A stretch of 64,000 nucleotides of DNA from Candidatus Eiseniibacteriota bacterium. GTDB lineage: Bacteria > Eisenbacteria > RBG-16-71-46. Shown here in pieces: positions 1 to 64,000 of this stretch. The notes under the pieces were generated by a model. That model saw only the letters and a program-made list of their open reading frames with translations, made no database searches and had not been told where the DNA came from. The translations under genes and the position numbers were made by a program. Within the stretch, counting starts at the first letter, position 1; each line of letters opens with the position of its first letter. The stretch is taken from the NCBI GenBank assembly GCA_963717935.1, contig CAVQXP010000004.1, positions 736,001 to 800,000 of the forward strand. Direction: 5' to 3'.

Positions 1-2
1 AC

Positions 3-695
3 GAACTGCTCGGGCAGGCCGCCGAGCGCTACGCCCACGCGGACCTCAAGGGCGCCCGGGCCAGCTACCTGGAGGCATTGAGCGCCGCGCCCGGGCGTTT
101 CACGGTGCTTCACCGCCTGGCCCGCGTCGAGTCCATGCTGGCCGAGGACGCCTCGGGAGAGGACGCCCGCCGGCTCGTGGCGGCGGCTGTCGAGCACGCC
201 CGCGAGGCGGTCAAGACCGCCCCGGACAGCGCGGCCGGCCACCTGGAGTTGGCGGTGGCGCTGGGGCGGCAGGCCCTCAAGGAAGGGCCCAAGACCCAGC
301 TCTCGCTCTCCCGGGAGATCAAGTCCGAGGTGGAACGGACCCTGGCCCTGGACCCGGCCCTGGGCCGGGCCTGGCACGTCCTGGCGCTGTGGAACCGCAA
401 GCTCGCGAGCCTCAATCTCATCGAGCGCACCGTCGCCAAGACCGTCCTGGGGGGGGTGCCGAAGGGGGCTTCGATGGAGAACGCGGTGGCGGACCTGCAG
501 AAGGCCATCGAATTGGAGCCTGCCTACGTGAACCACCGGCTCGAGCTGGGGCGGACGTTCATGCAGCTGAAGCGCCGCGACGAAGCGCGTCGCGAGCTGG
601 AACGCGCGGTCGCCCTGCCACCCGCGGGCGGCCCGCTCGACCCGAAATACAAGGCCGAGGCGCAGGAGTTGCTGGCCCGGCTCAAGAAGAACTGA
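3..695 (+). CDS. TPR-repeat protein (5' truncated by the window edge)
   Basis: Frame is open from position 3; helical TPR-like repeats (AVADLQKAIELEPAYVNHRLELGRTFMQL); stop TGA ends at 695. Confidence 0.8.
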   Translation, partial: ELLGQAAERYAHADLKGARASYLEALSAAPGRFTVLHRLARVESMLAEDASGEDARRLVAAAVEHAREAVKTAPDSAAGHLELAVALGRQALKEGPKTQLSLSREIKSEVERTLALDPALGRAWHVLALWNRKLASLNLIERTVAKTVLGGVPKGASMENAVADLQKAIELEPAYVNHRLELGRTFMQLKRRDEARRELERAVALPPAGGPLDPKYKAEAQELLARLKKN

Positions 696-708
696 CGCCC
701 GGCTCCTC

Positions 709-1995
709 ATGACCGCCCCTGCGGTCTGGATCCTGGGCGGAATCCGCACGCCTTTCGCCAGGGCGGGGACGGCGCTCCGCCTCATGAGCGTCGTCGAGCT
801 CGGGCGTCTGGCCGTGGGCGAGCTGCTGGCGCGCCACGAGTTGGATCCGGCGCGACTCGACGAGGTCATCCTGGGCAACTGCGCCCAGCCGGCCGAGGCC
901 GCCAACGTCGCGCGCGTGACCGCCCTGCGCGCCGGCATCCCCGAGCGCGTGCCCGGACTGACCGTGCACCGCAACTGTGCCTCCGGCATGGAAGCCGTGG
1001 GGCTGGCCGCGGAGCGTATCCAGCTCGGGCGCGCGCAGCTCGTCCTGGCCGGCGGCATGGAATCCATGAGCCAGGTCCCGCTGCTGTTCCCGCCCGAATT
1101 CGGCGTCTGGCTCGAAGGCGTGACCCGGGCGAAACACCCGCTCGCGCGCCTGGGCGCGGCACTGCGCTTCCGGCCCGCGCTGCTGCGGCCGCGGCCCGCG
1201 TTGCTCGAGGCGCTGCACGACCCGGTGTGCGGGCTCGGCATGGGGGAGACCGCGGAGCTCCTGGCACGCGAGTTCGACCTGCGGCGCGAGCGCCAGGACG
1301 AGTTCGCGCTCCTGAGCCACCAGCGTGCGGTGGCGGCGCGCGAAAGGCTGCGCGAGGAGATCGTGCCGGTCTTCCCGCCGCCCACCTGCGAGCTGATGCG
1401 CGACGACGCGGGGCCGCGCGAGGACCAGACGCTCGAGCAACTGGCGCGACTTCGGCCTTGCTTCGACCGGCGCAACGGCACGGTCACCGTGGGCAACGCC
1501 TGCCCGGTCACCGATGGGGCGGTGGCCCTCCTGGTCGGTGGCGAGGAGGCCGCGCGTGACTGGCCCGTGCCGCCGCTGGGGCGGGTGCGGGCCTGGGCGG
1601 TCGCGGGGCTCGAACCGCGGCGCATGGGGCTCGGGCCGGTCCACGCCATCGCGCGCGTGCTCGACGAGACCGGGTTTTCGCTCGAGGATTTCGAACTGTT
1701 CGAGATCAACGAAGCCTTCGCCGTTCAGGTGCTGGCCTGTCTCGAGGCGGCCAGGTCCGTGCCGTTCGCGCGCGCCGAACTGGGCCGCGACCGGGCGCTG
1801 GGCGAGATCCCGCTCGAGCGGCTCAACGTGAACGGCGGGGCCATCGCGCTGGGGCACCCGGTGGGGGCGAGCGGGGCGCGGCTGCTGCTCACGCTGCTGC
1901 TCGAGATGCGCCGCCGCGGGGCGAAGCGCGGGCTCGCGGCGCTGTGCGTGGGTGGCGGACAGGGCGCTGCCTTCGTGCTGGAGCGTGACGGATGA
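709..1995 (+). CDS. Acetyl-CoA C-acyltransferase (3-ketoacyl-CoA thiolase, FadI/FadA-like)
   Basis: RTPF, HRNCASGM (active Cys), EINEAFA, GHPVGASG and LCVGGGQG thiolase motifs; ATGA overlap with the next gene. Confidence 0.95.
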   Translation: MTAPAVWILGGIRTPFARAGTALRLMSVVELGRLAVGELLARHELDPARLDEVILGNCAQPAEAANVARVTALRAGIPERVPGLTVHRNCASGMEAVGLAAERIQLGRAQLVLAGGMESMSQVPLLFPPEFGVWLEGVTRAKHPLARLGAALRFRPALLRPRPALLEALHDPVCGLGMGETAELLAREFDLRRERQDEFALLSHQRAVAARERLREEIVPVFPPPTCELMRDDAGPREDQTLEQLARLRPCFDRRNGTVTVGNACPVTDGAVALLVGGEEAARDWPVPPLGRVRAWAVAGLEPRRMGLGPVHAIARVLDETGFSLEDFELFEINEAFAVQVLACLEAARSVPFARAELGRDRALGEIPLERLNVNGGAIALGHPVGASGARLLLTLLLEMRRRGAKRGLAALCVGGGQGAAFVLERDG

Positions 1996-4157
1996 GCGTG
2001 TTCCACGTCGAGTTCCTGCCGTCGGGTGTGCCGGGTCCGGAGGGGATCGCCCACCTCGTGATGGACGACCCCACACGGCGGGTGAACGTCATCGACGAGC
2101 AGGCGCTCGGGGACCTCGAGTCCGCGCTCGAGCTGCTCGAAGGCCGGCCGGACCTCGGCGGGCTGGTCGTGCGGAGCGGCAAGCCCGGCACCTTCGTCGC
2201 CGGCGCCGACGTGGACGCGATCGCCGCACTCACGGACCGCGCGCTGGCGCTGGCCCTGGTCCGGCGCGCGCAGGCGGCCTTCGCGCGCCTGGCCGCGCTG
2301 CCCTTCCCGACGGTCGCGGCCATCGACGGGCCCTGCCTGGGCGGGGGCACCGAGCTGGCGCTGGCCTGCCGCTCGCGCGTCGCCGCTCAGGAACCGCACA
2401 CGCGGATCGGGTTGCCCGAGGTCCCGCTCGGCATCATCCCGGGCTCCGGCGGAACCACGCGCCTGCCGGGACTCGTGGGGCTCTCGACCGCGCTGGACCT
2501 CATCCTCACGGGTCGCACGCTGGACGCGCGGGGCGCCGAACGCGCGGGGCTGGTCGAGCGCGCGGTGCCCGGCGTGTGGCTCATCGAGCACGCGCACCGG
2601 CGCCTGGCCGAACTGGCGGCGCGCGGGCGGAGCCACGGGCGCGCCGGCGTCCGCTGGCGGCCGCGGGGACTGCGCTCGTGGTTCATGGATGGAACGCCGT
2701 TCGGGCGGGGCCTGACGTTCGCTCGCGCGCGGGCGATGACGAAGGCGCGCACCGGCGGGCACTACCCGGCGGCGGACGCCGCGCTCAGCGTCCTGCACCA
2801 CGGCTTCGCCCAGCCCATCGAGGCTTCGCTGCGGCTCGAGGCCGAGTGGGTGAGCGACCTGATCGTCGGGCCGGTGTGCAAGAACCTGGTGCGCGGCTTC
2901 CGGCTCGCCGAGCGAGCGCGCAGGGAGTCGCTGCCCGGGATGGAGGAGGCAGCCCCCGTCGAGCGGCTCCAGGTCGTAGGTGCGGGGGCGATGGGCACCG
3001 GTGTCGCCGAACTCGCCAGCCGGCACGGGATCGAGGTGCGGCTGCGCGACACCGATCCGGCCGCGCTGGCGCGCGCGATGCGCGCGGTGCGCGCGCGCGT
3101 CGCCGAACGCTCGGGCCGGCCTGGGGCCGCGCGGCACGAGACCGAGGGGCAGCTCGCGCGCATCTTCCCCAGTCCGGATCTGGCCGGCCTGAAGCGCGCG
3201 GATCTCGCGATCGAGGCGGTGGTGGAGGATCTGGACGTCAAGCGCCGGGTGTTCGGCGAACTCGAGGTCCGCATGCGACCCGACGCGGTGCTGGCGACCA
3301 ACACCTCCTCGCTCTCCGTGGACGAGCTGGCCGCGGGGCTCGAGCGCCCGCAGCGCTTCGTCGGGATGCATTTCTTCAATCCGGTCCACCGCATGCCGCT
3401 GGTCGAGGTGGTGCGCGGCGCGAAGACGTCGGCAGTGGCGCTGGCCACGGCCGTCACGCTGGCGCGGCGGCTGGGCAGGACCCCGATCGTGGTGAACGAC
3501 GGACCCGGGTTCGTCGTGAACCGGGTGCTGACGCCCTATCTGCGGGAGGCGTTTCACCTGGTCGAGGATGGCTACCGCGTGGCCGACGTGGACGCGGCCA
3601 TGCGGGCCTTCGGCATGCCCAGGGGGCCCTTCGAGGTGATGGACGATGTGGGCCTCGGCGTCACCGCGAACGTGGCCGCGGTCCTGGGCCGGGCGTTCCC
3701 CGGGCGCGTCGCACCCGTGCCGCAACTCGACGCTCTGCTGAAGGCGGGGCTCCTGGGACGGAAGAGCGGCGCGGGGTTCTACCGTTACTGGAGTGGACGG
3801 CGCACGCTGGATCCGCTGGCCGCGCGGCTACTGCGTCCCGCGCGCGAGCGCCGACCCGCGAGCCTCGAGGTCCTCGCCGAGCGGATGACGCTCGCCATGG
3901 TGAACGAGGCCGCGCACTGCCTCGCCGATGGCGTGGTGGCGGACGCCGGGACGCTGGACCTGGCGCTGCTCTGCGGCGCCGGTTTCCCGCCCTACCGCGG
4001 CGGTCCGCTGCGCCACGCCGACGCGCTGGGACTCGCCAGGGTGGAAGCCCGGCTGACGGCGCTGCGCGCCGAGAAGGGCGAGCGCTTCAAGCCCGCGCCG
4101 CTCATCGAGGAACTCGCGGCCCGGGGCGGAACGTTCACGGAGCCGGCGAGCGGGTAG
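1992..4157 (+). CDS. Fatty acid oxidation complex alpha subunit (enoyl-CoA hydratase / 3-hydroxyacyl-CoA dehydrogenase, FadJ-like)
   Basis: FVAGAD, CLGGGTELALAC, GLPEVPLGIIPGSGG, VVGAGAMG, IEAVVEDL, ATNTSSL and GMHFFNPVHRMPLVE motifs. Confidence 0.95.
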   Translation: MSVFHVEFLPSGVPGPEGIAHLVMDDPTRRVNVIDEQALGDLESALELLEGRPDLGGLVVRSGKPGTFVAGADVDAIAALTDRALALALVRRAQAAFARLAALPFPTVAAIDGPCLGGGTELALACRSRVAAQEPHTRIGLPEVPLGIIPGSGGTTRLPGLVGLSTALDLILTGRTLDARGAERAGLVERAVPGVWLIEHAHRRLAELAARGRSHGRAGVRWRPRGLRSWFMDGTPFGRGLTFARARAMTKARTGGHYPAADAALSVLHHGFAQPIEASLRLEAEWVSDLIVGPVCKNLVRGFRLAERARRESLPGMEEAAPVERLQVVGAGAMGTGVAELASRHGIEVRLRDTDPAALARAMRAVRARVAERSGRPGAARHETEGQLARIFPSPDLAGLKRADLAIEAVVEDLDVKRRVFGELEVRMRPDAVLATNTSSLSVDELAAGLERPQRFVGMHFFNPVHRMPLVEVVRGAKTSAVALATAVTLARRLGRTPIVVNDGPGFVVNRVLTPYLREAFHLVEDGYRVADVDAAMRAFGMPRGPFEVMDDVGLGVTANVAAVLGRAFPGRVAPVPQLDALLKAGLLGRKSGAGFYRYWSGRRTLDPLAARLLRPARERRPASLEVLAERMTLAMVNEAAHCLADGVVADAGTLDLALLCGAGFPPYRGGPLRHADALGLARVEARLTALRAEKGERFKPAPLIEELAARGGTFTEPASG

Positions 4158-4464
4158 GCCCGCACCGCCGGCGGTGGCCGCCCGGCGGCGCACGCTCCGA
4201 CCGGAATGCGGAAACGCCCGGCTGGTGGGCCGGGCGTCTGCCGTGGGAGGCCGGAGCTTGCCCACTCCGGGACCCTGCTCGCAACTCTGGAACACTCGCA
4301 CGACTGGCTAGCTCGCTCGCCACGTTCTCGCGTACGTGACGCTACTATTGACGCTCCGAACGGCCGATAAGTTGCAACGCGCGCGCAAAGAACGCGGCGA
4401 AGGGGACCAGCGCGGTGGTGCGGGCGACGAAAGCCGCGTTCATTGGGGTTTTCGCGGGCCTTGC

Positions 4465-4492
4465 TTGACTTCCTGCTGACCTCGGGCATAGT
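4465..4492 (+). promoter_or_regulatory. Putative sigma70 promoter for the gdh operon
   Basis: TTGACT-16 nt-CATAGT in an intergenic region about 380 nt upstream of the gdh ATG. Confidence 0.4.
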
Positions 4493-4875
4493 TGATTCGG
4501 GTTTTCGGGCCCACCCCCATGGGGGGGCACACGGGTCCGACGGCTGTTCCCCCGCTTACCGCGGCCGTCCGGCCGCGCGACCCGAGCGCGGGGGTGCTGA
4601 CGGGAGCACCGGTACACGGCCATGGATCTGCTGTCGCGCTCGAGGGGCTCGTCGCCTGACCGGGAGACGGGTTCTTTTCATTGGTGCGCGGGTGGCCACG
4701 GCCCGGCCGTGTCTTTCGCCCGATTCTCCGCGGCGGCGTTCGCGCCGGCGCGGTACCTGATCCGGCTGGCTCCGCGCCATGCGGGCCGGACCGACTTCGC
4801 CGTTCCTACCGCCGTTGGGCACTCCGACACGCACGTCGTCGCGGTCGCCCCCGGCCGGGCTTCCAGGAGAGACTC

Positions 4876-6162
4876 ATGAGCACGAAGGGGTTCAATTCGT
4901 TCGAGATCGCCCAGGCCCAGTTCGACCAGGTCGCCGCACTGCTCGATCTGGACGCCGGGACGCGCGAGTTCCTGCGCTGGCCGATGCGGGAGTACGCCTT
5001 CAGCATCCCGGTGCGCATGGACGACGGGCACGTGAAGGTCTTCCGCGGCTTCCGCGTGCAGCACAACGACGCCCGCGGACCCTCGAAGGGTGGCATCCGC
5101 TTCCACCCGCAGGAGACCGTGGACACGGTGCGCGCCCTCTCCATGTGGATGACCTGGAAGTGCGCGGTGGTGGACATCCCGCTGGGCGGCGGCAAGGGCG
5201 GCGTGATCTGCGACCCGCACAACCTGAGTGCCCGCGAGCAGGAGCAGATCTGCCGTGGCTGGGTGCGGCAGCTGGTGCGCAACGTGGGTCCGGTCCAGGA
5301 CGTCCCGGCGCCCGACGTCATGACCAACGCGCAGCACATGCTGTGGATGCTCGACGAGTTCGAGGCGGTGCGCGGCGGCCGCTACCCCGGGTTCATCACC
5401 GGCAAGCCCGTCGGCCTGGGTGGCTCGCTGGGGCGCACCGAAGCGACCGGCTACGGCGTGGTCTTCACGCTGCGCGAGGCGCTGCGCGAGCACGGCGTCG
5501 CGGTCGAATCCACGCGCGCCAGCGTGCAGGGCTTCGGCAACGTGTCCCAGTACGCCATCCGGCTCTACGAGCAGCTCGGCGGCAAGGTCATCTGCGTGTC
5601 CTCGTGGGACCAGAAGGACCAGGCCTCGTATTCCTTCAAGCGGGTCTCCGGCGTGGACATGGACCAGCTGGTGGGCATCACCGACGTCTTCGGCGGCATC
5701 GACAAGGAGAAGGCGAAGAAGCTCGGCTACGAGGTGCTGCCGGGCGACGCGTGGATCGAGCAGCCGGTCGAGATCCTGATGCCCTGCGCGCTCGAGAACC
5801 AGATCACGCCCGTGACCGTGAAGAAGATCCACGCGGCCGTGAAGTTCGTGGCCGAGGGCGCCAATGGTCCCACCACCACCGAGGCCGACGCGGTGCTCAA
5901 GGACCGGGGGATCTACCTGATCCCGGACTTCCTGGCCAACGCGGGCGGCGTGACCTGCAGCTACTTCGAGCAGGTGCAGTGCAACATGAACTACTACTGG
6001 GACAAGGACGAGGTGCTGGGCAAGCTCGACAGCAAGATGACCTCGGCCTTCCTCGCGGTGAGCGAGCTGGCGCGCGAGCGCAAGCTGTACATGCGTGACG
6101 CCGCCTATGTCATCGCCATCAACCGCGTCGCCCAGGCCTGCAAGGACCGCGGCTGGGTGTGA
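4876..6162 (+). CDS. gdhA: Glu/Leu/Phe/Val dehydrogenase (glutamate dehydrogenase)
   Basis: GFRVQHN, GPSKGGIRFHP, MTWKCA, GGGKGG, DVPAPD, ITGKP..GGSLGR.EATGYG, QGFGNV, EGANGP and PDFLANAGGV motifs; RBS AGGAGA before ATG 4876. Confidence 0.95.
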   Translation: MSTKGFNSFEIAQAQFDQVAALLDLDAGTREFLRWPMREYAFSIPVRMDDGHVKVFRGFRVQHNDARGPSKGGIRFHPQETVDTVRALSMWMTWKCAVVDIPLGGGKGGVICDPHNLSAREQEQICRGWVRQLVRNVGPVQDVPAPDVMTNAQHMLWMLDEFEAVRGGRYPGFITGKPVGLGGSLGRTEATGYGVVFTLREALREHGVAVESTRASVQGFGNVSQYAIRLYEQLGGKVICVSSWDQKDQASYSFKRVSGVDMDQLVGITDVFGGIDKEKAKKLGYEVLPGDAWIEQPVEILMPCALENQITPVTVKKIHAAVKFVAEGANGPTTTEADAVLKDRGIYLIPDFLANAGGVTCSYFEQVQCNMNYYWDKDEVLGKLDSKMTSAFLAVSELARERKLYMRDAAYVIAINRVAQACKDRGWV

Positions 6163-6214
6163 CGGCGGGAGCCGGGGCGGCGCGCGACGCCGCCCCGGCG
6201 ACGCGGTCCCGACC

Positions 6215-8017
6215 ATGAACAGCGACGCTACGGGCGGCCAGGGGTTGCCGCGGTTCGACCGCCGCTTCTTCGAGGGGCGGGAGACCTTCACCACCATCGG
6301 CTCGGGCGCTCTCGGGGGCAAGGCCTCGGGATTGCTCGCCGCGCGTGAAGCGCTGGCGGACCGGCCGGCGGCCCTGCGCCATGAGGACCTGGAGATCTCG
6401 GTCCCGACGCTCACCGTGATCACCACCAACGCGTTCGACCTGTTCCTCGAGCGTAACCGCCTCCACGAGCTGGTCTACTCGGGCTCCGACGACCGCCAGA
6501 TCGCGGCCGCGCTGCAGCGAGCGGAGCTTCCCACGGAGATCGTGGGCGACCTGTGGGCGCTCGTCCGGCGGGTCCACACGCCGCTGGCGGTGCGCTCTTC
6601 GAGCCTGCTCGAGGACGCGCTGGCGCACCCGTTCGCCGGCGTGTACGCGACCAAGATGATCCCCAACAACCCGCACGACCCCGAGACCCGCTTTCGCAAG
6701 CTGGTCGAGGCGGTCAAGTTCGTCTACGCCTCGACCTTCTTCCGCGCGGCGCGCACCTACGTGCGCGTGGCCGGCCGGAAGCCGGAGGAGGAGAAGATGG
6801 CGGTGATCGTGCAGGAGGTGGTGGGGCACCGGCACGGCCCGCGCTTCTACCCCGAGGTCGCGGGGGTGGCCCGCTCGTGGAACTTCTACCCGACGGGACA
6901 CGCGCAGCCGGCCGACGGTGTGCTGGACCTGGCGCTCGGTCTGGGCCGGACCATCGTGGACGGCGGGCGCGCGTGGACCTGCTCGCCCGCCCACCCGCGC
7001 TCGGTGCCGCCGTTCAACTCGGTGGGCCACATGATCGAGCAGAGCCAGAGCGAGTTCTGGGCGGTGAACATGGGCCCGCCTCCGGCGTACGACCCCACGA
7101 TCGAGACGGAATACCTGGTGCAGGCGGGCCTCGCCGACGCCGAGGCGGACGGGACGCTGGTCCACGTCGCCTCGACCTACGACCCCGACTCGGACCGCGT
7201 CGTCATGGGGGTGGGATCCAGCGGCCCGCGCATCGTGGATTTCGCGCCGATGCTGCGGCTGGCGCGGTGGCCGGTGATCGAGGCGGTGCGCGGCCTGCTC
7301 GCGCTCTTCGCCGCCCGCCTGGGCGCCCCCGTGGAGATCGAGTTCGCGCTCACCTTCCCCGACCCGTCTGCGAAGGGTGCCCGGCCTTCCCCCGGCGCCC
7401 CGGAGGGCCTCCCCGCCCGCCTGGGCTTCCTGCAGGTGCGGCCGATGCTGGTCAGCAGCCAGACGGTCGAGATCGGGGAGGATGAACTTGCCGGTCCGCG
7501 GGCCGTGGTGCGCTCCGAGCACGTCATGGGGAACGGGGTCATCGAGGGCCTCCGCGATGTCGTGTACGTGAAGCCCGAGGTCTTCGAGGCGCGCCATACG
7601 CCGGCGATCGCCGCGGAGGTGGACCGCCTGAACCAGGCGCTGGTCGAGGAGGGCCGGTCCTGCGTGCTGGTCGGCTTCGGCCGCTGGGGCAGCGCCGATC
7701 CCTGGCTGGGCATCCCGGTCGAGTGGGCCCAGATCGCGAGCGCACGCGTCATCGTCGAGGCGAGCCTGCCGGCCATGAACGTGGACATGAGCCAGGGCGC
7801 GCATTTCTTTCACAACCTGCTGAGCTTCCGCGTGGTCTACTTCTCCGTGCCGGGCCTCGACGCGTCGGGGATCGACTGGGAGTGGCTGCGCGGGCTCCCG
7901 GCCCGGCGGGAGACCGATTTCGTACGGCACGTGGAGACGCCGGCGCCCCTGCTCGTGAGGGTGGACGGCCGCCGGGGCCGGGGTGTGGTGCTGCGCGGCA
8001 TGGGGGGGGACGCATGA
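6215..8017 (+). CDS. PEP/pyruvate-binding (PPDK_N, PEP-synthase-like ATP-grasp) domain protein, short form
   Basis: GGKASGL, LAVRSSSLLED, FAGVY, MAVIVQEVVG, GLGRTIVDG, VEIEFA and FLQVRP motifs; C-terminal GRWGS..SQGAHFFHN region; no pyruvate-binding TIM barrel. Confidence 0.85.
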   Translation: MNSDATGGQGLPRFDRRFFEGRETFTTIGSGALGGKASGLLAAREALADRPAALRHEDLEISVPTLTVITTNAFDLFLERNRLHELVYSGSDDRQIAAALQRAELPTEIVGDLWALVRRVHTPLAVRSSSLLEDALAHPFAGVYATKMIPNNPHDPETRFRKLVEAVKFVYASTFFRAARTYVRVAGRKPEEEKMAVIVQEVVGHRHGPRFYPEVAGVARSWNFYPTGHAQPADGVLDLALGLGRTIVDGGRAWTCSPAHPRSVPPFNSVGHMIEQSQSEFWAVNMGPPPAYDPTIETEYLVQAGLADAEADGTLVHVASTYDPDSDRVVMGVGSSGPRIVDFAPMLRLARWPVIEAVRGLLALFAARLGAPVEIEFALTFPDPSAKGARPSPGAPEGLPARLGFLQVRPMLVSSQTVEIGEDELAGPRAVVRSEHVMGNGVIEGLRDVVYVKPEVFEARHTPAIAAEVDRLNQALVEEGRSCVLVGFGRWGSADPWLGIPVEWAQIASARVIVEASLPAMNVDMSQGAHFFHNLLSFRVVYFSVPGLDASGIDWEWLRGLPARRETDFVRHVETPAPLLVRVDGRRGRGVVLRGMGGDA

Positions 8018-11000
8018 CCGAACAGGGGCCGATGGACGAGATCCTGAAGGCGTTGCAGGAACGGGCCAAGGAGCTCAACTGCCTCTACCGCATCGACGAG
8101 ATCGTGCACGACGTGGAGCGGCCGGTCGAGGATTTGCTGCGCGCGGTGGCCGAGGCGCTGCCGCAGGGCGTGCAGTACCCGGCGCACTGCGTGGCGCGCT
8201 GCGTGCTGCGCGATCTCGACGTGCGCGGCGCGGACTTCGTCGAGACCCCGTGGAAGCTCTCGGCGCCCATCGTCATCTCGAACCGGCGGGTCGGCGAGCT
8301 GTGCATCTACTACACGCAGCAGATGCCCAGGGCCGACGAGGGGCCGTTCCTCAAGGAGGAGCGCAGGCTCATCGATGCGGCCGCCGACCGTGTCGCCCGG
8401 GCCGTCCAGCACCGCGAGCTGACCGAGGTGTTCGGGCGCACGCAGATCGGCCACTCCGCGGTGGACGCCGTGCTCCGCCAGGACTGGAGCATCATCCTCG
8501 ACCTGCTGCGCCGCACCGACCAGAACCTGTACAACCAGGTCGCGCGCAAGATGCTGAACCACCTGTCCTGGAGCGGCATCGAGGAAGCCAAGGAGCTGCT
8601 CCTCAGCATCGCCGGCCCGGAGGAGGCGTGGGAGCCCGGTGACGAGAATCGCCCGACGCGGCGCAACGCGCCCAAGGACTTCGAGGTCATCAGCGCCGAG
8701 ACCTTTGAGATCGCGGCTGCCCACCTGAGCGAGCAGGAGCTGCTCAGCAGCATCCAGACCTGGATCAAGGAGGACCGGCTCAACTTCCTGGTGCTTGCGC
8801 TCGAGAGCAGCAACACCTCGCTGCCCGAGATCGCCAACGCGCTGGAGCGCTACCACCACACGGGCCTGGACGTGCGCGAGCTGTCGCCCGCCATGCACCT
8901 GGGTCTCAAGGTCTCGCTCATCCGGCGCCTGCTCACCGACAACCTCGAGTTCATCAACACCTGCCGGCCGTGGGTGGAGATCGATGACTTCGTGGACCTC
9001 GTCAGCCACACCATCCTGCTGCCACATAGCCACGGCCGGGTGGGCGGCAAGGCCAGCGGGCTCCTGCTGGCGCGGCACGTCCTGCGGCGCTCTCCCGAGC
9101 ACCGCGAGCTGCTGGACGGGGTCAAGGTGCCCCGGACCTGGTACGTGCCCTCGGACGGTCTCCTCCAGTTCCTCGCCTACAACAACCTTGACGACGTCTA
9201 CAACTGGAAGTACCGCGACTTGGACGAGATCCGGCAGGAATACCCGCACATGCTCCAGGTCTTCAAGAGCTCGCGTTTCCCGGCCGAGTTCGTGCAGGGG
9301 CTCTCGACCGCGCTCGACGACCTCGGCGACCGGCCGCTCATCGTGCGCAGCTCGAGCCTGCTCGAGGACCGCGCGGGCGCGGCCTTCTCGGGGAAGTACA
9401 AGAGCCTGTTCCTCGCGAACCAGGGCCGCAAGGCCGACCGGCTGGCGGCCCTGCTGGACGCCATCGCCGAGGTCTACGGCTCGGTCTTCGGCCCGGATCC
9501 TCTCCAGTACCGCGCGGAGCGCGGGTTGCTCGAGCATCACGAAGAGATGGGCATCATGATCCAGGAGGTGGTGGGCATGCGCGTGGGCCGCTACTTCCTG
9601 CCTTCGTTCGCGGGCGTCGGCTTCAGCAACAACGAGCTGCGCTGGTCGCCCCGCATCCGGCGCGACGACGGGTTGCTGCGCCTGGTGCCGGGTCTCGGCA
9701 CGCGCGCGGTGGACCGTCTGGCCGATGACTACCCGATCCTGGTCGCGCCGGGGCAGCCAGGGCTGCGCGTCAACGTCACCCCGGAGGAGGTCTGCCGCTA
9801 CTCGCCGCGCAAGGTCGACGTCATCAATCTGGAGACCAACTCCTTCGAGACCGTGGACCGCCACACCCTGCTGAAAGAAGTCGGCGGACACCTCCCCAGG
9901 CTCGCCCAGATCGTCTCGCTCTACGAGCACGACATGCTGCGGCGCCCCGGCGGCCTCGACCTGCGCTTCAACGAGGACAACCTGATCTTCACCTTCGAGG
10001 GCCTGTTGACGAACACCGACTTCGTGCCGCGCATGCAGGCCGTCCTCAAGGTCCTGCGCGAGGCGCAGGGCGTACCGGTGGACATCGAGTTCGCCTCGAA
10101 CGGAGACGAACTCTACCTGCTGCAGTGCCGGCCCCAGAGTCACGCGCCGGACACCGCGCCGGCACCCATCCCGCGCGACCTGCCGCAGGAGCGCGTGCTG
10201 TTCTCCGCCAACCGCTATGTCTCGAACGGCGCCGTGCCCGACATCACGCACATCGTCTACGTGGACCCCGATGGCTACAGCCGGCTGGGCGACCTGAACG
10301 AGTTGCGCGACGTGAGCCGCGCCGTCAGCAGTCTCAACAAGATCCTGCCCAAGCGCCAGTTCGTCCTCATGGGACCGGGGCGCTGGGGCAGCCGCGGCGA
10401 TGTCAAGCTGGGCGTGAGCGTGACGTATTCCGACATCAACAACACCGCGATGCTGATCGAGGTCGCGCGCAAGAAGGGCAACTACGTCCCGGATCTCTCG
10501 TTCGGCACGCACTTCTTCCAGGACCTCATCGAGTCAGGGATCCGCTACCTGCCGCTCTACCCCGACGATCCGGGCGTGGCCTTCAACGAGCCGTTCTTCC
10601 GCAAGTCCGAGAACGTCCTGGCCCGGCTGCTGCCGGACCTCGCGTACCTCGCGGACACCGTGCGGGTGATCGACGTGCCGGAGGCCGCGGGTGGCCAGGT
10701 GCTGCGCGTGCTCATGAACGCCGACCTCGAGGAGGCCGTGGGCGTGCTGGCCCCGCCGGGCGTGGCCGTGGTCACGTCGGCAGCGCTGCCGAGCCCCACG
10801 GCGCGGCCGGCGGAGGACCACTGGCGCTGGCGGTTGCGCATGGCGCAGAAGGTCGCCGCGGACCTCGATCCCGCGCGCTTCGGCGTCCACGCTTTCTACG
10901 TCTTCGGCAGCACGAAGAACGCCTCGGCCGGGCCCGGCAGCGACATCGACGTCATCATCCACTTCAGGGGCACGCCGGAGCAGCGCCGGGAGCTGGAACT

Positions 11001-11193
11001 CTGGCTCGAGGGCTGGAGCCTGTGCCTTGCGGAGATGAACTTCCTGCGCACCGGCTACCACAGCGAGGGCCTGCTGGACGTGCACCTCGTCACCGACGAA
11101 GACCTCGTGCGGCAGACCAGCTACGCGGCCAAGATCGGGGCCATCACGGACGCCGCGCGTCCGCTCATGCTGGGAGGCCCGGCGGCGGGATGA
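8014..11193 (+). CDS. PPDK_N-family protein with N-terminal GAF-like domain and C-terminal nucleotidyltransferase domain
   Basis: ATGA overlap; N-terminal ERAKELNCLY...QYP...GPFLKEE segment; GGKASGL, IVRSSSLLED, FSGKY, IQEVVG, GLGTRAV, DIEFA and LLQCRP; SFGTHFFQ; C-terminal YVFGSTKN..GPGSDIDVII. Confidence 0.85.
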   Translation: MTEQGPMDEILKALQERAKELNCLYRIDEIVHDVERPVEDLLRAVAEALPQGVQYPAHCVARCVLRDLDVRGADFVETPWKLSAPIVISNRRVGELCIYYTQQMPRADEGPFLKEERRLIDAAADRVARAVQHRELTEVFGRTQIGHSAVDAVLRQDWSIILDLLRRTDQNLYNQVARKMLNHLSWSGIEEAKELLLSIAGPEEAWEPGDENRPTRRNAPKDFEVISAETFEIAAAHLSEQELLSSIQTWIKEDRLNFLVLALESSNTSLPEIANALERYHHTGLDVRELSPAMHLGLKVSLIRRLLTDNLEFINTCRPWVEIDDFVDLVSHTILLPHSHGRVGGKASGLLLARHVLRRSPEHRELLDGVKVPRTWYVPSDGLLQFLAYNNLDDVYNWKYRDLDEIRQEYPHMLQVFKSSRFPAEFVQGLSTALDDLGDRPLIVRSSSLLEDRAGAAFSGKYKSLFLANQGRKADRLAALLDAIAEVYGSVFGPDPLQYRAERGLLEHHEEMGIMIQEVVGMRVGRYFLPSFAGVGFSNNELRWSPRIRRDDGLLRLVPGLGTRAVDRLADDYPILVAPGQPGLRVNVTPEEVCRYSPRKVDVINLETNSFETVDRHTLLKEVGGHLPRLAQIVSLYEHDMLRRPGGLDLRFNEDNLIFTFEGLLTNTDFVPRMQAVLKVLREAQGVPVDIEFASNGDELYLLQCRPQSHAPDTAPAPIPRDLPQERVLFSANRYVSNGAVPDITHIVYVDPDGYSRLGDLNELRDVSRAVSSLNKILPKRQFVLMGPGRWGSRGDVKLGVSVTYSDINNTAMLIEVARKKGNYVPDLSFGTHFFQDLIESGIRYLPLYPDDPGVAFNEPFFRKSENVLARLLPDLAYLADTVRVIDVPEAAGGQVLRVLMNADLEEAVGVLAPPGVAVVTSAALPSPTARPAEDHWRWRLRMAQKVAADLDPARFGVHAFYVFGSTKNASAGPGSDIDVIIHFRGTPEQRRELELWLEGWSLCLAEMNFLRTGYHSEGLLDVHLVTDEDLVRQTSYAAKIGAITDAARPLMLGGPAAG

Positions 11194-12043
11194 GCGCGCG
11201 GGTCGCCTGCCCGGGCGACTCGAGATCGAAGCGCACCAGCGCCAGCTCGGGGCCGTCGTGGGCGGCCGAGAGACAGTGCGTGCGCCCGAGGCGGTCGCGC
11301 CAATCGCCGGTGAGCCGCGCTGACTCGTGCACGTGGCCGTGGAGCGAGAGCAGCGGCTGGCGCGCCTCGAGGAAGCGTCGGACGGCGATGCTCCCCACGT
11401 GCGGGTCGAGCGGGACGTGGTCCACGGTCTGGCCGTCGAGCGCCGCGCGGTCGAGCCGCGTGTCGTAGGGCGGCGCGTGGAAGAGGAAGACCCCCCGGGC
11501 GAGGTCCCCGGCGCCGGCGAGCCGCTCGAGGTCTTCGCGGATCGTGGCGTTGCGTGCCTCGCCCTCGTGCAGCGGGACCGTGCGCCAGCCCTCCTCGGGT
11601 GAGGTGCAGCCGGGGTCCACGTGGCGCGAGACGTCGTAGCGCTCCCAGTCCTTGAGCGCGAAGGGCGTGGGGGGCACGCAGGCGTAGCCGAAGACCGTCC
11701 AGTCGCCGAACGGGATGCGCCGCCCGTGCGCGTATTCCCAGACGCCCGTCGCGGCGGCCTCGATCACGCTCTCCTCCTCGGCGCGCCCGTCGTCGTTGCC
11801 GAGGATGAGGAAGACCCGCGGTGCCGCGGCGCCGAGGTCCTCGCGCACGCGCGTGAAGCCGGGTGCGAGGACCTCCCGCACGAAGTCGCCGTCCGCGGCG
11901 CCGACCGCCGCGGCGAGGCCGGAGGGTAGGAGGTCTCCGCCCAGGAACACGGCGGCCGGACGTTCGGCGCGGATCACCGTGAACAGCGCCGCGTAACGCC
12001 CGGCCGCGCCGTGCAGGTCGGCGACGAAGAGGCAGCGGGTCAT
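11165..12043 (-). CDS. Metallophosphoesterase (Icc-like)
   Basis: ADLHG, GGDL, LGNDD, FHAPP and LHGHVHE calcineurin-like motifs; the 3' end overlaps the convergent gene by 29 bp. Confidence 0.9.
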   Translation of the reverse strand: MTRCLFVADLHGAAGRYAALFTVIRAERPAAVFLGGDLLPSGLAAAVGAADGDFVREVLAPGFTRVREDLGAAAPRVFLILGNDDGRAEEESVIEAAATGVWEYAHGRRIPFGDWTVFGYACVPPTPFALKDWERYDVSRHVDPGCTSPEEGWRTVPLHEGEARNATIREDLERLAGAGDLARGVFLFHAPPYDTRLDRAALDGQTVDHVPLDPHVGSIAVRRFLEARQPLLSLHGHVHESARLTGDWRDRLGRTHCLSAAHDGPELALVRFDLESPGQATRALIPPPGLPA

Positions 12044-12055
12044 GAAAAGTCCGGG

Positions 12056-14124
<2,069 letters not shown>

Positions 14125-14128
<4 letters not shown>

Positions 14129-14704
14129 GATCCAGCCTCCTCGAGCACGCCGACGTAGGGCAGGTTCCGGTACCGCTCGACGTCGTCCATCCCATAGCCG
14201 ACCACGAACTCCTTGCCGATCTTCCAGCCCGAGTAGTCCACGGGTACCTGGATCCTGCGGCAAGGCACCTTGTCGAGCAAGGTCGCGACCCGCAGGCTCG
14301 CGGGGCGCCGCCGCTTCAGCACGTCGAGCAGGAACGATACGCTCAGGCCGGAGTCCACCACGCCCTCGCAGAGCACCACGTGGCGGTCCGCGACGTCCTC
14401 GCGCAGGTCCATCAGCAGGCGCACGTTGCCGCTCGACGTCTTTCCGGCGCCGTAGGACGAGACCGAGACGAAGTCGAGGTCCAGGTCGATGGGCGTGGCG
14501 CGCGCCAGGTCGCACTGGAACATGCAGGCGCCCTTCAGCACCCCGACGAACAGCGGACGTTTGTCCTCGTAGTCGCGCGCCAGCTCCAGTCCGAGCTCGC
14601 GCAGGCGCCGGGCGATCTGCTCGGCGCGTGAACATGACCCGCATGACGGGACCCGTACCCGGGACGATGGCTTCGGCGTGGTCGGCTGGCTGGCTCTCAG
14701 TCAT
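14125..14704 (-). CDS. hpt: Hypoxanthine phosphoribosyltransferase (one apparent frameshift near 14625)
   Basis: VGVLKGA, VSSYG, LLDK and FVVGYGMD..ERYRNLPY motifs; sits between tilS and ftsH; removing one base near 14625 joins MRVMFT to AEQIARRLRELG. Confidence 0.9.
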
Positions 14705-16158
14705 GGCGCTCCGCGTGGACCCAGAGGGCCCTCCGGGTGCCGGCGGTCACCGGCGCGCGCGCCGCGCGGCGCACGCCCACCACCCAGAGGATCCCCCCGG
14801 CGTCGGCTAGGACCGTGGGGTACTTGCGAATGTCGTTCGAGACTCTCTGCTTGCTCAAAAACCGTCCGAGGTGCGCCGCGCGGGTCCGTCCGAATGGTAC
14901 GAACCGTTCGTCGGCCCGTGCCCGCCGCACCACCAGCGGCCCAGCGAGGTCATCGGCGGCGAAGAACTCGCCCGTGCCGGAGCCCGTTGCCATGCGCCGC
15001 CGCGCCACCGCTCCGGTGGTCCAGCGCGCCGCGAGGCGCGCCCCCTCCCACTCGAGCCGGCCCGGAAGCCGGAGACGCGCCTGCGCGAGGCGCCGCTTCG
15101 GAGCCCCGCTGCGGAGGCGGATGACGTCCCGGTCGCGCTCTGCCGACCAGCCCCCGGGAAGGTGGATAATGGCTCCCCCGCGCGCCCTGTCAATCAGCCC
15201 GTCGAGCGCGGCCAGATGCCGGCGCGTCAGGCCGGTCGCGTGCGGCCCTGTCCGCTGCCACAATCCGGCCGAGGACGGTCAGTCTCAACCCGGTGGGAAG
15301 GGTCGCCAGGCGGCGGGCTTCGAGGGTGGCCATCCCGGGTTGGATGCGGCCCGCCCGGCCGAGGACGCGCCCGGCGAGGGCCTCCAGCGCCCGGGCCGCG
15401 ACGAGGGTCCCGGCCGCAGCCCGGGCGGCCCGCCTCGCCAGGAGCGCCCGCCCGCGGGTCGGGTCGAGGCCCGGCAGCAGCGCCCGCGTCAGCGCGGGGA
15501 CCGCCTCGTGGCGCACGCGGCTGCGGGTGTAGCGCGGGTCGCGGTTCGAGCGATCCTCGCGCCAGGTCTGGCCGGCCCGGACCAGGTCGGCCTCGATCTC
15601 GGCCCGCGTGGCGCCGAGGAGCGGCTTGAGCCAGAGCATGCGTTCGCCCGGTCCGTCTCCCGTGGCAAGCGCCGGCCTCATGCCCGGCAGCCCGCTGAGC
15701 CCGGTGCCGCGGGCGAGACGCATGAGCAGCGTCTCGAGTTGGTCGTCGGCCGTGTGGGCCGTGACGATGGCGCATGCCCCCGCGCGCCGCGCGGCGGCAA
15801 GCAGGAACTCCCGCCGCAGCGCGCGCAGGCCGGCCTGGCCGGAGAGCCCACGGCGGCGCAGGCGCGCACGGGTGTCCCAGCGCGCCGCGATGAGCGGCAC
15901 TCCCAGGCGTGCTGCAGAGCCCGTGCACGAATTCGAGGTCCGCGTCGGCCTCGGCCCCGCGCAGGCCATGGTGCAGGTGCGCGGCGTGCAACCGCAGGCC
16001 CAGGACGCAGGACAGGCGGGCCATGCCGATGAGGAGGGCGGTCGAGTCCGCGCCACCGCTCACCGCGACGAGCATGGGTGCCCCGGCGCTCCGGGCCGGC
16101 GCGCCGGGAGCGCACGCAGGGCGCGGCGCAGGACGGGCTCGACCCGGCGCAGGCGCAC
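14697..16158 (-). CDS. tilS: tRNA(Ile)-lysidine synthetase (at least 2 apparent frameshifts; start approximate)
   Basis: VAVSGGADS, AHLHHGLRG, TAHTADDQLETLLMRLARGTG, WREDRSN..YTRSRVRH and C-terminal ILWVVG are spread over three frames (switches near 15915 and 15265). Confidence 0.9.
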
Positions 16159-16176
16159 AGTGGGGCGTGAAGGGTG

Positions 16177-16252
16177 TGGTGGCGGCGCAGGGACTCGAAC
16201 CCCGGACACAGAGATTATGATTCTCCTGCTCTACCAGCTGAGCTACGCCGCC
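16177..16252 (-). tRNA. tRNA with CAT anticodon (elongator Met most likely)
   Basis: GGCGGCGTAGCTCAGCTGGTAGAGCAGGAGAATCATAATCTCTGTGTCCGGGGTTCGAGTCCCTGCGCCGCCACCA: 76-nt cloverleaf with encoded CCA; G1-C72 is paired, so not an initiator. Confidence 0.95.
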
Positions 16253-16291
16253 ATTAAGACGGGGTCTTCCGGGCGGAAGACGAGCGGAGAG

Positions 16292-16320
16292 ACGTTAGGG
16301 TCCGTGCGGCGGGAAGTCAA
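16292..16320 (-). promoter_or_regulatory. sigma70 promoter for tRNA-tilS-hpt-ftsH
   Basis: TTGACT-17 nt-TAACGT, 40 nt upstream of the tRNA. Confidence 0.65.
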
Positions 16321-16376
16321 GGCAGTCGCCGCGCCGCAAGCCGTGCGGGCGCTGCCGGTTCGGTGCTCCGGTTCCC

Positions 16377-17153
16377 CTACCCGCAGTACTCCTTCGGGCC
16401 CTGCTCGAGCATCCAGCGCCACACGGTCCGCATCGTCAGCAGGTCGTCGGCGTTGGAGCCCGCGACTTCCCGCAGGATGCGCTCGCGTTCGGCGGGGTCG
16501 TTGCTCGCCCGCGCCCTCCGGTACTGGACGATGGACCAGGCCGGGCCCGAATCCGGGTTCTGCCGGCGGAAGCCCGCATGGCCGGCCATCCGCCGGATCG
16601 AGCAGGAGTCGGGCGACAGCCGCACGGCGCGCCGCACGCCCCGGGAGAGCAGCTCGAAGAGCGCCTCCTCCAGACGCTCGAGGAAGCCGGCTGGCGTGTC
16701 GCAGGCGGCGGCGTATGCCCGCAGCCAGGCCTTCTCGCGGGACGAGCCGTGCACCCAGCGCGCGTCGGGGAACCCCTCGAGGATCTGGCCAGCGCGCGCG
16801 ACGAAGCGCCCCCACGCCCGCCTGCCGCCACGGTCCTCGAAATCGGCGGTGATGGCTTCGGGCCTGGGCGCGTGCCTGCCGTCGTCCACGGCAAGCCCCC
16901 AGAGGTGGATCGCGCGGTCCGCCTGCCCGCCCTCGTGGCCCCCGTCGAGGGCGAGCCACACGACCGGCCAGGGGGGCAACTGCGGTGGCGAGATCCAGAC
17001 CCGATCCGGTCCGGGCCGCGCGAGCCACGGATGCCGCTCGCGCGCGTCGAGCGGGGGGAACGTGCCGGCCGGGACGCGGCCGCCGGGGGGTGGTTCGGGG
17101 GTCCCTGGTGGTTCGAGCAAAGGCGTGGTGGGATCGGGCGTGGCGCTCATCAT
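16377..17153 (-). CDS. Stand-alone RNase H-like domain protein (resembles the TM0106/RecB-like nuclease C-terminus), degenerate
   Basis: HLWGL, SIRRMAGHAGF, SGPAWSIVQY and ERILREVAGSNADDLLTM resemble the ..SLK.IA...GF / YN.DD..AT motifs of that family. Confidence 0.55.
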   Translation of the reverse strand: MMSATPDPTTPLLEPPGTPEPPPGGRVPAGTFPPLDARERHPWLARPGPDRVWISPPQLPPWPVVWLALDGGHEGGQADRAIHLWGLAVDDGRHAPRPEAITADFEDRGGRRAWGRFVARAGQILEGFPDARWVHGSSREKAWLRAYAAACDTPAGFLERLEEALFELLSRGVRRAVRLSPDSCSIRRMAGHAGFRRQNPDSGPAWSIVQYRRARASNDPAERERILREVAGSNADDLLTMRTVWRWMLEQGPKEYCG

Positions 17154-17509
17154 GAAGGTGCACGATTACCCGGTGGGGCCGGCTCGTCAACCCCACGGCT
17201 CGCGCTCGAAGGCGCGACGCCCCAGGCCCGCGCTGCGGTCCCTGCGCCGCCGGGGACCCGGGTGGATCCCGTTCGTGGCCCATCCTCCCGCGTCCGTCCG
17301 CGACCTTGCCGGATCCGGCCGCCAGGAGGGGCAAGATCCCTCGCACGAGTCCACGCTGTCCCTGATCGTGGCCTCGTCTCCGGCCCGGCGGACCCCCGGG
17401 TCCGTGCCGGGAACCTGCCGCTGGTGGTTGAGGGACTGCCTCGGCAGGAGGGCCGGTAAGGCGAGGTTCGGTACTGCTGCGCCGATTCACATCCGCGGCG
17501 GAGGTGACG

Positions 17510-18313
17510 ATGAAGATGCCCCGGCTTCTCATCGGGCTGATGCTCGCCCTGCTGCTCCTGGCGCCGATCCCGTCCGGAGCGGTGGCGGCGAAGCGACCGG
17601 TCCACGCGGCGCGCGACACCGCGATGGTGCTCATCCCTGCCGGTGAGTTCGTGATGGGCCGCGAGGGGACCGGGGACAACAGCCCGGCGCACGCGGTGCG
17701 CATCCGAGCCTTCAGCCTCGACCGTTGCGAGGTGACGAATGCGGAGTACGCGGCGTTCTGCCAGGCCACCGGCAGATCGCTCCCGTTCTTCTGGGGCCTC
17801 GACCGCTTCCGCTCGGGACCGAAATACCCGGACCACCCGGTGATCGGCGTGAACTCGGGCGATGCGCGGGAGTACGCGGAATGGCGCGGGAAGAGGCTCC
17901 CCACCGAGGCCGAATGGGAGTACGCCGCGCGCGGGGGGCTTGCGGGGATGAGATACGTGAACGGCAACACGCTGGATTCGTCGAAGGTGAACTTCACACG
18001 CTCGCAACGGAACGGCCCGGTTGCGGTCGGCTCCTACGAGTCCAACGGCTATGGGCTCTACGACATGGCGGGCAACGTCCAGGAATGGGTCGCCGACCGG
18101 TACGGCGCCGAGTACTACAAGACCAGTCCGGCCGAAGATCCGCAGGGACCGGAGAAGGGCCGGCTCCGCGTGATCCGCGGCGGTGGCTGGTTCACCGGGC
18201 CGATGTGCATGGACGTGGACATCCGCTACGCGCTGCACTCGAACTGGGTGGACTTCAACGTCGGTTTCCGCTGCGCGAGGGACGCGGAGCCAGGGCCGAC
18301 GCAGCCGAAGTAG
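17510..18313 (+). CDS. Secreted formylglycine-generating enzyme family (SUMF1/FGE-sulfatase domain) protein
   Basis: Signal peptide; IPAGEFVMG, EVTNAEY, HPVIGV, RLPTEAEWEYAARGG, NGYGLYDMAGNVQEW, RGGGW and GFRC; RBS GGAGGT. Confidence 0.92.
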   Translation: MKMPRLLIGLMLALLLLAPIPSGAVAAKRPVHAARDTAMVLIPAGEFVMGREGTGDNSPAHAVRIRAFSLDRCEVTNAEYAAFCQATGRSLPFFWGLDRFRSGPKYPDHPVIGVNSGDAREYAEWRGKRLPTEAEWEYAARGGLAGMRYVNGNTLDSSKVNFTRSQRNGPVAVGSYESNGYGLYDMAGNVQEWVADRYGAEYYKTSPAEDPQGPEKGRLRVIRGGGWFTGPMCMDVDIRYALHSNWVDFNVGFRCARDAEPGPTQPK

Positions 18314-18387
18314 GACCGGCGGGACACGGGCTTCGCCTCATCCGTCCCATCAGCCGGACTGCCGCGCCCGGTCCGATCTGCCTCGCC

Positions 18388-19206
18388 CTACTCGGCCGTC
18401 CCCGCGGCCGCCTCGCCGTCCGCCAGGGGCGCGGACGGTGACACCTCCTCCTCGGGACGCAGGTGGAAGATGCGAGACAGTTCGCTGCGCAGCGCACCAC
18501 TGTCGAGGTGCTGCTTGAGCGTCCCGCGGTAGGCGACCGAGATGCCGCCGCTCTCCTCGCTCACCACGACGATGGCGGCATCGGACTCCTCGGAGAGGCC
18601 CAGGGCCGCGCGATGCCGCGTGCCGAGGGCGAACGCCAGCTTGAGGTCGGACGAGAGCGGCAGGATGCAGGAGGCCGCGACCACCGCGTCCTCGCGCAGG
18701 ATGACCGCGCCGTCGTGGAGCGGCGAGCCGGGCGAGAACAGCGTCACCAGCAGCTCGGCCGTGACCTTGGCGTCCAGCCGCGTGCCGGTCTCGACGAAGT
18801 TCCTCAGGCCGGTGTTGCGTTCGATCACCATGAGCGCCCCCTGGCGCTTCTCGCCCAGGGTCTCGGCCGCTCGCACCACCTCGCCCAGGACGCCGTAGGA
18901 GTCGCCGCGCAGGAACGAGCGGAAGTAGCGCGTGCGCCCGAACTGGGCGAGCACGTGCCGCAGCTCGGGCTGGAAGAGGATGACGAAGGCGATCAGCCAG
19001 ATGGTCTTGACGCTGTCCACGATCCACTTGACCGCGATCAGGTCGAAGGCGCGGGCGAACAGCCCCACGAGCACGATGAGCAGCAGCCCGACGTACATCT
19101 GTCCGGAGCGCGTGCCCTTCACCAGCACGAGGAGCCGGTAGAAGAGCAGCGCGACGAGGAAGATGTCGAGCAGGTCGAGCAGCCAGATCTGGTGAACGGG
19201 CGTCAT
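18388..19206 (-). CDS. cdaA: Diadenylate cyclase CdaA/DacA
   Basis: Three N-terminal TM helices, ILFQPELR, SPLHDGA, GTRHRAALGLSEE and VVSEESG. Confidence 0.95.
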   Translation of the reverse strand: MTPVHQIWLLDLLDIFLVALLFYRLLVLVKGTRSGQMYVGLLLIVLVGLFARAFDLIAVKWIVDSVKTIWLIAFVILFQPELRHVLAQFGRTRYFRSFLRGDSYGVLGEVVRAAETLGEKRQGALMVIERNTGLRNFVETGTRLDAKVTAELLVTLFSPGSPLHDGAVILREDAVVAASCILPLSSDLKLAFALGTRHRAALGLSEESDAAIVVVSEESGGISVAYRGTLKQHLDSGALRSELSRIFHLRPEEEVSPSAPLADGEAAAGTAE

Positions 19207-19264
19207 GGTCGGGTCTCTCGAGTCACGTTCCGGGAGCGAGAGTAGCAGAAGCGCACGGGCGCGC

Positions 19265-20125
19265 CTACGGTCTCCGTGCCTCGCGCAGCGCGTCGGCGAT
19301 GCGCACCGCCCGCACCGTGGCTGCCACGTCGTGCGTGCGCACGATGCGCGCGCCGAGGAACACGGCGACGGCGCTGGCGGCGAGCCCGCCCTCGAGCCGC
19401 TGGTCCACGGGCAGATCGAGGGTCTTCCCGAGGAAGCTCTTGCGCGAGACCCCGATCATCAGGGGGCGGCCGAGGGCTTCCAACTCCTCGAGCCGGGCGA
19501 GCAGCTCGAAGTTGTGCCGCGCGGTCTTGCCGAAGCCGATGCCGGGATCGAGCACGACGCGCTCGGCGGGCACTCCCGCCGCCCGCGCGGCCTCGAGCCG
19601 GGCGGCCAGGCGCTCGCGCACCTCGCGCGCCACGTCCTCGTAGCGCGGATCCCGCTGCATCGTGGCCGGCGTGCCGGCCATGTGCATCAGGACCAGGCCG
19701 GCGCCGCTGCGGGTCACGACCGCGGCCATGCCGGGGTCGGCGAGCGCGGTCACGTCGTTCACGACCCGTGCCCCCAGTTCCAGTGCGCGGTCGGCGACCT
19801 CGGCGTTCGCGGTGTCCACCGCGAGGCAGGCGCGGGGGTCGGCGGCGAGGGCCTCGAGCACGGGTGCCAGCCGCCGGATCTGCTCGGCCGTGGTCACGGG
19901 CGCGGCCCCGGGGCGGGTGCTCTCGGCCCCCAGATCGAGCAGGTCTGCGCCCTCGGCCAGCAACTGGCGGGCGTGGGCGACGGCCGCCCCGGGGGCGAAG
20001 AAGCGCCCGCCGTCCGAGAACGAGTCGGGCGTCACGTTGACCACGCCCATGACGAGCGTGTGCGCGGACAGGTCGAAGACCCGGTCCCGGCAGCGCCAGA
20101 TCAGCCTGGGCCCTTCTGGGGACAT
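19265..20125 (-). CDS. folP: Dihydropteroate synthase
   Basis: MGVVNVTPDSFSDGG, GAESTRPG, LMHM, DPGIGFGK, GVSRKSF and RTHDV. Confidence 0.97.
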   Translation of the reverse strand: MSPEGPRLIWRCRDRVFDLSAHTLVMGVVNVTPDSFSDGGRFFAPGAAVAHARQLLAEGADLLDLGAESTRPGAAPVTTAEQIRRLAPVLEALAADPRACLAVDTANAEVADRALELGARVVNDVTALADPGMAAVVTRSGAGLVLMHMAGTPATMQRDPRYEDVAREVRERLAARLEAARAAGVPAERVVLDPGIGFGKTARHNFELLARLEELEALGRPLMIGVSRKSFLGKTLDLPVDQRLEGGLAASAVAVFLGARIVRTHDVAATVRAVRIADALREARRP

Positions 20126-20280
20126 CCTTTCCTCCTCGTCGGGCGGTGTTGCCGGGGGCCGGCCCGTGGCCCCGGCCCGCGTTGACCTGCGGGGGGCCGG
20201 ATGGTAGCACTTACCGGACTCTGTCCGGGCGTTTTCGACCCGGGCTGATGCTGTCCGTCCCTTCGAGGAGGTCGTACCTC

Positions 20281-21763
20281 ATGAGTGGGTCCAAGCGCGC
20301 GCTCCTTGTCATCGTCTTCGCGGCCCTGTGCGCCGCCCCGGCCACCGCCCAGATCGTCGGGCACCCGTTCGAGTTCTCGGGCGGAGCGGGCTACTTCCAC
20401 TACGACGCGCGCGCCCGGATGACGGACGGCCCGGCCTACACGGGCTCGCTCGGCTGGCGGGCCATGCCGTGGCTGTCTCTGGAGGGGCAGGCGACCTTCG
20501 GGCCGACGACGGCGGACTCGGTCTCCTACGACCTCAAGCACAACTTCTCCTACGCGGGCCTCGACGCCCGCTGGGACCTGCGCCCGGCGGACGGGCGCAT
20601 CGTGCCCTTCCTCCTGACGGGGTGCGGCTATGGCCTGAGCCACACCACGAGCGCGCTGCCGGAGAAACTCGACCGTGGCGCGGGCAACGTGGGCCTGGGC
20701 GTGCTGTGGACGCTGGGCGCCTCGCAGCGGACGTTCCTGCGGCTGCAGGTGCGCGACTACTTCTTCCGCGAGCGTGAGTCCCTGGAGTTCTCGAACCACG
20801 TCGCGGCGACCCTGGGCCTCACGTACGTGTGGCGGCGGCAAGGAACGCGACCAGGACCTCGACGGCGTGCGCAACTGGCTCGACAAGTGCGTGAACACGC
20901 CGATCGGCGCCAGGGTGGACAAGTCCGGCTGCCCGCTGGATGGTGACGGCGACGGGGTCTTCGACGGCCTCGACAAGTGCCCGGACACGCCGAAGGGCTG
21001 CAAGGTGGACAAGACCGGCTGCCAGACGGACGCCGACGGCGACGGCGTGTGCGACGGCCTCGACCAGTGTCCCGACACGCCCAGGGGCGCCACGGTGGAC
21101 GCGAGGGGTTGCCCGAGCGATCCCGATGGCGACGGTGTCCTGGAGGGTCTCGACAAGTGCGCGGACACGCCGGAGGGCTGTGTCGTGGACCAGGACGGCT
21201 GCCCGGTGGACGCGGACGCCGACGGCGTGTGCGACGGCGTGGACCAGTGCGCGAACACCCCGGCCGGGCTCCAGGTGGACGAGAAGGGCTGCCCGATCGA
21301 GGTGGTCGAGCGCGAGACCGAACTGATGGACACCGGGAAGATCCGGCTCCAGAACGTGAACTTCGAGACCGGCAAGGCCGAGTTGAAGCCCGAGTCCTTC
21401 CCCTCGTTGGATGCGGTGGGCACGGTGCTCTCGCAGTGGCCGCAATTGAGGATCGAGATCGCGGGTCACACGGACGACGTGGGTGGCGCGGCGATGAACC
21501 GGCGGCTGTCGCAGGCACGTGCCGCCTCGGTGCTGTCGTACCTCAGCGAGAGGTACCCGGCGATCGACGGCACGCGGTTCACGGTCAGGGGCTACGGCAA
21601 GGACCGGCCCGTGGTGCCGAACACCAGCGACGAGAGCCGGGCGATGAACCGCCGGGTCGAGTTCACCGTGCTCAACAAGGAAATGCTGAAGAAGGAGATC
21701 GAGCGCCGGCGACTGCTGAAGGAAGGCGAGGCCACGCCGGCCGATAGCACCGTGACTCCCTAG
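20281..21763 (+). CDS. OmpA family protein: beta-barrel, thrombospondin type-3 Ca-binding repeats, OmpA C-terminal domain (frameshift near 20833)
   Basis: Signal peptide; five D-x-D-x-DG..D.C..TP repeats; NFETGKAEL, IAGHTD, LSQARA and NRRVEF; removing one base near 20833 joins the two ORFs. Confidence 0.88.
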
Positions 21764-21790
21764 TGGCGGGGAGCTGAAGCTCGAAACGAT

Positions 21791-21825
21791 CGAAGCGGGG
21801 ACGCCCGGTGGGCGTCCCCGCTTCG
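21791..21825 (+). terminator. Hairpin downstream of the ompA-like gene
   Basis: CGAAGCGGGGACGCCC-GGT-GGGCGTCCCCGCTTCG, perfect 16-bp stem. Confidence 0.7.
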
Positions 21826-21915
21826 TCGTGGGCGGCCGCCGCGCGGCCGCGGCCGGATCTCGCGCTGTCGCGACGCCTGAATCGCTCCCCCGCGCGTCGC
21901 AAGGGAAGGGCCTCC

Positions 21916-21943
21916 TTGACTATTATGGGGATATGCCCATAAT
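21916..21943 (+). promoter_or_regulatory. sigma70 promoter overlapped by a 22-bp palindromic operator
   Basis: TTGACT-16 nt-CATAAT; ATTATGGGGATATGCCCATAAT (21922-21943) is a palindrome with one mismatched pair. Confidence 0.75.
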
Positions 21944-21963
21944 GATGGCGGAGGTACTGGAGC

Positions 21964-22473
21964 ATGTCGAGGCCCCACTGCTGTCGCAGGATCTCGGGAA
22001 AGCCGGCCGCGTCGATGTTCAAGCCTGCGGGCGTTCCCGCGCGGGAGCTCGACGAGATCGTGATGACCCTCGATGAATTCGAGGCGCTTCGACTCGCCGA
22101 TCTCGAAGGGCAGTACCAGGAGCAGGCCGCGGAGCGGATGGGCGTGTCGCGCTCGACCTTCGGCCGGATCGTCGACTCGGCGCACCGCAAGGTCGCCGAG
22201 GTGTTGATCGAGGGCAAGGCGCTCAGGATCGAGGGCGGACCGGTCTACACGGAGCTGCGGAATCGCTTCCGATGCCGCAGATGCGCGCTCCAGTGGACGG
22301 GCCTGGCGCAGGAGGCCGGGGAGTGCCCGCGATGTCACACGCTGGACGAGCGCCCGGAATCGGTGGACACGGAGACGGACAGCCGCCGTCCGGGAGGCCA
22401 GCGCCGGCGCATGAGCCGGGGGAACCCCAAATCCGGGAGGCTCGTGCGCTTCCCCAAGGAGAAACCACGATGA
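21964..22473 (+). CDS. DUF134 (UPF0251) family putative DNA-binding protein with C-terminal CxxC..CxxC
   Basis: FKPAGVP, DEFEALRLADLEG..QEQAAERMGVSRSTFGRI, GKALRIEGG, CRRC and CPRC. Confidence 0.9.
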   Translation: MSRPHCCRRISGKPAASMFKPAGVPARELDEIVMTLDEFEALRLADLEGQYQEQAAERMGVSRSTFGRIVDSAHRKVAEVLIEGKALRIEGGPVYTELRNRFRCRRCALQWTGLAQEAGECPRCHTLDERPESVDTETDSRRPGGQRRRMSRGNPKSGRLVRFPKEKPR

Positions 22474-22898
22474 TCATCTGTGTTCCCGTCACCGAGGACA
22501 AGGGGCTCGAGAGCAACGTCAGTGCGCACTTCGGTTCGGCTCCGCTCTTCCTGCTCGTCGACACCGGGGACGGAGCCTGCCGGGCGATCGCGAACCGCAA
22601 TCTCCATCACGGTCACGGGATGTGCCAGCCGCTGCTGTCGCTCAGAGGCGAAGCGATCGACGGCGTGGTCGTCGGGGGGATCGGGAGGGGCGCCCTCGAC
22701 AAGTTCCAGGCCGCGAACATCCATGTCTACCTCTCGGAGTCGCCGACGGTCGAGGCGACCGTGACGGCCTTCAAGGCCGGCTCCCTGCGGGAAGTGACGC
22801 CCGCGGACGCCTGCGGACACCATGGCCATGGTCCGCAGGGTCACGGAGCCGGCGGTCGGCACGGCCTCGGCTGCGGCCCCAAAGACCCGTCGCGGTGA
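22470..22898 (+). CDS. NifB/NifX family Fe-Mo cofactor-binding domain protein with His-rich tail
   Basis: VSAHFGSAPLF, HGHGMCQP, GGIGRGA and ACGHHGHG; ATGA overlap with the DUF134 gene. Confidence 0.88.
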   Translation: MIICVPVTEDKGLESNVSAHFGSAPLFLLVDTGDGACRAIANRNLHHGHGMCQPLLSLRGEAIDGVVVGGIGRGALDKFQAANIHVYLSESPTVEATVTAFKAGSLREVTPADACGHHGHGPQGHGAGGRHGLGCGPKDPSR

Positions 22899-22987
22899 AT
22901 CCGTACGATCCCTGAGCGCCACCGCGGCGCTTCAGGGGGCCGGCGGAGCGTGGACGGCCGCGCCCAGTGGTGACGAAGGCAGCGAGA

Positions 22988-23013
22988 GAGGGGGCGGCCG
23001 GAGCCGCCCCCTC
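22988..23013. terminator. Hairpin between convergent nifX-like and peroxiredoxin genes
   Basis: GAGGGGGCGGC-CGGA-GCCGCCCCCTC. Confidence 0.6.
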
Positions 23014-23035
23014 CTTCGCAAGTTGCCGCGCCCGA

Positions 23036-23714
23036 TCACTTCGGGCAGGGCTTGGTGCTCAGGAACCAGTCGTGGATCTTCACCTCGGGGCCCGACTTCT
23101 CCACGCGCTCCCGGGCCGCTCCGCACGAGCCCGGGGTCGGGATGATGACGTCCTCGCCGGGCTGCCAGTTGGCGGGGGTGGCCACCGCATGCTTGTCGCT
23201 GGTCTGCAGGGCGACGAGGAGCCGCTTGATCTCCTCCATGTTCCGGCCGTTGGTGAGCGGGTAGTACAGCAGCGCGCGGATGGTGCCGTTGGGGTCCACG
23301 ATGAAGACCGCGCGCACCGCCTGGGTGGAACTGGCCCCGGGCTGGAGCATCCCGTAGAGCTTCGCGACTTCCATCGTGATGTCCGCGATCAACGGGAAGT
23401 TCACCTCCACGCCCTTCATGCCCTCTGTACTCGATCTTCTCCTTGATGGTGCGCAGCCAGGCGATGTGGGCGAAGATGCTGTCGATGGAGAGTCCCACCA
23501 GGGCGCAGTTCAGGGCCTTCAACGCCGGCTCCATGGAAGCGAAGGTCATGAACTCGGTGGTGCAGACGGGTGTGAAGTCCGCGGGGTGGGAGAAAAGGAT
23601 CACCCACCGGCCCTTGTAGTCCTCGGGGAAGTTGATGGGGCCCTGGGTGGTCTCCGCCTTGAAGGACGGAGCCTTGTCCCCGATGAGCGGCAGACGCGTC
23701 GTGCTCTCGTTCAT
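23036..23714 (-). CDS. Peroxiredoxin (Prx6 / archaeal-type; frameshift near 23423)
   Basis: LFSHPADFTPVCTTEF, then in the second frame FPLIAD, VRAVFIVDP, YYPLTNGRN, TPANWQPG and DWFL. Confidence 0.92.
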
Positions 23715-23869
23715 GGTGGTCTCCGGATCGTGAGGGGAAGGTGACGGAAACATCTGGCCCCGGGCCCGCCCCCTGTCGGGGACCCGGCGGCTCTCCGAAC
23801 GCCGCGGCGGTCGTCAGCGACGGGCGGTTCTGACCCCCGTCCGTGGAGCCGCACGCGACGGGATCGTGC

Positions 23870-24916
23870 CTATCCGATGCCCACGAACGTGCCGGTCGCG
23901 GTCGCACACTCCTTTCCATCCTGCTCGATCGCCGCGTTCAGGGCGTAGATCGTCTTTCGCCGCCGTGCCGGCTGCTCCCGCTGGAGCAGGCTGGCCGTCA
24001 CCGCGAGCGGGATGCGCGTCTGCACCGGCGACCGAAAGCGGACATTCAACCGGGCCGTCATGGCCCGGATCCCCAGCCGAAACAGACAGTTGGTCATCGC
24101 CGAGTCGAGCAGGAGGGAGACGATCCCGCCCTGGACGACACCGTCGTAGCCCTGAAACTTCTCATCGAGGGTGCAGCGGGCGATGACGCCCTCCGTGCCG
24201 GCGGCTTCGAAGCGCAGCCCCAACCCATCGGGGTTGGCCGGTCCGCAGGCGAAGCACTGCCGGTGATGGATCCGACCGGCCTCGGCCGGCTCGCGCCTCT
24301 TCCCGCTGGCGATCCAGACATCGTTGAGGGGAAGCACGTGGTGCTCGACGCTCTCGAAGCGCGTCCGGAGGAACTCGCAGATCGCCGGCGAGGAGAGCTT
24401 GCCTCGTTCGTGCGGCCGGTGGTGGATCGCCCGATGCACCTGGTCCATGACCCGGAAGCCGTGCGGATTGAATTCGACGATCAGGAGCCTGCCGTCATCC
24501 CGGAGCACGCGCGTCATCTCCTCCAGCACGCGTTCGGGCTCCTCCATGTGGTGCAGGGCGTCGGCCGCGGCCACGTGCGCGAAACTGGCGTCCGGTTGAT
24601 CGAGACGCGTCGCATCGAAGACGCGAAACGTGACGGCGGCCCGCGTGAGGGCGCCGATCCGTTCGCGGGTCTCGCGCACCACCTCGCCGTCGATGTCCCC
24701 GGAGATGACCTGGCAGCCGGCAGCCGCGAGGGCGAATGCCATGCGCCCCGAGCCGGTCGCCACGTCGAGCACGCGATCGGCGGCGCCGAATCCGGCGAGC
24801 TCGATGGCGTGGCGATGCTCGCCCACCAGGTCGTACCCCAGATCGCTCAGCCTCTGGTCGGAGGGGGTCCCGGGGAACTTCGTGCCGATGCTCGAAGGCT
24901 CGAAGGAGGCGCTCAC
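23870..24916 (-). CDS. SAM-dependent methyltransferase fused to a PaaI/hotdog thioesterase domain
   Basis: VLDVATGSG, ALHHM and EMTRVLR..GRLLIVE; then CFACGPANPDGL, FQGYDGVVQGGIVSLLLD and MTARLNVRFRSPV. GTG 24916 lies 7 nt after a -10 box. Confidence 0.8.
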   Translation of the reverse strand: MSASFEPSSIGTKFPGTPSDQRLSDLGYDLVGEHRHAIELAGFGAADRVLDVATGSGRMAFALAAAGCQVISGDIDGEVVRETRERIGALTRAAVTFRVFDATRLDQPDASFAHVAAADALHHMEEPERVLEEMTRVLRDDGRLLIVEFNPHGFRVMDQVHRAIHHRPHERGKLSSPAICEFLRTRFESVEHHVLPLNDVWIASGKRREPAEAGRIHHRQCFACGPANPDGLGLRFEAAGTEGVIARCTLDEKFQGYDGVVQGGIVSLLLDSAMTNCLFRLGIRAMTARLNVRFRSPVQTRIPLAVTASLLQREQPARRRKTIYALNAAIEQDGKECATATGTFVGIG

Positions 24917-24923
24917 GGGCGTC

Positions 24924-24952
24924 AGTCTAGAGGGGGCCGAGCGCGCAGGCAA
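24924..24952 (-). promoter_or_regulatory. sigma70 promoter, probably giving a leaderless mRNA
   Basis: TTGCCT-17 nt-TAGACT-7 nt-GTG. Confidence 0.6.
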
Positions 24953-25041
24953 TCAGGTCGGTGTCCCGGGGGCCGTCGGGCGGGAGCGAGCCGGCGCTGC
25001 GGTGGGCGCGGGGTCGCGCCGGCGCTTTGACGACATCGTTC

Positions 25042-25077
25042 CTCAGTGTTATCTATTATTTGATACGTAACACTGAG
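25042..25077. promoter_or_regulatory. Inverted-repeat operator in an AT-rich promoter region
   Basis: CTCAGTGTTA-16 nt-TAACACTGAG, perfect 10-bp arms, just downstream of TTGACG at 25027. Confidence 0.7.
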
Positions 25078-25173
25078 ACGTGGAGCTCCAGGCGCCGGAT
25101 CCCGGCGCGACGGCCGCGGGACACCGCGCCGGGAGCTTCTTCGCCTGCTGCCGGACCCGCCACGGAGGACCGC

Positions 25174-25935
25174 ATGAAGAGGCACCTGCTGCTCCCGCTC
25201 GCCGTCGCACTCGCCGCCCTGGCGGCCGCGCCTCCGTCGTACGCGTGCTTCGACACCTACGTGTTCCTGCAGAAGCAGAGCCTGGCGTATCCGAAGGGGC
25301 TGCTGGCCGTGGAGACCTCCGGTGAGTACATGGCGCAGGACCTGACTTCCGCAGGCGAGGACGCCTTCTCCGGCGGCCTGAACCTCTACTATGGCCTGGT
25401 CGACCGCTTCTCGGTGCAGGGAGCGCTGGCCTCGTCGGAGAAGGCGCGCAGCGAGTTCGGCTTCGACGAATGGGGCCTGCGCGGGGTCTACGGCCTGGTC
25501 CGACCGTACGACGGCGGCTACAGCCTCGACCTGGTTCTCGAGATGCGCACGGCCACCTCGGGCGGCTCGAGCACCTGGGAGGTGTCGGCCCCGAACATCT
25601 GGTACCGGAAGGACGTGACGCTCGTCGTCCACCCGGTGATGTCGCTTGCCTCGGGCGATGAGTTCGGCCTGCGCGGGCATGGTGGCGTCTTCTACTCGGT
25701 GGGTGGGCTGGGGATCGTCGGGGTCGGGAGCGAATACGAGAGCGCCCAGAGCAGCGACCACTTCAGCCATCGGCTGGTCCGGGGCGCGGGCGCGACCAGC
25801 CTGTTCCTCGGCGCCGCCCTGGGCCCGCACCTGTTCCTGCAGAACGAGTTCATCAAGGGCTGGGGGAGCGGCGGGTCGGACGTCGGCTTCGCGGTGACGC
25901 TCAAGTTCCTCCGCCCCGGCGGCCCGATGCGCTGA
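25174..25935 (+). CDS. Hypothetical exported protein, probable outer-membrane beta-barrel
   Basis: RBS GGAGG; signal peptide; alternating amphipathic strands (GLNLYYGL, YSLDLVLE, VGFAVTLKF). Confidence 0.7.
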   Translation: MKRHLLLPLAVALAALAAAPPSYACFDTYVFLQKQSLAYPKGLLAVETSGEYMAQDLTSAGEDAFSGGLNLYYGLVDRFSVQGALASSEKARSEFGFDEWGLRGVYGLVRPYDGGYSLDLVLEMRTATSGGSSTWEVSAPNIWYRKDVTLVVHPVMSLASGDEFGLRGHGGVFYSVGGLGIVGVGSEYESAQSSDHFSHRLVRGAGATSLFLGAALGPHLFLQNEFIKGWGSGGSDVGFAVTLKFLRPGGPMR

Positions 25936-25993
25936 CCGGGGACGGACCCGGCCGGGGACGGGACTCGCCGCAGCGGGCCACGAAGGATCCAGG

Positions 25994-27301
25994 CTACGTC
26001 TTCTGCTTCTTCTTCTCTGCCGCGGGGAAGAGCACGTTGTTGAGGATCAGCCGGTAGCCGGGCGAGTGCCTGACCTTCGACAGGTCGGTCGCCGGGTCGC
26101 CCACGCGGTGCTGGAAGTCCTCGGGGTCGTGGCCCCCGAGGAAGGTGAACGTGCCGCGCCCGTACTGCCCGTGCAGGTACTTCACCTCGTCGGCGCCCTC
26201 GACCTCGCCCAGCACCAGCACGCCGCTCTTGATGAACTGCCGGCGGAAGCCGGTGGTCTGCCCGAGGAAGTCGAGCACGGCGTTCGCGTGGTCCTGCACC
26301 AGCATGGTGGGCACGGGATCGTTCTTGGCGGAGAAGTCGAACAGCGTGAAGAAGGAGTTGGGCCCGCGGGCGTCGGCCTCCTGGGTCACGTCGATGTCCG
26401 AGAACCGGTAGAGGTACGGGTTCATTTCCAGGTGGAAGTCCTTGAAGGCGAGCGTGAGCGTGAAATCGAGCTCGCGCTGGGCCTGGGGGCGGCCGGATCG
26501 CCGTCGTAGACCGTGTCGGCGATGTCCACGCCGGTCGGCGGCGAGCGCCATGTCGTAGGTGTCGGTGGCCGAGCACATGCCGAACATGAACCCGCCGCGC
26601 CCGATGAAGTCTCTGACGGTTCGGGCCACGGCACCCTTGAGCTGGGTCACCTTCGCGAAGCCCATCCTGGACGCCATCGCCTTCTGGACGCGCTCCTCCT
26701 CCTGGTACCAGGGGAAGCCGTGGTAGGCGGAGTAGAACTTGCCGTGCTGCCCGGTGAAGTCCTCGTGGTGCAGGTGGAGCCAGTCGTACTTCGCCAGCTC
26801 GCCGCGCAGCACCTCTTCGTCCCAGACGCGGGTGTAGGGGATCTCGGCGTAGTCGAGCGCCAGGGTCACGGCGTCGTCCCAGGGCGGTGTGTTGGGCGGG
26901 ATGTACACGGCGATCTTCGGCGGTTTCTCCAGCGCGACCGCCTCCATGTTGTTGTCGGCGATCTCGGCGCGCATGGCCGCCTCGGCGCCGCCGTCCATGG
27001 GCTCGAGCGCGACGCCGCGCACGTTGGCTTCGCGCTCGATGCCCGGATCGTCGGGCAGCAGGAAGGAGCCGGCACGATAGTTGAGCAGCCACTCGGCCTT
27101 CTGCCCCTGCTGGAGCACCCAGTAGGTGAGCCCGTAGGCCTTGAGGTGGTCGGTCTGCCGGTCGTCCATGGGGACGAGCCACTTCGCCTGCGCGGGCGCG
27201 GCTGCGAGCACGACGGCGAGGAACGCCGCGGCGATCCCGCGCCCGCCCGGCGCACGCGATCCCGCCGTCCGCCGCTCTCTGCCCGCGATCCCGCGCTTCA
27301 T
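25994..27301 (-). CDS. Conserved exported hypothetical protein (family I recall being mislabelled 'asparagine synthetase B'); two compensating indels near 26490-26535
   Basis: Q.DHLKAYGLTYW, WLLNYRAGSF, WDDAVTLAL.YAEIPY, DWLHLHHEDFTGQ.GKF, FGMCSATDT, GGHDPED and SPGYRLILNNVLFPAA; the alternate frame gives GVDIADTVYDGDP. Confidence 0.8.
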   Translation of the reverse strand: MKRGIAGRERRTAGSRAPGGRGIAAAFLAVVLAAAPAQAKWLVPMDDRQTDHLKAYGLTYWVLQQGQKAEWLLNYRAGSFLLPDDPGIEREANVRGVALEPMDGGAEAAMRAEIADNNMEAVALEKPPKIAVYIPPNTPPWDDAVTLALDYAEIPYTRVWDEEVLRGELAKYDWLHLHHEDFTGQHGKFYSAYHGFPWYQEEERVQKAMASRMGFAKVTQLKGAVARTVRDFIGRGGFMFGMCSATDTYDMALAADRRGHRRHGLRRRSGRPQAQRELDFTLTLAFKDFHLEMNPYLYRFSDIDVTQEADARGPNSFFTLFDFSAKNDPVPTMLVQDHANAVLDFLGQTTGFRRQFIKSGVLVLGEVEGADEVKYLHGQYGRGTFTFLGGHDPEDFQHRVGDPATDLSKVRHSPGYRLILNNVLFPAAEKKKQKT

Positions 27302-27311
27302 CTCATCCTCC

Positions 27312-29048
27312 TCAGAAGACCCGGCGGTCGCGCCGGAGTCTCTCGGCCACGCGCCGTACCTCGGGCGCGTTCCAGGCGCGCGGGTAGCGGGCGAGGCACT
27401 CCTCGTACTGGACCAGAGCGGCGCGCTCGTCCTTGAGCCGGGAGAGGTAGAGGTCGCCGGCGCGCTGGCGGGCGAGCGGCGCGAGCCGGTCGTCGGGCAG
27501 CGAGTCCGCCACCGCCAGCAGGAGACCGAGCGCCGCGCGCGCGTCGCCCGCGGCTTCACGCTGGGACGCGAGCAGCAGCGCGGCCTGCGCCCAGAGTGCC
27601 CCGCGCGGCAGCACCTGCGTGAGCGAGTCGGTCAGCGCCAGGGCGCGTCGGCGGTCGTTGCGCCACTCCTCGTAGGCGATGCGTCCGAACACCGCGAGCG
27701 CGGCTCGCGGCTCCGCGTCCTCGATCAGGTAGGCGCGCTCGAGGGCGGCGCCGCGGAAGGGCCCCTGCGGGTCCGCGGCGATGCGCTCGTAGAGGTTCAG
27801 CGCGGAGTCGCTCCGCCCCGTGAAGAAGAGCGCCTCGGCGTAGCGCCACGCGCCCTCGCGCGTGGCTCCGGCCAGCGCGGCGAGCCGCGGCAGCGCGCGC
27901 TCGGGCGGGCCGTCGCGCAGGTCGGCGAGGGCTTCTTCGAGGTCGAGCTGGGGCACCGCCGCGGGCGGCACGGCGCCCGCGCGCAGCAACGCGCGTGCCT
28001 CGTCGGTGCGGCCGGCCTCGCGCAGCCCGCGGGCGATCGCCACGAGGAAGTCAACGGGCCAGCGTGCCGTGGGGACGCCATCGAGCGCCCGGGCCAGCGC
28101 GGGCGCGGCCTCGTCCCCGGCGCCGCGCCCGCACTGCAGCGTCCAGGCGTACTGCGCCCCGGTGAGCCGCCAGGTCGCGTCGAAGCGGCCATCGCCCGCG
28201 AGCGCGGTCAACGCCGCAGCCGCGGCGCCCGAGTCACGGGAGGCGCCGGTGGAGGTCAACTGCTGGGCGAAGTCCCAGAGGAGCGGGGCCCGTGCCGTGC
28301 CGTGCCGCTCGGCGTGCTCGAGGGTCGCGAGCGCCGACGCGAGGTCGCCGCCGCGCCAGTCGAGCATGGCGCACGCACGCACGAGATCCGCGCGGTCGGG
28401 CCGCGCCTGGGCCGCCCGGCGCATCAGCTCCCGCACGCCGCGGGCGTCCGCTGGCGCGAGGCGGATGACGGTCTCCTGGGCCCAGTCGGCGTCGAGCGGT
28501 GAGGCGAGCCAGGACTCGAGCGCCACGCCCGCCGCGTCACGCGGGCGGCCCAGCCGCTCGAGCGCGAGCGCGAGCTCGCGCGCCACCATCAGCGAGTCCC
28601 GCTGTGCTGCGCGCTCGATGCGGCCCAGCCGCTCCGCGCCGGCGAAGTCCTGCCGCGCGAGGAGCAGGCGCGCCTGCTCGGTCACCACGGCCGGGTGGTG
28701 CGCGACCTCGGCAAGGAGCGGCGCCAGGGCGGTCCGGGCCTGCTCGAGACGGCCGCTCGCGCGCAGCGCCCGCGCCTGGCGCAGGCGGGCGACCTGGGTG
28801 GGGGAGAGGCGTGGCATGCGGTGCTGGCTCACCGGGGCCAACTCGGCGTCATCGGCCGCGCCCACGACCAGGAGCCCGGGAGCGATCTGCCGGACGCCGG
28901 ACTCCCGCGGATCGAGGTCACGGATGTGCCGGTAGGTGGCGGTCGAGTCGAACGTCTGCGCAGCGGCGGGCGTGGCTGCCACCGCCACCGCGACCATGCC
29001 CGCGGCACGCGCCATCATCCGAAGCCACCGCGACGCGCGGGCCCTCAC
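27312..29048 (-). CDS. Exported TPR-repeat protein
   Basis: GTGA overlap with the upstream stop; signal peptide ending PAAAQ; TPR-like helices (YEECLARYPRAWNAPEVRR). Confidence 0.75.
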   Translation of the reverse strand: MRARASRWLRMMARAAGMVAVAVAATPAAAQTFDSTATYRHIRDLDPRESGVRQIAPGLLVVGAADDAELAPVSQHRMPRLSPTQVARLRQARALRASGRLEQARTALAPLLAEVAHHPAVVTEQARLLLARQDFAGAERLGRIERAAQRDSLMVARELALALERLGRPRDAAGVALESWLASPLDADWAQETVIRLAPADARGVRELMRRAAQARPDRADLVRACAMLDWRGGDLASALATLEHAERHGTARAPLLWDFAQQLTSTGASRDSGAAAAALTALAGDGRFDATWRLTGAQYAWTLQCGRGAGDEAAPALARALDGVPTARWPVDFLVAIARGLREAGRTDEARALLRAGAVPPAAVPQLDLEEALADLRDGPPERALPRLAALAGATREGAWRYAEALFFTGRSDSALNLYERIAADPQGPFRGAALERAYLIEDAEPRAALAVFGRIAYEEWRNDRRRALALTDSLTQVLPRGALWAQAALLLASQREAAGDARAALGLLLAVADSLPDDRLAPLARQRAGDLYLSRLKDERAALVQYEECLARYPRAWNAPEVRRVAERLRRDRRVF

Positions 29049-32000
29049 CGGGAGCTCCCGCGGTTCAGCGCGCGCAGGTAAGCCTCGATGAAGGCGCGGT
29101 ACTGCGACGGATAGCGGTCGGCCTGGGCCTTGAGCAGGTCGAGCCGCAAGCGGTCGCTCTCTCGCAGCATCTCGGCCGGCAGTGCCGGTGGCGCGGCGCG
29201 CGCGGCGTCTTCGCCCGGACGTGACTCGCGGCGCGGCTCGAAATCCTGGCGATTCACGGAGCGCTGGGCGTCGAGCAGCCGCGACAGGATGTGCTGCTGC
29301 TTCTGCTCCACCTCGTCTCCGAGCTGGCCCTGGCGCAGCGCTTCCTCGACCTGCTTCATCTCCTCGGCGGTCTGGTCGAGCCGCCCGAGGAGCTGGCGCC
29401 GCTGCCGCTCCTCCTGCTCGATTTGTCCGAGCTCGTCGTGGATCCGCGCCTGCTCCCGGGCCAGGCGCCGCAGCTCGTCCTGATCGCCGGCGGTGAGCCG
29501 CGCCTGCTCGGTCAGGCGCTGGCCCAGCGTGCGCGTGCGATCGTTCAGCTGCGCCTGGCGGTTGCCGAGCTGGTCCATGCGCATGGGCACCGTGCCGCCG
29601 GGCTGGCCCTGGCCCGGGTTCTGGCACATCGAGCTCTCGGCCTGGCGCAGCTTCAGCACGGATTCGACCAGGGCGCCCGCTCCGGAACGTCCCGCTGCCT
29701 CGCCGCCGGCGCGGTCGCCCTGCGCGAATTGCTTGCCCGACTGCTGCAGGCCCTTGATGGCGCGGCCCAGCGCCGCCGCGAGATCGGGGTTGATGAAGGG
29801 CGTCTTCTTCCCGAGCGTCCAGAGCGAGTCCGCGACGCGGGCGGTACCCTCGGAGAGGTCCGTCTGGAGGTCGGCGCGCTGCTTCGCGGGGGAGTTCGAG
29901 TCGAGGCTCCGCTCGGCTGCGCGCTGCAGCGAGACCAGGTCCTGCGCGGCGCGGCGCACCGCCGCGAGGTCCACCTGCTCCCGCTGCTGCTGCATCTGGT
30001 TCGAGACGTTGCTGAGCTGCTCCGAGGCGCGCTGCAGGCTCTGGCTCGCGCGCCGGCCCGCCTGCCGGGCCTGCGCCTGCCGGTTCTGCGCCAGCGCCTG
30101 CGCGGCTTCGCGCTGGGCGGGAGCCGCTTCCTGGTCGAGCTCCTGCGCGGCTTCCCGGAGCCCGGGCTGCGCCTGGGGCTCGTTCATCTCCTGCCCGAGC
30201 TGCTGCGCGTCACGGGCGAGCTGCTCGCTCTCGGCGGCAGCCTGCCTCTGCTCCTCGGCGAGCCCGCGCTGTGCCTGTTCGGCCGCCTTCTGCTCGATCG
30301 CCTGGTTGTGCCCGTCCTGCTGCGCCTTCAACTCCTCGGCGCGCCGGGCCAGCGCCTGGAGGCGCTCCTCCTGCCGCAGCCGCTTCAGCAGCTCGAGCGT
30401 GCGCTCGAGGTTCTTCAGCAGCTGTTCGTTCTGGAGGCGCCAGTCCTGCAGGCCCGGTTCCGGCGGGCGGCGCTGCGTGTTCTCGAGCGCCTCCTGCAGG
30501 CGGCGCATCGCTTCCCTGAACTCCTGCGACTGGATCTGGTCCATGACCTGGGCCAGTTCGCGGAGCTTGCGGGTGAGCTGCTCGTCGAACGCGCGGCGCT
30601 CGGTGGCCTGCTGGAGGCCCTCGCGCAGCTGCCGTGAGGCTTCGTCGATCTGGTGGGAGAGATCCTGCTGGCGGTCGAGCGCGCTCTTCACCTCCTCCTG
30701 CCGCTCGAAGGAGCGCGGGCTGCCGGCGGTCGGCATGGGCGCCTGGCGGGCCAACCTGTCGAGCGACTTCTGCAGTTCCTGCGCGCGGTCCGCCACCTTC
30801 TCGAGCGCGCCCTGCACCGAGTCCTGGCCACGCTCCAGGTCCTGGTACAGCTCGGCGAGCGACGGGAAGCGCAGCTCGTAGGTGGCGCTCGTCGCCACCC
30901 CGCGCCCGCCCTCCGCGTCGTCGAAGAGCTGGAAACGGAAGCTCGCGCTCTGCCCGGGCAGCAGACCGAGCGGGGCCGCGTCCCAGCGCGCGCTGGCGCG
31001 GGCCTCGCGGGGCCCGCCGGCGAAACGCGCCAGCGTCAGGTCCGTCCACGTGGCGTCCGCGTCCTTGCGCACCTGGAGCCGGAGTTCGGTCAGCCCGAGG
31101 TCGTCCTGGCCGAGCACCTCGTAGGGCACCTGCTGGCCGGCCGGCAGGTCCATGTCGCCCTCGGGCACGCGCACGGTGAGGATCGGCGGGGCGTCGGCGA
31201 GCGGCTGGATGGGGTAGCGGAACCGCCCCTCGCCTCCGAGCTCGTCCTGCGCGGTGCGCGCGAGCGCGCGCAGTTCGTAGTCGCCCGCCTGCCGGATCGC
31301 GATCTCGCCGCGCCAGCGACGCGGATTGAGCGCTCTCCACGGTCGCGCGGGCGCACCCGGGGCGGCGGCCTCGAGCGCCTCCAGGTCGCGGTCGAAGAGC
31401 ACCTCGATCAGCGCCCGCGAGCCGCGCAGCGCCGTCAGGTCGCCACGCGTGGCCGCACCGCGCTGCACCGGCAACCGCGCGTAGGCCGGCGGGTGGATCT
31501 CGATCTCGAAGCTCACCGGCTGGGGCGTTCCGGCGAGCGTCACGTGGTAGCGCGGGCTCTCGATCCCGGCCACGCGCACCCGGTAGTCGAGGGAGCGCGT
31601 GAGCTGGGTGAGGTCGAACCGCCACAGCCGCTCGCCGCCGTCGCCGTCGCCCTCGTGAGTACCCGCGTCGGCGGGGGATCCGTCCCGCAGCAGTCGCGGT
31701 CGCGCGGTCGTGCCCCAGACCCGCGCCCGCACCGCCAGCGCGGCGCCCGGCGTGACCGTCACCGAGCCGGGCTCGACCTCGAGACGCACGGGCGGTGCGG
31801 CGGTGCGCGGGTCGAGCAGCGTGTGCCACGAACGCTCCGTGCGCGCGGGGAGCACGAGCCCGAGCGCGGCCACGAACGCGAGCGCGATCGCCATCGCGGC
31901 GAGGGGACGACGCGCCTCGAGCGCGGGCCGCATGGCGACGAGCGGCACCTCCGCCAGCCGGCGCGAGGTCTCGTCGCCCAGGGCCCGGGCCAGCTCGGGC

Positions 32001-32359
32001 GAGGTGTGAGCCGGCGGACGGCGCTCGAAGTCGAGCGCGTTGCGCAGCCAGGAGCGGACCGCCGGGAAGCGATCCTCGATGCGCTCGAGGTAGGCCTCGA
32101 AGGAGGGCCGGGCGCGCAGGAGGCCCGCGACCGCGAGGACCAGGGCCGCGATGCCGGCGCCCGTCGCGGCGAGCAGGCGCGCCCAGGCCAGGGGCTCTCC
32201 GGTGGGCCACGCCACGCCGAGTGCCACCGCTAGCGCAATGACCACGGCGACGCCTCCCGCGGCGCGCAACCCGTGGCGCAGCGCCAGCGCCTGCAGCAGC
32301 GCGGCGTGGTGGCGGGAGACGAGTCGCTCGAGGGCGTTGTCAGGCACGCGAGTGGTCAT
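29045..32359 (-). CDS. DUF4175-like large membrane-anchored protein with Ig-like domains and long Gln-rich coiled coil
   Basis: N-terminal TM helices; V.PGS.TV.PG, PPAY, DAPP and DDLGL motifs; long Q/E/A-rich coiled coil; ILSRLLDAQRS and YRAFIEAYLRAL at the C-terminus. Confidence 0.75.
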   Translation of the reverse strand: MTTRVPDNALERLVSRHHAALLQALALRHGLRAAGGVAVVIALAVALGVAWPTGEPLAWARLLAATGAGIAALVLAVAGLLRARPSFEAYLERIEDRFPAVRSWLRNALDFERRPPAHTSPELARALGDETSRRLAEVPLVAMRPALEARRPLAAMAIALAFVAALGLVLPARTERSWHTLLDPRTAAPPVRLEVEPGSVTVTPGAALAVRARVWGTTARPRLLRDGSPADAGTHEGDGDGGERLWRFDLTQLTRSLDYRVRVAGIESPRYHVTLAGTPQPVSFEIEIHPPAYARLPVQRGAATRGDLTALRGSRALIEVLFDRDLEALEAAAPGAPARPWRALNPRRWRGEIAIRQAGDYELRALARTAQDELGGEGRFRYPIQPLADAPPILTVRVPEGDMDLPAGQQVPYEVLGQDDLGLTELRLQVRKDADATWTDLTLARFAGGPREARASARWDAAPLGLLPGQSASFRFQLFDDAEGGRGVATSATYELRFPSLAELYQDLERGQDSVQGALEKVADRAQELQKSLDRLARQAPMPTAGSPRSFERQEEVKSALDRQQDLSHQIDEASRQLREGLQQATERRAFDEQLTRKLRELAQVMDQIQSQEFREAMRRLQEALENTQRRPPEPGLQDWRLQNEQLLKNLERTLELLKRLRQEERLQALARRAEELKAQQDGHNQAIEQKAAEQAQRGLAEEQRQAAAESEQLARDAQQLGQEMNEPQAQPGLREAAQELDQEAAPAQREAAQALAQNRQAQARQAGRRASQSLQRASEQLSNVSNQMQQQREQVDLAAVRRAAQDLVSLQRAAERSLDSNSPAKQRADLQTDLSEGTARVADSLWTLGKKTPFINPDLAAALGRAIKGLQQSGKQFAQGDRAGGEAAGRSGAGALVESVLKLRQAESSMCQNPGQGQPGGTVPMRMDQLGNRQAQLNDRTRTLGQRLTEQARLTAGDQDELRRLAREQARIHDELGQIEQEERQRRQLLGRLDQTAEEMKQVEEALRQGQLGDEVEQKQQHILSRLLDAQRSVNRQDFEPRRESRPGEDAARAAPPALPAEMLRESDRLRLDLLKAQADRYPSQYRAFIEAYLRALNRGSSR

Positions 32360-32384
32360 CGTCGTCGGGGTGACCCGGGCCGGT

Positions 32385-33080
32385 TCAATGCGTCAGGACG
32401 TAGTGGACGAGGTTCAGGGACATGCGCAGCGCAGCCTCGCGCTTCTCGGGTGGATCGCCGTGGATCTCGGGGTCCTCGAGGCCGTCCCCCAGGTCGGTGT
32501 CGAACGAATAGAAGACGACCAGCCTCCCGTCGTGGAAGACACCGTAGGCCCGCGCGGGGCCGCCGTCGTGCTCGTGGATCTTCGGTGGGCCCGCCGGGAA
32601 CTCGTAGAGCCCGTGGAAGAGCGGGTGCGAAAATGGCAACTCGACGCAGCGGCGCGTCGGGGAGCACCTGCTTCATCGCCCGCCGGAAGGACGGATCGAT
32701 TCCGAAGTCGTCGTCCACCCACAGGAAGCCGCCGGTCGTGAGGTAGCGACGCAGGTTGGCTGCCTCCGTGGGCGTGAGCTTGAGGTTGCCGTGGCCGCAG
32801 GCAAAGACGAACGGGTACTGGAAGAGCGCGGCCGAGCCGGGCTCGACCACCGCCTCCTTCGTGCCAGCCGTGGGGACCGAGAGGCGCTCCCGCGCGGCTC
32901 GCATCAGGTTCGCGAGCGAGGTGCGGTTCTCGTACCAGTCGCCGCCACCGCCGTACTTGAGGCGGGCGATGCCGAAGGCGCGTGCGCCCGGCGGGACGGG
33001 CACGTCGCCCGGCGCCGCGGGCGACGGTGGCGGATCCGGCACAGCGCGGCCAGGACGAGCAGGGTGGCGAAGCGCTTCAC
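32385..33080 (-). CDS. DUF4159 domain protein (frameshifts near 33040 and 32645)
   Basis: IARLKYGGGGDWY, YPFVFACGHG, LRRYL..GGFLWVDD, then LPFSHPLFH, PKIHEHDG and TDLGDGLED. Confidence 0.85.
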
Positions 33081-33162
33081 GGGTCGCGGGTCTCCATGGG
33101 CATCGTGGCGGTTCCGCCCTTCTTGATGATACACGCGCCGGGCGGAGCCTGCCGAAGATGGC

Positions 33163-33197
33163 ACGAAGGCCCGGACCTCGAGGGTCCGGGCCTTCGT
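33163..33197 (-). terminator. Hairpin ending the secDF-lipoprotein operon
   Basis: ACGAAGGCCCGGACC-TCGAG-GGTCCGGGCCTTCGT, 15-bp stem. Confidence 0.65.
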
Positions 33198-33234
33198 CAT
33201 CGCCGGTGGGGCGCCCGTGGCCGGGCGCGAGCGC

Positions 33235-34212
33235 TCAGCCGGTCCCTAGGGCGTGGGGAACACCTTGGTGGCGCCGACCCGGAAGCGGCGGTACGAGCCC
33301 GGGCTCGCGGACGTACTCCCAGTCGCCGTAGGTGAAGGCCAGCAACTCGCCCCGCGCGTTCACCGCCGAGACGCGCACCCGGTACTCGACCAGGTTCAGC
33401 AGGGTCCGCGCTGCATGAGCACCTGCGCCCCCGGCTCGCCGAGCTTGTAGTCGGTGGCCGGCGCGGCCACGTAGCCGACGAAGAAGTTGCGCACATTGCT
33501 GAGGACGAACGGCGCCGGCTGCACGCGCCAGCAGCTTGGCCTCGAGGTCGCCGCCCATGAACTGGTAGATCTGGATCCAGTAGCCCGCCGCCCCGGGCAC
33601 CTCCTGCCAGGTCATGGTGATGTTCGAGTCGGGCGGCATCGTCGCGCCGGTGTAGGTGCAGCGTCGCGATGTCCGAGCTCATCGAGTTCGCCCACGTTGG
33701 TGAGCGGGGAGGTCGGTGTCACCACTCCGGACGACGACGCCGCGGCCCACGTACGAGGGCGGGTTGAAGCCGGACGGCTGCGCGTCGCCGAAGGCGTAGA
33801 TCTCCCAGTGCGAATCGAGGAAGCGGACCACGGGGCTCAGCACGTAGTCCTTGAGCTGCGCGTAGCCGCCGTTGGCTCTCGCGGCGCAGCACCTGGTAGC
33901 CGGTCGCCGGCGTGCCGTCCAGGATCATGCCGTGCAGCGTGCCCGGGGCGACGTAGACCTGTTCCGTGCTCGGCGAGGGTGTCCTCCGGGCCGGGTCCGT
34001 CAGGCAGGAAGTCCGTCGAAGGTCTCCACGGTGATGGGCACGTCGGGATAGACGATCAGACGGGCGTCCGCGCTGTACTGGCCTTCGGGCGCCGTGTAGC
34101 TGGCGTCGACGTTGGTGACCTTCTTGGCGCAGCCGGCCATCGCCAGCGCCACCAGGATGACGGTGGCGAGCGGGGCGACGCGGCGCAGCGGACTGCGGAG
34201 ATCGTTCATCAT
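33235..34212 (-). CDS. Hypothetical lipoprotein with a fibronectin-III-like segment (several frameshifts; end approximate)
   Basis: Lipobox LAMAGC; coding-like pieces across frames (GTLHGMILDGTPATGYQV; NITMTWQEVPGAAGYWIQIYQ; YRVRVSAVNARG). Confidence 0.6.
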
Positions 34213-34232
34213 GAGCCCTTTGAGCCTTTCGC

Positions 34233-35149
34233 TTACTCGGCCGAAATTCCCTTGCGGCGATCGAGCAGGATCCAGATGTCGAGCGCCAGGGCACTGGCCA
34301 CGTAGACCGAGGAGTACGTTCCGAAGACCGACGCCGACCAGCATCGCGAACGAGAAGTCGCGAAGGACCTCGCCGCCCCAGATGAACAGACCGAGCGCCG
34401 CCAGGAAGACGGTGAGCGCGGTGATCACGGTGCGCGACAGGGTCTCGTTGACCGCGATGTCCATGGCCCGGGAGTGCTTCTCCTTGCGGAGGGCCTTGGA
34501 CCGTTCGCGGATGCGGTCGAACACGACGATGGTGTCGTTGATGGAGTAGCCGGCGATGGTGAGCAGGGCGGCCACCACCGTCAGGGATATCTCACGCCCG
34601 GTGAAGCAGAGGAATCCCAGAACGACGAGCACGTCGTGGAAGAGGGCTACCACGGCGCCGAAGGCGAATTTGAACTCATAACGGAAGCCCACGTAAAGCA
34701 GAATCCCGCCCAGGCTCCAGAGCACCGCCCAGATCGCCTTGTGGCGCAACTCGTTACCGACCTTCGGCCCGACCGTCTCCTGGCGGCGCAGCTCGGAGGT
34801 GACCCCGGGGAAACGGGTCGAGAGGGCCTGCTGGATGACGGGGAACGGTTCCTGGCTGTCACTCCTGAAGCGCAGCAGGAACTCGTTCCGGTTCTGCCCG
34901 GTCATCTGTTGCAGCTCCACTCCGCGGAAGCCCACGGCGTCGAGGGCCCGGCGCACCTCGTCGGCCGCCAGCACCCGGCTGGTGCGGATCTGGAGCACGG
35001 TGCCGCCCGTGAAGTCGACGCTGCAGGATGGGCCCACCGTGCACGACGAGCCAGACGACCGTCGCCACGACCAGCACGGAGGAGAGCAGGTAGGCGAAGC
35101 GCCGGTACTGCATGAAGGGGATGTTGGTTCCGATCAGCACCTGAAGCAT
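34233..35149 (-). CDS. secF: Protein translocase subunit SecF (frameshifts near 35028 and 34328)
   Basis: SVDFTGGT, VGPKVG.EL, ALFHDV, GYSINDTIVVFDRIRE, NETLSRT; the corrected frame ends GTYSSVYVAS...ISAE-TAA. Confidence 0.93.
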
Positions 35150-35171
35150 CGTCTCGTTCTCCTCGTGCCCG

Positions 35172-36748
<1,577 letters not shown>

Positions 36749-36854
36749 CGGATCCCTCAGGGCAGACAACGGCCGGCGCGCCGGGGCAGCCCCACGCTTG
36801 GTGCGGGTGCCCCCCGCGGCGCCGCCGGCAGGCGCAAGACGTTAGGAGCGTGCG

Positions 36855-36883
36855 AGTCTACGGGGCAGGGTTGGGAGTGTCAA
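36855..36883 (-). promoter_or_regulatory. sigma70 promoter of secD
   Basis: TTGACA-17 nt-TAGACT. Confidence 0.8.
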
Positions 36884-37290
36884 CGAATCCGCGACCCGGC
36901 TCCTGCCGCGCGTCGTCCCGGGAGATTCGCGGGTGACCCGGCACAGGCGTGCAGCAGGAGGGCGGACGCCGTCGAGGGACCCGGGACGGGGCCGGTTGGC
37001 GGCCGGCCCCTGGGTGAGTCGCATTGTTTCCGGAAGGGTCGGGGTGAGGACTGGATGGCGGGATGGTGAGGTGGGTTCCCGGTCCGGAGGCACCGCGACC
37101 CAACGCAAGAGGCGTTCCACTCCGTGGTGGGCGGTCTGGCCGCGCCTTGCGGCCGGGGCCGGCCCGCCCGCGTGTCCACGGGCCGTCATCGTCGACCACG
37201 CCGTGACGCTGACGGGTACATGCGCGGCGTGTGATGCGCCGAAGGTCGTGGCCTCTCCGCCGCGGTGGCGGCAGTCTCCGGCACGGTTTC

Positions 37291-37319
37291 TTGACACCCC
37301 CGAAGGCCGTTCCTATAGT
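37291..37319 (+). promoter_or_regulatory. sigma70 promoter of the OMP-guaB unit
   Basis: TTGACA-17 nt-TATAGT. Confidence 0.85.
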
Positions 37320-37385
37320 GTGCCGCTCGTCACACCGGGCCTCTCTCACACCATCCCTTTGCCCGGGAAAAGGAGCCTCCATCGC

Positions 37386-38133
37386 ATGATTCCACGCATT
37401 CGCTGGGTGAGCTTCGCCGTGCTGGCGCTGCTCACAATCGCCTCGGCATGCCCTGCGGCGGAGGGTGAACCGTCCTACAAGCCCGGCAAGGGTGGGGTCG
37501 GCGGTCAGTTCGGCGGCTCCTACTTCGGCATCGATCGCATGTTCGGCGACGAGTGGCTCGGCGACTACTCGAGCGGCGCCATGCCGCGGGTCTCCTTCGC
37601 CGGCCAGTTCCGTTACGTCCAGAGCAAGCACTGGCGCTGGCAGTTCAGCCCCGGCTTCACCTGGACCGCCTACAAGACCGCCACGGCCATCCCGTTCACG
37701 GACCTGAACTACCCGGACGACGAGGTGAAGGACAGAATGCTCGTCCTGATGCTGCCGGCCACGGCGCAGATCCAGTACGTCGTGAAGCGGGGTCAGTGGT
37801 TCTATCACGCGGGTGCGGGGCCGGGTGCCTACCGGGTGTGGGTCGAGAACCGCCGCAAGGTCTACAGGGACCCCGAGACATTCCGGTCTGCACCGCGGCC
37901 TGTACCCGGGCGGGATCTTCGAGTTGGGCGCCGAGCGCTTCCTCAAGTCGATCACCACGACCAGCGTCGAGCTGACCTGGGCGAGCCACCTGGTCTTCGC
38001 GCAGCGCGACGAACAGTTCCCGAGCGGCTACAACAGCAACCTGATGGCGACGGAATTGCGGGTGGGGGTCAACTACTACTTCGACCCGCTGAGGCAGAAG
38101 AAGCAGGGCATCGAGATCCCCGAGGTCAAGTGA
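37386..38133 (+). CDS. Hypothetical outer-membrane beta-barrel protein (frameshift near 37885)
   Basis: RBS AAGGAG; signal peptide; aromatic amphipathic strands ending LRVGVNYYF. Confidence 0.7.
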
Positions 38134-38214
38134 GCCTGCCGGGAGTCGCGGCGCGCGATTCGCGCCACGGCTCCCGGGTTCGCCGGACGGCGCCGCGTCC
38201 CGAGGTCCACCGTC

Positions 38215-39712
<1,498 letters not shown>

Positions 39713-39749
39713 GAGCGATCGCGGGGCCCCGTTCCTCCCTGCTCCGCAC

Positions 39750-39784
39750 GGAAGCCCCGCGGGTCCTCGGCCCGCGGGGCTTCC
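39750..39784. terminator. Bidirectional hairpin between guaB and the convergent gene
   Basis: GGAAGCCCCGCGGG-7 nt-CCCGCGGGGCTTCC. Confidence 0.7.
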
Positions 39785-39836
39785 ATCGTTCGCCGCGACT
39801 GGACGGAGGCGGCGTCTGGTCTCCCGATGACCCCGG

Positions 39837-40603
39837 CTACGGCTTCTTCGGCAGCTCGAAGTGGAAGTCGGGGTTCAGCTGCCGGATCTCGCCCACCAGG
39901 CGCTCGAGGCCTTCCACGGTCTCGGCGTCCGGCCGCGTCTTCCAGGCCGAGTACAGCTCGAGCAGTTCGTCCTGCTTGGTGCGCAGCAACTGCTGCATCG
40001 CGGCCTCGTTCGCCGTGCGCTCGAGGTGGTAGACCTCGCCCTGGGCCAGCCGCCTGGCCAGGTCCAGCGGCTCGCCGCGCATGTGCGAGAGGATCTTGAG
40101 GTAGCGGTCGAAGCCCACCGACAGCTTCTCGAGCACCTCGGCCACGCCCGCGCTCTTGCGGTGCATCTGCTGGCTGTAGGTGTAGGCGAAGTGATAGTAG
40201 GTCTTGCCCCGCCCGACGTAGGCTTCCTCGCTGGGCTGAGCGTGCGCCCTGGGCTCACGGGAGGAGCCGGGTTGTCGAAGATGCCGGTCGAGACCAGCAG
40301 GAAGTCGGCGTTGGTCTTGTGGATGACGTAGCGGATGCGCGCGTCGGACGAGTTGGCGAAGCGCCGGAACACGTCCACGTCGTAGCGCGACAGGAACTTC
40401 TTCGACTGCTCGGCGTACTCGGGGTTGATGAACGCGTGCAGCAGGTGGGCGAGGTAGACGTCCACGTCCTCGTCGTAGCAGTCCGGGTTCGAGACCAGGC
40501 CGGTCTCGATCCGGCTGTAGAGCAGGCAGTTGATGGCGAAGTGGTAGGTCGGCTGGAGATCGCGGCGGGTCTCCTTGAGCTGCACGTCGTGCCGAGGATC
40601 CAT
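39837..40603 (-). CDS. Conserved hypothetical helical protein (frameshift near 40250)
   Basis: RBS GGAGGAG; strong GC3 codon bias; VYLAHLL, ADFLLVSTGIF, then YVGRGKTYY and LEKLSVGFDRYLKIL in the second frame. Confidence 0.75.
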
Positions 40604-41133
40604 GCTGCGCTCCTCCCGGTTGCCGCGTCTGCTTCAACGCGGGCATCGACCCGCTTCCGACCATGTCTTCCAAGACGTGACTCCTGCATCCGCCATGCCA
40701 CGGCGGGGTCCGCCGCCCCTGGGGTGCACCGGCTTGAAGCTGCGTCGCCGCGGTCGTCCGGAGGGTGGTCCGAAGCCTCCGTTCCCAGAGTGATTTGGCT
40801 CAGAAGGGCGCCCGGGATGGGGGTTCTGGCGCGAATCGCCCGGGACCCGGGAGGGGTGGTCGCACGGGCGTTCGCCCTGTCGCGGGCACGCCCCGGCGAT
40901 GCAATCTTTGCGACTTCACTTGAAAGGAAATTGCCAGTCCGCGGCCCGGACGCCGCGCAACCGCAGGGAGATGGGCCGCAGCCCGCCCGGCGGCGGCGGC
41001 CTTGCATAGTGCAACGCGGTCGGCGCGGCGCCGGCGCCGCGGTGGGGCGCGGGAACCCGTCCGGAAGGGCCCGCGCCGGGGCATGTCACTTGCGAGTCCC
41101 CGGGATGTGACCCAGCATCCTGCTTGGACTTCC

Positions 41134-42684
41134 ATGCGCGGCCATCGAGTTCCTCCCGCCCCCGGCAACAGCGCTGCCACCGGCGTGGTCCATCCCGGCG
41201 CTGGACTCCGCCTGCGGCTGTGGCTCGGCTGTCTGCTGGGCGGTGTCGTTGGTGGGGGCGCGGTGGTCGGGCTGTTCGCGTGGCTCTCGCCTCCCGATCC
41301 GCTCTTCGATCCCCTGGCCCTCGGCCTCTGGCCCTGGAGCGCCGCCTTCCTCTGCCTTGCCCTCGCGGTGGGCCTGGGTCTCTGGCTCGACCATGGCATC
41401 GCCTCGCACCTGCGGGGCCTGAACCGCGCGATCGCGGGCGGGGATCCGACCGGGCTGGGCGCGCTGCCGGCGGCCAGGGGCTGGGGCGAGCTCTCGCTTC
41501 TGACCTCGCAGCTCCAGAGCCAACTCGCGCGCCAGCACGAGATGGGCCGCGCCGTGGCCGAGTTGGAGGAGTTGCGTCACCGCATCCGCGGCCTGCGCGT
41601 GGCGGTGGAGATGCGACCGGCGGGGCAGCGGGCGGAGCCCCTGCGGGCGCTCGAAGGGCCGCTCGGGCCGCTGATCGAGAGTCTCAACCGCCACTGGGCC
41701 CAGAAGGAGCGGGTCGAGGGCGAGGGCCGCGCGGACGCCCTCGGGCTGCGCCACGAGCTGACGCTGGCACTCGTGGACGCACGGGACTCGGCCGAACTGG
41801 CCGAGCGCGGCTTCGTCGAGGCGACCGCGCTGCTCACGACCGTGCGCGAGCTGCAGCGCCTGGGCGGCGAGCTCAGGCAGGAACTGTCGACGGCGCCCGA
41901 GGCGCCAGCCGCGCCGGCGCCCCCGCTCGCGGAGTCGCAGCACCGCTACCGTGAGGCGGCCGTGGCCGCGATCGAGGAGATCGTGTCGGCATCCAACGAG
42001 AGCGTCGAACGCCTGGCTGCCGGGCTCCTCCGGGTGCAGGAGATCGGCGGACCGGTGCAGGTGCTCGCCAACCGGGCGACGCTCATCGCCCTCCATGTCA
42101 CGCTCTCGGAGCCGGGCGGTTCGGGCCCGCGGTCCGAGGGGTTGTCGCGCGACCTGCGGAGCCTGGCGGGCGAGGTGCGCGCCGTGACCGACCTGACGGC
42201 GGAGCGGTTCGCCGCCATCGATCGTGAGGTCGAGGCGGCGGTGGAGCGCATGAAGGGACTGCGGGAGCGCGTCGCCGCGAGGCTGGACGAGGTGCCGCCG
42301 ATGCCCGAGGCCGGCGCCTCCGCCCCGGGTGCCGCGCAGCCCGGCGAGGTGGCGCTGCGGTTGCTCGAGCGCGTGCGCGAGATGGTGCAGGATGCGGCAG
42401 CCAAGGGCGAGCGGCTCTCGGCGGCGGGGGAACGGGCCTCGCGCGCGGCCGAGCGTCTCGTGCGCCGGCTCGAGGAGGAGGCGGGCACGCTCGAAGGGCT
42501 GGCGACGCGCCTCGGCGCGACCGCAGAGGAATTGCGCAAAGGCGCGGCGGAGCCGGACGCGCGCCCCGCGTCATCCGCGGGCGAGGTGCGTCCAGGCGAC
42601 CTGCGGCTGCTCGGACCGGACCACGTGAAGCCCCGGGCGGAGGACCCCGAGCCGGGTGACGAGGATGCGGAGGAGCGGCGATGA
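41134..42684 (+). CDS. Degenerate methyl-accepting chemotaxis-like membrane protein (start uncertain)
   Basis: Two TM helices, a HAMP-like segment and a coiled coil with VLANRATLIALHV...LAGEVRAV, resembling the MCP hairpin QTNLLALNA...VADEVRKL. Confidence 0.6.
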   Translation: MRGHRVPPAPGNSAATGVVHPGAGLRLRLWLGCLLGGVVGGGAVVGLFAWLSPPDPLFDPLALGLWPWSAAFLCLALAVGLGLWLDHGIASHLRGLNRAIAGGDPTGLGALPAARGWGELSLLTSQLQSQLARQHEMGRAVAELEELRHRIRGLRVAVEMRPAGQRAEPLRALEGPLGPLIESLNRHWAQKERVEGEGRADALGLRHELTLALVDARDSAELAERGFVEATALLTTVRELQRLGGELRQELSTAPEAPAAPAPPLAESQHRYREAAVAAIEEIVSASNESVERLAAGLLRVQEIGGPVQVLANRATLIALHVTLSEPGGSGPRSEGLSRDLRSLAGEVRAVTDLTAERFAAIDREVEAAVERMKGLRERVAARLDEVPPMPEAGASAPGAAQPGEVALRLLERVREMVQDAAAKGERLSAAGERASRAAERLVRRLEEEAGTLEGLATRLGATAEELRKGAAEPDARPASSAGEVRPGDLRLLGPDHVKPRAEDPEPGDEDAEERR

Positions 42685-44387
42685 ATCCGGCCGATGATCG
42701 CGGAGGCACCCGTGACCTCGCTCGCGACCTGGTCGGCGCGCTCGCGCCCGTCCTCTGCGACGTGGCCGAGGGGGACGCCGTCGGTGTCGCGTGCGAGGCC
42801 GCGCAATTCCTCGGCCTCGACGGTCTCGAGCGCCTGCTCGCGGCCTGCGCCCCGCACGCGGGGCACGCCTGGCCCGCCGAGTTGATGCCCGCGCTCGAGC
42901 GCCTGCGGCGCCTCGCCGCGAGCGCCGCCGAGACGGGCGCGCTCGGGATCTTCCGCGAGGCGGACCGCGAACTGGCGGGCCTGGCGGACGAGGTCTCGGC
43001 GTTGCAGTGGAGCCCTTCGTGGCGCGCGGGTTCGGACGACGCGCAGCCGGTCGCCACGCTGAGCGTCGCCGACACGCTGGACGAGCTGCCGCTCGCCGAT
43101 GACTCCTCGCGCGAGCTTGCGCGCCGCTCGCGGCTCCTGCCGCCCGTGGCCGCGGCCCTGCGGGCGGCGCTCGACTGGCTCGCGAGCGATTCGGGCCGTC
43201 CCCTCGTGCTGCGCGCGGAGGACTCGGTGCTCGAGGCGTCGTGCGAGCACGTCGACTTCGGCGCACTCACCCCGGCGACCGAGGTGCTTGCCGCGGTGGG
43301 TGCGAACCTCGGGCCCGGCCCGGGCCTGGCCGGCACCTGGACGGTCCGCGTGCCGCTTCACACCGGGCGCGGGGTCTACCTGATGCTCGTGCACGGCGGC
43401 GTGCCGGTCGCGATCCCCTGGCATGCGGTGCTGCGTCTGCACATGAGCCGTGCGGCCGAGACCGCCGAGCGCGAGAACCTCGGCGGCTGGCCCGTGCTGA
43501 AGGGACCGCTCGGGGGCGGCTCGCAATCGACCGGCGACGTGCCGCTCGCGCTGGTCGCGCACGGGCGCAAGCGCGGCTGGCTCGTGGCCGACCGGCTGGT
43601 CTGGCGGTTGCACGCGGATCCCGTCGCGCCCACGGAACGCTCGCCCGCCGACGGACTCGTCACGATGGTCGAGACCGAGGAAGGCGAGCACTACTGGCTC
43701 GCCGAGCCCGGGTGGCTCCTGCGCTCGGTGGAGGCCCCGTCACTCGTGAAGCCCGCGCCCGCGCCGCAGCCCGAGTCGCAGCCCGCGCCGGAGTCCGCGT
43801 CCGAAGCGGAGCCGCCCGCGCCGCGCGAGGAGATCCCCGCGTCCCTCCCGGTGGCACCGGCACCGCCGGCTCCTGCACGACCCGCGGTCCATCTGTGGCT
43901 GTTGACGCCCGAAGACGTCGAGCGCATCGAGGCCGAGGACGTCGAACCGATCGCTTCGTCCAGCGGTCCTCCCGTCCCGGCGCACGTCCCCGACTCGGCG
44001 CCGCCGGACCGGCGGCCGATGCGCAGCGCCCTCGTGGCGGAGGACTCCATCACCGCGCGCATCTTTCTCGCGCGACTGCTGACGCGGCTGGGCTTCGACG
44101 TCAGCACGGTGGACACCGCGGCTGCGCTGCGCGCCGAGCTGGAGCGCCGCCCATGGTCGCTCGTCTGCGTGGACATCGAGTTGCCCGACGAGGCCGGCAC
44201 GGCCTTCCTGGCGGGACTCGCCGCCCGCCATGGCGCCCGCACGCCCTTCGTCGCGCTGGTGCGCGACGCGGAGGACCGCGTGGCCGCGCGACGCGCCGGC
44301 ATCGAGCGCATGCTGCGCAAGCCCTTCGATCACCAGGAAGTCGAGCAGGTCCTGGGCCGCCTCGGCCTCGTCCCCCGGAGGCCGTGA
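42681..44387 (+). CDS. Degenerate CheA-like protein (Hpt-like, CheW-like and receiver domains)
   Basis: AAQFLGLDGL (Hpt-like); WTVRVPL..YLMLVHGGVPVAIPWHAV and GWLVADRLV (CheW-like); C-terminal REC (VAEDS, VDIELPD, RKPF). Confidence 0.6.
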   Translation: MNPADDRGGTRDLARDLVGALAPVLCDVAEGDAVGVACEAAQFLGLDGLERLLAACAPHAGHAWPAELMPALERLRRLAASAAETGALGIFREADRELAGLADEVSALQWSPSWRAGSDDAQPVATLSVADTLDELPLADDSSRELARRSRLLPPVAAALRAALDWLASDSGRPLVLRAEDSVLEASCEHVDFGALTPATEVLAAVGANLGPGPGLAGTWTVRVPLHTGRGVYLMLVHGGVPVAIPWHAVLRLHMSRAAETAERENLGGWPVLKGPLGGGSQSTGDVPLALVAHGRKRGWLVADRLVWRLHADPVAPTERSPADGLVTMVETEEGEHYWLAEPGWLLRSVEAPSLVKPAPAPQPESQPAPESASEAEPPAPREEIPASLPVAPAPPAPARPAVHLWLLTPEDVERIEAEDVEPIASSSGPPVPAHVPDSAPPDRRPMRSALVAEDSITARIFLARLLTRLGFDVSTVDTAAALRAELERRPWSLVCVDIELPDEAGTAFLAGLAARHGARTPFVALVRDAEDRVAARRAGIERMLRKPFDHQEVEQVLGRLGLVPRRP

Positions 44388-45877
44388 TGAGCACCGGCCA
44401 GACGACCACATCCGGATCGGGGACGGCGCCCTGCATCCTGCTGGTGGACGACGACCGTCGCATCCTCGAGTTGCTGGAGATCGCCTTCACCGCCCACGGC
44501 TTTCGGGTGCTCACCGCACCGGATGGCGACGCCGCCATGAAGTGCGCGCTGACCGAGCATCCCGACCTTGTCGTGCTCGATGTGCGCCTGCCCAAGAAGA
44601 GCGGGCTCGAGGTCTGCGAGTGGCTGCGCCGGGATCCCGACGACCCGGGCGTGCCGGTCGTCATGGTCTCCGCCGTCGTGGACATGGAGACCCGGCTGCA
44701 GGCGTTCACGCGCGGCGCCGACGACTACCTGACCAAGCCGTTCTCCCCGAAGGAGCTGATCGCGCGGGTCAAGCGCCTGCTGGCGCGCTCGGTCGAGGCG
44801 CGCGAGGCCTGCGCGCGCCGGCACGAGCTCGAGCGCGAGCTGGTGCACGCGCGCAAGGTGGCCGAGCGCTCCCACGCCGCGACCCAGCGCGAGCAGCGCC
44901 TGCGCGACTTCGAGCTCGGCCCGGGTCTCGACCTGCTGGGCGCGGGCGACGAGGACGAGCTGGCCCGCCGGTTGCTGCCCCTGCTTCGCTCCCGGCTGGG
45001 CTCGGCCATGGTGGGGCTGCTGCTGCCCGAGAGCGACGGTGGGGCGCTGATGCCCGCGGCGGTGCGCGGCGATGGACCGGAGCGTCTCGCGAGGCTGGCG
45101 CTGCCGCAGACGGGCGCGCTGGCCGTGTTGCTCGCGGGGCTCGAGCGGCCCGTCCTGCGGCGCGACCTGGAGCGCTTTCCCGATCTGGCCACGGAGGTGG
45201 CGCCGTTCGTGGCCGAGGGCGTGGCGCTGCTCGTGCCGCTGCGCGGCCCCGGCGGACTCGAAGGGCTGCTGGTGCTGGACGAGCGCCGCGACGGACTCCC
45301 GTTCCCGCCGTCCGAACTCGAGGCCCTGGCGAGCCTCGCGCGTTTCGCGGGCGTGGCGCTGCACGAGGTGCGGCGCGTGCGCTCGCTCGCGGAGCGGGCA
45401 CTCATGGAGCTCGCGCGGCGCGAGGCTTCGGATGATGACGGCCGCCGTGCGCGTAGCGAGGCGGGTTTCCTGGTGGAGCACGCGGCTCAGGCGGCGCTGG
45501 TGCCGCCGCGTCAGCGACGGCTGCTGGCGCACGCCATCCGGCTCGGACGGGATGCGGCGACGGGCGGCGGGGCGGAGGCGCTCGCGCGGCTGGCCGCGGA
45601 CGACCCGACCGGGCTCGCGCGCGACCTCGTGGCGCTCTTCGCGCGGGTGGACGCGGTGGCCGGAGATGGAGACGGTGATCCCGCGACCGGGGACGGGCGA
45701 GTGGCCGTGCTGCTCGCGGTGGCGCTGTCGCACGCCGAGGAACGCGAGCGCGGCGCGGACACGCGATCCGCGCTGTCGCGGGCGCTCGCGGCGGCGGGCG
45801 GGCGGCTCGACCCGGTCACGTGCCAGGCGCTCGAAGCCGCCACGCACGAGCTGGCGCTGGTGATCGAGGCGGCGTAG
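44387..45877 (+). CDS. Response regulator: REC, GAF-like and degenerate HD-GYP-like C-terminus
   Basis: LLVDDD, LDVRLP and GADDYLTKPF; LLVPL..GLLVL..R.DG.PF..SELEAL (GAF); AGGRLDPVTCQAL resembles AGTQFDP.VV.A; TGATG overlap. Confidence 0.8.
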   Translation: MSTGQTTTSGSGTAPCILLVDDDRRILELLEIAFTAHGFRVLTAPDGDAAMKCALTEHPDLVVLDVRLPKKSGLEVCEWLRRDPDDPGVPVVMVSAVVDMETRLQAFTRGADDYLTKPFSPKELIARVKRLLARSVEAREACARRHELERELVHARKVAERSHAATQREQRLRDFELGPGLDLLGAGDEDELARRLLPLLRSRLGSAMVGLLLPESDGGALMPAAVRGDGPERLARLALPQTGALAVLLAGLERPVLRRDLERFPDLATEVAPFVAEGVALLVPLRGPGGLEGLLVLDERRDGLPFPPSELEALASLARFAGVALHEVRRVRSLAERALMELARREASDDDGRRARSEAGFLVEHAAQAALVPPRQRRLLAHAIRLGRDAATGGGAEALARLAADDPTGLARDLVALFARVDAVAGDGDGDPATGDGRVAVLLAVALSHAEERERGADTRSALSRALAAAGGRLDPVTCQALEAATHELALVIEAA

Positions 45878-46105
45878 CGCGCGTCTGCCGCCCCCCAACG
45901 CCGCTGCCCGCCCGGCGCGAAAGCCGTCGGCACCCGCCGAGCACGGACGCAGGCCGCAGGGCCCCGGTCTTCGGGCGGGAAGCCGGGTCGATCACCTCGC
46001 CGCGGAGGTTGGCCGGGCCCCAGCCGCCGGTGAGCACGCGGCCTGGTCGTGAGGTCCTCGACCCCGGGCGAGCGGGAGGCGCCAGAGTCGAGTGTGCACG
46101 TCGCG

Positions 46106-47764
46106 TCACCTGGCAGGTGCGCTCCAGGGCGGGATGAGCGGCGTGCCCGAGATCGCGAGCCGTCCTGCCGCCGTGGACCCGACGCGCAGGAACGCGATGA
46201 GCGGGAAGGCCCGGCCGGACGCACCGAGCAGGGCGGCCACGCTCGGGTGCGCGGACTCCTCGCTCGTCACGCTCACCGGGAACCCGTAAGGCTGGTATCG
46301 GGCGTGGAACTCGGGGGAGAGCAGGAGCTCGAAGTCGGTCAGGAACCACGCTCGTGGGTCACCGCCCAGGAAGCCCTCGGCCGGCCCGAGGATGATCACG
46401 TCGGGCGCGCGCCGCAGCACGTAGGCCCCGTCCCCCTTCATATGACCCGGCACTGCCTGCGAGCCCGTCTGGATCCGGTCGATCCTGCGGCTGGCGATCT
46501 CGCGATCGTTCAGGCCGAGCAGGTCGAGGAAGCACAGGGAGGGTGCGAAGTAGGGCGTCGAGCCGGCGGTCGCGGTCGCGACCAGGGCGCCGGCCGGGAG
46601 GTGCGCCTCCAGGTAGCGCCCCACGGGCGCGCCGACGGCCAGGGCGGGATCGCGCACCGGCGTCGTCGCGAAAGTCGCGGCCACCTGCCACGCCACTCCC
46701 GCACAGACGAGCAGCGTCGCGGCCAGGGAGCGGAGGCCGGCCGGCCGGTCGTGAATCGCCACGGCGAAGGCCGTGAGCACGATCGCCGGGACGACCAGGC
46801 GCGCGGCGAGCATGTGATCGCCACCGCCGAGGAAGAGCGAGATCCAGACCGGGAGCGCCAGCGCGAAGACCCACAGCGAGCGGGCCGATGCCGTGATGGC
46901 GAGGGCGAGCGCGGCAGCGGCGAAGCCCGGGAGCCAGCTCGTCCACTGCTGGGACAGGTAGTAGACAGCGGATCGCAGTTGCCAGCCGAGAGGCAATCCG
47001 CCGATCTTCATGCGGGCCGAATTCGACAGGAAGTCGCCGAAGTAGGCCAGGCGGAACGCCTCGTACGCCACCAGCGGCACGAGGAAGAACGCGGCCGCCG
47101 CCAGCGCCGCCCGTGGACGCTTCGCCCGCGAGATCCAGAGAAGCGCGATGAGGCCGGTGGCGGCGCACTCCGGCCGCGTGAGCGCGGCGGCCGCGAGCGC
47201 CGCGCCGGCGAGCGCCGCCGTGCGCGTCGCCCGGGTGTCCGCCGTCTGGGCGCGCTCCCGCGCCAGGAGGGTCAGCCAGGCCGCGGCCGTCATCCAGAAG
47301 CAGATGCTCGCCATCTCGAGTCCGCCCCTCGCCCAGAGCACGAATCCCGGCTGGGTCGCCACGAGCAGGAGGGCCGTGGGCCGCGCTCTTGCCCGCCACC
47401 AGAGCACGAAGAGCACCGCCACGTAGGTCAGGCCGAGCGCCCGCGCGGCGGACACCGGGTCCGCACCGAGGCCGTGGAGTAGCGCGAGCTGGCCCAGCCA
47501 CAGCGGATGCGTGAAGCCCTCGACGTGCTCGCCGTCGCTCCAGGTCAGGCCGAGTCCGGAGCCCAGCCGGTGGACGTAGCGCAGGGTGATGAACGCGTCG
47601 TCGTGGCAGAAGGCCCGGACATGGTAGAGGCCGGCGGCAGCCAGGAACACGGCGGCCAGGAAGAGTGCCGGGCCCACCCACCGCGCCCGCAGGCGTGCCG
47701 GTCCGCGTCCCCTAGGGCTCACACCCCTGCGGCCGCGTCCGGGCGAGCGACTCGGCCTCTTCAC
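46106..47764 (-). CDS. Polytopic membrane glycosyltransferase (GT-C-like; start uncertain)
   Basis: DDAFITLRY, GEHVEGFTHPLW, GGLE, LTRPE, FRLAYFGDFLSN, GGDHM..RL and DLLGLND; about 10 hydrophobic segments. Confidence 0.75.
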   Translation of the reverse strand: MKRPSRSPGRGRRGVSPRGRGPARLRARWVGPALFLAAVFLAAAGLYHVRAFCHDDAFITLRYVHRLGSGLGLTWSDGEHVEGFTHPLWLGQLALLHGLGADPVSAARALGLTYVAVLFVLWWRARARPTALLLVATQPGFVLWARGGLEMASICFWMTAAAWLTLLARERAQTADTRATRTAALAGAALAAAALTRPECAATGLIALLWISRAKRPRAALAAAAFFLVPLVAYEAFRLAYFGDFLSNSARMKIGGLPLGWQLRSAVYYLSQQWTSWLPGFAAAALALAITASARSLWVFALALPVWISLFLGGGDHMLAARLVVPAIVLTAFAVAIHDRPAGLRSLAATLLVCAGVAWQVAATFATTPVRDPALAVGAPVGRYLEAHLPAGALVATATAGSTPYFAPSLCFLDLLGLNDREIASRRIDRIQTGSQAVPGHMKGDGAYVLRRAPDVIILGPAEGFLGGDPRAWFLTDFELLLSPEFHARYQPYGFPVSVTSEESAHPSVAALLGASGRAFPLIAFLRVGSTAAGRLAISGTPLIPPWSAPAR

Positions 47765-47818
47765 CCCGGCGGCTCCGAGCGCCCCACCCGCGGGCAGCGG
47801 CTCAGCGCGCCCACGCGC

Positions 47819-48430
47819 TCACCTCGGCTGTGCCGGCGGGGTCGCGGGCACCTGCCTGATCCCGCTGAAGTCCAGCTTCGGGGTCTCCTTCGCCTCGTCC
47901 GGCACCGGGTAGTACGGCTCCTCCTTGAATCCCAGCGCGCCCGCGTAGAGGTTGGTCGGGAAGCGCTTCACCATGATGTTGAAGCCTCTCACCACCTCGT
48001 TGTATCGCATGCGCGCGACCGCGAGCCGGTTCTCGATGCCGCTGATCTCGTCCATCAGGCTCAGGAACGCCTCGTTGCTCCTGAGCTGCGGGTAGTTCTC
48101 CACCACGACCAGCAGCCGCGCGAGCGCCGAGGTCGTCGCCTGGTCGGCGGCGATCCCCTCCTGGGGGGTGCGGGCGCCGCCCAGCGCGGCCCGTGCCTTC
48201 GCGATGTCGCCGAAGACCTGCTGTTCCTGCAGCGCGGTCCCCTTCACGGCCTCGGCCAGGTTGCCGAGCTTCGAACTGCGGGCCTGGAGCTGATTGCTCA
48301 CCTCGGCCCAGCCATTCTTCACCCCCTCGCGCGCCGTCACGAGGTTGTTGTAGCTCCCGAACAGGCGGCCCGCGATCATGAGGATCACGAGCGCCACGAC
48401 CGCAAGGACGACCAGGCCACCGCGCTTCAT
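47819..48430 (-). CDS. lemA: LemA family protein
   Basis: N-terminal TM, YNNLV, VVVENYPQLRSN..F and ENRLAVAR.RYN..V..FN...FP.N; RBS AAGGAG. Confidence 0.95.
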   Translation of the reverse strand: MKRGGLVVLAVVALVILMIAGRLFGSYNNLVTAREGVKNGWAEVSNQLQARSSKLGNLAEAVKGTALQEQQVFGDIAKARAALGGARTPQEGIAADQATTSALARLLVVVENYPQLRSNEAFLSLMDEISGIENRLAVARMRYNEVVRGFNIMVKRFPTNLYAGALGFKEEPYYPVPDEAKETPKLDFSGIRQVPATPPAQPR

Positions 48431-48484
48431 GCAGACGCTCCTTTCGTCTCGGTCACGTCCGGCGTCGGGCCGGACGATCGCAGA

Positions 48485-49384
48485 CTACCATCCGCCGCTG
48501 CCACCGCCTCCGCCGCTCCCGAATCCCCCGCCGCCAGTGAAACCGCCGAAGCCGCCACCACCGCCTCCGCCTCCGCCCGAGCCGCCTCCGCCCCAGCCGC
48601 CGCTTCCACCCCAGCCACCGAACGAACCGGGGCCCACCCACCAGGCGCCGCCGCGCCGTCCGCGCCGTCCGCCGCCGAGCACCTGCGGGAGCAGCCCGAA
48701 CAGGATCATCGCCACGACGAAGACCACGAGCGCCAGCGGGAACTCCCCGCCGCCCCGGCGTTCGCGCGAGTAGCGCAGCTCGCGCCCGTCCCACTCGAGC
48801 GTCACGCCGCGATCCTTCGCGAGGATGCCCGAGACCCGGAGCGTGGCGGCGGTGATGCCGCCCGCGAAGTCGCCGGTCCGGAAGCGCGGCGTCATCTCGG
48901 TGCGGATGATGCGCGCCTCGAGCGCGTCGGGCAGGATCCCCTCGAGTTCGTAGCCGGTCTCGAAGGCGACCCTGCGCTCCTCGATCGCCACCAGCAACAG
49001 CAGGCTCGTGGGGTTGCCCTGGAACCAGCGCCGGTAGGCCTCGGTCTTGTACTGGATCGGATCGAGGGGGGCGGTGGTCCGGAGCGTGAGCACCGCGAAC
49101 TGCACGCCCGTCTTCCGCTTCACCTGGTCGAGGAAGGCCTCGAGCCGCGCGCGAGCGGGCTCGGGCATCACCCCCGCCCGGTCGTTGACGAAACCGGCGG
49201 GTGCGGGGTAGCCCGTGTCGGCGGGGGCCGCAGGCGGTGCTTCGGCGGCGGGTGCCGGCCGCGCGTGCGAGACCGGGGCGCTGTCGGGGCGTGCCGGGAC
49301 GCCCGCGGCCCCGACACCTGCCGGCGCCAGAAGGAGCGCCGCGGCCAGGAGCAGGACGCGGGCGCCGGAGCCGATGGTGCTCAG
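48485..49384 (-). CDS. TPM domain protein (YgcG-like) with Gly-rich tail
   Basis: GFVNDRAGVM, TGVQFAVLT, ETGYELEGILPD, one TM helix and GGGFGSGGGGGSGGW; the only plausible start is CTG overlapping the upstream TGA. Confidence 0.9.
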   Translation of the reverse strand: MSTIGSGARVLLLAAALLLAPAGVGAAGVPARPDSAPVSHARPAPAAEAPPAAPADTGYPAPAGFVNDRAGVMPEPARARLEAFLDQVKRKTGVQFAVLTLRTTAPLDPIQYKTEAYRRWFQGNPTSLLLLVAIEERRVAFETGYELEGILPDALEARIIRTEMTPRFRTGDFAGGITAATLRVSGILAKDRGVTLEWDGRELRYSRERRGGGEFPLALVVFVVAMILFGLLPQVLGGGRRGRRGGAWWVGPGSFGGWGGSGGWGGGGSGGGGGGGGGFGGFTGGGGFGSGGGGGSGGW

Positions 49385-50133
49385 AGGCTCATCTCGTCGA
49401 GCGCGCCGATCAGGCGCTCCACCTCCGTCAGGAACCGGTGGTAGAGCACGAGCACCTCGTCCGCCTTGTAACGCCGCGTCGAGTAGCGGAACAGGTGGGC
49501 CGAGAGCAGGCTCTGCGCGTCGAGCTGGTAGAGATCGGCCACGCGCTGGATGATGCGGGCGGGTTCGACGGGCAGCGGCTCGCCGCGCAGCCGCAGCAGC
49601 GTGCGGAAGAGCGTGGCGAAGCCGCTCGCGCTCGCCCGCAGCATGCGCGCCAGCACCGCCCCGTCGGAGCGGTGGAGCAGGTAGGTCTGGCGCAGCTGGA
49701 TGTGCTTGCCGCGCAGCTCGTGCTCGCACTGCAGGCGCAGGTAGGTACGGGGCACCTGCAACCCGGTCAGGACGTCGTCGCCCTCGAGTCGCAGGTGGCG
49801 CTCCTGGATCTCGAGCCACTCGATAGGGAAGGAGTCGAGCGAACCTTCGATCTGGCTGCGGCTGAGGAAGAGGGGCTCGATGAGCGGCGGTTTGCGCTGG
49901 GCCGGCAGGGACTTCGCCACCGCGTCCAGCCGCGGACCGTCGAGCGAGCGCACCACGATCAGCACGTTGACGTGCGAGTGTTTCGGGTCGAAGCCCTGCG
50001 TGAGCACGCTGCCCGTGAGGTAGCCCGCGACGAACTCCGGTCCGACCGCGGCCCGCACCGGGGCAAGCCACTTGCGCGCGAGTTCCACGATCTCGGCCGG
50101 GGGCTCGAAGAAGGAATCGCCTGGAGCGTGCAT
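49381..50133 (-). CDS. Nucleotidyltransferase-like protein of the lemA/TPM cluster
   Basis: YLTGSV..GFDPKHSHVNVLIV, SLDSFPIEWLEI and LRLQCEHELRGK...LRQ. Confidence 0.75.
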   Translation of the reverse strand: MHAPGDSFFEPPAEIVELARKWLAPVRAAVGPEFVAGYLTGSVLTQGFDPKHSHVNVLIVVRSLDGPRLDAVAKSLPAQRKPPLIEPLFLSRSQIEGSLDSFPIEWLEIQERHLRLEGDDVLTGLQVPRTYLRLQCEHELRGKHIQLRQTYLLHRSDGAVLARMLRASASGFATLFRTLLRLRGEPLPVEPARIIQRVADLYQLDAQSLLSAHLFRYSTRRYKADEVLVLYHRFLTEVERLIGALDEMSL

Positions 50134-50140
50134 GACGGTG

Positions 50141-50169
50141 ACGCTAGCCCCCGCAGGGAGGGGGGTCAA
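50141..50169 (-). promoter_or_regulatory. sigma70 promoter, probably giving a leaderless mRNA
   Basis: TTGACC-17 nt-TAGCGT-7 nt-ATG (50133). Confidence 0.65.
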
Positions 50170-50201
50170 GCGCCGCGCGGCGCACGGACGTCGTCCACCG
50201 G

Positions 50202-50274
50202 CGCGGGGTCCGGAGGTGGCGGTGGGCGAGCGCATGGTGCCTCTGCTCGCCCACCGCCACCTCCGGACCCCGCG
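50202..50274. repeat. Perfect 30-bp inverted repeat with 13-nt spacer
   Basis: CGCGGGGTCCGGAGGTGGCGGTGGGCGAGC (50202-50231) and its exact reverse complement (50245-50274). Confidence 0.95.
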
Positions 50275-50329
50275 TTCACGTGCGGGTGCCGCTTGACCCC
50301 CGCTCTTGACAGCGCCTACGGTCAGCGCC

Positions 50330-51373
50330 ATGGAGGACGCGCGCAACTGCGTGCGCCGTTCCAGGTTCCGCGCACGGCCTTCGGGAGGCGGGTTGCACGA
50401 GGTCCTGATCATCGGCGGTGGCCCGGCCGGGCTCACCGCGGGCATGTACTGCCGGATGCGCAAGCTCTCCGTGCTGGTGGTGGACGCCGGCCGCGTGGGC
50501 GGACAACTCGTCTCGGTCTACGCGGACAAGCCGGTGCACGACTGGCCGGGGCACGCGGAGGTCGTCGCCGACGATCTGGCCGGCCAGCTGGTCGCGCATG
50601 CGCGCGAGCTGGATGTCCAGTTCGCGGAGAACGAGAAGGTCGTGGACGTCCGCCGCCTCGAGGACCGCTTCGAGGTGGTCATCCGCGACGCGCTGACCCA
50701 CGAGGAGCGCGTCCGTCCCGCGGCTTCGGTGATCGTCGCGATCGGCGGGGGTGCCTTCGAGCCGCGCCGCCTCCAGGTCCCGGGCGAGGAGGCGCTGTCG
50801 GAGGACTCCATCACCTACCGGATGCCCGAGCCCGCGAAGGTGGCCGGGCGCACGGTCGTGGTCGTGGGCGGAGGCGATTCCGGGCTCGAGAGCGCCCAGG
50901 CCGCTCACCGCGCCGGGGCGAGCGTGACGATCATCCACACGCATGCCGGCTTCAAGGGCATGGAAGTCAACCTCGACGCCGTCAACCAGATGCGCATCCC
51001 GCGCCTGCTCGACACGGAGGTGAAGGAATTGATGGTCGAGGACGGAGCGCTCCGGGCCCTGATCGTCGAGACCCGCGGCGAGCCCAAACCCCGGCGGCTC
51101 GACTGCGACTACCTGGTCGTGAACGTCGGCGCCGCCGTGAACCTCGAGGCCGTGCAGGGCTGGGGCGTGGAGGTCGAGGACACCCACATCAAGGTGGACG
51201 GCAGCATGCAGACCTCGGTGCCCGGGATCTTCGCCTGCGGCGACATCGTGACCTACGCGGGCAAGTACAGGCTGCTCATCACCGCATCGAGCGAGGGCGC
51301 CGTGGCCGCGAACTCGGCGTACGCCTTCGTGCGCAAGCCCCGGCGCGTGACGATGAAGGACCTCTACCGTTGA
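50330..51373 (+). CDS. Thioredoxin-reductase-like flavoprotein lacking CxxC (ferredoxin-NADP+ reductase, YumC-like)
   Basis: IIGGGPAGL, GGQLVSVYADKPVHDWPG, VVGGGDSG and TSVPGIFACGDIVTYAGK..LI; no CxxC. Confidence 0.85.
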   Translation: MEDARNCVRRSRFRARPSGGGLHEVLIIGGGPAGLTAGMYCRMRKLSVLVVDAGRVGGQLVSVYADKPVHDWPGHAEVVADDLAGQLVAHARELDVQFAENEKVVDVRRLEDRFEVVIRDALTHEERVRPAASVIVAIGGGAFEPRRLQVPGEEALSEDSITYRMPEPAKVAGRTVVVVGGGDSGLESAQAAHRAGASVTIIHTHAGFKGMEVNLDAVNQMRIPRLLDTEVKELMVEDGALRALIVETRGEPKPRRLDCDYLVVNVGAAVNLEAVQGWGVEVEDTHIKVDGSMQTSVPGIFACGDIVTYAGKYRLLITASSEGAVAANSAYAFVRKPRRVTMKDLYR

Positions 51374-51395
51374 GGCCGGACCGGGGGCGGGAGCC

Positions 51396-51893
51396 ATGAC
51401 CACGGCGGACGGCGCGGGACTCACGATCCGCCGGCTCGGTGGCTGCAGCGAAGCGGAGGCCTGCGCGCGGATGATGGCGGCGAGCGAGCCGTGGATCACG
51501 TTGCGGCGCGACGTTGACGCGGCACTCGCCATCCTCACCGACCCGGGACGCGAGTCCTACGTCGCGCTCCTCGAGGGCGAGCTCGTGGGCTTCATCATCC
51601 TGGTCATGCACGGCGCGTTCGTCGGGTACGTCCAGTCGATCTGCGTCGCGCCCGGGCGTCGGGGCCAGGGCCTCGGCCGCCGGCTCATGGCCTTCGCCGA
51701 GGAGCGCATCTTCCGCGAGACGCCCAACGTGTTCCTCAACGTCGCCTCGTTCAACCCGGAGGCGCAGCGGCTCTACGAGCGCCTCGGCTACGAGGTCGTC
51801 GGGGAGTTGCGGGACTACATCGTGCCGGGGCACTCCGAGATCCTGATGCGCAAGAGCACGGGGCCGCTTTGCGAAGGTCCGACGCGGCTCTAG
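51396..51893 (+). CDS. GNAT family N-acetyltransferase
   Basis: ICVAPGRRGQGLGRRLM and FN..AQRLYERLGY. Confidence 0.9.
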   Translation: MTTADGAGLTIRRLGGCSEAEACARMMAASEPWITLRRDVDAALAILTDPGRESYVALLEGELVGFIILVMHGAFVGYVQSICVAPGRRGQGLGRRLMAFAEERIFRETPNVFLNVASFNPEAQRLYERLGYEVVGELRDYIVPGHSEILMRKSTGPLCEGPTRL

Positions 51894-52184
51894 CGCTCCA
51901 CGTACAGCTCGCGTCCTCACTCCGGCCTGCGCGATGCCCGCGCTTCGACAGGTTCTGGAATAGGTTCTAGACTGCTCCTGAGAAGCTGAGGGTGAGGAAA
52001 CGCGATCGGCGCAGGGGCGCCGGTGCCCCGCAGCGGGTGGCTCGCATGCGCAGGATGCGTCGCAGCGTGGAGCGGCCAAGCCGGGCATCCGCCGAAGGCG
52101 GACGCCCATGATCGAATACTCAGACACAGCCCGGTCTGGCCGCACGGTCGCGAGGGACTCGGCGGCGGACTGCAGGCAGGCGGG

Positions 52185-52928
52185 ATGCCCATGGCCGTAG
52201 CGATTCCGTGCCAGACCCCGGGGATCCATCCGGGCATGCTCGCCTGGCGGGCGGAGGTGCGGCTCGACCCCCTGCGGTTCCTCTTCGCCACGCTCGAAGA
52301 GCAGGCCTGGCACCTGCCCAGCGCCCGCGCGGGCGGCGGTCCTTTCGTCCCCGACGCGCAGCCGCTCGAGACGGATCACGACCGCGACCTGCTGCCCTCC
52401 GTGCTGCGCGAGTACCCGCACGGGACCCGATGGTTCGCCAGGCTGGTGACACGTCACTGGCCACGGACCTGGGCCATCTGCCAGGCGGTGCTCCTGAACG
52501 GCGACGACGCGGACGACGCGACGCAGGAAGCCTTCCTCAAGGCTCATCGCCATCTTCGCAGCTTCCGCTTCGAGTGCTCCTTCGGCACCTGGCTGGCGCG
52601 CATCGCCCGCACCTCTGCCCTGGACACCCTGGCCGCCCGCCGCCGTGAAGCCACAGCGCGGGCCACGGTCGCGCAGGATCCGGGCCTGCGCCTGCTCTGG
52701 AGTCCCTGGCGCTCGCCGGTCCCGGCGAGCGCCGATGCCCCGCTGCGCCGCGCGCTGACGCGTCTGGCGCCAGCCGACCGCCTGATTCTGGTGCTCCACG
52801 ACGTCGAGGGCATGGAGTACGAAGAGGTGGCGGACGCGATCGAGATCGCCCCGGCCGCGGCGCGCATGAGGGTGTCGCGGGCACGGGCGCGGTTGCGTCG
52901 GATCCTGGATCGCGAGGTGGCCCCGTGA
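52185..52928 (+). CDS. ECF RNA polymerase sigma factor (start uncertain)
   Basis: DADDATQEAFLKA, FGTWLARIA (region 2) and LHDVEGMEYEEVA...RMRVSRARARLR (region 4). Confidence 0.85.
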   Translation: MPMAVAIPCQTPGIHPGMLAWRAEVRLDPLRFLFATLEEQAWHLPSARAGGGPFVPDAQPLETDHDRDLLPSVLREYPHGTRWFARLVTRHWPRTWAICQAVLLNGDDADDATQEAFLKAHRHLRSFRFECSFGTWLARIARTSALDTLAARRREATARATVAQDPGLRLLWSPWRSPVPASADAPLRRALTRLAPADRLILVLHDVEGMEYEEVADAIEIAPAAARMRVSRARARLRRILDREVAP

Positions 52929-53200
52929 CCAGGAGGGAGGAGGGACCGGGAGGGGCCGGCAGGGGGCTCGAGCCACGTGAGGTGGAGACGCTGCGCGGAA
53001 TGCTGGGGAAGCCCGGTGCGCCGCGGATCAGGCAGGCTGTGGAGGAGATCGAGCGCCAGGTGGCGACAGACGACATGATCGTCCTCATGATGGCGGGTTT
53101 GTCGGGCGCGGCGCGCGTGTTCTTCGACGTTCTGGCACAGATCGGCGCAGAGCGGGACGCTCCATCGTCCCGCCGGCGCCGGGAAGGAGATGAACCATGA
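52925..53200 (+). CDS. Small hypothetical protein coupled to the ECF sigma gene
   Basis: GTGA overlap upstream and ATGA overlap downstream; RBS GAGGT. Confidence 0.65.
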   Translation: MTRREEGPGGAGRGLEPREVETLRGMLGKPGAPRIRQAVEEIERQVATDDMIVLMMAGLSGAARVFFDVLAQIGAERDAPSSRRRREGDEP

Positions 53201-54030
53201 GCGACTGGACCGAGTTCCTCCGGCACGGCTTCGAGAGCCTGCTGGCGCAATCGGCGACCCTCCTGCCGCGTTTGCTGGTCGCCGTCCTGCTCGTGCTGCT
53301 GGGCATCGTCCTGGCCTTCGCGGTCCAGGCCCTGGTGAGGGGGCTCCTGCGGCGCGCCGGCCTGGACCGGCTGGCCGAGCAGACCGGGGTGGGGCAGTTC
53401 CTGCAAGGGTTGGGCTACGAGAACCCGGCCTCCCACCTGGCGGCCTTCGCGGTGTTCTGGGCGGTCTTCGCGGTCTTCCTCCTCTCGAGCGCCGACGCTT
53501 TCGGCCTGGCGGGCGTTTCGTCGCTGATCGCCGGACTGATCGTCCGACTGCCGGCCCTCGCCCTGGCCGCCCTGCTCATCCTGGTGGGTTTCGCCTTCGC
53601 GCGCAGGGCGCGCCACCTGGTCGAGGAACTGGCCGACCGGTCGCGGCTTCTCTCGGCGCGTCCGCTGGGGGCGGCCGCCTATTACCTCGTGGCGGCGCTC
53701 AGCATCGTCATCGCCCTGGGCGGGCTCGGAATCGACTTCGCGATCGTGAACGGGGTGGTGATCGTCATCCTGGCGTCGGTGGGCTTCGGGCTGGCCCTCA
53801 GCGTCGGCCTCGGATCCCGTGATGTCGCCCGGAACACGATCGACGGCATCTACGCCCGGCGCCAGGTCCGCACCGGCGATCGCATCCGAGTGGGCGACGT
53901 GCAGGGAGAGGTGACCGCGGCGGGCGACGTGTCCGTCACGCTCAGTGACGGCGGGAAGAGCTGGCTCGTGCCCTACGAGCGCCTCCTGAGTTCGGTCGTC
54001 GAAATCGTCGAGCGCTCCTCCGAGGACTGA
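53197..54030 (+). CDS. Small-conductance mechanosensitive channel / CmpX-like membrane protein
   Basis: Repeated LP.L..A.L....G TM motif, GLALSVGLGSRDVARN..GIY and GDRIRVGDVQGEV. Confidence 0.85.
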   Translation: MSDWTEFLRHGFESLLAQSATLLPRLLVAVLLVLLGIVLAFAVQALVRGLLRRAGLDRLAEQTGVGQFLQGLGYENPASHLAAFAVFWAVFAVFLLSSADAFGLAGVSSLIAGLIVRLPALALAALLILVGFAFARRARHLVEELADRSRLLSARPLGAAAYYLVAALSIVIALGGLGIDFAIVNGVVIVILASVGFGLALSVGLGSRDVARNTIDGIYARRQVRTGDRIRVGDVQGEVTAAGDVSVTLSDGGKSWLVPYERLLSSVVEIVERSSED

Positions 54031-54298
54031 GCCGGCACCCCGGCTCAGTCCTCGGCCCCGCCGCGCGGTCGAGAGGCCGGCGGCCCCCCGGGCGTCGTCG
54101 TGAAGCGTCCCGGCGCCCTCCCGTCGGCTTCCACCATGGCTGGCGACTGTCCTGTCCTGCAGTCCATTGGGCGCATGGCCGGCGGCCCACTCGGATTTGC
54201 CTGTTGCAGAACGCGGCTGTGGTGCGTCTATATGGTGAAAGCGAAGGAACCAGCCTCGCCTGCAGTGAGGTCGGGCGTCCGACGGAAAGGGAGTCGTC

Positions 54299-57200
54299 AT
54301 GTACATGTGTCGTGCCGCGTTTCCAGCACTGCTGGCGTGTCTCACCTGCCTGGCGGGGGGTGTCACGGACACGGCCCGTGCCGCTCTGTCCGAACTGGGA
54401 GGCACGGGGATCCTCGAGTTGCAGAGCGCCGAGAGCAAGCGCCCGGCTCGCCTGGAGCTCGGCACCTCGGGCTCATACCAGCAACTCCGCCTGGGGGACT
54501 CGGCGAACACCAGGCTCAACGTCCTGCGGGCTGCGCTGAACACCGCCTTCGGCCTGCCCGGCGGATTCGAGATCTCGGGGACCGTGCCGGCTCTGTTCCA
54601 CTACACGAGTCTGAGCGTGACGGCCTCGCCCCTCGACGAAGAGCTCGACGTGAAGCTCGGCGACGTCTCCGGCCGCCTGCGCTGGACCGGCCCGCTCGCC
54701 GCACCTGGTCTGCGCTGGGGCTTCGAGGGCGAGGCGCTGTTCGCCACTGGCAGCGGCAACGAGGAGACCTATCCGGGCCGCGGCACCGTGAAGCCCTACA
54801 CGACCGGCAAGAACTCGTACTCGGCCCGCAGCATGCTCACTTGGGATGGACTGCGCGCGGGTTCCGGGGTGCCCTTGCGGCTGCACGCCAATGCGGCCTA
54901 CACGATGCAGCAGGACGAGGGGCGCTTTCTGATCCCGCGCGCGCCACTGCCACTGGAGTTGGGGGCGCCTGCCCGGACCCGCGACAACGATTTCCTCTCG
55001 TTGGGCGCGGCCATCGAAGTGGACTTGCCGCGGCTCACGCTCTTCGGTGAGGTCGTCACCGACCAGTTCGTCAACGAGCGCACGCTCCTCAAGGGGAAGG
55101 AGAACCGCATCGCCGTGACCCCCGGGCTGCGACTGTGGTTCCCCGGTGGCGTCACGCTGATGGGCGCCTACAGCATGAACCTCTCCGAAGACGACCAGGC
55201 GACGGCCTTCGATCCGGGTCGCGCCTTCGCGGACGACGAATGGCGGGTGGCGCTGTCATTCGGGACCGTCTATCGGGGCGCCCGTGCGCGCGCCGTGGTA
55301 GCGGCTCCCGCCCCGGTGCTGGAATCCGTCGTCGCAGTCGCGCCCGCGCTGACGGCCCCGGTGGGGCCCGCAACCCCCGACAGCGCGACTCTGGCGAAGC
55401 TCCGCAGGGAGCGGGAGATCGTGGAGCGACGCGATGTCCAGGACGAACCGCGCACGCCGAAGCTGGCTGCGGGTGTCGAGGCGCCGGCCCTCGAGGTGCC
55501 ATCCACGCCGCGGTCGCCGGGCGGACAGGGTGTGCGACTGCTCGACTCCGACCACGACGGGATTCCCGACAGCCAGGACCAGTGTCCGCTGCTCGCGGAG
55601 GACTTCGACGGGTTCCAGGACCTCGATGGCTGTCCCGACCTGGACAACGACCAGGACGGCATCATGGACATCCGGGACCAGTGTCCGAACGATCCCGAGA
55701 CCTTCAACGGGTTCTATGACCTCGATGGCTGTCCGGATGAGACGCCCATCCGCTGGATCGGACCACCACCGCCCGGCCGCTTGATGGCCCCGGGCCCGAT
55801 GGCTCCGCCGGATACGGCGGTGTCGGCTCGAATCCCGGCAGACACGTCGGTCGTCGTGCGGCGGCCGGTGGCAACGCTGCCGTCGGCGGCTCCGGTCGTG
55901 GCGCCTGCTCCGGTCAAGATCGCTGTGACGCCGGCTGCAGCCAGGCCCGACACGTCGCCGGCGCAGGCCGTCCCTCCGCGGGTTGTCGCGCCGGTGGCGG
56001 TCGCGCCGGTGGCGGTCGCGCCGGTGGCGGTCGCGCCGACAGCAGTTGCGCCGGTGGCGGTCGCGCCGACAGCAGTTGCGCCGGTGGCGGTCGCGCCGTC
56101 GGCAGTTGTGCCGGTGGCGGTCGCGCCGACAGCAGTTGCACCGTCGGCGGTCGCGCCGACAGCAGTTGCACCGTCGGCAGTTGCGCCGGTGGCGGTCGCG
56201 CCGGTGGCAGTTGCGCCGGTGGCGGTCGCGCCGTCGGCAGTTGTGCCGTCGGCAGTTGTGCCGTCGGCCGTTGTGCCGTCGGCCGTCGCGCCGGTGGCGG
56301 TCGCGCCGTCGGCAGTTGTGCCGTCGGCCGTCGCGCCGTCGGCAGTTGTGCCGGTGGCGGTCGCGCCGGCAGCCTGGTCGCCTGCAGACTCGCTTCGTCT
56401 GGCGCTGCAGTTCGAGCGCGCGCAGAGGAGGTCGCTGCAGGAGCGCCTGGCCCAGAGTGAGGCGGAGCGCCGCGATCTCGCGACGCGGGCGGTGGCGATG
56501 CCGCGGCTGGAGGCGGTCCCCGAGAGCATCGGTCCGGCGCCCGTGGTCAAGTCCTCGGCGAGCCGCAACGAGTTGCGCACGGGGCTCGACGAGGCGGTGC
56601 GACAGAACGCCGAACTGCGGGCGCGGGTCCGTGACCTCGAGTTGCGCCAGGACCGGGTCCTCCAGGGGCAGACCCCGCACATCGCGCCCGTGAACGTCCC
56701 GGCCGGGCCGACGCTCGTCACGACGCCTGCGGCGGGCGCGAATGCGGACGTGGCGGCGCGTCTGGCGGCGCTGGAGAAGGAACTGAGTGACCTTCGCGGG
56801 TCTTCTGGACTGCGCGAGGCTCGGACCGCCACGACCGACTCTGCGGGTCGCGCGGCGGCGGCAAGACTCGTGGACATCGAAGCACGCCTGACCGAGTTGC
56901 GGACGACGGCCGCGGCGGTGGCCCCGCCGCCGACCAAGACGGCGCAGGCCCTGGACGTCCTGCTGCCAACCGGCGTCGCGCGGGTCTTTCCCGAGATCGA
57001 GTTCCGCTCGGGCAGCGCGCAGGTCGTGCCTGACGCGGCCGGTGTGATCGTCAGTATCGCGGACGCGCTCCGCGAGGTCCCGGAGGCGCGCCTGCGTGTC
57101 GTCGGGTACACGGACAACGTCGGCGACGCGGCCCGGAACCTGGCGCTGTCGCGCGCGCGCGCGCAGGCGGTGGCGAACACGCTGATCGAAGAGGGCGTGG

Positions 57201-57313
57201 ACCGCGATCGGTTGACGGTGGAAGGGCGTGGAGAGGAGGCGCCGGTCGCCTCCAACCGCGTGGAGGCAGGCCGCCGTCTCAACCGCCGTGTTGAATTCGT
57301 GAGGATCCGATGA
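54299..57313 (+). CDS. Large OmpA-family protein: beta-barrel, TSP3 repeats, pentapeptide repeat, coiled coil, OmpA C-terminal domain
   Basis: RBS AAGGGAG; signal peptide; DSDHDGIPDSQDQCP..EDFDGFQDLDGCPD; VGYTDNVG, LSRARA and NRRVEF. Confidence 0.88.
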   Translation: MYMCRAAFPALLACLTCLAGGVTDTARAALSELGGTGILELQSAESKRPARLELGTSGSYQQLRLGDSANTRLNVLRAALNTAFGLPGGFEISGTVPALFHYTSLSVTASPLDEELDVKLGDVSGRLRWTGPLAAPGLRWGFEGEALFATGSGNEETYPGRGTVKPYTTGKNSYSARSMLTWDGLRAGSGVPLRLHANAAYTMQQDEGRFLIPRAPLPLELGAPARTRDNDFLSLGAAIEVDLPRLTLFGEVVTDQFVNERTLLKGKENRIAVTPGLRLWFPGGVTLMGAYSMNLSEDDQATAFDPGRAFADDEWRVALSFGTVYRGARARAVVAAPAPVLESVVAVAPALTAPVGPATPDSATLAKLRREREIVERRDVQDEPRTPKLAAGVEAPALEVPSTPRSPGGQGVRLLDSDHDGIPDSQDQCPLLAEDFDGFQDLDGCPDLDNDQDGIMDIRDQCPNDPETFNGFYDLDGCPDETPIRWIGPPPPGRLMAPGPMAPPDTAVSARIPADTSVVVRRPVATLPSAAPVVAPAPVKIAVTPAAARPDTSPAQAVPPRVVAPVAVAPVAVAPVAVAPTAVAPVAVAPTAVAPVAVAPSAVVPVAVAPTAVAPSAVAPTAVAPSAVAPVAVAPVAVAPVAVAPSAVVPSAVVPSAVVPSAVAPVAVAPSAVVPSAVAPSAVVPVAVAPAAWSPADSLRLALQFERAQRRSLQERLAQSEAERRDLATRAVAMPRLEAVPESIGPAPVVKSSASRNELRTGLDEAVRQNAELRARVRDLELRQDRVLQGQTPHIAPVNVPAGPTLVTTPAAGANADVAARLAALEKELSDLRGSSGLREARTATTDSAGRAAAARLVDIEARLTELRTTAAAVAPPPTKTAQALDVLLPTGVARVFPEIEFRSGSAQVVPDAAGVIVSIADALREVPEARLRVVGYTDNVGDAARNLALSRARAQAVANTLIEEGVDRDRLTVEGRGEEAPVASNRVEAGRRLNRRVEFVRIR
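55985..56374 (+). repeat. 26 x 15-bp tandem repeat encoding V-[A/V]-P-[V/T/S/A]-A
   Basis: Unit GTCGCGCCGGTGGCG and variants, 390 bp, in frame. Confidence 0.95.
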
Positions 57314-57327
57314 GGAGGAGGCTCCGT

Positions 57328-57840
57328 ATGATCGGGAACAGGTGGGTCGCTCTCTCGCTCGGCGTGGTCTTCGCCTGGGGCGTGTGCGCGGCCGGACCGG
57401 CTTCGGCCGGGGCGTCCTCGGGGCGCGTGGCCGTCGGGGTGGAGGCGGGACTGCCGCTCGTCCTGGGTGTGGATGCGTCGTACCGCCTGGATGGTCCGTG
57501 GCGGCTGGGTATGGGCATCGGGAAGCTTGGTGGGCTCACGGCGCTCCGGGCCGAGGCCCGTCTGCTCATGCGACGGGAAGAGCCGGAACGGCTGGTGCCC
57601 TGCCTGATCCTGGGGGCTGAGCAGTATTTCCTCAAGGACGGGCAGCGGGACGCGACCCCGGTCGGCATTCACTTCGCGTTAGGGCTGGACTACCGCTTTG
57701 AGTCCCCGGTCTCGGTGGGGGCCCGCATCGGTGGCCTGAAGACCTTCGGTTCCTCGGGCGGCGGTGACGTACGGGTGTTCTCCGTGGAGAACGGCTACAA
57801 GAGCGGGCTCTTCAACCTTGGAGTGCGCTACCACTTCTAA
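57328..57840 (+). CDS. Small outer-membrane beta-barrel protein
   Basis: RBS GAGGAGGAG; signal peptide; C-terminal FNLGVRYHF Bam-type signal. Confidence 0.75.
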   Translation: MIGNRWVALSLGVVFAWGVCAAGPASAGASSGRVAVGVEAGLPLVLGVDASYRLDGPWRLGMGIGKLGGLTALRAEARLLMRREEPERLVPCLILGAEQYFLKDGQRDATPVGIHFALGLDYRFESPVSVGARIGGLKTFGSSGGGDVRVFSVENGYKSGLFNLGVRYHF

Positions 57841-57876
57841 GATGAACCGCCCGCAGCGATGTGAGGGGGGGGTGAC

Positions 57877-58272
57877 ATGAGCATGATCGATGCGTGCCTG
57901 GTCGTCATCGCCGTATCAGCGGGAGCATTCGCGCTGGCCGTATGGATCGCGCTCGTTCACACCCTGCCGCTGCTGAAGCGGCTCGGGTTCCTGGCGGCGG
58001 ATGCGGCCACGACCCTGCAGCGGCTGAATGGCATCGCCGCGGATCTGGAGGGCCTGGTCCGTGACGCCCGGCGCCTCGAGAAACGGGTGTCGAACACCGC
58101 GGGCGTGCTGCTCGACCAGGTCGAGCCGCCCTTGCGGCTGGTCTCCGCTCTGCTGGCGGGGACCCGAACGGGGCTCGGCTCGCTCCTGGGCTCGTGGGGC
58201 TCGTGGGGACTGCGGGGTGTCACAGATGGAAGAAGAAGCGCAGACAAAGGGACGGAAAGGAGCACACGATGA
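57877..58272 (+). CDS. DUF948/YtxG-like membrane-anchored coiled-coil protein
   Basis: N-terminal TM followed by an amphipathic helix; immediately upstream of a YtxH-like gene. Confidence 0.6.
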   Translation: MSMIDACLVVIAVSAGAFALAVWIALVHTLPLLKRLGFLAADAATTLQRLNGIAADLEGLVRDARRLEKRVSNTAGVLLDQVEPPLRLVSALLAGTRTGLGSLLGSWGSWGLRGVTDGRRSADKGTERSTR

Positions 58273-58529
58273 GTGACGATCGGAGCGTGGAGACGGTGCT
58301 GGCCTTCGGGGCCGGTCTCGTGGTGGGAGTGGCGGCGGCTTTGCTCATGGCGCCGGCGACGGGGGCGGAGACGCGCCGCCGGATCTCGGATCTCGGACAG
58401 ACGGCGGCGGATCGCGCAGGCGAGGGCATGCAGTCCGCAAAGGAGTTCGCCGCGGAGCAGGCGCAGCGGATCGGCCAGGCGGTCCGCGAGGGCAAGGAGG
58501 CGTACAAGAAGGAGATCGCAAAAGAGTGA
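58269..58529 (+). CDS. YtxH domain protein
   Basis: FGAGLVVGVAAALLMAPATGAETRRRI; RBS AAGGAG; ATGA overlap. Confidence 0.88.
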   Translation: MSDDRSVETVLAFGAGLVVGVAAALLMAPATGAETRRRISDLGQTAADRAGEGMQSAKEFAAEQAQRIGQAVREGKEAYKKEIAKE

Positions 58530-58763
58530 GAAGAAGCGGGGGGCGCCGGTGCCGGCGGCTGAGAGCCTGGCAGACCGGGCCGGCCGCTCCCCTCCGGTTC
58601 TGCCGCTCGCCAGGCGGCAGTGTGGCGAACCGCGGCGGCCCTCATGGGCTCCGCGGTCATCCCACGCTCAGCACGTCCACCGGTCCACCCGTCCACTGGA
58701 GTCAGGTTCGTTGGACGGCTGCCTGCCCGACGATCTCGTTGCCCCGGGGCGCTCCGCGCCCGG

Positions 58764-59484
58764 TCAGCGGCTGGACGGGAATCGGTGGCGGGTCTTCACC
58801 GCGAGCGCGACCCCTTCGCGCCGTAACTTCTCGAGCAGGTTGGGTGTCCACCAGAGTGGGCCCCCTTCCGGCTGGCAGTAGATTGGCACCAGCACCCCGC
58901 CGAACTGGCGCTTGTAGACGGGTCGAGCCGCCCAGGTTCATCCAGTTGTGCCTGTCCAGCCGGGCCCGTCGCACCAACTCCCACCACACCTGCGAGTTCG
59001 TGCCCGCCTTCATGGCTTGCTCGCTGGAGCCGCTGGCCCTGCCGTCGACCATGCCGCCCGGATACCGCCCCAGGCCTAGTCCCGCGACCACGGCCCCGTC
59101 CTTGACGCCGACCAGCAGCCAGTGCCACGGCAGCCCCCACCCGCGCGCCGCCTCCGGGCCACCGTACTGCCCGGGGCGCACTCCGTGCCGGCGCCAGGGG
59201 GCCCCGCTCACCAGCTCCGGTCCGACCTCGCGCAGCACCATGGCGCCGCGGCGCGAGCCTTCGTCGATCAGCACCGCGTGGCTTGCTTCCCCATGCGCGG
59301 CATGGTGGGCGAGGTAGTCCAGCGACAGGGTGAAGTTGGCGTGCGGCGTGCGCGACAGGCGATCACGCCAGGCTTCGGCGAATGCCGGGTCCGGCGGGGG
59401 GACGCGGACGTCGCCGGAGCCGTCGGAGGTGCGCGGTCCCGCGGGCGCGGCCGAGAACGACTGTCTTCGGATGTTCGAACCCAT
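58764..59484 (-). CDS. FemAB/GNAT-like acyltransferase, short (frameshift near 58920; possibly a partly deleted remnant)
   Basis: SGSS...KAGTNSQVWWELVRRA..WMNLGGST then, in the corrected frame, YKRQFGG; the central part of the typical fold appears absent. Confidence 0.5.
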
Positions 59485-59487
59485 GAG

Positions 59488-59697
59488 CTAGCCTACGACC
59501 TCGTTCCCGTCGTCGTCCTCGACGACGATGGCGCTGCACGGGCAGGCCTCGGCAGCCTCGATCAGAAGCTCGAGACTCGCAGCCTCGTCGTCGATCACGA
59601 CGACCTTGTTCTTGCTGTCGAGCGCGAAGACCGCGGGCGCGATCTCCACGCACTCGGCGTTGCCACAGCATGCGCCGTGACGGATGCGGACCTGCAT
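59488..59697 (-). CDS. Single-cluster ferredoxin
   Basis: CCGNAECVEIAP.VF...AAEACPCSAI; RBS AGGAGG; upstream TTTACG-17 nt-TAGAGT at 59758-59786. Confidence 0.9.
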   Translation of the reverse strand: MQVRIRHGACCGNAECVEIAPAVFALDSKNKVVVIDDEAASLELLIEAAEACPCSAIVVEDDDGNEVVG

Positions 59698-59945
59698 GGG
59701 GAGCCTGGCACCTCCTGTCGGGCGCAGGGCCTCGGGAGCCCCGTGCTCGCGAGCGCGACTCTAGCCACATCCGGCGCGGGCGTAAAGGATGGCGTGCGCC
59801 AGCCGCCCGCGTTCCCGCCTCCGCCTGTCGCCGACGGAGCCGTGCCGGTCGCGCCGGTCGCATGACGCGGACCGCCGCGCGGACCCGTGTGCTAGAGTCG
59901 CGGCGAGCCCGGGCCCACGCCCCATCCCTGCCACCGGAGTTCGCC

Positions 59946-61316
59946 ATGGACGCCCTGACGCAGTATCTGGAGAGCCACCAGGAGCGGTTTCTCGAGGACC
60001 TCAAGGCCGTGCTGCGCATCCCGAGCGTGAGCACGGAGCCCCGGTACAAGGAGGACGTGCTGCGCTGCGCGCGGCACGTGGCCGACGACCTGCGGAAGGC
60101 CGGTATGACGCGCGTCGAGATCGTGCCGACCGCGGGCCACCCGGTGGTCTACGCGGAGTGGCTGGGCGCTCCGGGCAAGCCCACGGCCCTGCTCTACGGG
60201 CACTACGACGTGCAGCCGGTGGACCCGCTCGAGCTGTGGCAGACGCCGCCCTTCGAGCCCACGCTGCGCGATGGAAAGCTCTACGCGCGCGGCGCCTGCG
60301 ACGACAAGGGCCAGGTCTACATGCACGTCGCCGCCATCCAGGCGCACCTGAAGGTGAACGGGAAGCTGCCCATCAACCTCAAGTGCGTCATCGAGGGCGA
60401 GGAGGAGGCGGGCAGCGGCAACCTCGAGAAGTTCCTGCGCGACTGGCGCAAGCAGCTCGACGCCGACGTCATCGTGGTGAGCGACACGGGCATGCTCGGT
60501 CCCGACCAGCCGGCGCTGTGTTACGGCCTGCGCGGCCTGCTCTACACGCAGATCGACGTCACCGGCCCGACGCGCGACCTGCACTCGGGCGAGTTCGGCG
60601 GCGCGGTGCAGAACCCGGCCAACGCCCTGTGCTCGATCATCGCCGCGCTCAAGGACGGCGACGGGCACATCACCGTGCCGGGCTTCTACGACCGGGTGAA
60701 GCCGCTGACGCGGGCCGAGCGCGACGTCCTCGGGCGGGTGCCGTTCGACGAGGCGGGCTTCATCCGCGAGGCCGGCTCGCCGGTGGCGTTCGGCGAGAAG
60801 GGCTACACGACGCTCGAACGGGTCTGGGTGCGCCCGACCTGCGACGTGAACGGCCTGGTGAGCGGCTACATCGGCGAGGGGGCGAAGACCGTGCTGCCCT
60901 CGCTCGCGTCGGCCAAGGTGAGCATGCGGCTCGTGCCCGACCAGGACCCGAAGGACCTGTTCGTGCGCTTCGAGGCCCACGTGAGGAAGCTCGCGCCTCC
61001 GGGGGTGACGCTCAAGGTCCACGATCTGCACGCGGCGCCGCCCTTCATGACGGACTTCGACCACCCCATGCTGCAGGCCGCGGTGCGGGCGCTGGCGCGC
61101 TCGTGGCCCAGGCCGCCGGCGATGATCCGCGAGGGTGGCTCGATCCCGGTGATGGCGATCTTCAAGGAGACGCACGGCCTGCCCAGCATCCTCATGGGCT
61201 TCGGGCTCGCCGACGACAATCTCCACGCCCCGAACGAGAAGTACAACCTCACGTCGTTCCACGGCGGCACGAAGAGCTGTGCCTACCTCTACGAGGAGCT
61301 GGCGAAGGGCGCCTGA
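59946..61316 (+). CDS. M20 family dipeptidase / amidohydrolase
   Basis: YGHYDVQP, ARGACDDKGQ, EGEEEAGS, DLHSG, GGSIP and HAPNEK. Confidence 0.93.
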   Translation: MDALTQYLESHQERFLEDLKAVLRIPSVSTEPRYKEDVLRCARHVADDLRKAGMTRVEIVPTAGHPVVYAEWLGAPGKPTALLYGHYDVQPVDPLELWQTPPFEPTLRDGKLYARGACDDKGQVYMHVAAIQAHLKVNGKLPINLKCVIEGEEEAGSGNLEKFLRDWRKQLDADVIVVSDTGMLGPDQPALCYGLRGLLYTQIDVTGPTRDLHSGEFGGAVQNPANALCSIIAALKDGDGHITVPGFYDRVKPLTRAERDVLGRVPFDEAGFIREAGSPVAFGEKGYTTLERVWVRPTCDVNGLVSGYIGEGAKTVLPSLASAKVSMRLVPDQDPKDLFVRFEAHVRKLAPPGVTLKVHDLHAAPPFMTDFDHPMLQAAVRALARSWPRPPAMIREGGSIPVMAIFKETHGLPSILMGFGLADDNLHAPNEKYNLTSFHGGTKSCAYLYEELAKGA

Positions 61317-61324
61317 AAGGGGCG

Positions 61325-63391
61325 ATGACCCCCGAGATCCCGGTTCTGCGCGAGTTGCTCCTGCTCGCCGGCGCGTCGCTCGCGGTGGTGCTGCTGTTCC
61401 GCCGGCTGCGGCTGCCGGCCACGGTGGGCTTCATCGTGACCGGCATCCTCATCGGTCCGGGCGGCTTCGCGCTGGTCCACGACCCGGAGCTGGTGCGCAC
61501 GCTGGCCGAGTTCGGCGTCGTCGTCCTGCTCTTCACGGTGGGGCTCGAGTTCTCCTTCGCCGACCTCAGGCGCCTGGGCCGGCGCGCGCTGGTGGGGGGC
61601 GCGCTGCAGGTCCTGCTCACCGTCCTGCTGGTGGCGGCCGCACTCGTGTTCGACGGACGGCACCCGGCCCGCGCCCTGTTCCTCGGCATGCTGGTCTCGC
61701 TCTCGAGCACGGCCCTGGTGCTCAAGCTGCTCACCGACCGCATCGAGCTGCAGTCGCCGCACGGCCGCACGACGACCGGCGTGCTGCTCTTCCAGGACCT
61801 CGCCGCGGTGCCGTTCCTGCTCCTGTTGGTGCCGCTCGGGCGCTGGGCGCGCGGCGAGCGCTTCACCGCGGCCGAGCTGACCGCGGCGCTGCCCGGCGTG
61901 CTGGTGGTCCTGGCGGTGGCGGCGTTCGTGTTCCTGTTCGCGCGCCGCGCCATCCCCTGGCTGCTCGGGCGCGCCTCGCGCTCGGGCTCGCGCGAGGCGT
62001 TCCTGTTCGGCATCCTGCTCGTGGTGCTGGGGAGCGCCTCGCTCGCCTCGCGCGCGGGCGGATCGCTCGCGGTCGGCGCCTTCCTCGCGGGCCTCATGCT
62101 CGCGGGCTCCGAGCTGCGCGATCTGATCGCCGCCGACCTGCTGCCGCTGCGCGACACCCTGGCCAGCGTCTTCTTCATCGCGGTGGGCATGTCCTTCGAC
62201 CCGGCGATCGTGCTCGCGCGTCCCGGCCTGGTCGCGCTGAGCACCGCGGGGCTCGTGTTCGTCAAGCTGGTGGTGACTTTCCTCGCGCTGCGCGCGAGCG
62301 GCGCCCCCGCGCGGGTCTCGTTCGCCGCGGCCCTCGCGCTGGCGCAGATCGGCGAGTTCTCCTTCGTGCTCGCCCAGGCGGGCCGGCCGCTCGGGCTGCT
62401 GGGCGAGAGCGGCTCGCAGGCCTTCTTCGCGGGCGCGGTGTTCTCGCTGCTCCTCACGCCGTTCGTGGTGCCGCTGGCGCCCGCCTGGGCGCTCGCGCTG
62501 GACCGCGTGCTGCCGGGCCGGCGCCGGGCCGGGCCGGCGGAGGAGGAGACGGGGGGCGAGGCTCTGCCGGAGACCCTCGCGGGCCCGATGCCCGGCGTGC
62601 CCCGGCGCCCGCAGGCGAACCACGTCGTCATCGCGGGGTTCGGTCTGAACGGGCAGAACGTCGCGCGCGTGCTGCGCTCGGTGCGCCTGCCGCACCTGGT
62701 CGTGGACCTGAACCCGGACGCCGTGGCGCTGGGACACGGGCAGGGCAGCCCCGTGCTGGTCGGCGACATCGGCAACGCGCTCATCCAGCGCCAGGCCGGC
62801 GTGCCGCACGCCCGGGTGATGGTGCTCGCGCTGAGCGACCCGACCGCCACGCGCCACGCCTGCCACATGGCGCGCTCGCTCTCGAGCGAGGTGTTCATCA
62901 TCGTGCGCACGCGTTACGTGGACGAGATCGATCAGCTCTACGCCGCCGGCGCGAACCAGGTCATCCCCGAGGAGTTCGAGACCTCGATCGAGATCTTCAC
63001 CGCGGTGATGCGCGAGCTGCACGTGCCCACGAACGTCGTCCAGGCGCAGATCACCCTGCTGCGGCAGGAGCGCTACAGCCTGCTGCGCGGCCGGCGGTTG
63101 CAGGGCGCCATCCTCGATCAGCTGCCGACCATCCTGCTCGAGCGCACCACCGACACCTTCCTGCTGCTGCAGGAGTCGCCCGCGGTGGGCCGGAGCGTGG
63201 CCGAGGCGGGCCTGGGCGTCGAGGGCGAGGCGCGGCTCGTGGCGATCGTGCGCGGCGGCCGGCCCCTGACCACCGTCGAGCATGATTTCCGCCTGCGCGT
63301 CGGCGACACGCTGGTCGTGACCGGCACGCACGCCGAGGTGGATCGCGTCTTCGAACGGCTGCGTCCGCCGATGGACTCCGGTCCGCTCTGA
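61325..63391 (+). CDS. CPA2 cation:proton antiporter (Kef-like) with TrkA-N and TrkA-C domains
   Basis: LAEFGVVVLLFTVGLEF, SLSSTALV, LLFQDL, GAFLAG, QIGEFSFVL, IAGFGLNG and LRVGDTLVVTG. Confidence 0.93.
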   Translation: MTPEIPVLRELLLLAGASLAVVLLFRRLRLPATVGFIVTGILIGPGGFALVHDPELVRTLAEFGVVVLLFTVGLEFSFADLRRLGRRALVGGALQVLLTVLLVAAALVFDGRHPARALFLGMLVSLSSTALVLKLLTDRIELQSPHGRTTTGVLLFQDLAAVPFLLLLVPLGRWARGERFTAAELTAALPGVLVVLAVAAFVFLFARRAIPWLLGRASRSGSREAFLFGILLVVLGSASLASRAGGSLAVGAFLAGLMLAGSELRDLIAADLLPLRDTLASVFFIAVGMSFDPAIVLARPGLVALSTAGLVFVKLVVTFLALRASGAPARVSFAAALALAQIGEFSFVLAQAGRPLGLLGESGSQAFFAGAVFSLLLTPFVVPLAPAWALALDRVLPGRRRAGPAEEETGGEALPETLAGPMPGVPRRPQANHVVIAGFGLNGQNVARVLRSVRLPHLVVDLNPDAVALGHGQGSPVLVGDIGNALIQRQAGVPHARVMVLALSDPTATRHACHMARSLSSEVFIIVRTRYVDEIDQLYAAGANQVIPEEFETSIEIFTAVMRELHVPTNVVQAQITLLRQERYSLLRGRRLQGAILDQLPTILLERTTDTFLLLQESPAVGRSVAEAGLGVEGEARLVAIVRGGRPLTTVEHDFRLRVGDTLVVTGTHAEVDRVFERLRPPMDSGPL

Positions 63392-63471
63392 GGCGCGGCG
63401 GGTCGCGGGCGCCCGCGACCCGCCGCTGCTATCATGATGTCGTGAGTCACCCGGCCGAGACGGTGAGACCC

Positions 63472-64000
63472 ATGCCCCTCCGACTGCGAACCCTGTCCCC
63501 TGCCCTGTCGCTCCTGCTGGTCCTGGCGGTGCCGTGCGCCGCACCGGCGGCTGCGCCGCGTGTCGCGACATTCGTCTTCCGGGGTGGTGTCGCAGAGCCG
63601 GGCGGCAAGCCCGTCCGGGGTGCGAACGTCCTGCTCCAGGGCCTGATCGAGCCCGCGGCGGCGACCGACGCCGAGGGCCGCTTCTCCTTCTCCTACGTGG
63701 TGCCGGACGTGGATGCGCTCGCGGCGGCGCCCCTGCGGCTCGTCCTGCGCGCGAGCCACAGGGGCTGGAACCTCGCCCTGCCGACGGGGGAGAGCTCGCT
63801 CGCGGTCGAGTTGCGGCTCGTCCGCCCGGCGGACGGGAGCGCGCGGCTGGAAGTGCGGTCGAACGACGCCGGGGTGGCGGGAAGGGTGGCCGCGTCGCTC
63901 GGCGTGCCCGGCGACGTGACGGTGGCGCTGAGCGGCGAATTCATGCGGCGGCTGGGCGCCGAGGATCGGTCGGAGCCGGTGCTGGGCGCGCTCGAGATCG
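63472..64000 (+). CDS. Exported protein with carboxypeptidase-regulatory-like domain (3' truncated by the window edge)
   Basis: MPLRLRTLSPALSLLLVLAVPCAA signal; GKPVRGANVLL...TDAEGRFSF; frame open to the window end. Confidence 0.7.
   Translation, partial: MPLRLRTLSPALSLLLVLAVPCAAPAAAPRVATFVFRGGVAEPGGKPVRGANVLLQGLIEPAAATDAEGRFSFSYVVPDVDALAAAPLRLVLRASHRGWNLALPTGESSLAVELRLVRPADGSARLEVRSNDAGVAGRVAASLGVPGDVTVALSGEFMRRLGAEDRSEPVLGALEI

Follow-up and report, generated by a model that had tools for sequence, protein, structure and literature searches.

A conserved glutamate dehydrogenase cassette with two dikinase-like paralogs and a metallophosphoesterase as a probable GDH switch

In the 64,000-nt stretch of DNA analyzed here (the window), the gene for a glutamate dehydrogenase (GDH) is followed by two genes for dikinase-like paralogs, a 600-aa protein (SHORT) and a 1059-aa multidomain protein (LONG), and a metallophosphoesterase gene converges on the second of them. 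This four-gene set probably switches GDH on and off by an unstudied route. We tentatively read it as a sensor-equipped, dikinase-derived writer/eraser module acting on the GDH protein, and give this reading not quite an even chance. The cassette or its relatives are present in at least 593 species-level genomes, and no paper on this kinase-like family was found in literature searches.

Gene order and domain content of the cassette

The genes gdh, SHORT and LONG lie in this order on the + strand (Table 1). A 52-nt spacer (6163-6214) separates gdh from SHORT, and the stop codon of SHORT is overlapped by the ATG of LONG (ATGA). A sequence-only reading had described gdh followed, 52 nt on, by two translationally coupled paralogs, and this was confirmed from the ORFs and translations. 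Pairwise alignment bears out the paralogy, with 28% identity between SHORT and LONG over 541 columns (E 3e-32), the C-terminal domain included. A promoter scan of positions 4100-12200 gave one sigma-70-like site against 0.3 expected, and no terminator-like site was found on the + strand from gdh to the end of LONG. The spacer region (6155-6220) folds with a dG of -45.5 kcal/mol (z -3.99), and none of 200 shuffles was equally stable. The hairpin was considered as a conserved intercistronic element and rejected: just 16 of 51 gdh-SHORT spacers from other loci are unusually stable (z < -2), so it is not a defining or universal part of the cassette.

Table 1. Coordinates and supporting evidence of the features in the window
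Feature	Position	Strand	Evidence
Sigma-70-like promoter match upstream of gdh	4465..4492	+	Weak, consensus only
gdh, hexameric-type glutamate dehydrogenase, 428 aa (P0001)	4876..6162	+	ELFV_dehydrog_N and ELFV_dehydrog (Pfam)
12-bp GC hairpin in gdh-SHORT spacer, without trailing T-run	6171..6199	+	Folding versus shuffles
SHORT, 600-aa dikinase-like protein (P0002)	6215..8017	+	Pfam PPDK_N only
SHORT ATP-grasp (PPDK_N) domain, residues 32-417	6308..7465	+	Pfam (E 4.6e-33), fold matches
SHORT C-terminal domain, residues 425-600	7487..8014	+	Invariant GRWGS, Glu515, S-x-G-x-His530-F-F
LONG, 1059-aa multidomain paralog (P0004)	8014..11193	+	ORF, Pfam, alignment
LONG GAF-like domain, residues 1-135, with invariant ERAKELNCLY-type helix	8014..8418	+	Weak profile, one fold match
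LONG helical region, residues 157-335	8482..9018	+	No known family
LONG ATP-grasp (PPDK_N) domain, residues 342-722	9037..10179	+	Pfam (E 7.7e-54), fold matches, alignment
LONG copy of the C-terminal-type domain, residues 728-905	10195..10728	+	GRWGS, S-F-G-T-His833-F-F
LONG minimal (MNT/Pol-beta type) nucleotidyltransferase, residues 930-1059	10801..11190	+	Pfam, motif, fold
Calcineurin-like metallophosphoesterase, 292 aa	11165..12043	-	Metallophos PF00149 (E 2.1e-8)

The gdh product contains all six catalytic and binding residues that were checked (K71, K95, K107, D147, R187 and S362). Its closest PDB relative is 1euz (E 2.6e-121). It scores 461.6 against the NCBIfam model GdhA_Arch, under the equivalog cut-off of 750. 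Among the cassette GDHs (n = 53), column identity averages 80%.

SHORT and LONG both carry a PPDK_N domain with the catalytic Lys, Arg, Glu and Gln motifs, as judged from alignment with E. coli PpsA. The ATP-grasp motifs picked out earlier (GGK, VRSS..ED, QE.V, GLG, IEFA and LQ.RP) do align with PpsA and with a Rhizobium split-dikinase subunit. Fold matches to the ATP-grasp domain of SHORT include rifampin phosphotransferase (RPH), PEP synthase, PPDK and HpeI, and the domain has a conserved family-specific insertion at about residues 255-345. The AF2 models have a pLDDT of 87.8 and pTM of 0.89 (SHORT) and a pLDDT of 80.7 and pTM of 0.70 (LONG). More than 7,900 of 8,000 scored proteins are SHORT relatives of about 590 aa, and among the matches listed the identity to SHORT is 55-95%. 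Pfam detected neither PEP-utilizers nor the TIM barrel PEP-utilizers_C (PF02896) in SHORT or LONG, so the two proteins do lack an acceptor barrel, as had been proposed. They resemble PEP synthase and PPDK in the ATP-grasp motifs and fold and in having a His-bearing domain next; without the PEP-utilizers domain and the barrel, however, they are not PEP synthase or PPDK as enzymes. NCBIfam PEP synthase models score 12-58 bits on them against cut-offs of 598-1063.

LONG exceeds SHORT by 459 residues. The N-terminal GAF-like domain and helical region and the C-terminal nucleotidyltransferase had been missed by the sequence-only reading. A single open frame spans the N- to C-terminal match of LONG in 55 loci, some of which end at a contig edge. 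The Pfam GAF profile hits 12 of 44 LONG members below its cut-off (15-17 bits vs 22.4; best E 0.0024), and the N-terminus has a fold match over 190 columns (probability 1.00) to the GAF part of the sensor kinase 6ob8. At the other end, NTP_transf_2 (PF01909) matches residues 956-996 (E 1.2e-5, 26 bits against a cut-off of 21) and Polbeta matches too. In the nucleotidyltransferase motif G965, S966 and D977 are invariant and D979 is kept in at least 90% of sequences; fold matches are 2rff, 8xeh_E and 7ae9_E. In fold and in the GS...DxD motif this domain is like the MntA-type nucleotidyltransferases of MNT-HEPN systems. Those have a HEPN partner, whereas no HEPN domain was found in LONG or the neighboring genes and the LONG nucleotidyltransferase is fused to a kinase-like protein. 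A defense system was considered and rejected because PADLOC gave weak matches, to the nucleotidyltransferase only.

The metallophosphoesterase gene, also overlooked before, has a 29-nt 3' overlap with LONG. It adjoins the cassette in 39 of 80 related loci (37 of the 52 with LONG and enough room, leaving 15 without) and is found nowhere else in these loci. Residues D9, H11, G36, G82-N83-D84-D85, H189, H235, H237 and H239 are invariant in 33 metallophosphoesterases and D37 is kept in at least 90%, and the metal-binding motifs DxH, GD, GNx[DE], H and GHxH are all present. The metallophosphoesterase is thus the fourth conserved member of the cassette.

Conservation and linkage to GDH

The 80 related loci were sampled from more than 10 phyla, among them Acidobacteriota, Eisenbacteria, Ignavibacteriota, Calditrichota, Zixibacteria, Planctomycetota, Bacteroidota, Spirochaetota, Cloacimonadota and Gemmatimonadota. 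A linkage to gdh had been suggested earlier for other anaerobes; it proved real and strong. gdh is the immediate upstream neighbor, on the same strand, in 61 of 80 loci and a divergent neighbor in 2; in 5 there is no room and in 12 it is absent. Six of these 12 belong to a sister clade, and among the non-sister loci with room, 6 of 69 have no upstream gdh. LONG follows SHORT in 68 of 80 loci; it is absent from 11, and in 1 there is no room for it. In length, 19 protein clusters (1617-1655 aa) correspond to a SHORT-LONG fusion. Four of them were checked by Pfam as fusions, three fusion-length proteins contain the C-terminal domain twice, and P0130 matches the whole of LONG over residues 582-1634 with 56% identity. 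No GDH-PPDK_N fusion was found among 47 long GDH relatives, which is weak evidence.

Members of the sister clade (about 985 aa) consist of a pseudo-receiver, an ATP-grasp and the C-terminal domain, with no nucleotidyltransferase. They adjoin a different GDH type in five loci (L010, L045, L067, L075 and L079) and also in the gut Bacteroidales Parabacteroides distasonis and Phocaeicola massiliensis. In an alignment with a canonical regulator, Cys, Thr, Ser or Met occupies the acceptor position of the receiver in seven of seven sister-clade proteins; without the phospho-acceptor Asp, a classical phosphorelay is unlikely there. Saccharopine dehydrogenase is fused to one relative and encoded downstream of another, so GDH is not the partner in every case.

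The kinase-like proteins might instead sense carbon/nitrogen status and signal to another target, for example a transcription factor or different enzymes; gdh would simply be co-transcribed as a member of the same regulon. This would fit the loci where no gdh adjoins the family members (L048, L049, L053, L078 and the Prevotella locus L086), the many types of N-terminal domain across the family (receiver, TIR/NB-ARC and pentapeptide repeats among them) and the naming of one member (P0147) as a histidine kinase by one source. However, the linkage to a GDH fold recurs in two separate kinase clades with two GDH types, it outlasts the loss of GDH catalysis, and no conserved DNA-binding protein was found in the cassette. 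We regard a target other than GDH as distinctly unlikely.

The catalytic Lys is kept in 46 of 53 cassette GDHs and missing in seven. For six of these seven an intact second GDH is encoded nearby, and the aligned SHORT and LONG proteins from the Lys-less loci keep their invariant residues. A dead GDH kept beside the kinases argues for a link at the protein level and not a metabolic one. The Lys-less copies further suggest that pseudo-enzyme regulatory GDH subunits evolved repeatedly. A parallel is found in the GdhA/GdhB hetero-hexamer of Thermus thermophilus, in which a GDH paralog with low or no catalysis is the regulatory partner of a catalytic GDH (the structure 3aoe has two different chains); in contrast, most cassette GDHs retain the catalytic Lys.

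The same loci bear on whether the cassette modifies a metabolite. SHORT and LONG could phosphorylate, and the nucleotidyltransferase nucleotidylylate, a small molecule linked to glutamate or 2-oxoglutarate, which would be bound in the ATP-grasp insertion as rifampin is in RPH and supplied or consumed by GDH. Every characterized PPDK_N enzyme but VadK uses small molecules, the nearest structures are rifampin phosphotransferase, PEP synthase and HpeI, the insertion is strongly conserved in the family, and saccharopine dehydrogenase, another enzyme linked to 2-oxoglutarate and glutamate, is among the partners. A need for GDH turnover is hard to reconcile with intact kinases beside Lys-less GDHs, though, and the GAF-like and pseudo-receiver domains and the paired phosphoesterase look regulatory. 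The genes around the cassette include no conserved transporter and no additional conserved enzyme of a pathway. On balance a small-molecule dikinase appears unlikely.

The C-terminal histidine domain

The conserved His noticed earlier in the C-terminal domain of both paralogs is invariant: His530 of SHORT (QGAHFFHN, codon 7802-7804) in an alignment of 55 relatives and His833 of LONG (FGTHFFQD, codon 10510-10512) in one of 44. Just 12 columns of the domain show no variation when SHORT, LONG and the sister clade are compared, and they lie in GRWGS, one Glu and S-x-G-x-H-F-F. Both conserved loops of the LONG copy have a pLDDT below 50 in the model. A profile of the domain retrieved 2390 protein cluster representatives at E<=1e-3.

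The suggestion that this domain is a phosphohistidine swivel found no support, since the domain is not recognizable as one by Pfam, PDB sequence search or hhalign. PF00391 (PEP-utilizers, with the G-G-x-T-S-H signature) matched 0 of 55 C-domain members at E<=10, with no other relevant Pfam match, and the canonical signature is absent from the window and from all 80 loci. A PDB profile search gave no sequence match of substance; matches to longin domains (E 0.0075-0.021) are weak and were put down to chance. Against PEP-utilizers, hhalign returned probabilities of 0.1-0.2%, the same as the reversed-template control. The templates were E. coli PpsA alone and a four-sequence PEP-utilizers alignment (PpsA, PtsI, Rhizobium and Thioclava), used in local and global modes and again after deletion of two inserted segments. 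An Atlas feature search with the domain returned unnamed fragments of the same family only. Foldseek aligned the whole models with PPDK and PEP synthase over 600-700 columns (TM 0.38-0.42), and only the ATP-grasp part is convincing. A parallel in secondary structure between the C-terminal domain and the swivel domain was seen by eye. It has no statistical support, so only position and invariance point to a His-carrier role.

These results would agree with a scheme without any phosphohistidine relay. The C-terminal domain would then serve ligand binding or assembly, and the ATP-grasp domains would act directly, either as a ligase or, as allosteric subunits sensing ATP/AMP, by non-covalent binding to GDH; covalent chemistry would be left solely to the nucleotidyltransferase, with the phosphoesterase reversing it. 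The C-terminal domain was negative in every sequence test for a swivel domain. One locus (L025) contains gdh, SHORT, a stand-alone 125-aa nucleotidyltransferase gene and the phosphoesterase gene without LONG, so the latter two look like a unit, and MNT-type enzymes are known as protein AMPylators (title of PDB entry 7ae9). On the other side, three subfamilies all keep the His and its loop without change, the order of an ATP-grasp followed by a His domain is that of PPDK and PEP synthase, and the GDH-adjoining sister clade has no nucleotidyltransferase. We consider this relay-free scheme quite improbable.

Proposed mechanism and comparison with known systems

In the reading that we favor, the cassette would be a conserved four-gene module centered on the GDH protein. 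SHORT and LONG would work as one ATP-driven complex; some organisms have them as a single polypeptide. By analogy with every characterized PPDK_N enzyme, the ATP-grasp domain most likely phosphorylates the C-domain His from ATP; this invariant residue is predicted at the N-terminal end of a helix, with a flexible loop in front of it. Neither paralog has a domain for a small-molecule acceptor, so the signal most likely ends in an event at the level of the GDH protein: either GDH receives the phosphoryl group, or binding to GDH depends on phosphorylation, as has been put forward for VadK. A second writing activity, nucleotidylylation, would come from the nucleotidyltransferase of LONG, with the metallophosphoesterase acting as eraser, and the switch would be set by the GAF-like domain at the start of LONG in response to a metabolite. 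The idea, already raised from the sequence, of a regulatory module in place of a metabolic enzyme is the better fit with the sensor-type domains, the nucleotidyltransferase and the phosphoesterase. Two runs of complex prediction for GDH (residues 8-428) with SHORT (residues 14-592), made with their own alignments and without controls, gave an ipSAE of 0.00, which speaks neither for nor against a complex.

GDH connects amino-acid nitrogen with central carbon metabolism and acts as the gate between the two. In concept the proposed module resembles the control of glutamine synthetase by GlnE/GlnD and of isocitrate dehydrogenase by AceK, where a dedicated metabolite-sensing writer/eraser puts a covalent mark on, and removes it from, an enzyme at a carbon/nitrogen branch point. 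Pol-beta-type nucleotidyltransferase domains likewise occur in GlnE and GlnD. The sequence relation is confined to the nucleotidyltransferase superfamily, however; the target is another one, the chemistry would be of the dikinase type, and for the cassette the mark is proposed only.

For the ATP-grasp part, the top match in both structure and sequence is rifampin phosphotransferase (PDB 5hv1 and 5fbs). Its rifampin-binding domain and its canonical C-terminal swivel His domain have no detectable counterpart in SHORT or LONG, and the NCBIfam rifampin phosphotransferase model scores 24.5 and 39.2 bits on them against a cut-off of 999. Split dikinases (HpeI, PDB 9goj, and the Rhizobium pair at L084) likewise distribute the function over more than one polypeptide, and their grasp subunit structurally resembles SHORT and LONG; phenylphosphate synthase is another such enzyme. 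They differ in having a separate canonical PEP-utilizers subunit and carboxylase genes alongside.

The nearest precedent is VadK (Rv1127c) of Mycobacterium tuberculosis, a truncated, PPDK-derived His kinase with no PEP domain that autophosphorylates and interacts with enzymes of a neighboring pathway, the methylcitrate cycle, on which it acts or to which it binds instead of producing PEP; its His422 overlays the catalytic His of PPDK (PMC13400623). VadK and the paralogs share a PPDK-type ATP-binding domain followed by a His domain, with no PEP/pyruvate domain. Unlike VadK as described there, the cassette has a His domain without detectable similarity to PEP-utilizers, two paralogs that are sometimes fused, a GAF-like sensor, a nucleotidyltransferase, a paired phosphoesterase, and GDH as its putative partner. 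If our reading is true, it would carry further a principle of which VadK is so far the sole demonstrated case: dikinases that lose their substrate domain turn into regulatory kinases.

That organotrophs of soil, sediment and gut from many phyla have the cassette would imply a general, unstudied layer of control. To our knowledge, the small hexameric GDHs of bacteria are usually regarded as lacking regulation of the protein itself. In its boldest form, the proposal is a widespread and previously unrecognized post-translational control of GDH, in which a heteromeric, dikinase-derived His-relay kinase with a carrier domain of new or diverged fold, aided by a nucleotidyltransferase, would mark GDH or a dead GDH-like adaptor, the metallophosphoesterase would erase the mark, the GAF-like domain would sense a metabolite, and the sister clade next to gdhA in gut Bacteroidales would be the long-sought inactivator of Bacteroides GDH. 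We hold this full version to be doubtful. Reversible inactivation of GDH in Bacteroides was reportedly described decades ago, and the gut Bacteroidales, which are genetically tractable, offer an entry point for study.

Gene layout around gdh

The G+C content of the window is 71.6% and it therefore contains many long spurious ORFs; the genuine frames were chosen by third-position G+C. The gdh gene (glutamate dehydrogenase, GDH) is followed after a 52-nt spacer by the genes of two dikinase-like paralogues, here called SHORT and LONG, and the SHORT stop codon and LONG ATG overlap as ATGA. ORF, Pfam and alignment evidence agrees with the sequence-only reading in the coordinates, spacing, coupling and motifs of the three genes and in the lack of a PEP-binding barrel in either paralogue. 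No terminator-like site was found on the + strand between gdh, SHORT and LONG, and the sole promoter-like match lies in the 718-nt gap between the fadA-/fadB-like genes and gdh. A GC hairpin in the gdh-SHORT spacer may control the enzyme:regulator ratio; unusually stable spacers were found in 16 of 51 related loci. LONG shares 29 nt at its 3' end (11165-11193) with that of a metallophosphoesterase gene, whose product conserves every metal-binding motif. This gene, which the earlier reading had missed, begins 12 nt beyond an ftsH-like gene that likewise lies on the - strand. The FtsH_ext domain of the latter begins only at residue 239, which means either that the protein is much extended at its N-terminus or that the start was called too far upstream in this high-G+C DNA.

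Coordinates of features in the window and of sister-clade genes in related loci (L-numbers)
Sequence	Feature	Positions	Strand	Remarks
Window	FadA-/FadB-like beta-oxidation genes	709-4157	+	Upstream of cassette, same strand
Window	gdh	4876-6162	+	428 aa
Window	12-bp GC hairpin without T-run	6171-6199		gdh-SHORT spacer
Window	SHORT	6215-8017	+	600 aa
Window	LONG	8014-11193	+	1059 aa
Window	Calcineurin-like metallophosphoesterase gene	11165-12043	-	292 aa, convergent with LONG
Window	ftsH-like ORF	12056-14704	-	882 aa
Window	Formylglycine-generating-enzyme-like gene	17432-18313	+	Further downstream of cassette
L083	Sister-clade gene	6630-9584		Parabacteroides distasonis
L075	Sister-clade gene	8747-11710
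L069	Sister-clade gene	8762-11716
L087	Sister-clade gene			Phocaeicola massiliensis
L086	Sister-clade gene			Prevotella sp.
Others	Sister-clade genes

Linkage to GDH genes across genomes

A single scan of 185,579 species-representative genomes, with an alignment of SHORT relatives as query, gave at least 601 matching stretches, of which at least 593 were confirmed as relatives. The best 80 loci, which are the best-scoring ones and not a random sample, were retained, and GDH, SHORT, LONG (in three parts) and the phosphoesterase were placed in them by tblastn. These loci come from Acidobacteriota, Eisenbacteria, Ignavibacteriota, Calditrichota, Zixibacteria, Planctomycetota, Bacteroidota, Gemmatimonadota, Spirochaetota, Cloacimonadota and others; the nearest to the window is from Eisenbacteria (78% identity in SHORT, 89% in GDH). 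Among the 80, gdh lies directly upstream of SHORT on the same strand in 61 and is adjacent and divergent in two (no room in 5, absent in 12), LONG is found downstream in 68 (no room in 1, absent in 11), and the phosphoesterase gene is adjacent in 39, convergent in 34 and on the same strand in 5 (no room in 18, absent in 23). Of the loci that lack gdh or LONG, six belong to a sister clade whose proteins are no more than 45% identical to SHORT. With this clade excluded from the best 80, gdh adjoins SHORT in 63 of 69 loci that have room for it, in line with the linkage suggested by the sequence-only reading, and LONG does so in 68 of 73. Among the 80, 52 loci contain LONG and leave 400 nt or more of room; the phosphoesterase gene is adjacent in 37 of these, and it never occurs elsewhere in a locus. 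The unit is therefore one of four genes (gdh, SHORT, LONG and phosphoesterase), not three. None of the best 80 loci has ftsH next to the phosphoesterase gene, and FadA-/FadB-like or formylglycine-generating-enzyme-like genes are not conserved beside the cassette in them.

The sister clade (~985 aa) consists of an N-terminal receiver-like domain, a grasp domain and the C-terminal domain found also in SHORT and LONG; the receiver lacks the phospho-acceptor Asp (pseudo-receiver). A second type of GDH, with 31-43% identity to the window GDH and a GGGKGGSDF motif, adjoins it in L010, L045, L067, L075 and L079 and lies within ~1.1 kb in L062 and ~6.5 kb in L069 and L070. In P. distasonis and P. massiliensis the gene is divergent beside gdhA, with a second gdh ~3.5-4 kb on; no GDH was found within 8 kb of it in the Prevotella sp. 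locus. Judged by the neighbours of both clades, there are thus two kinase clades, each tied to its own GDH clade. In P. distasonis and P. massiliensis, both gut Bacteroidales, the sister-clade gene stands between the two gdh genes, and the P. distasonis copy faces a convergent gene of the endonuclease/exonuclease/phosphatase family. An ADP-forming acyl-CoA synthetase-like gene precedes the receiver-type gene in two Spirochaetaceae loci (L069, at 2187-8751, and L070), in which a GltD-like oxidoreductase and the GDH lie ~6.5 kb off on the opposite strand. Two receiver-type relatives (P0230 and P0234) are assigned to the haptophyte algae Prymnesium parvum and Chrysotila; barring contamination, the family therefore extends beyond bacteria.

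The 53 cassette GDHs resemble one another unusually closely (mean column identity 80%). In seven of them (L022, L033, L045, L051, L056, L062 and L063) the GGGKGG motif has M, S, N, T or A in place of its catalytic Lys, and three of the seven also lack a substrate-binding Lys. The full residue set is kept in all 13 second-type GDH genes, and an intact second-type GDH is present in six of the seven Lys-less loci. A quick maximum-likelihood tree places the Lys-less proteins on long branches, and their label requires four changes, at least two of them forced by well-supported branches. Judging from the lost residues, the Lys-less GDHs are probably dead enzymes and appear to be pseudo-enzyme subunits that arose more than once. 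The SHORT and LONG of these loci retain their invariant residues (aligned for SHORT from L022, L033 and L051 and for LONG from L022, L056 and L062). The kinase genes are thus linked to GDH-fold proteins, catalytic or not. A probably dead GDH kept beside intact kinases points to a partnership at the protein level, as target or adaptor, and not to a common metabolite. A small-molecule dikinase is the rival reading here: the top structural matches of SHORT and LONG are rifampin phosphotransferase, PEP synthase, PPDK and HpeI. PEP synthase and PPDK themselves were rejected, since SHORT and LONG lack two of their three defining domains.

Domains, fusions and the invariant His

LONG is not a mere second copy of SHORT, a point that had been overlooked. 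By Pfam and an AF2 model (pLDDT 80.7) it has five parts in sequence: a GAF-like domain (a weak profile match in 12 of 44 relatives, matched in fold by a GAF sensor kinase), a helical stretch that fits no known family, a PPDK_N grasp domain, a C-domain common with SHORT, and a minimal MNT/Pol-beta-type nucleotidyltransferase whose GS...DxD motif is intact. Both grasp domains retain the residues aligned with the E. coli PpsA catalytic motifs, which are invariant in 55 SHORT and 44 LONG relatives. The ATP-grasp, nucleotidyltransferase and phosphoesterase sites are intact in sequence, and the N-terminal domains of LONG and the sister clade are of sensor type by sequence. The original observation is confirmed, and is extended by the extra domains of LONG and the phosphoesterase gene.

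A search among longer proteins gave 19 clusters that, at 1617-1655 aa, are as long as SHORT and LONG fused. All four that were checked contain two PPDK_N stretches and a nucleotidyltransferase, three proteins of fusion length have two C-domain copies, and residues 582-1634 of P0130 show 56% identity to the entire LONG. The fusions suggest that SHORT and LONG act jointly. In L025 LONG is absent and the nucleotidyltransferase is a 125-aa gene of its own between SHORT and the phosphoesterase gene. A protein target other than GDH is a second rival, against which stands the frequent adjacency of gdh. A SHORT-like protein (P0160, 1079 aa) is fused to saccharopine dehydrogenase, and in L023 a saccharopine dehydrogenase gene (1714-3066) lies immediately 3' of SHORT; another 2-oxoglutarate/glutamate-linked dehydrogenase can thus stand in as partner. 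Other relatives (P0152, P0159 and P0223) are fused to TIR/NB-ARC, pentapeptide repeats or an Orn/Lys/Arg decarboxylase N-terminal domain; the core of grasp and C-domain is thus joined to many different input modules.

The C-domain (SHORT 425-600, LONG 728-905) occurs in SHORT, LONG and the sister clade, across which only 12 columns are invariant: GRWGS, one Glu and S-x-G-x-H-F-F. It follows the grasp domain, as the swivel domain does in PPDK and PEP synthase. The invariant His (His530 in SHORT, His833 in LONG) is at a helix start behind a lower-confidence loop in the SHORT model; in the LONG model pLDDT is below 50 in both conserved C-domain loops. The sequence-only reading took this domain for a phosphohistidine swivel, which found no support at the sequence level. 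The 55 members had no match in Pfam, no meaningful match was found among PDB sequences, and hhalign against PEP-utilizers domains at best equaled the reversed control, also with two inserted segments removed. A parallel with PpsA (strand order, ...DPW..., ...VIVEA..., loop-His-helix and ...V-D-G-x-x-G-x-V) was drawn by eye only. These negative results suit a third rival, that there is no His relay whatever; from its position and invariance, and not from homology, we infer that the His is the phospho-carrier.

A candidate GDH-directed module and known systems

The regulatory reading proposed earlier is supported in part, as a proposal: it has strong and independent evidence in the linkage to gdh but lacks sequence support for its swivel domain. 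That the cassette is a GDH-directed regulatory module is a tentative reading, to which we give slightly less than an even chance, and its exact chemistry is held less firmly. ATP would phosphorylate the invariant His, and the phosphoryl group, or a phospho-dependent conformation, would act on GDH. The nucleotidyltransferase would add a second mark, and the phosphoesterase would reverse one or both. The GAF-like domain would sense a metabolite, speculatively 2-oxoglutarate by analogy with other GAF domains.

GlnE/GlnD with glutamine synthetase and AceK with isocitrate dehydrogenase resemble the cassette in concept only. Reversible GDH inactivation has reportedly been described in Bacteroides fragilis. 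The nearest precedent is VadK of Mycobacterium tuberculosis, described as a PPDK whose PEP domain has been lost; it undergoes autophosphorylation on His422 and binds enzymes of the methylcitrate cycle (PMC13400623). The logic is alike, but SHORT and LONG fail the PEP-utilizers test and, unlike VadK, form a pair with a nucleotidyltransferase and a dedicated phosphoesterase; their target would be GDH, whereas the partners of VadK are methylcitrate-cycle enzymes. No paper on the SHORT/LONG family was found in full-text literature searches, with subscription journals largely outside their scope. A Rhizobium leguminosarum plasmid locus (L084, 3062-9286) carries a split dikinase (a PEP-utilizing enzyme and a PPDK_N subunit), after which come genes for biotin carboxyl carrier, biotin carboxylase and a HAD hydrolase; this arrangement matches phosphorylation-carboxylation systems of the acetophenone/acetovanillone type.
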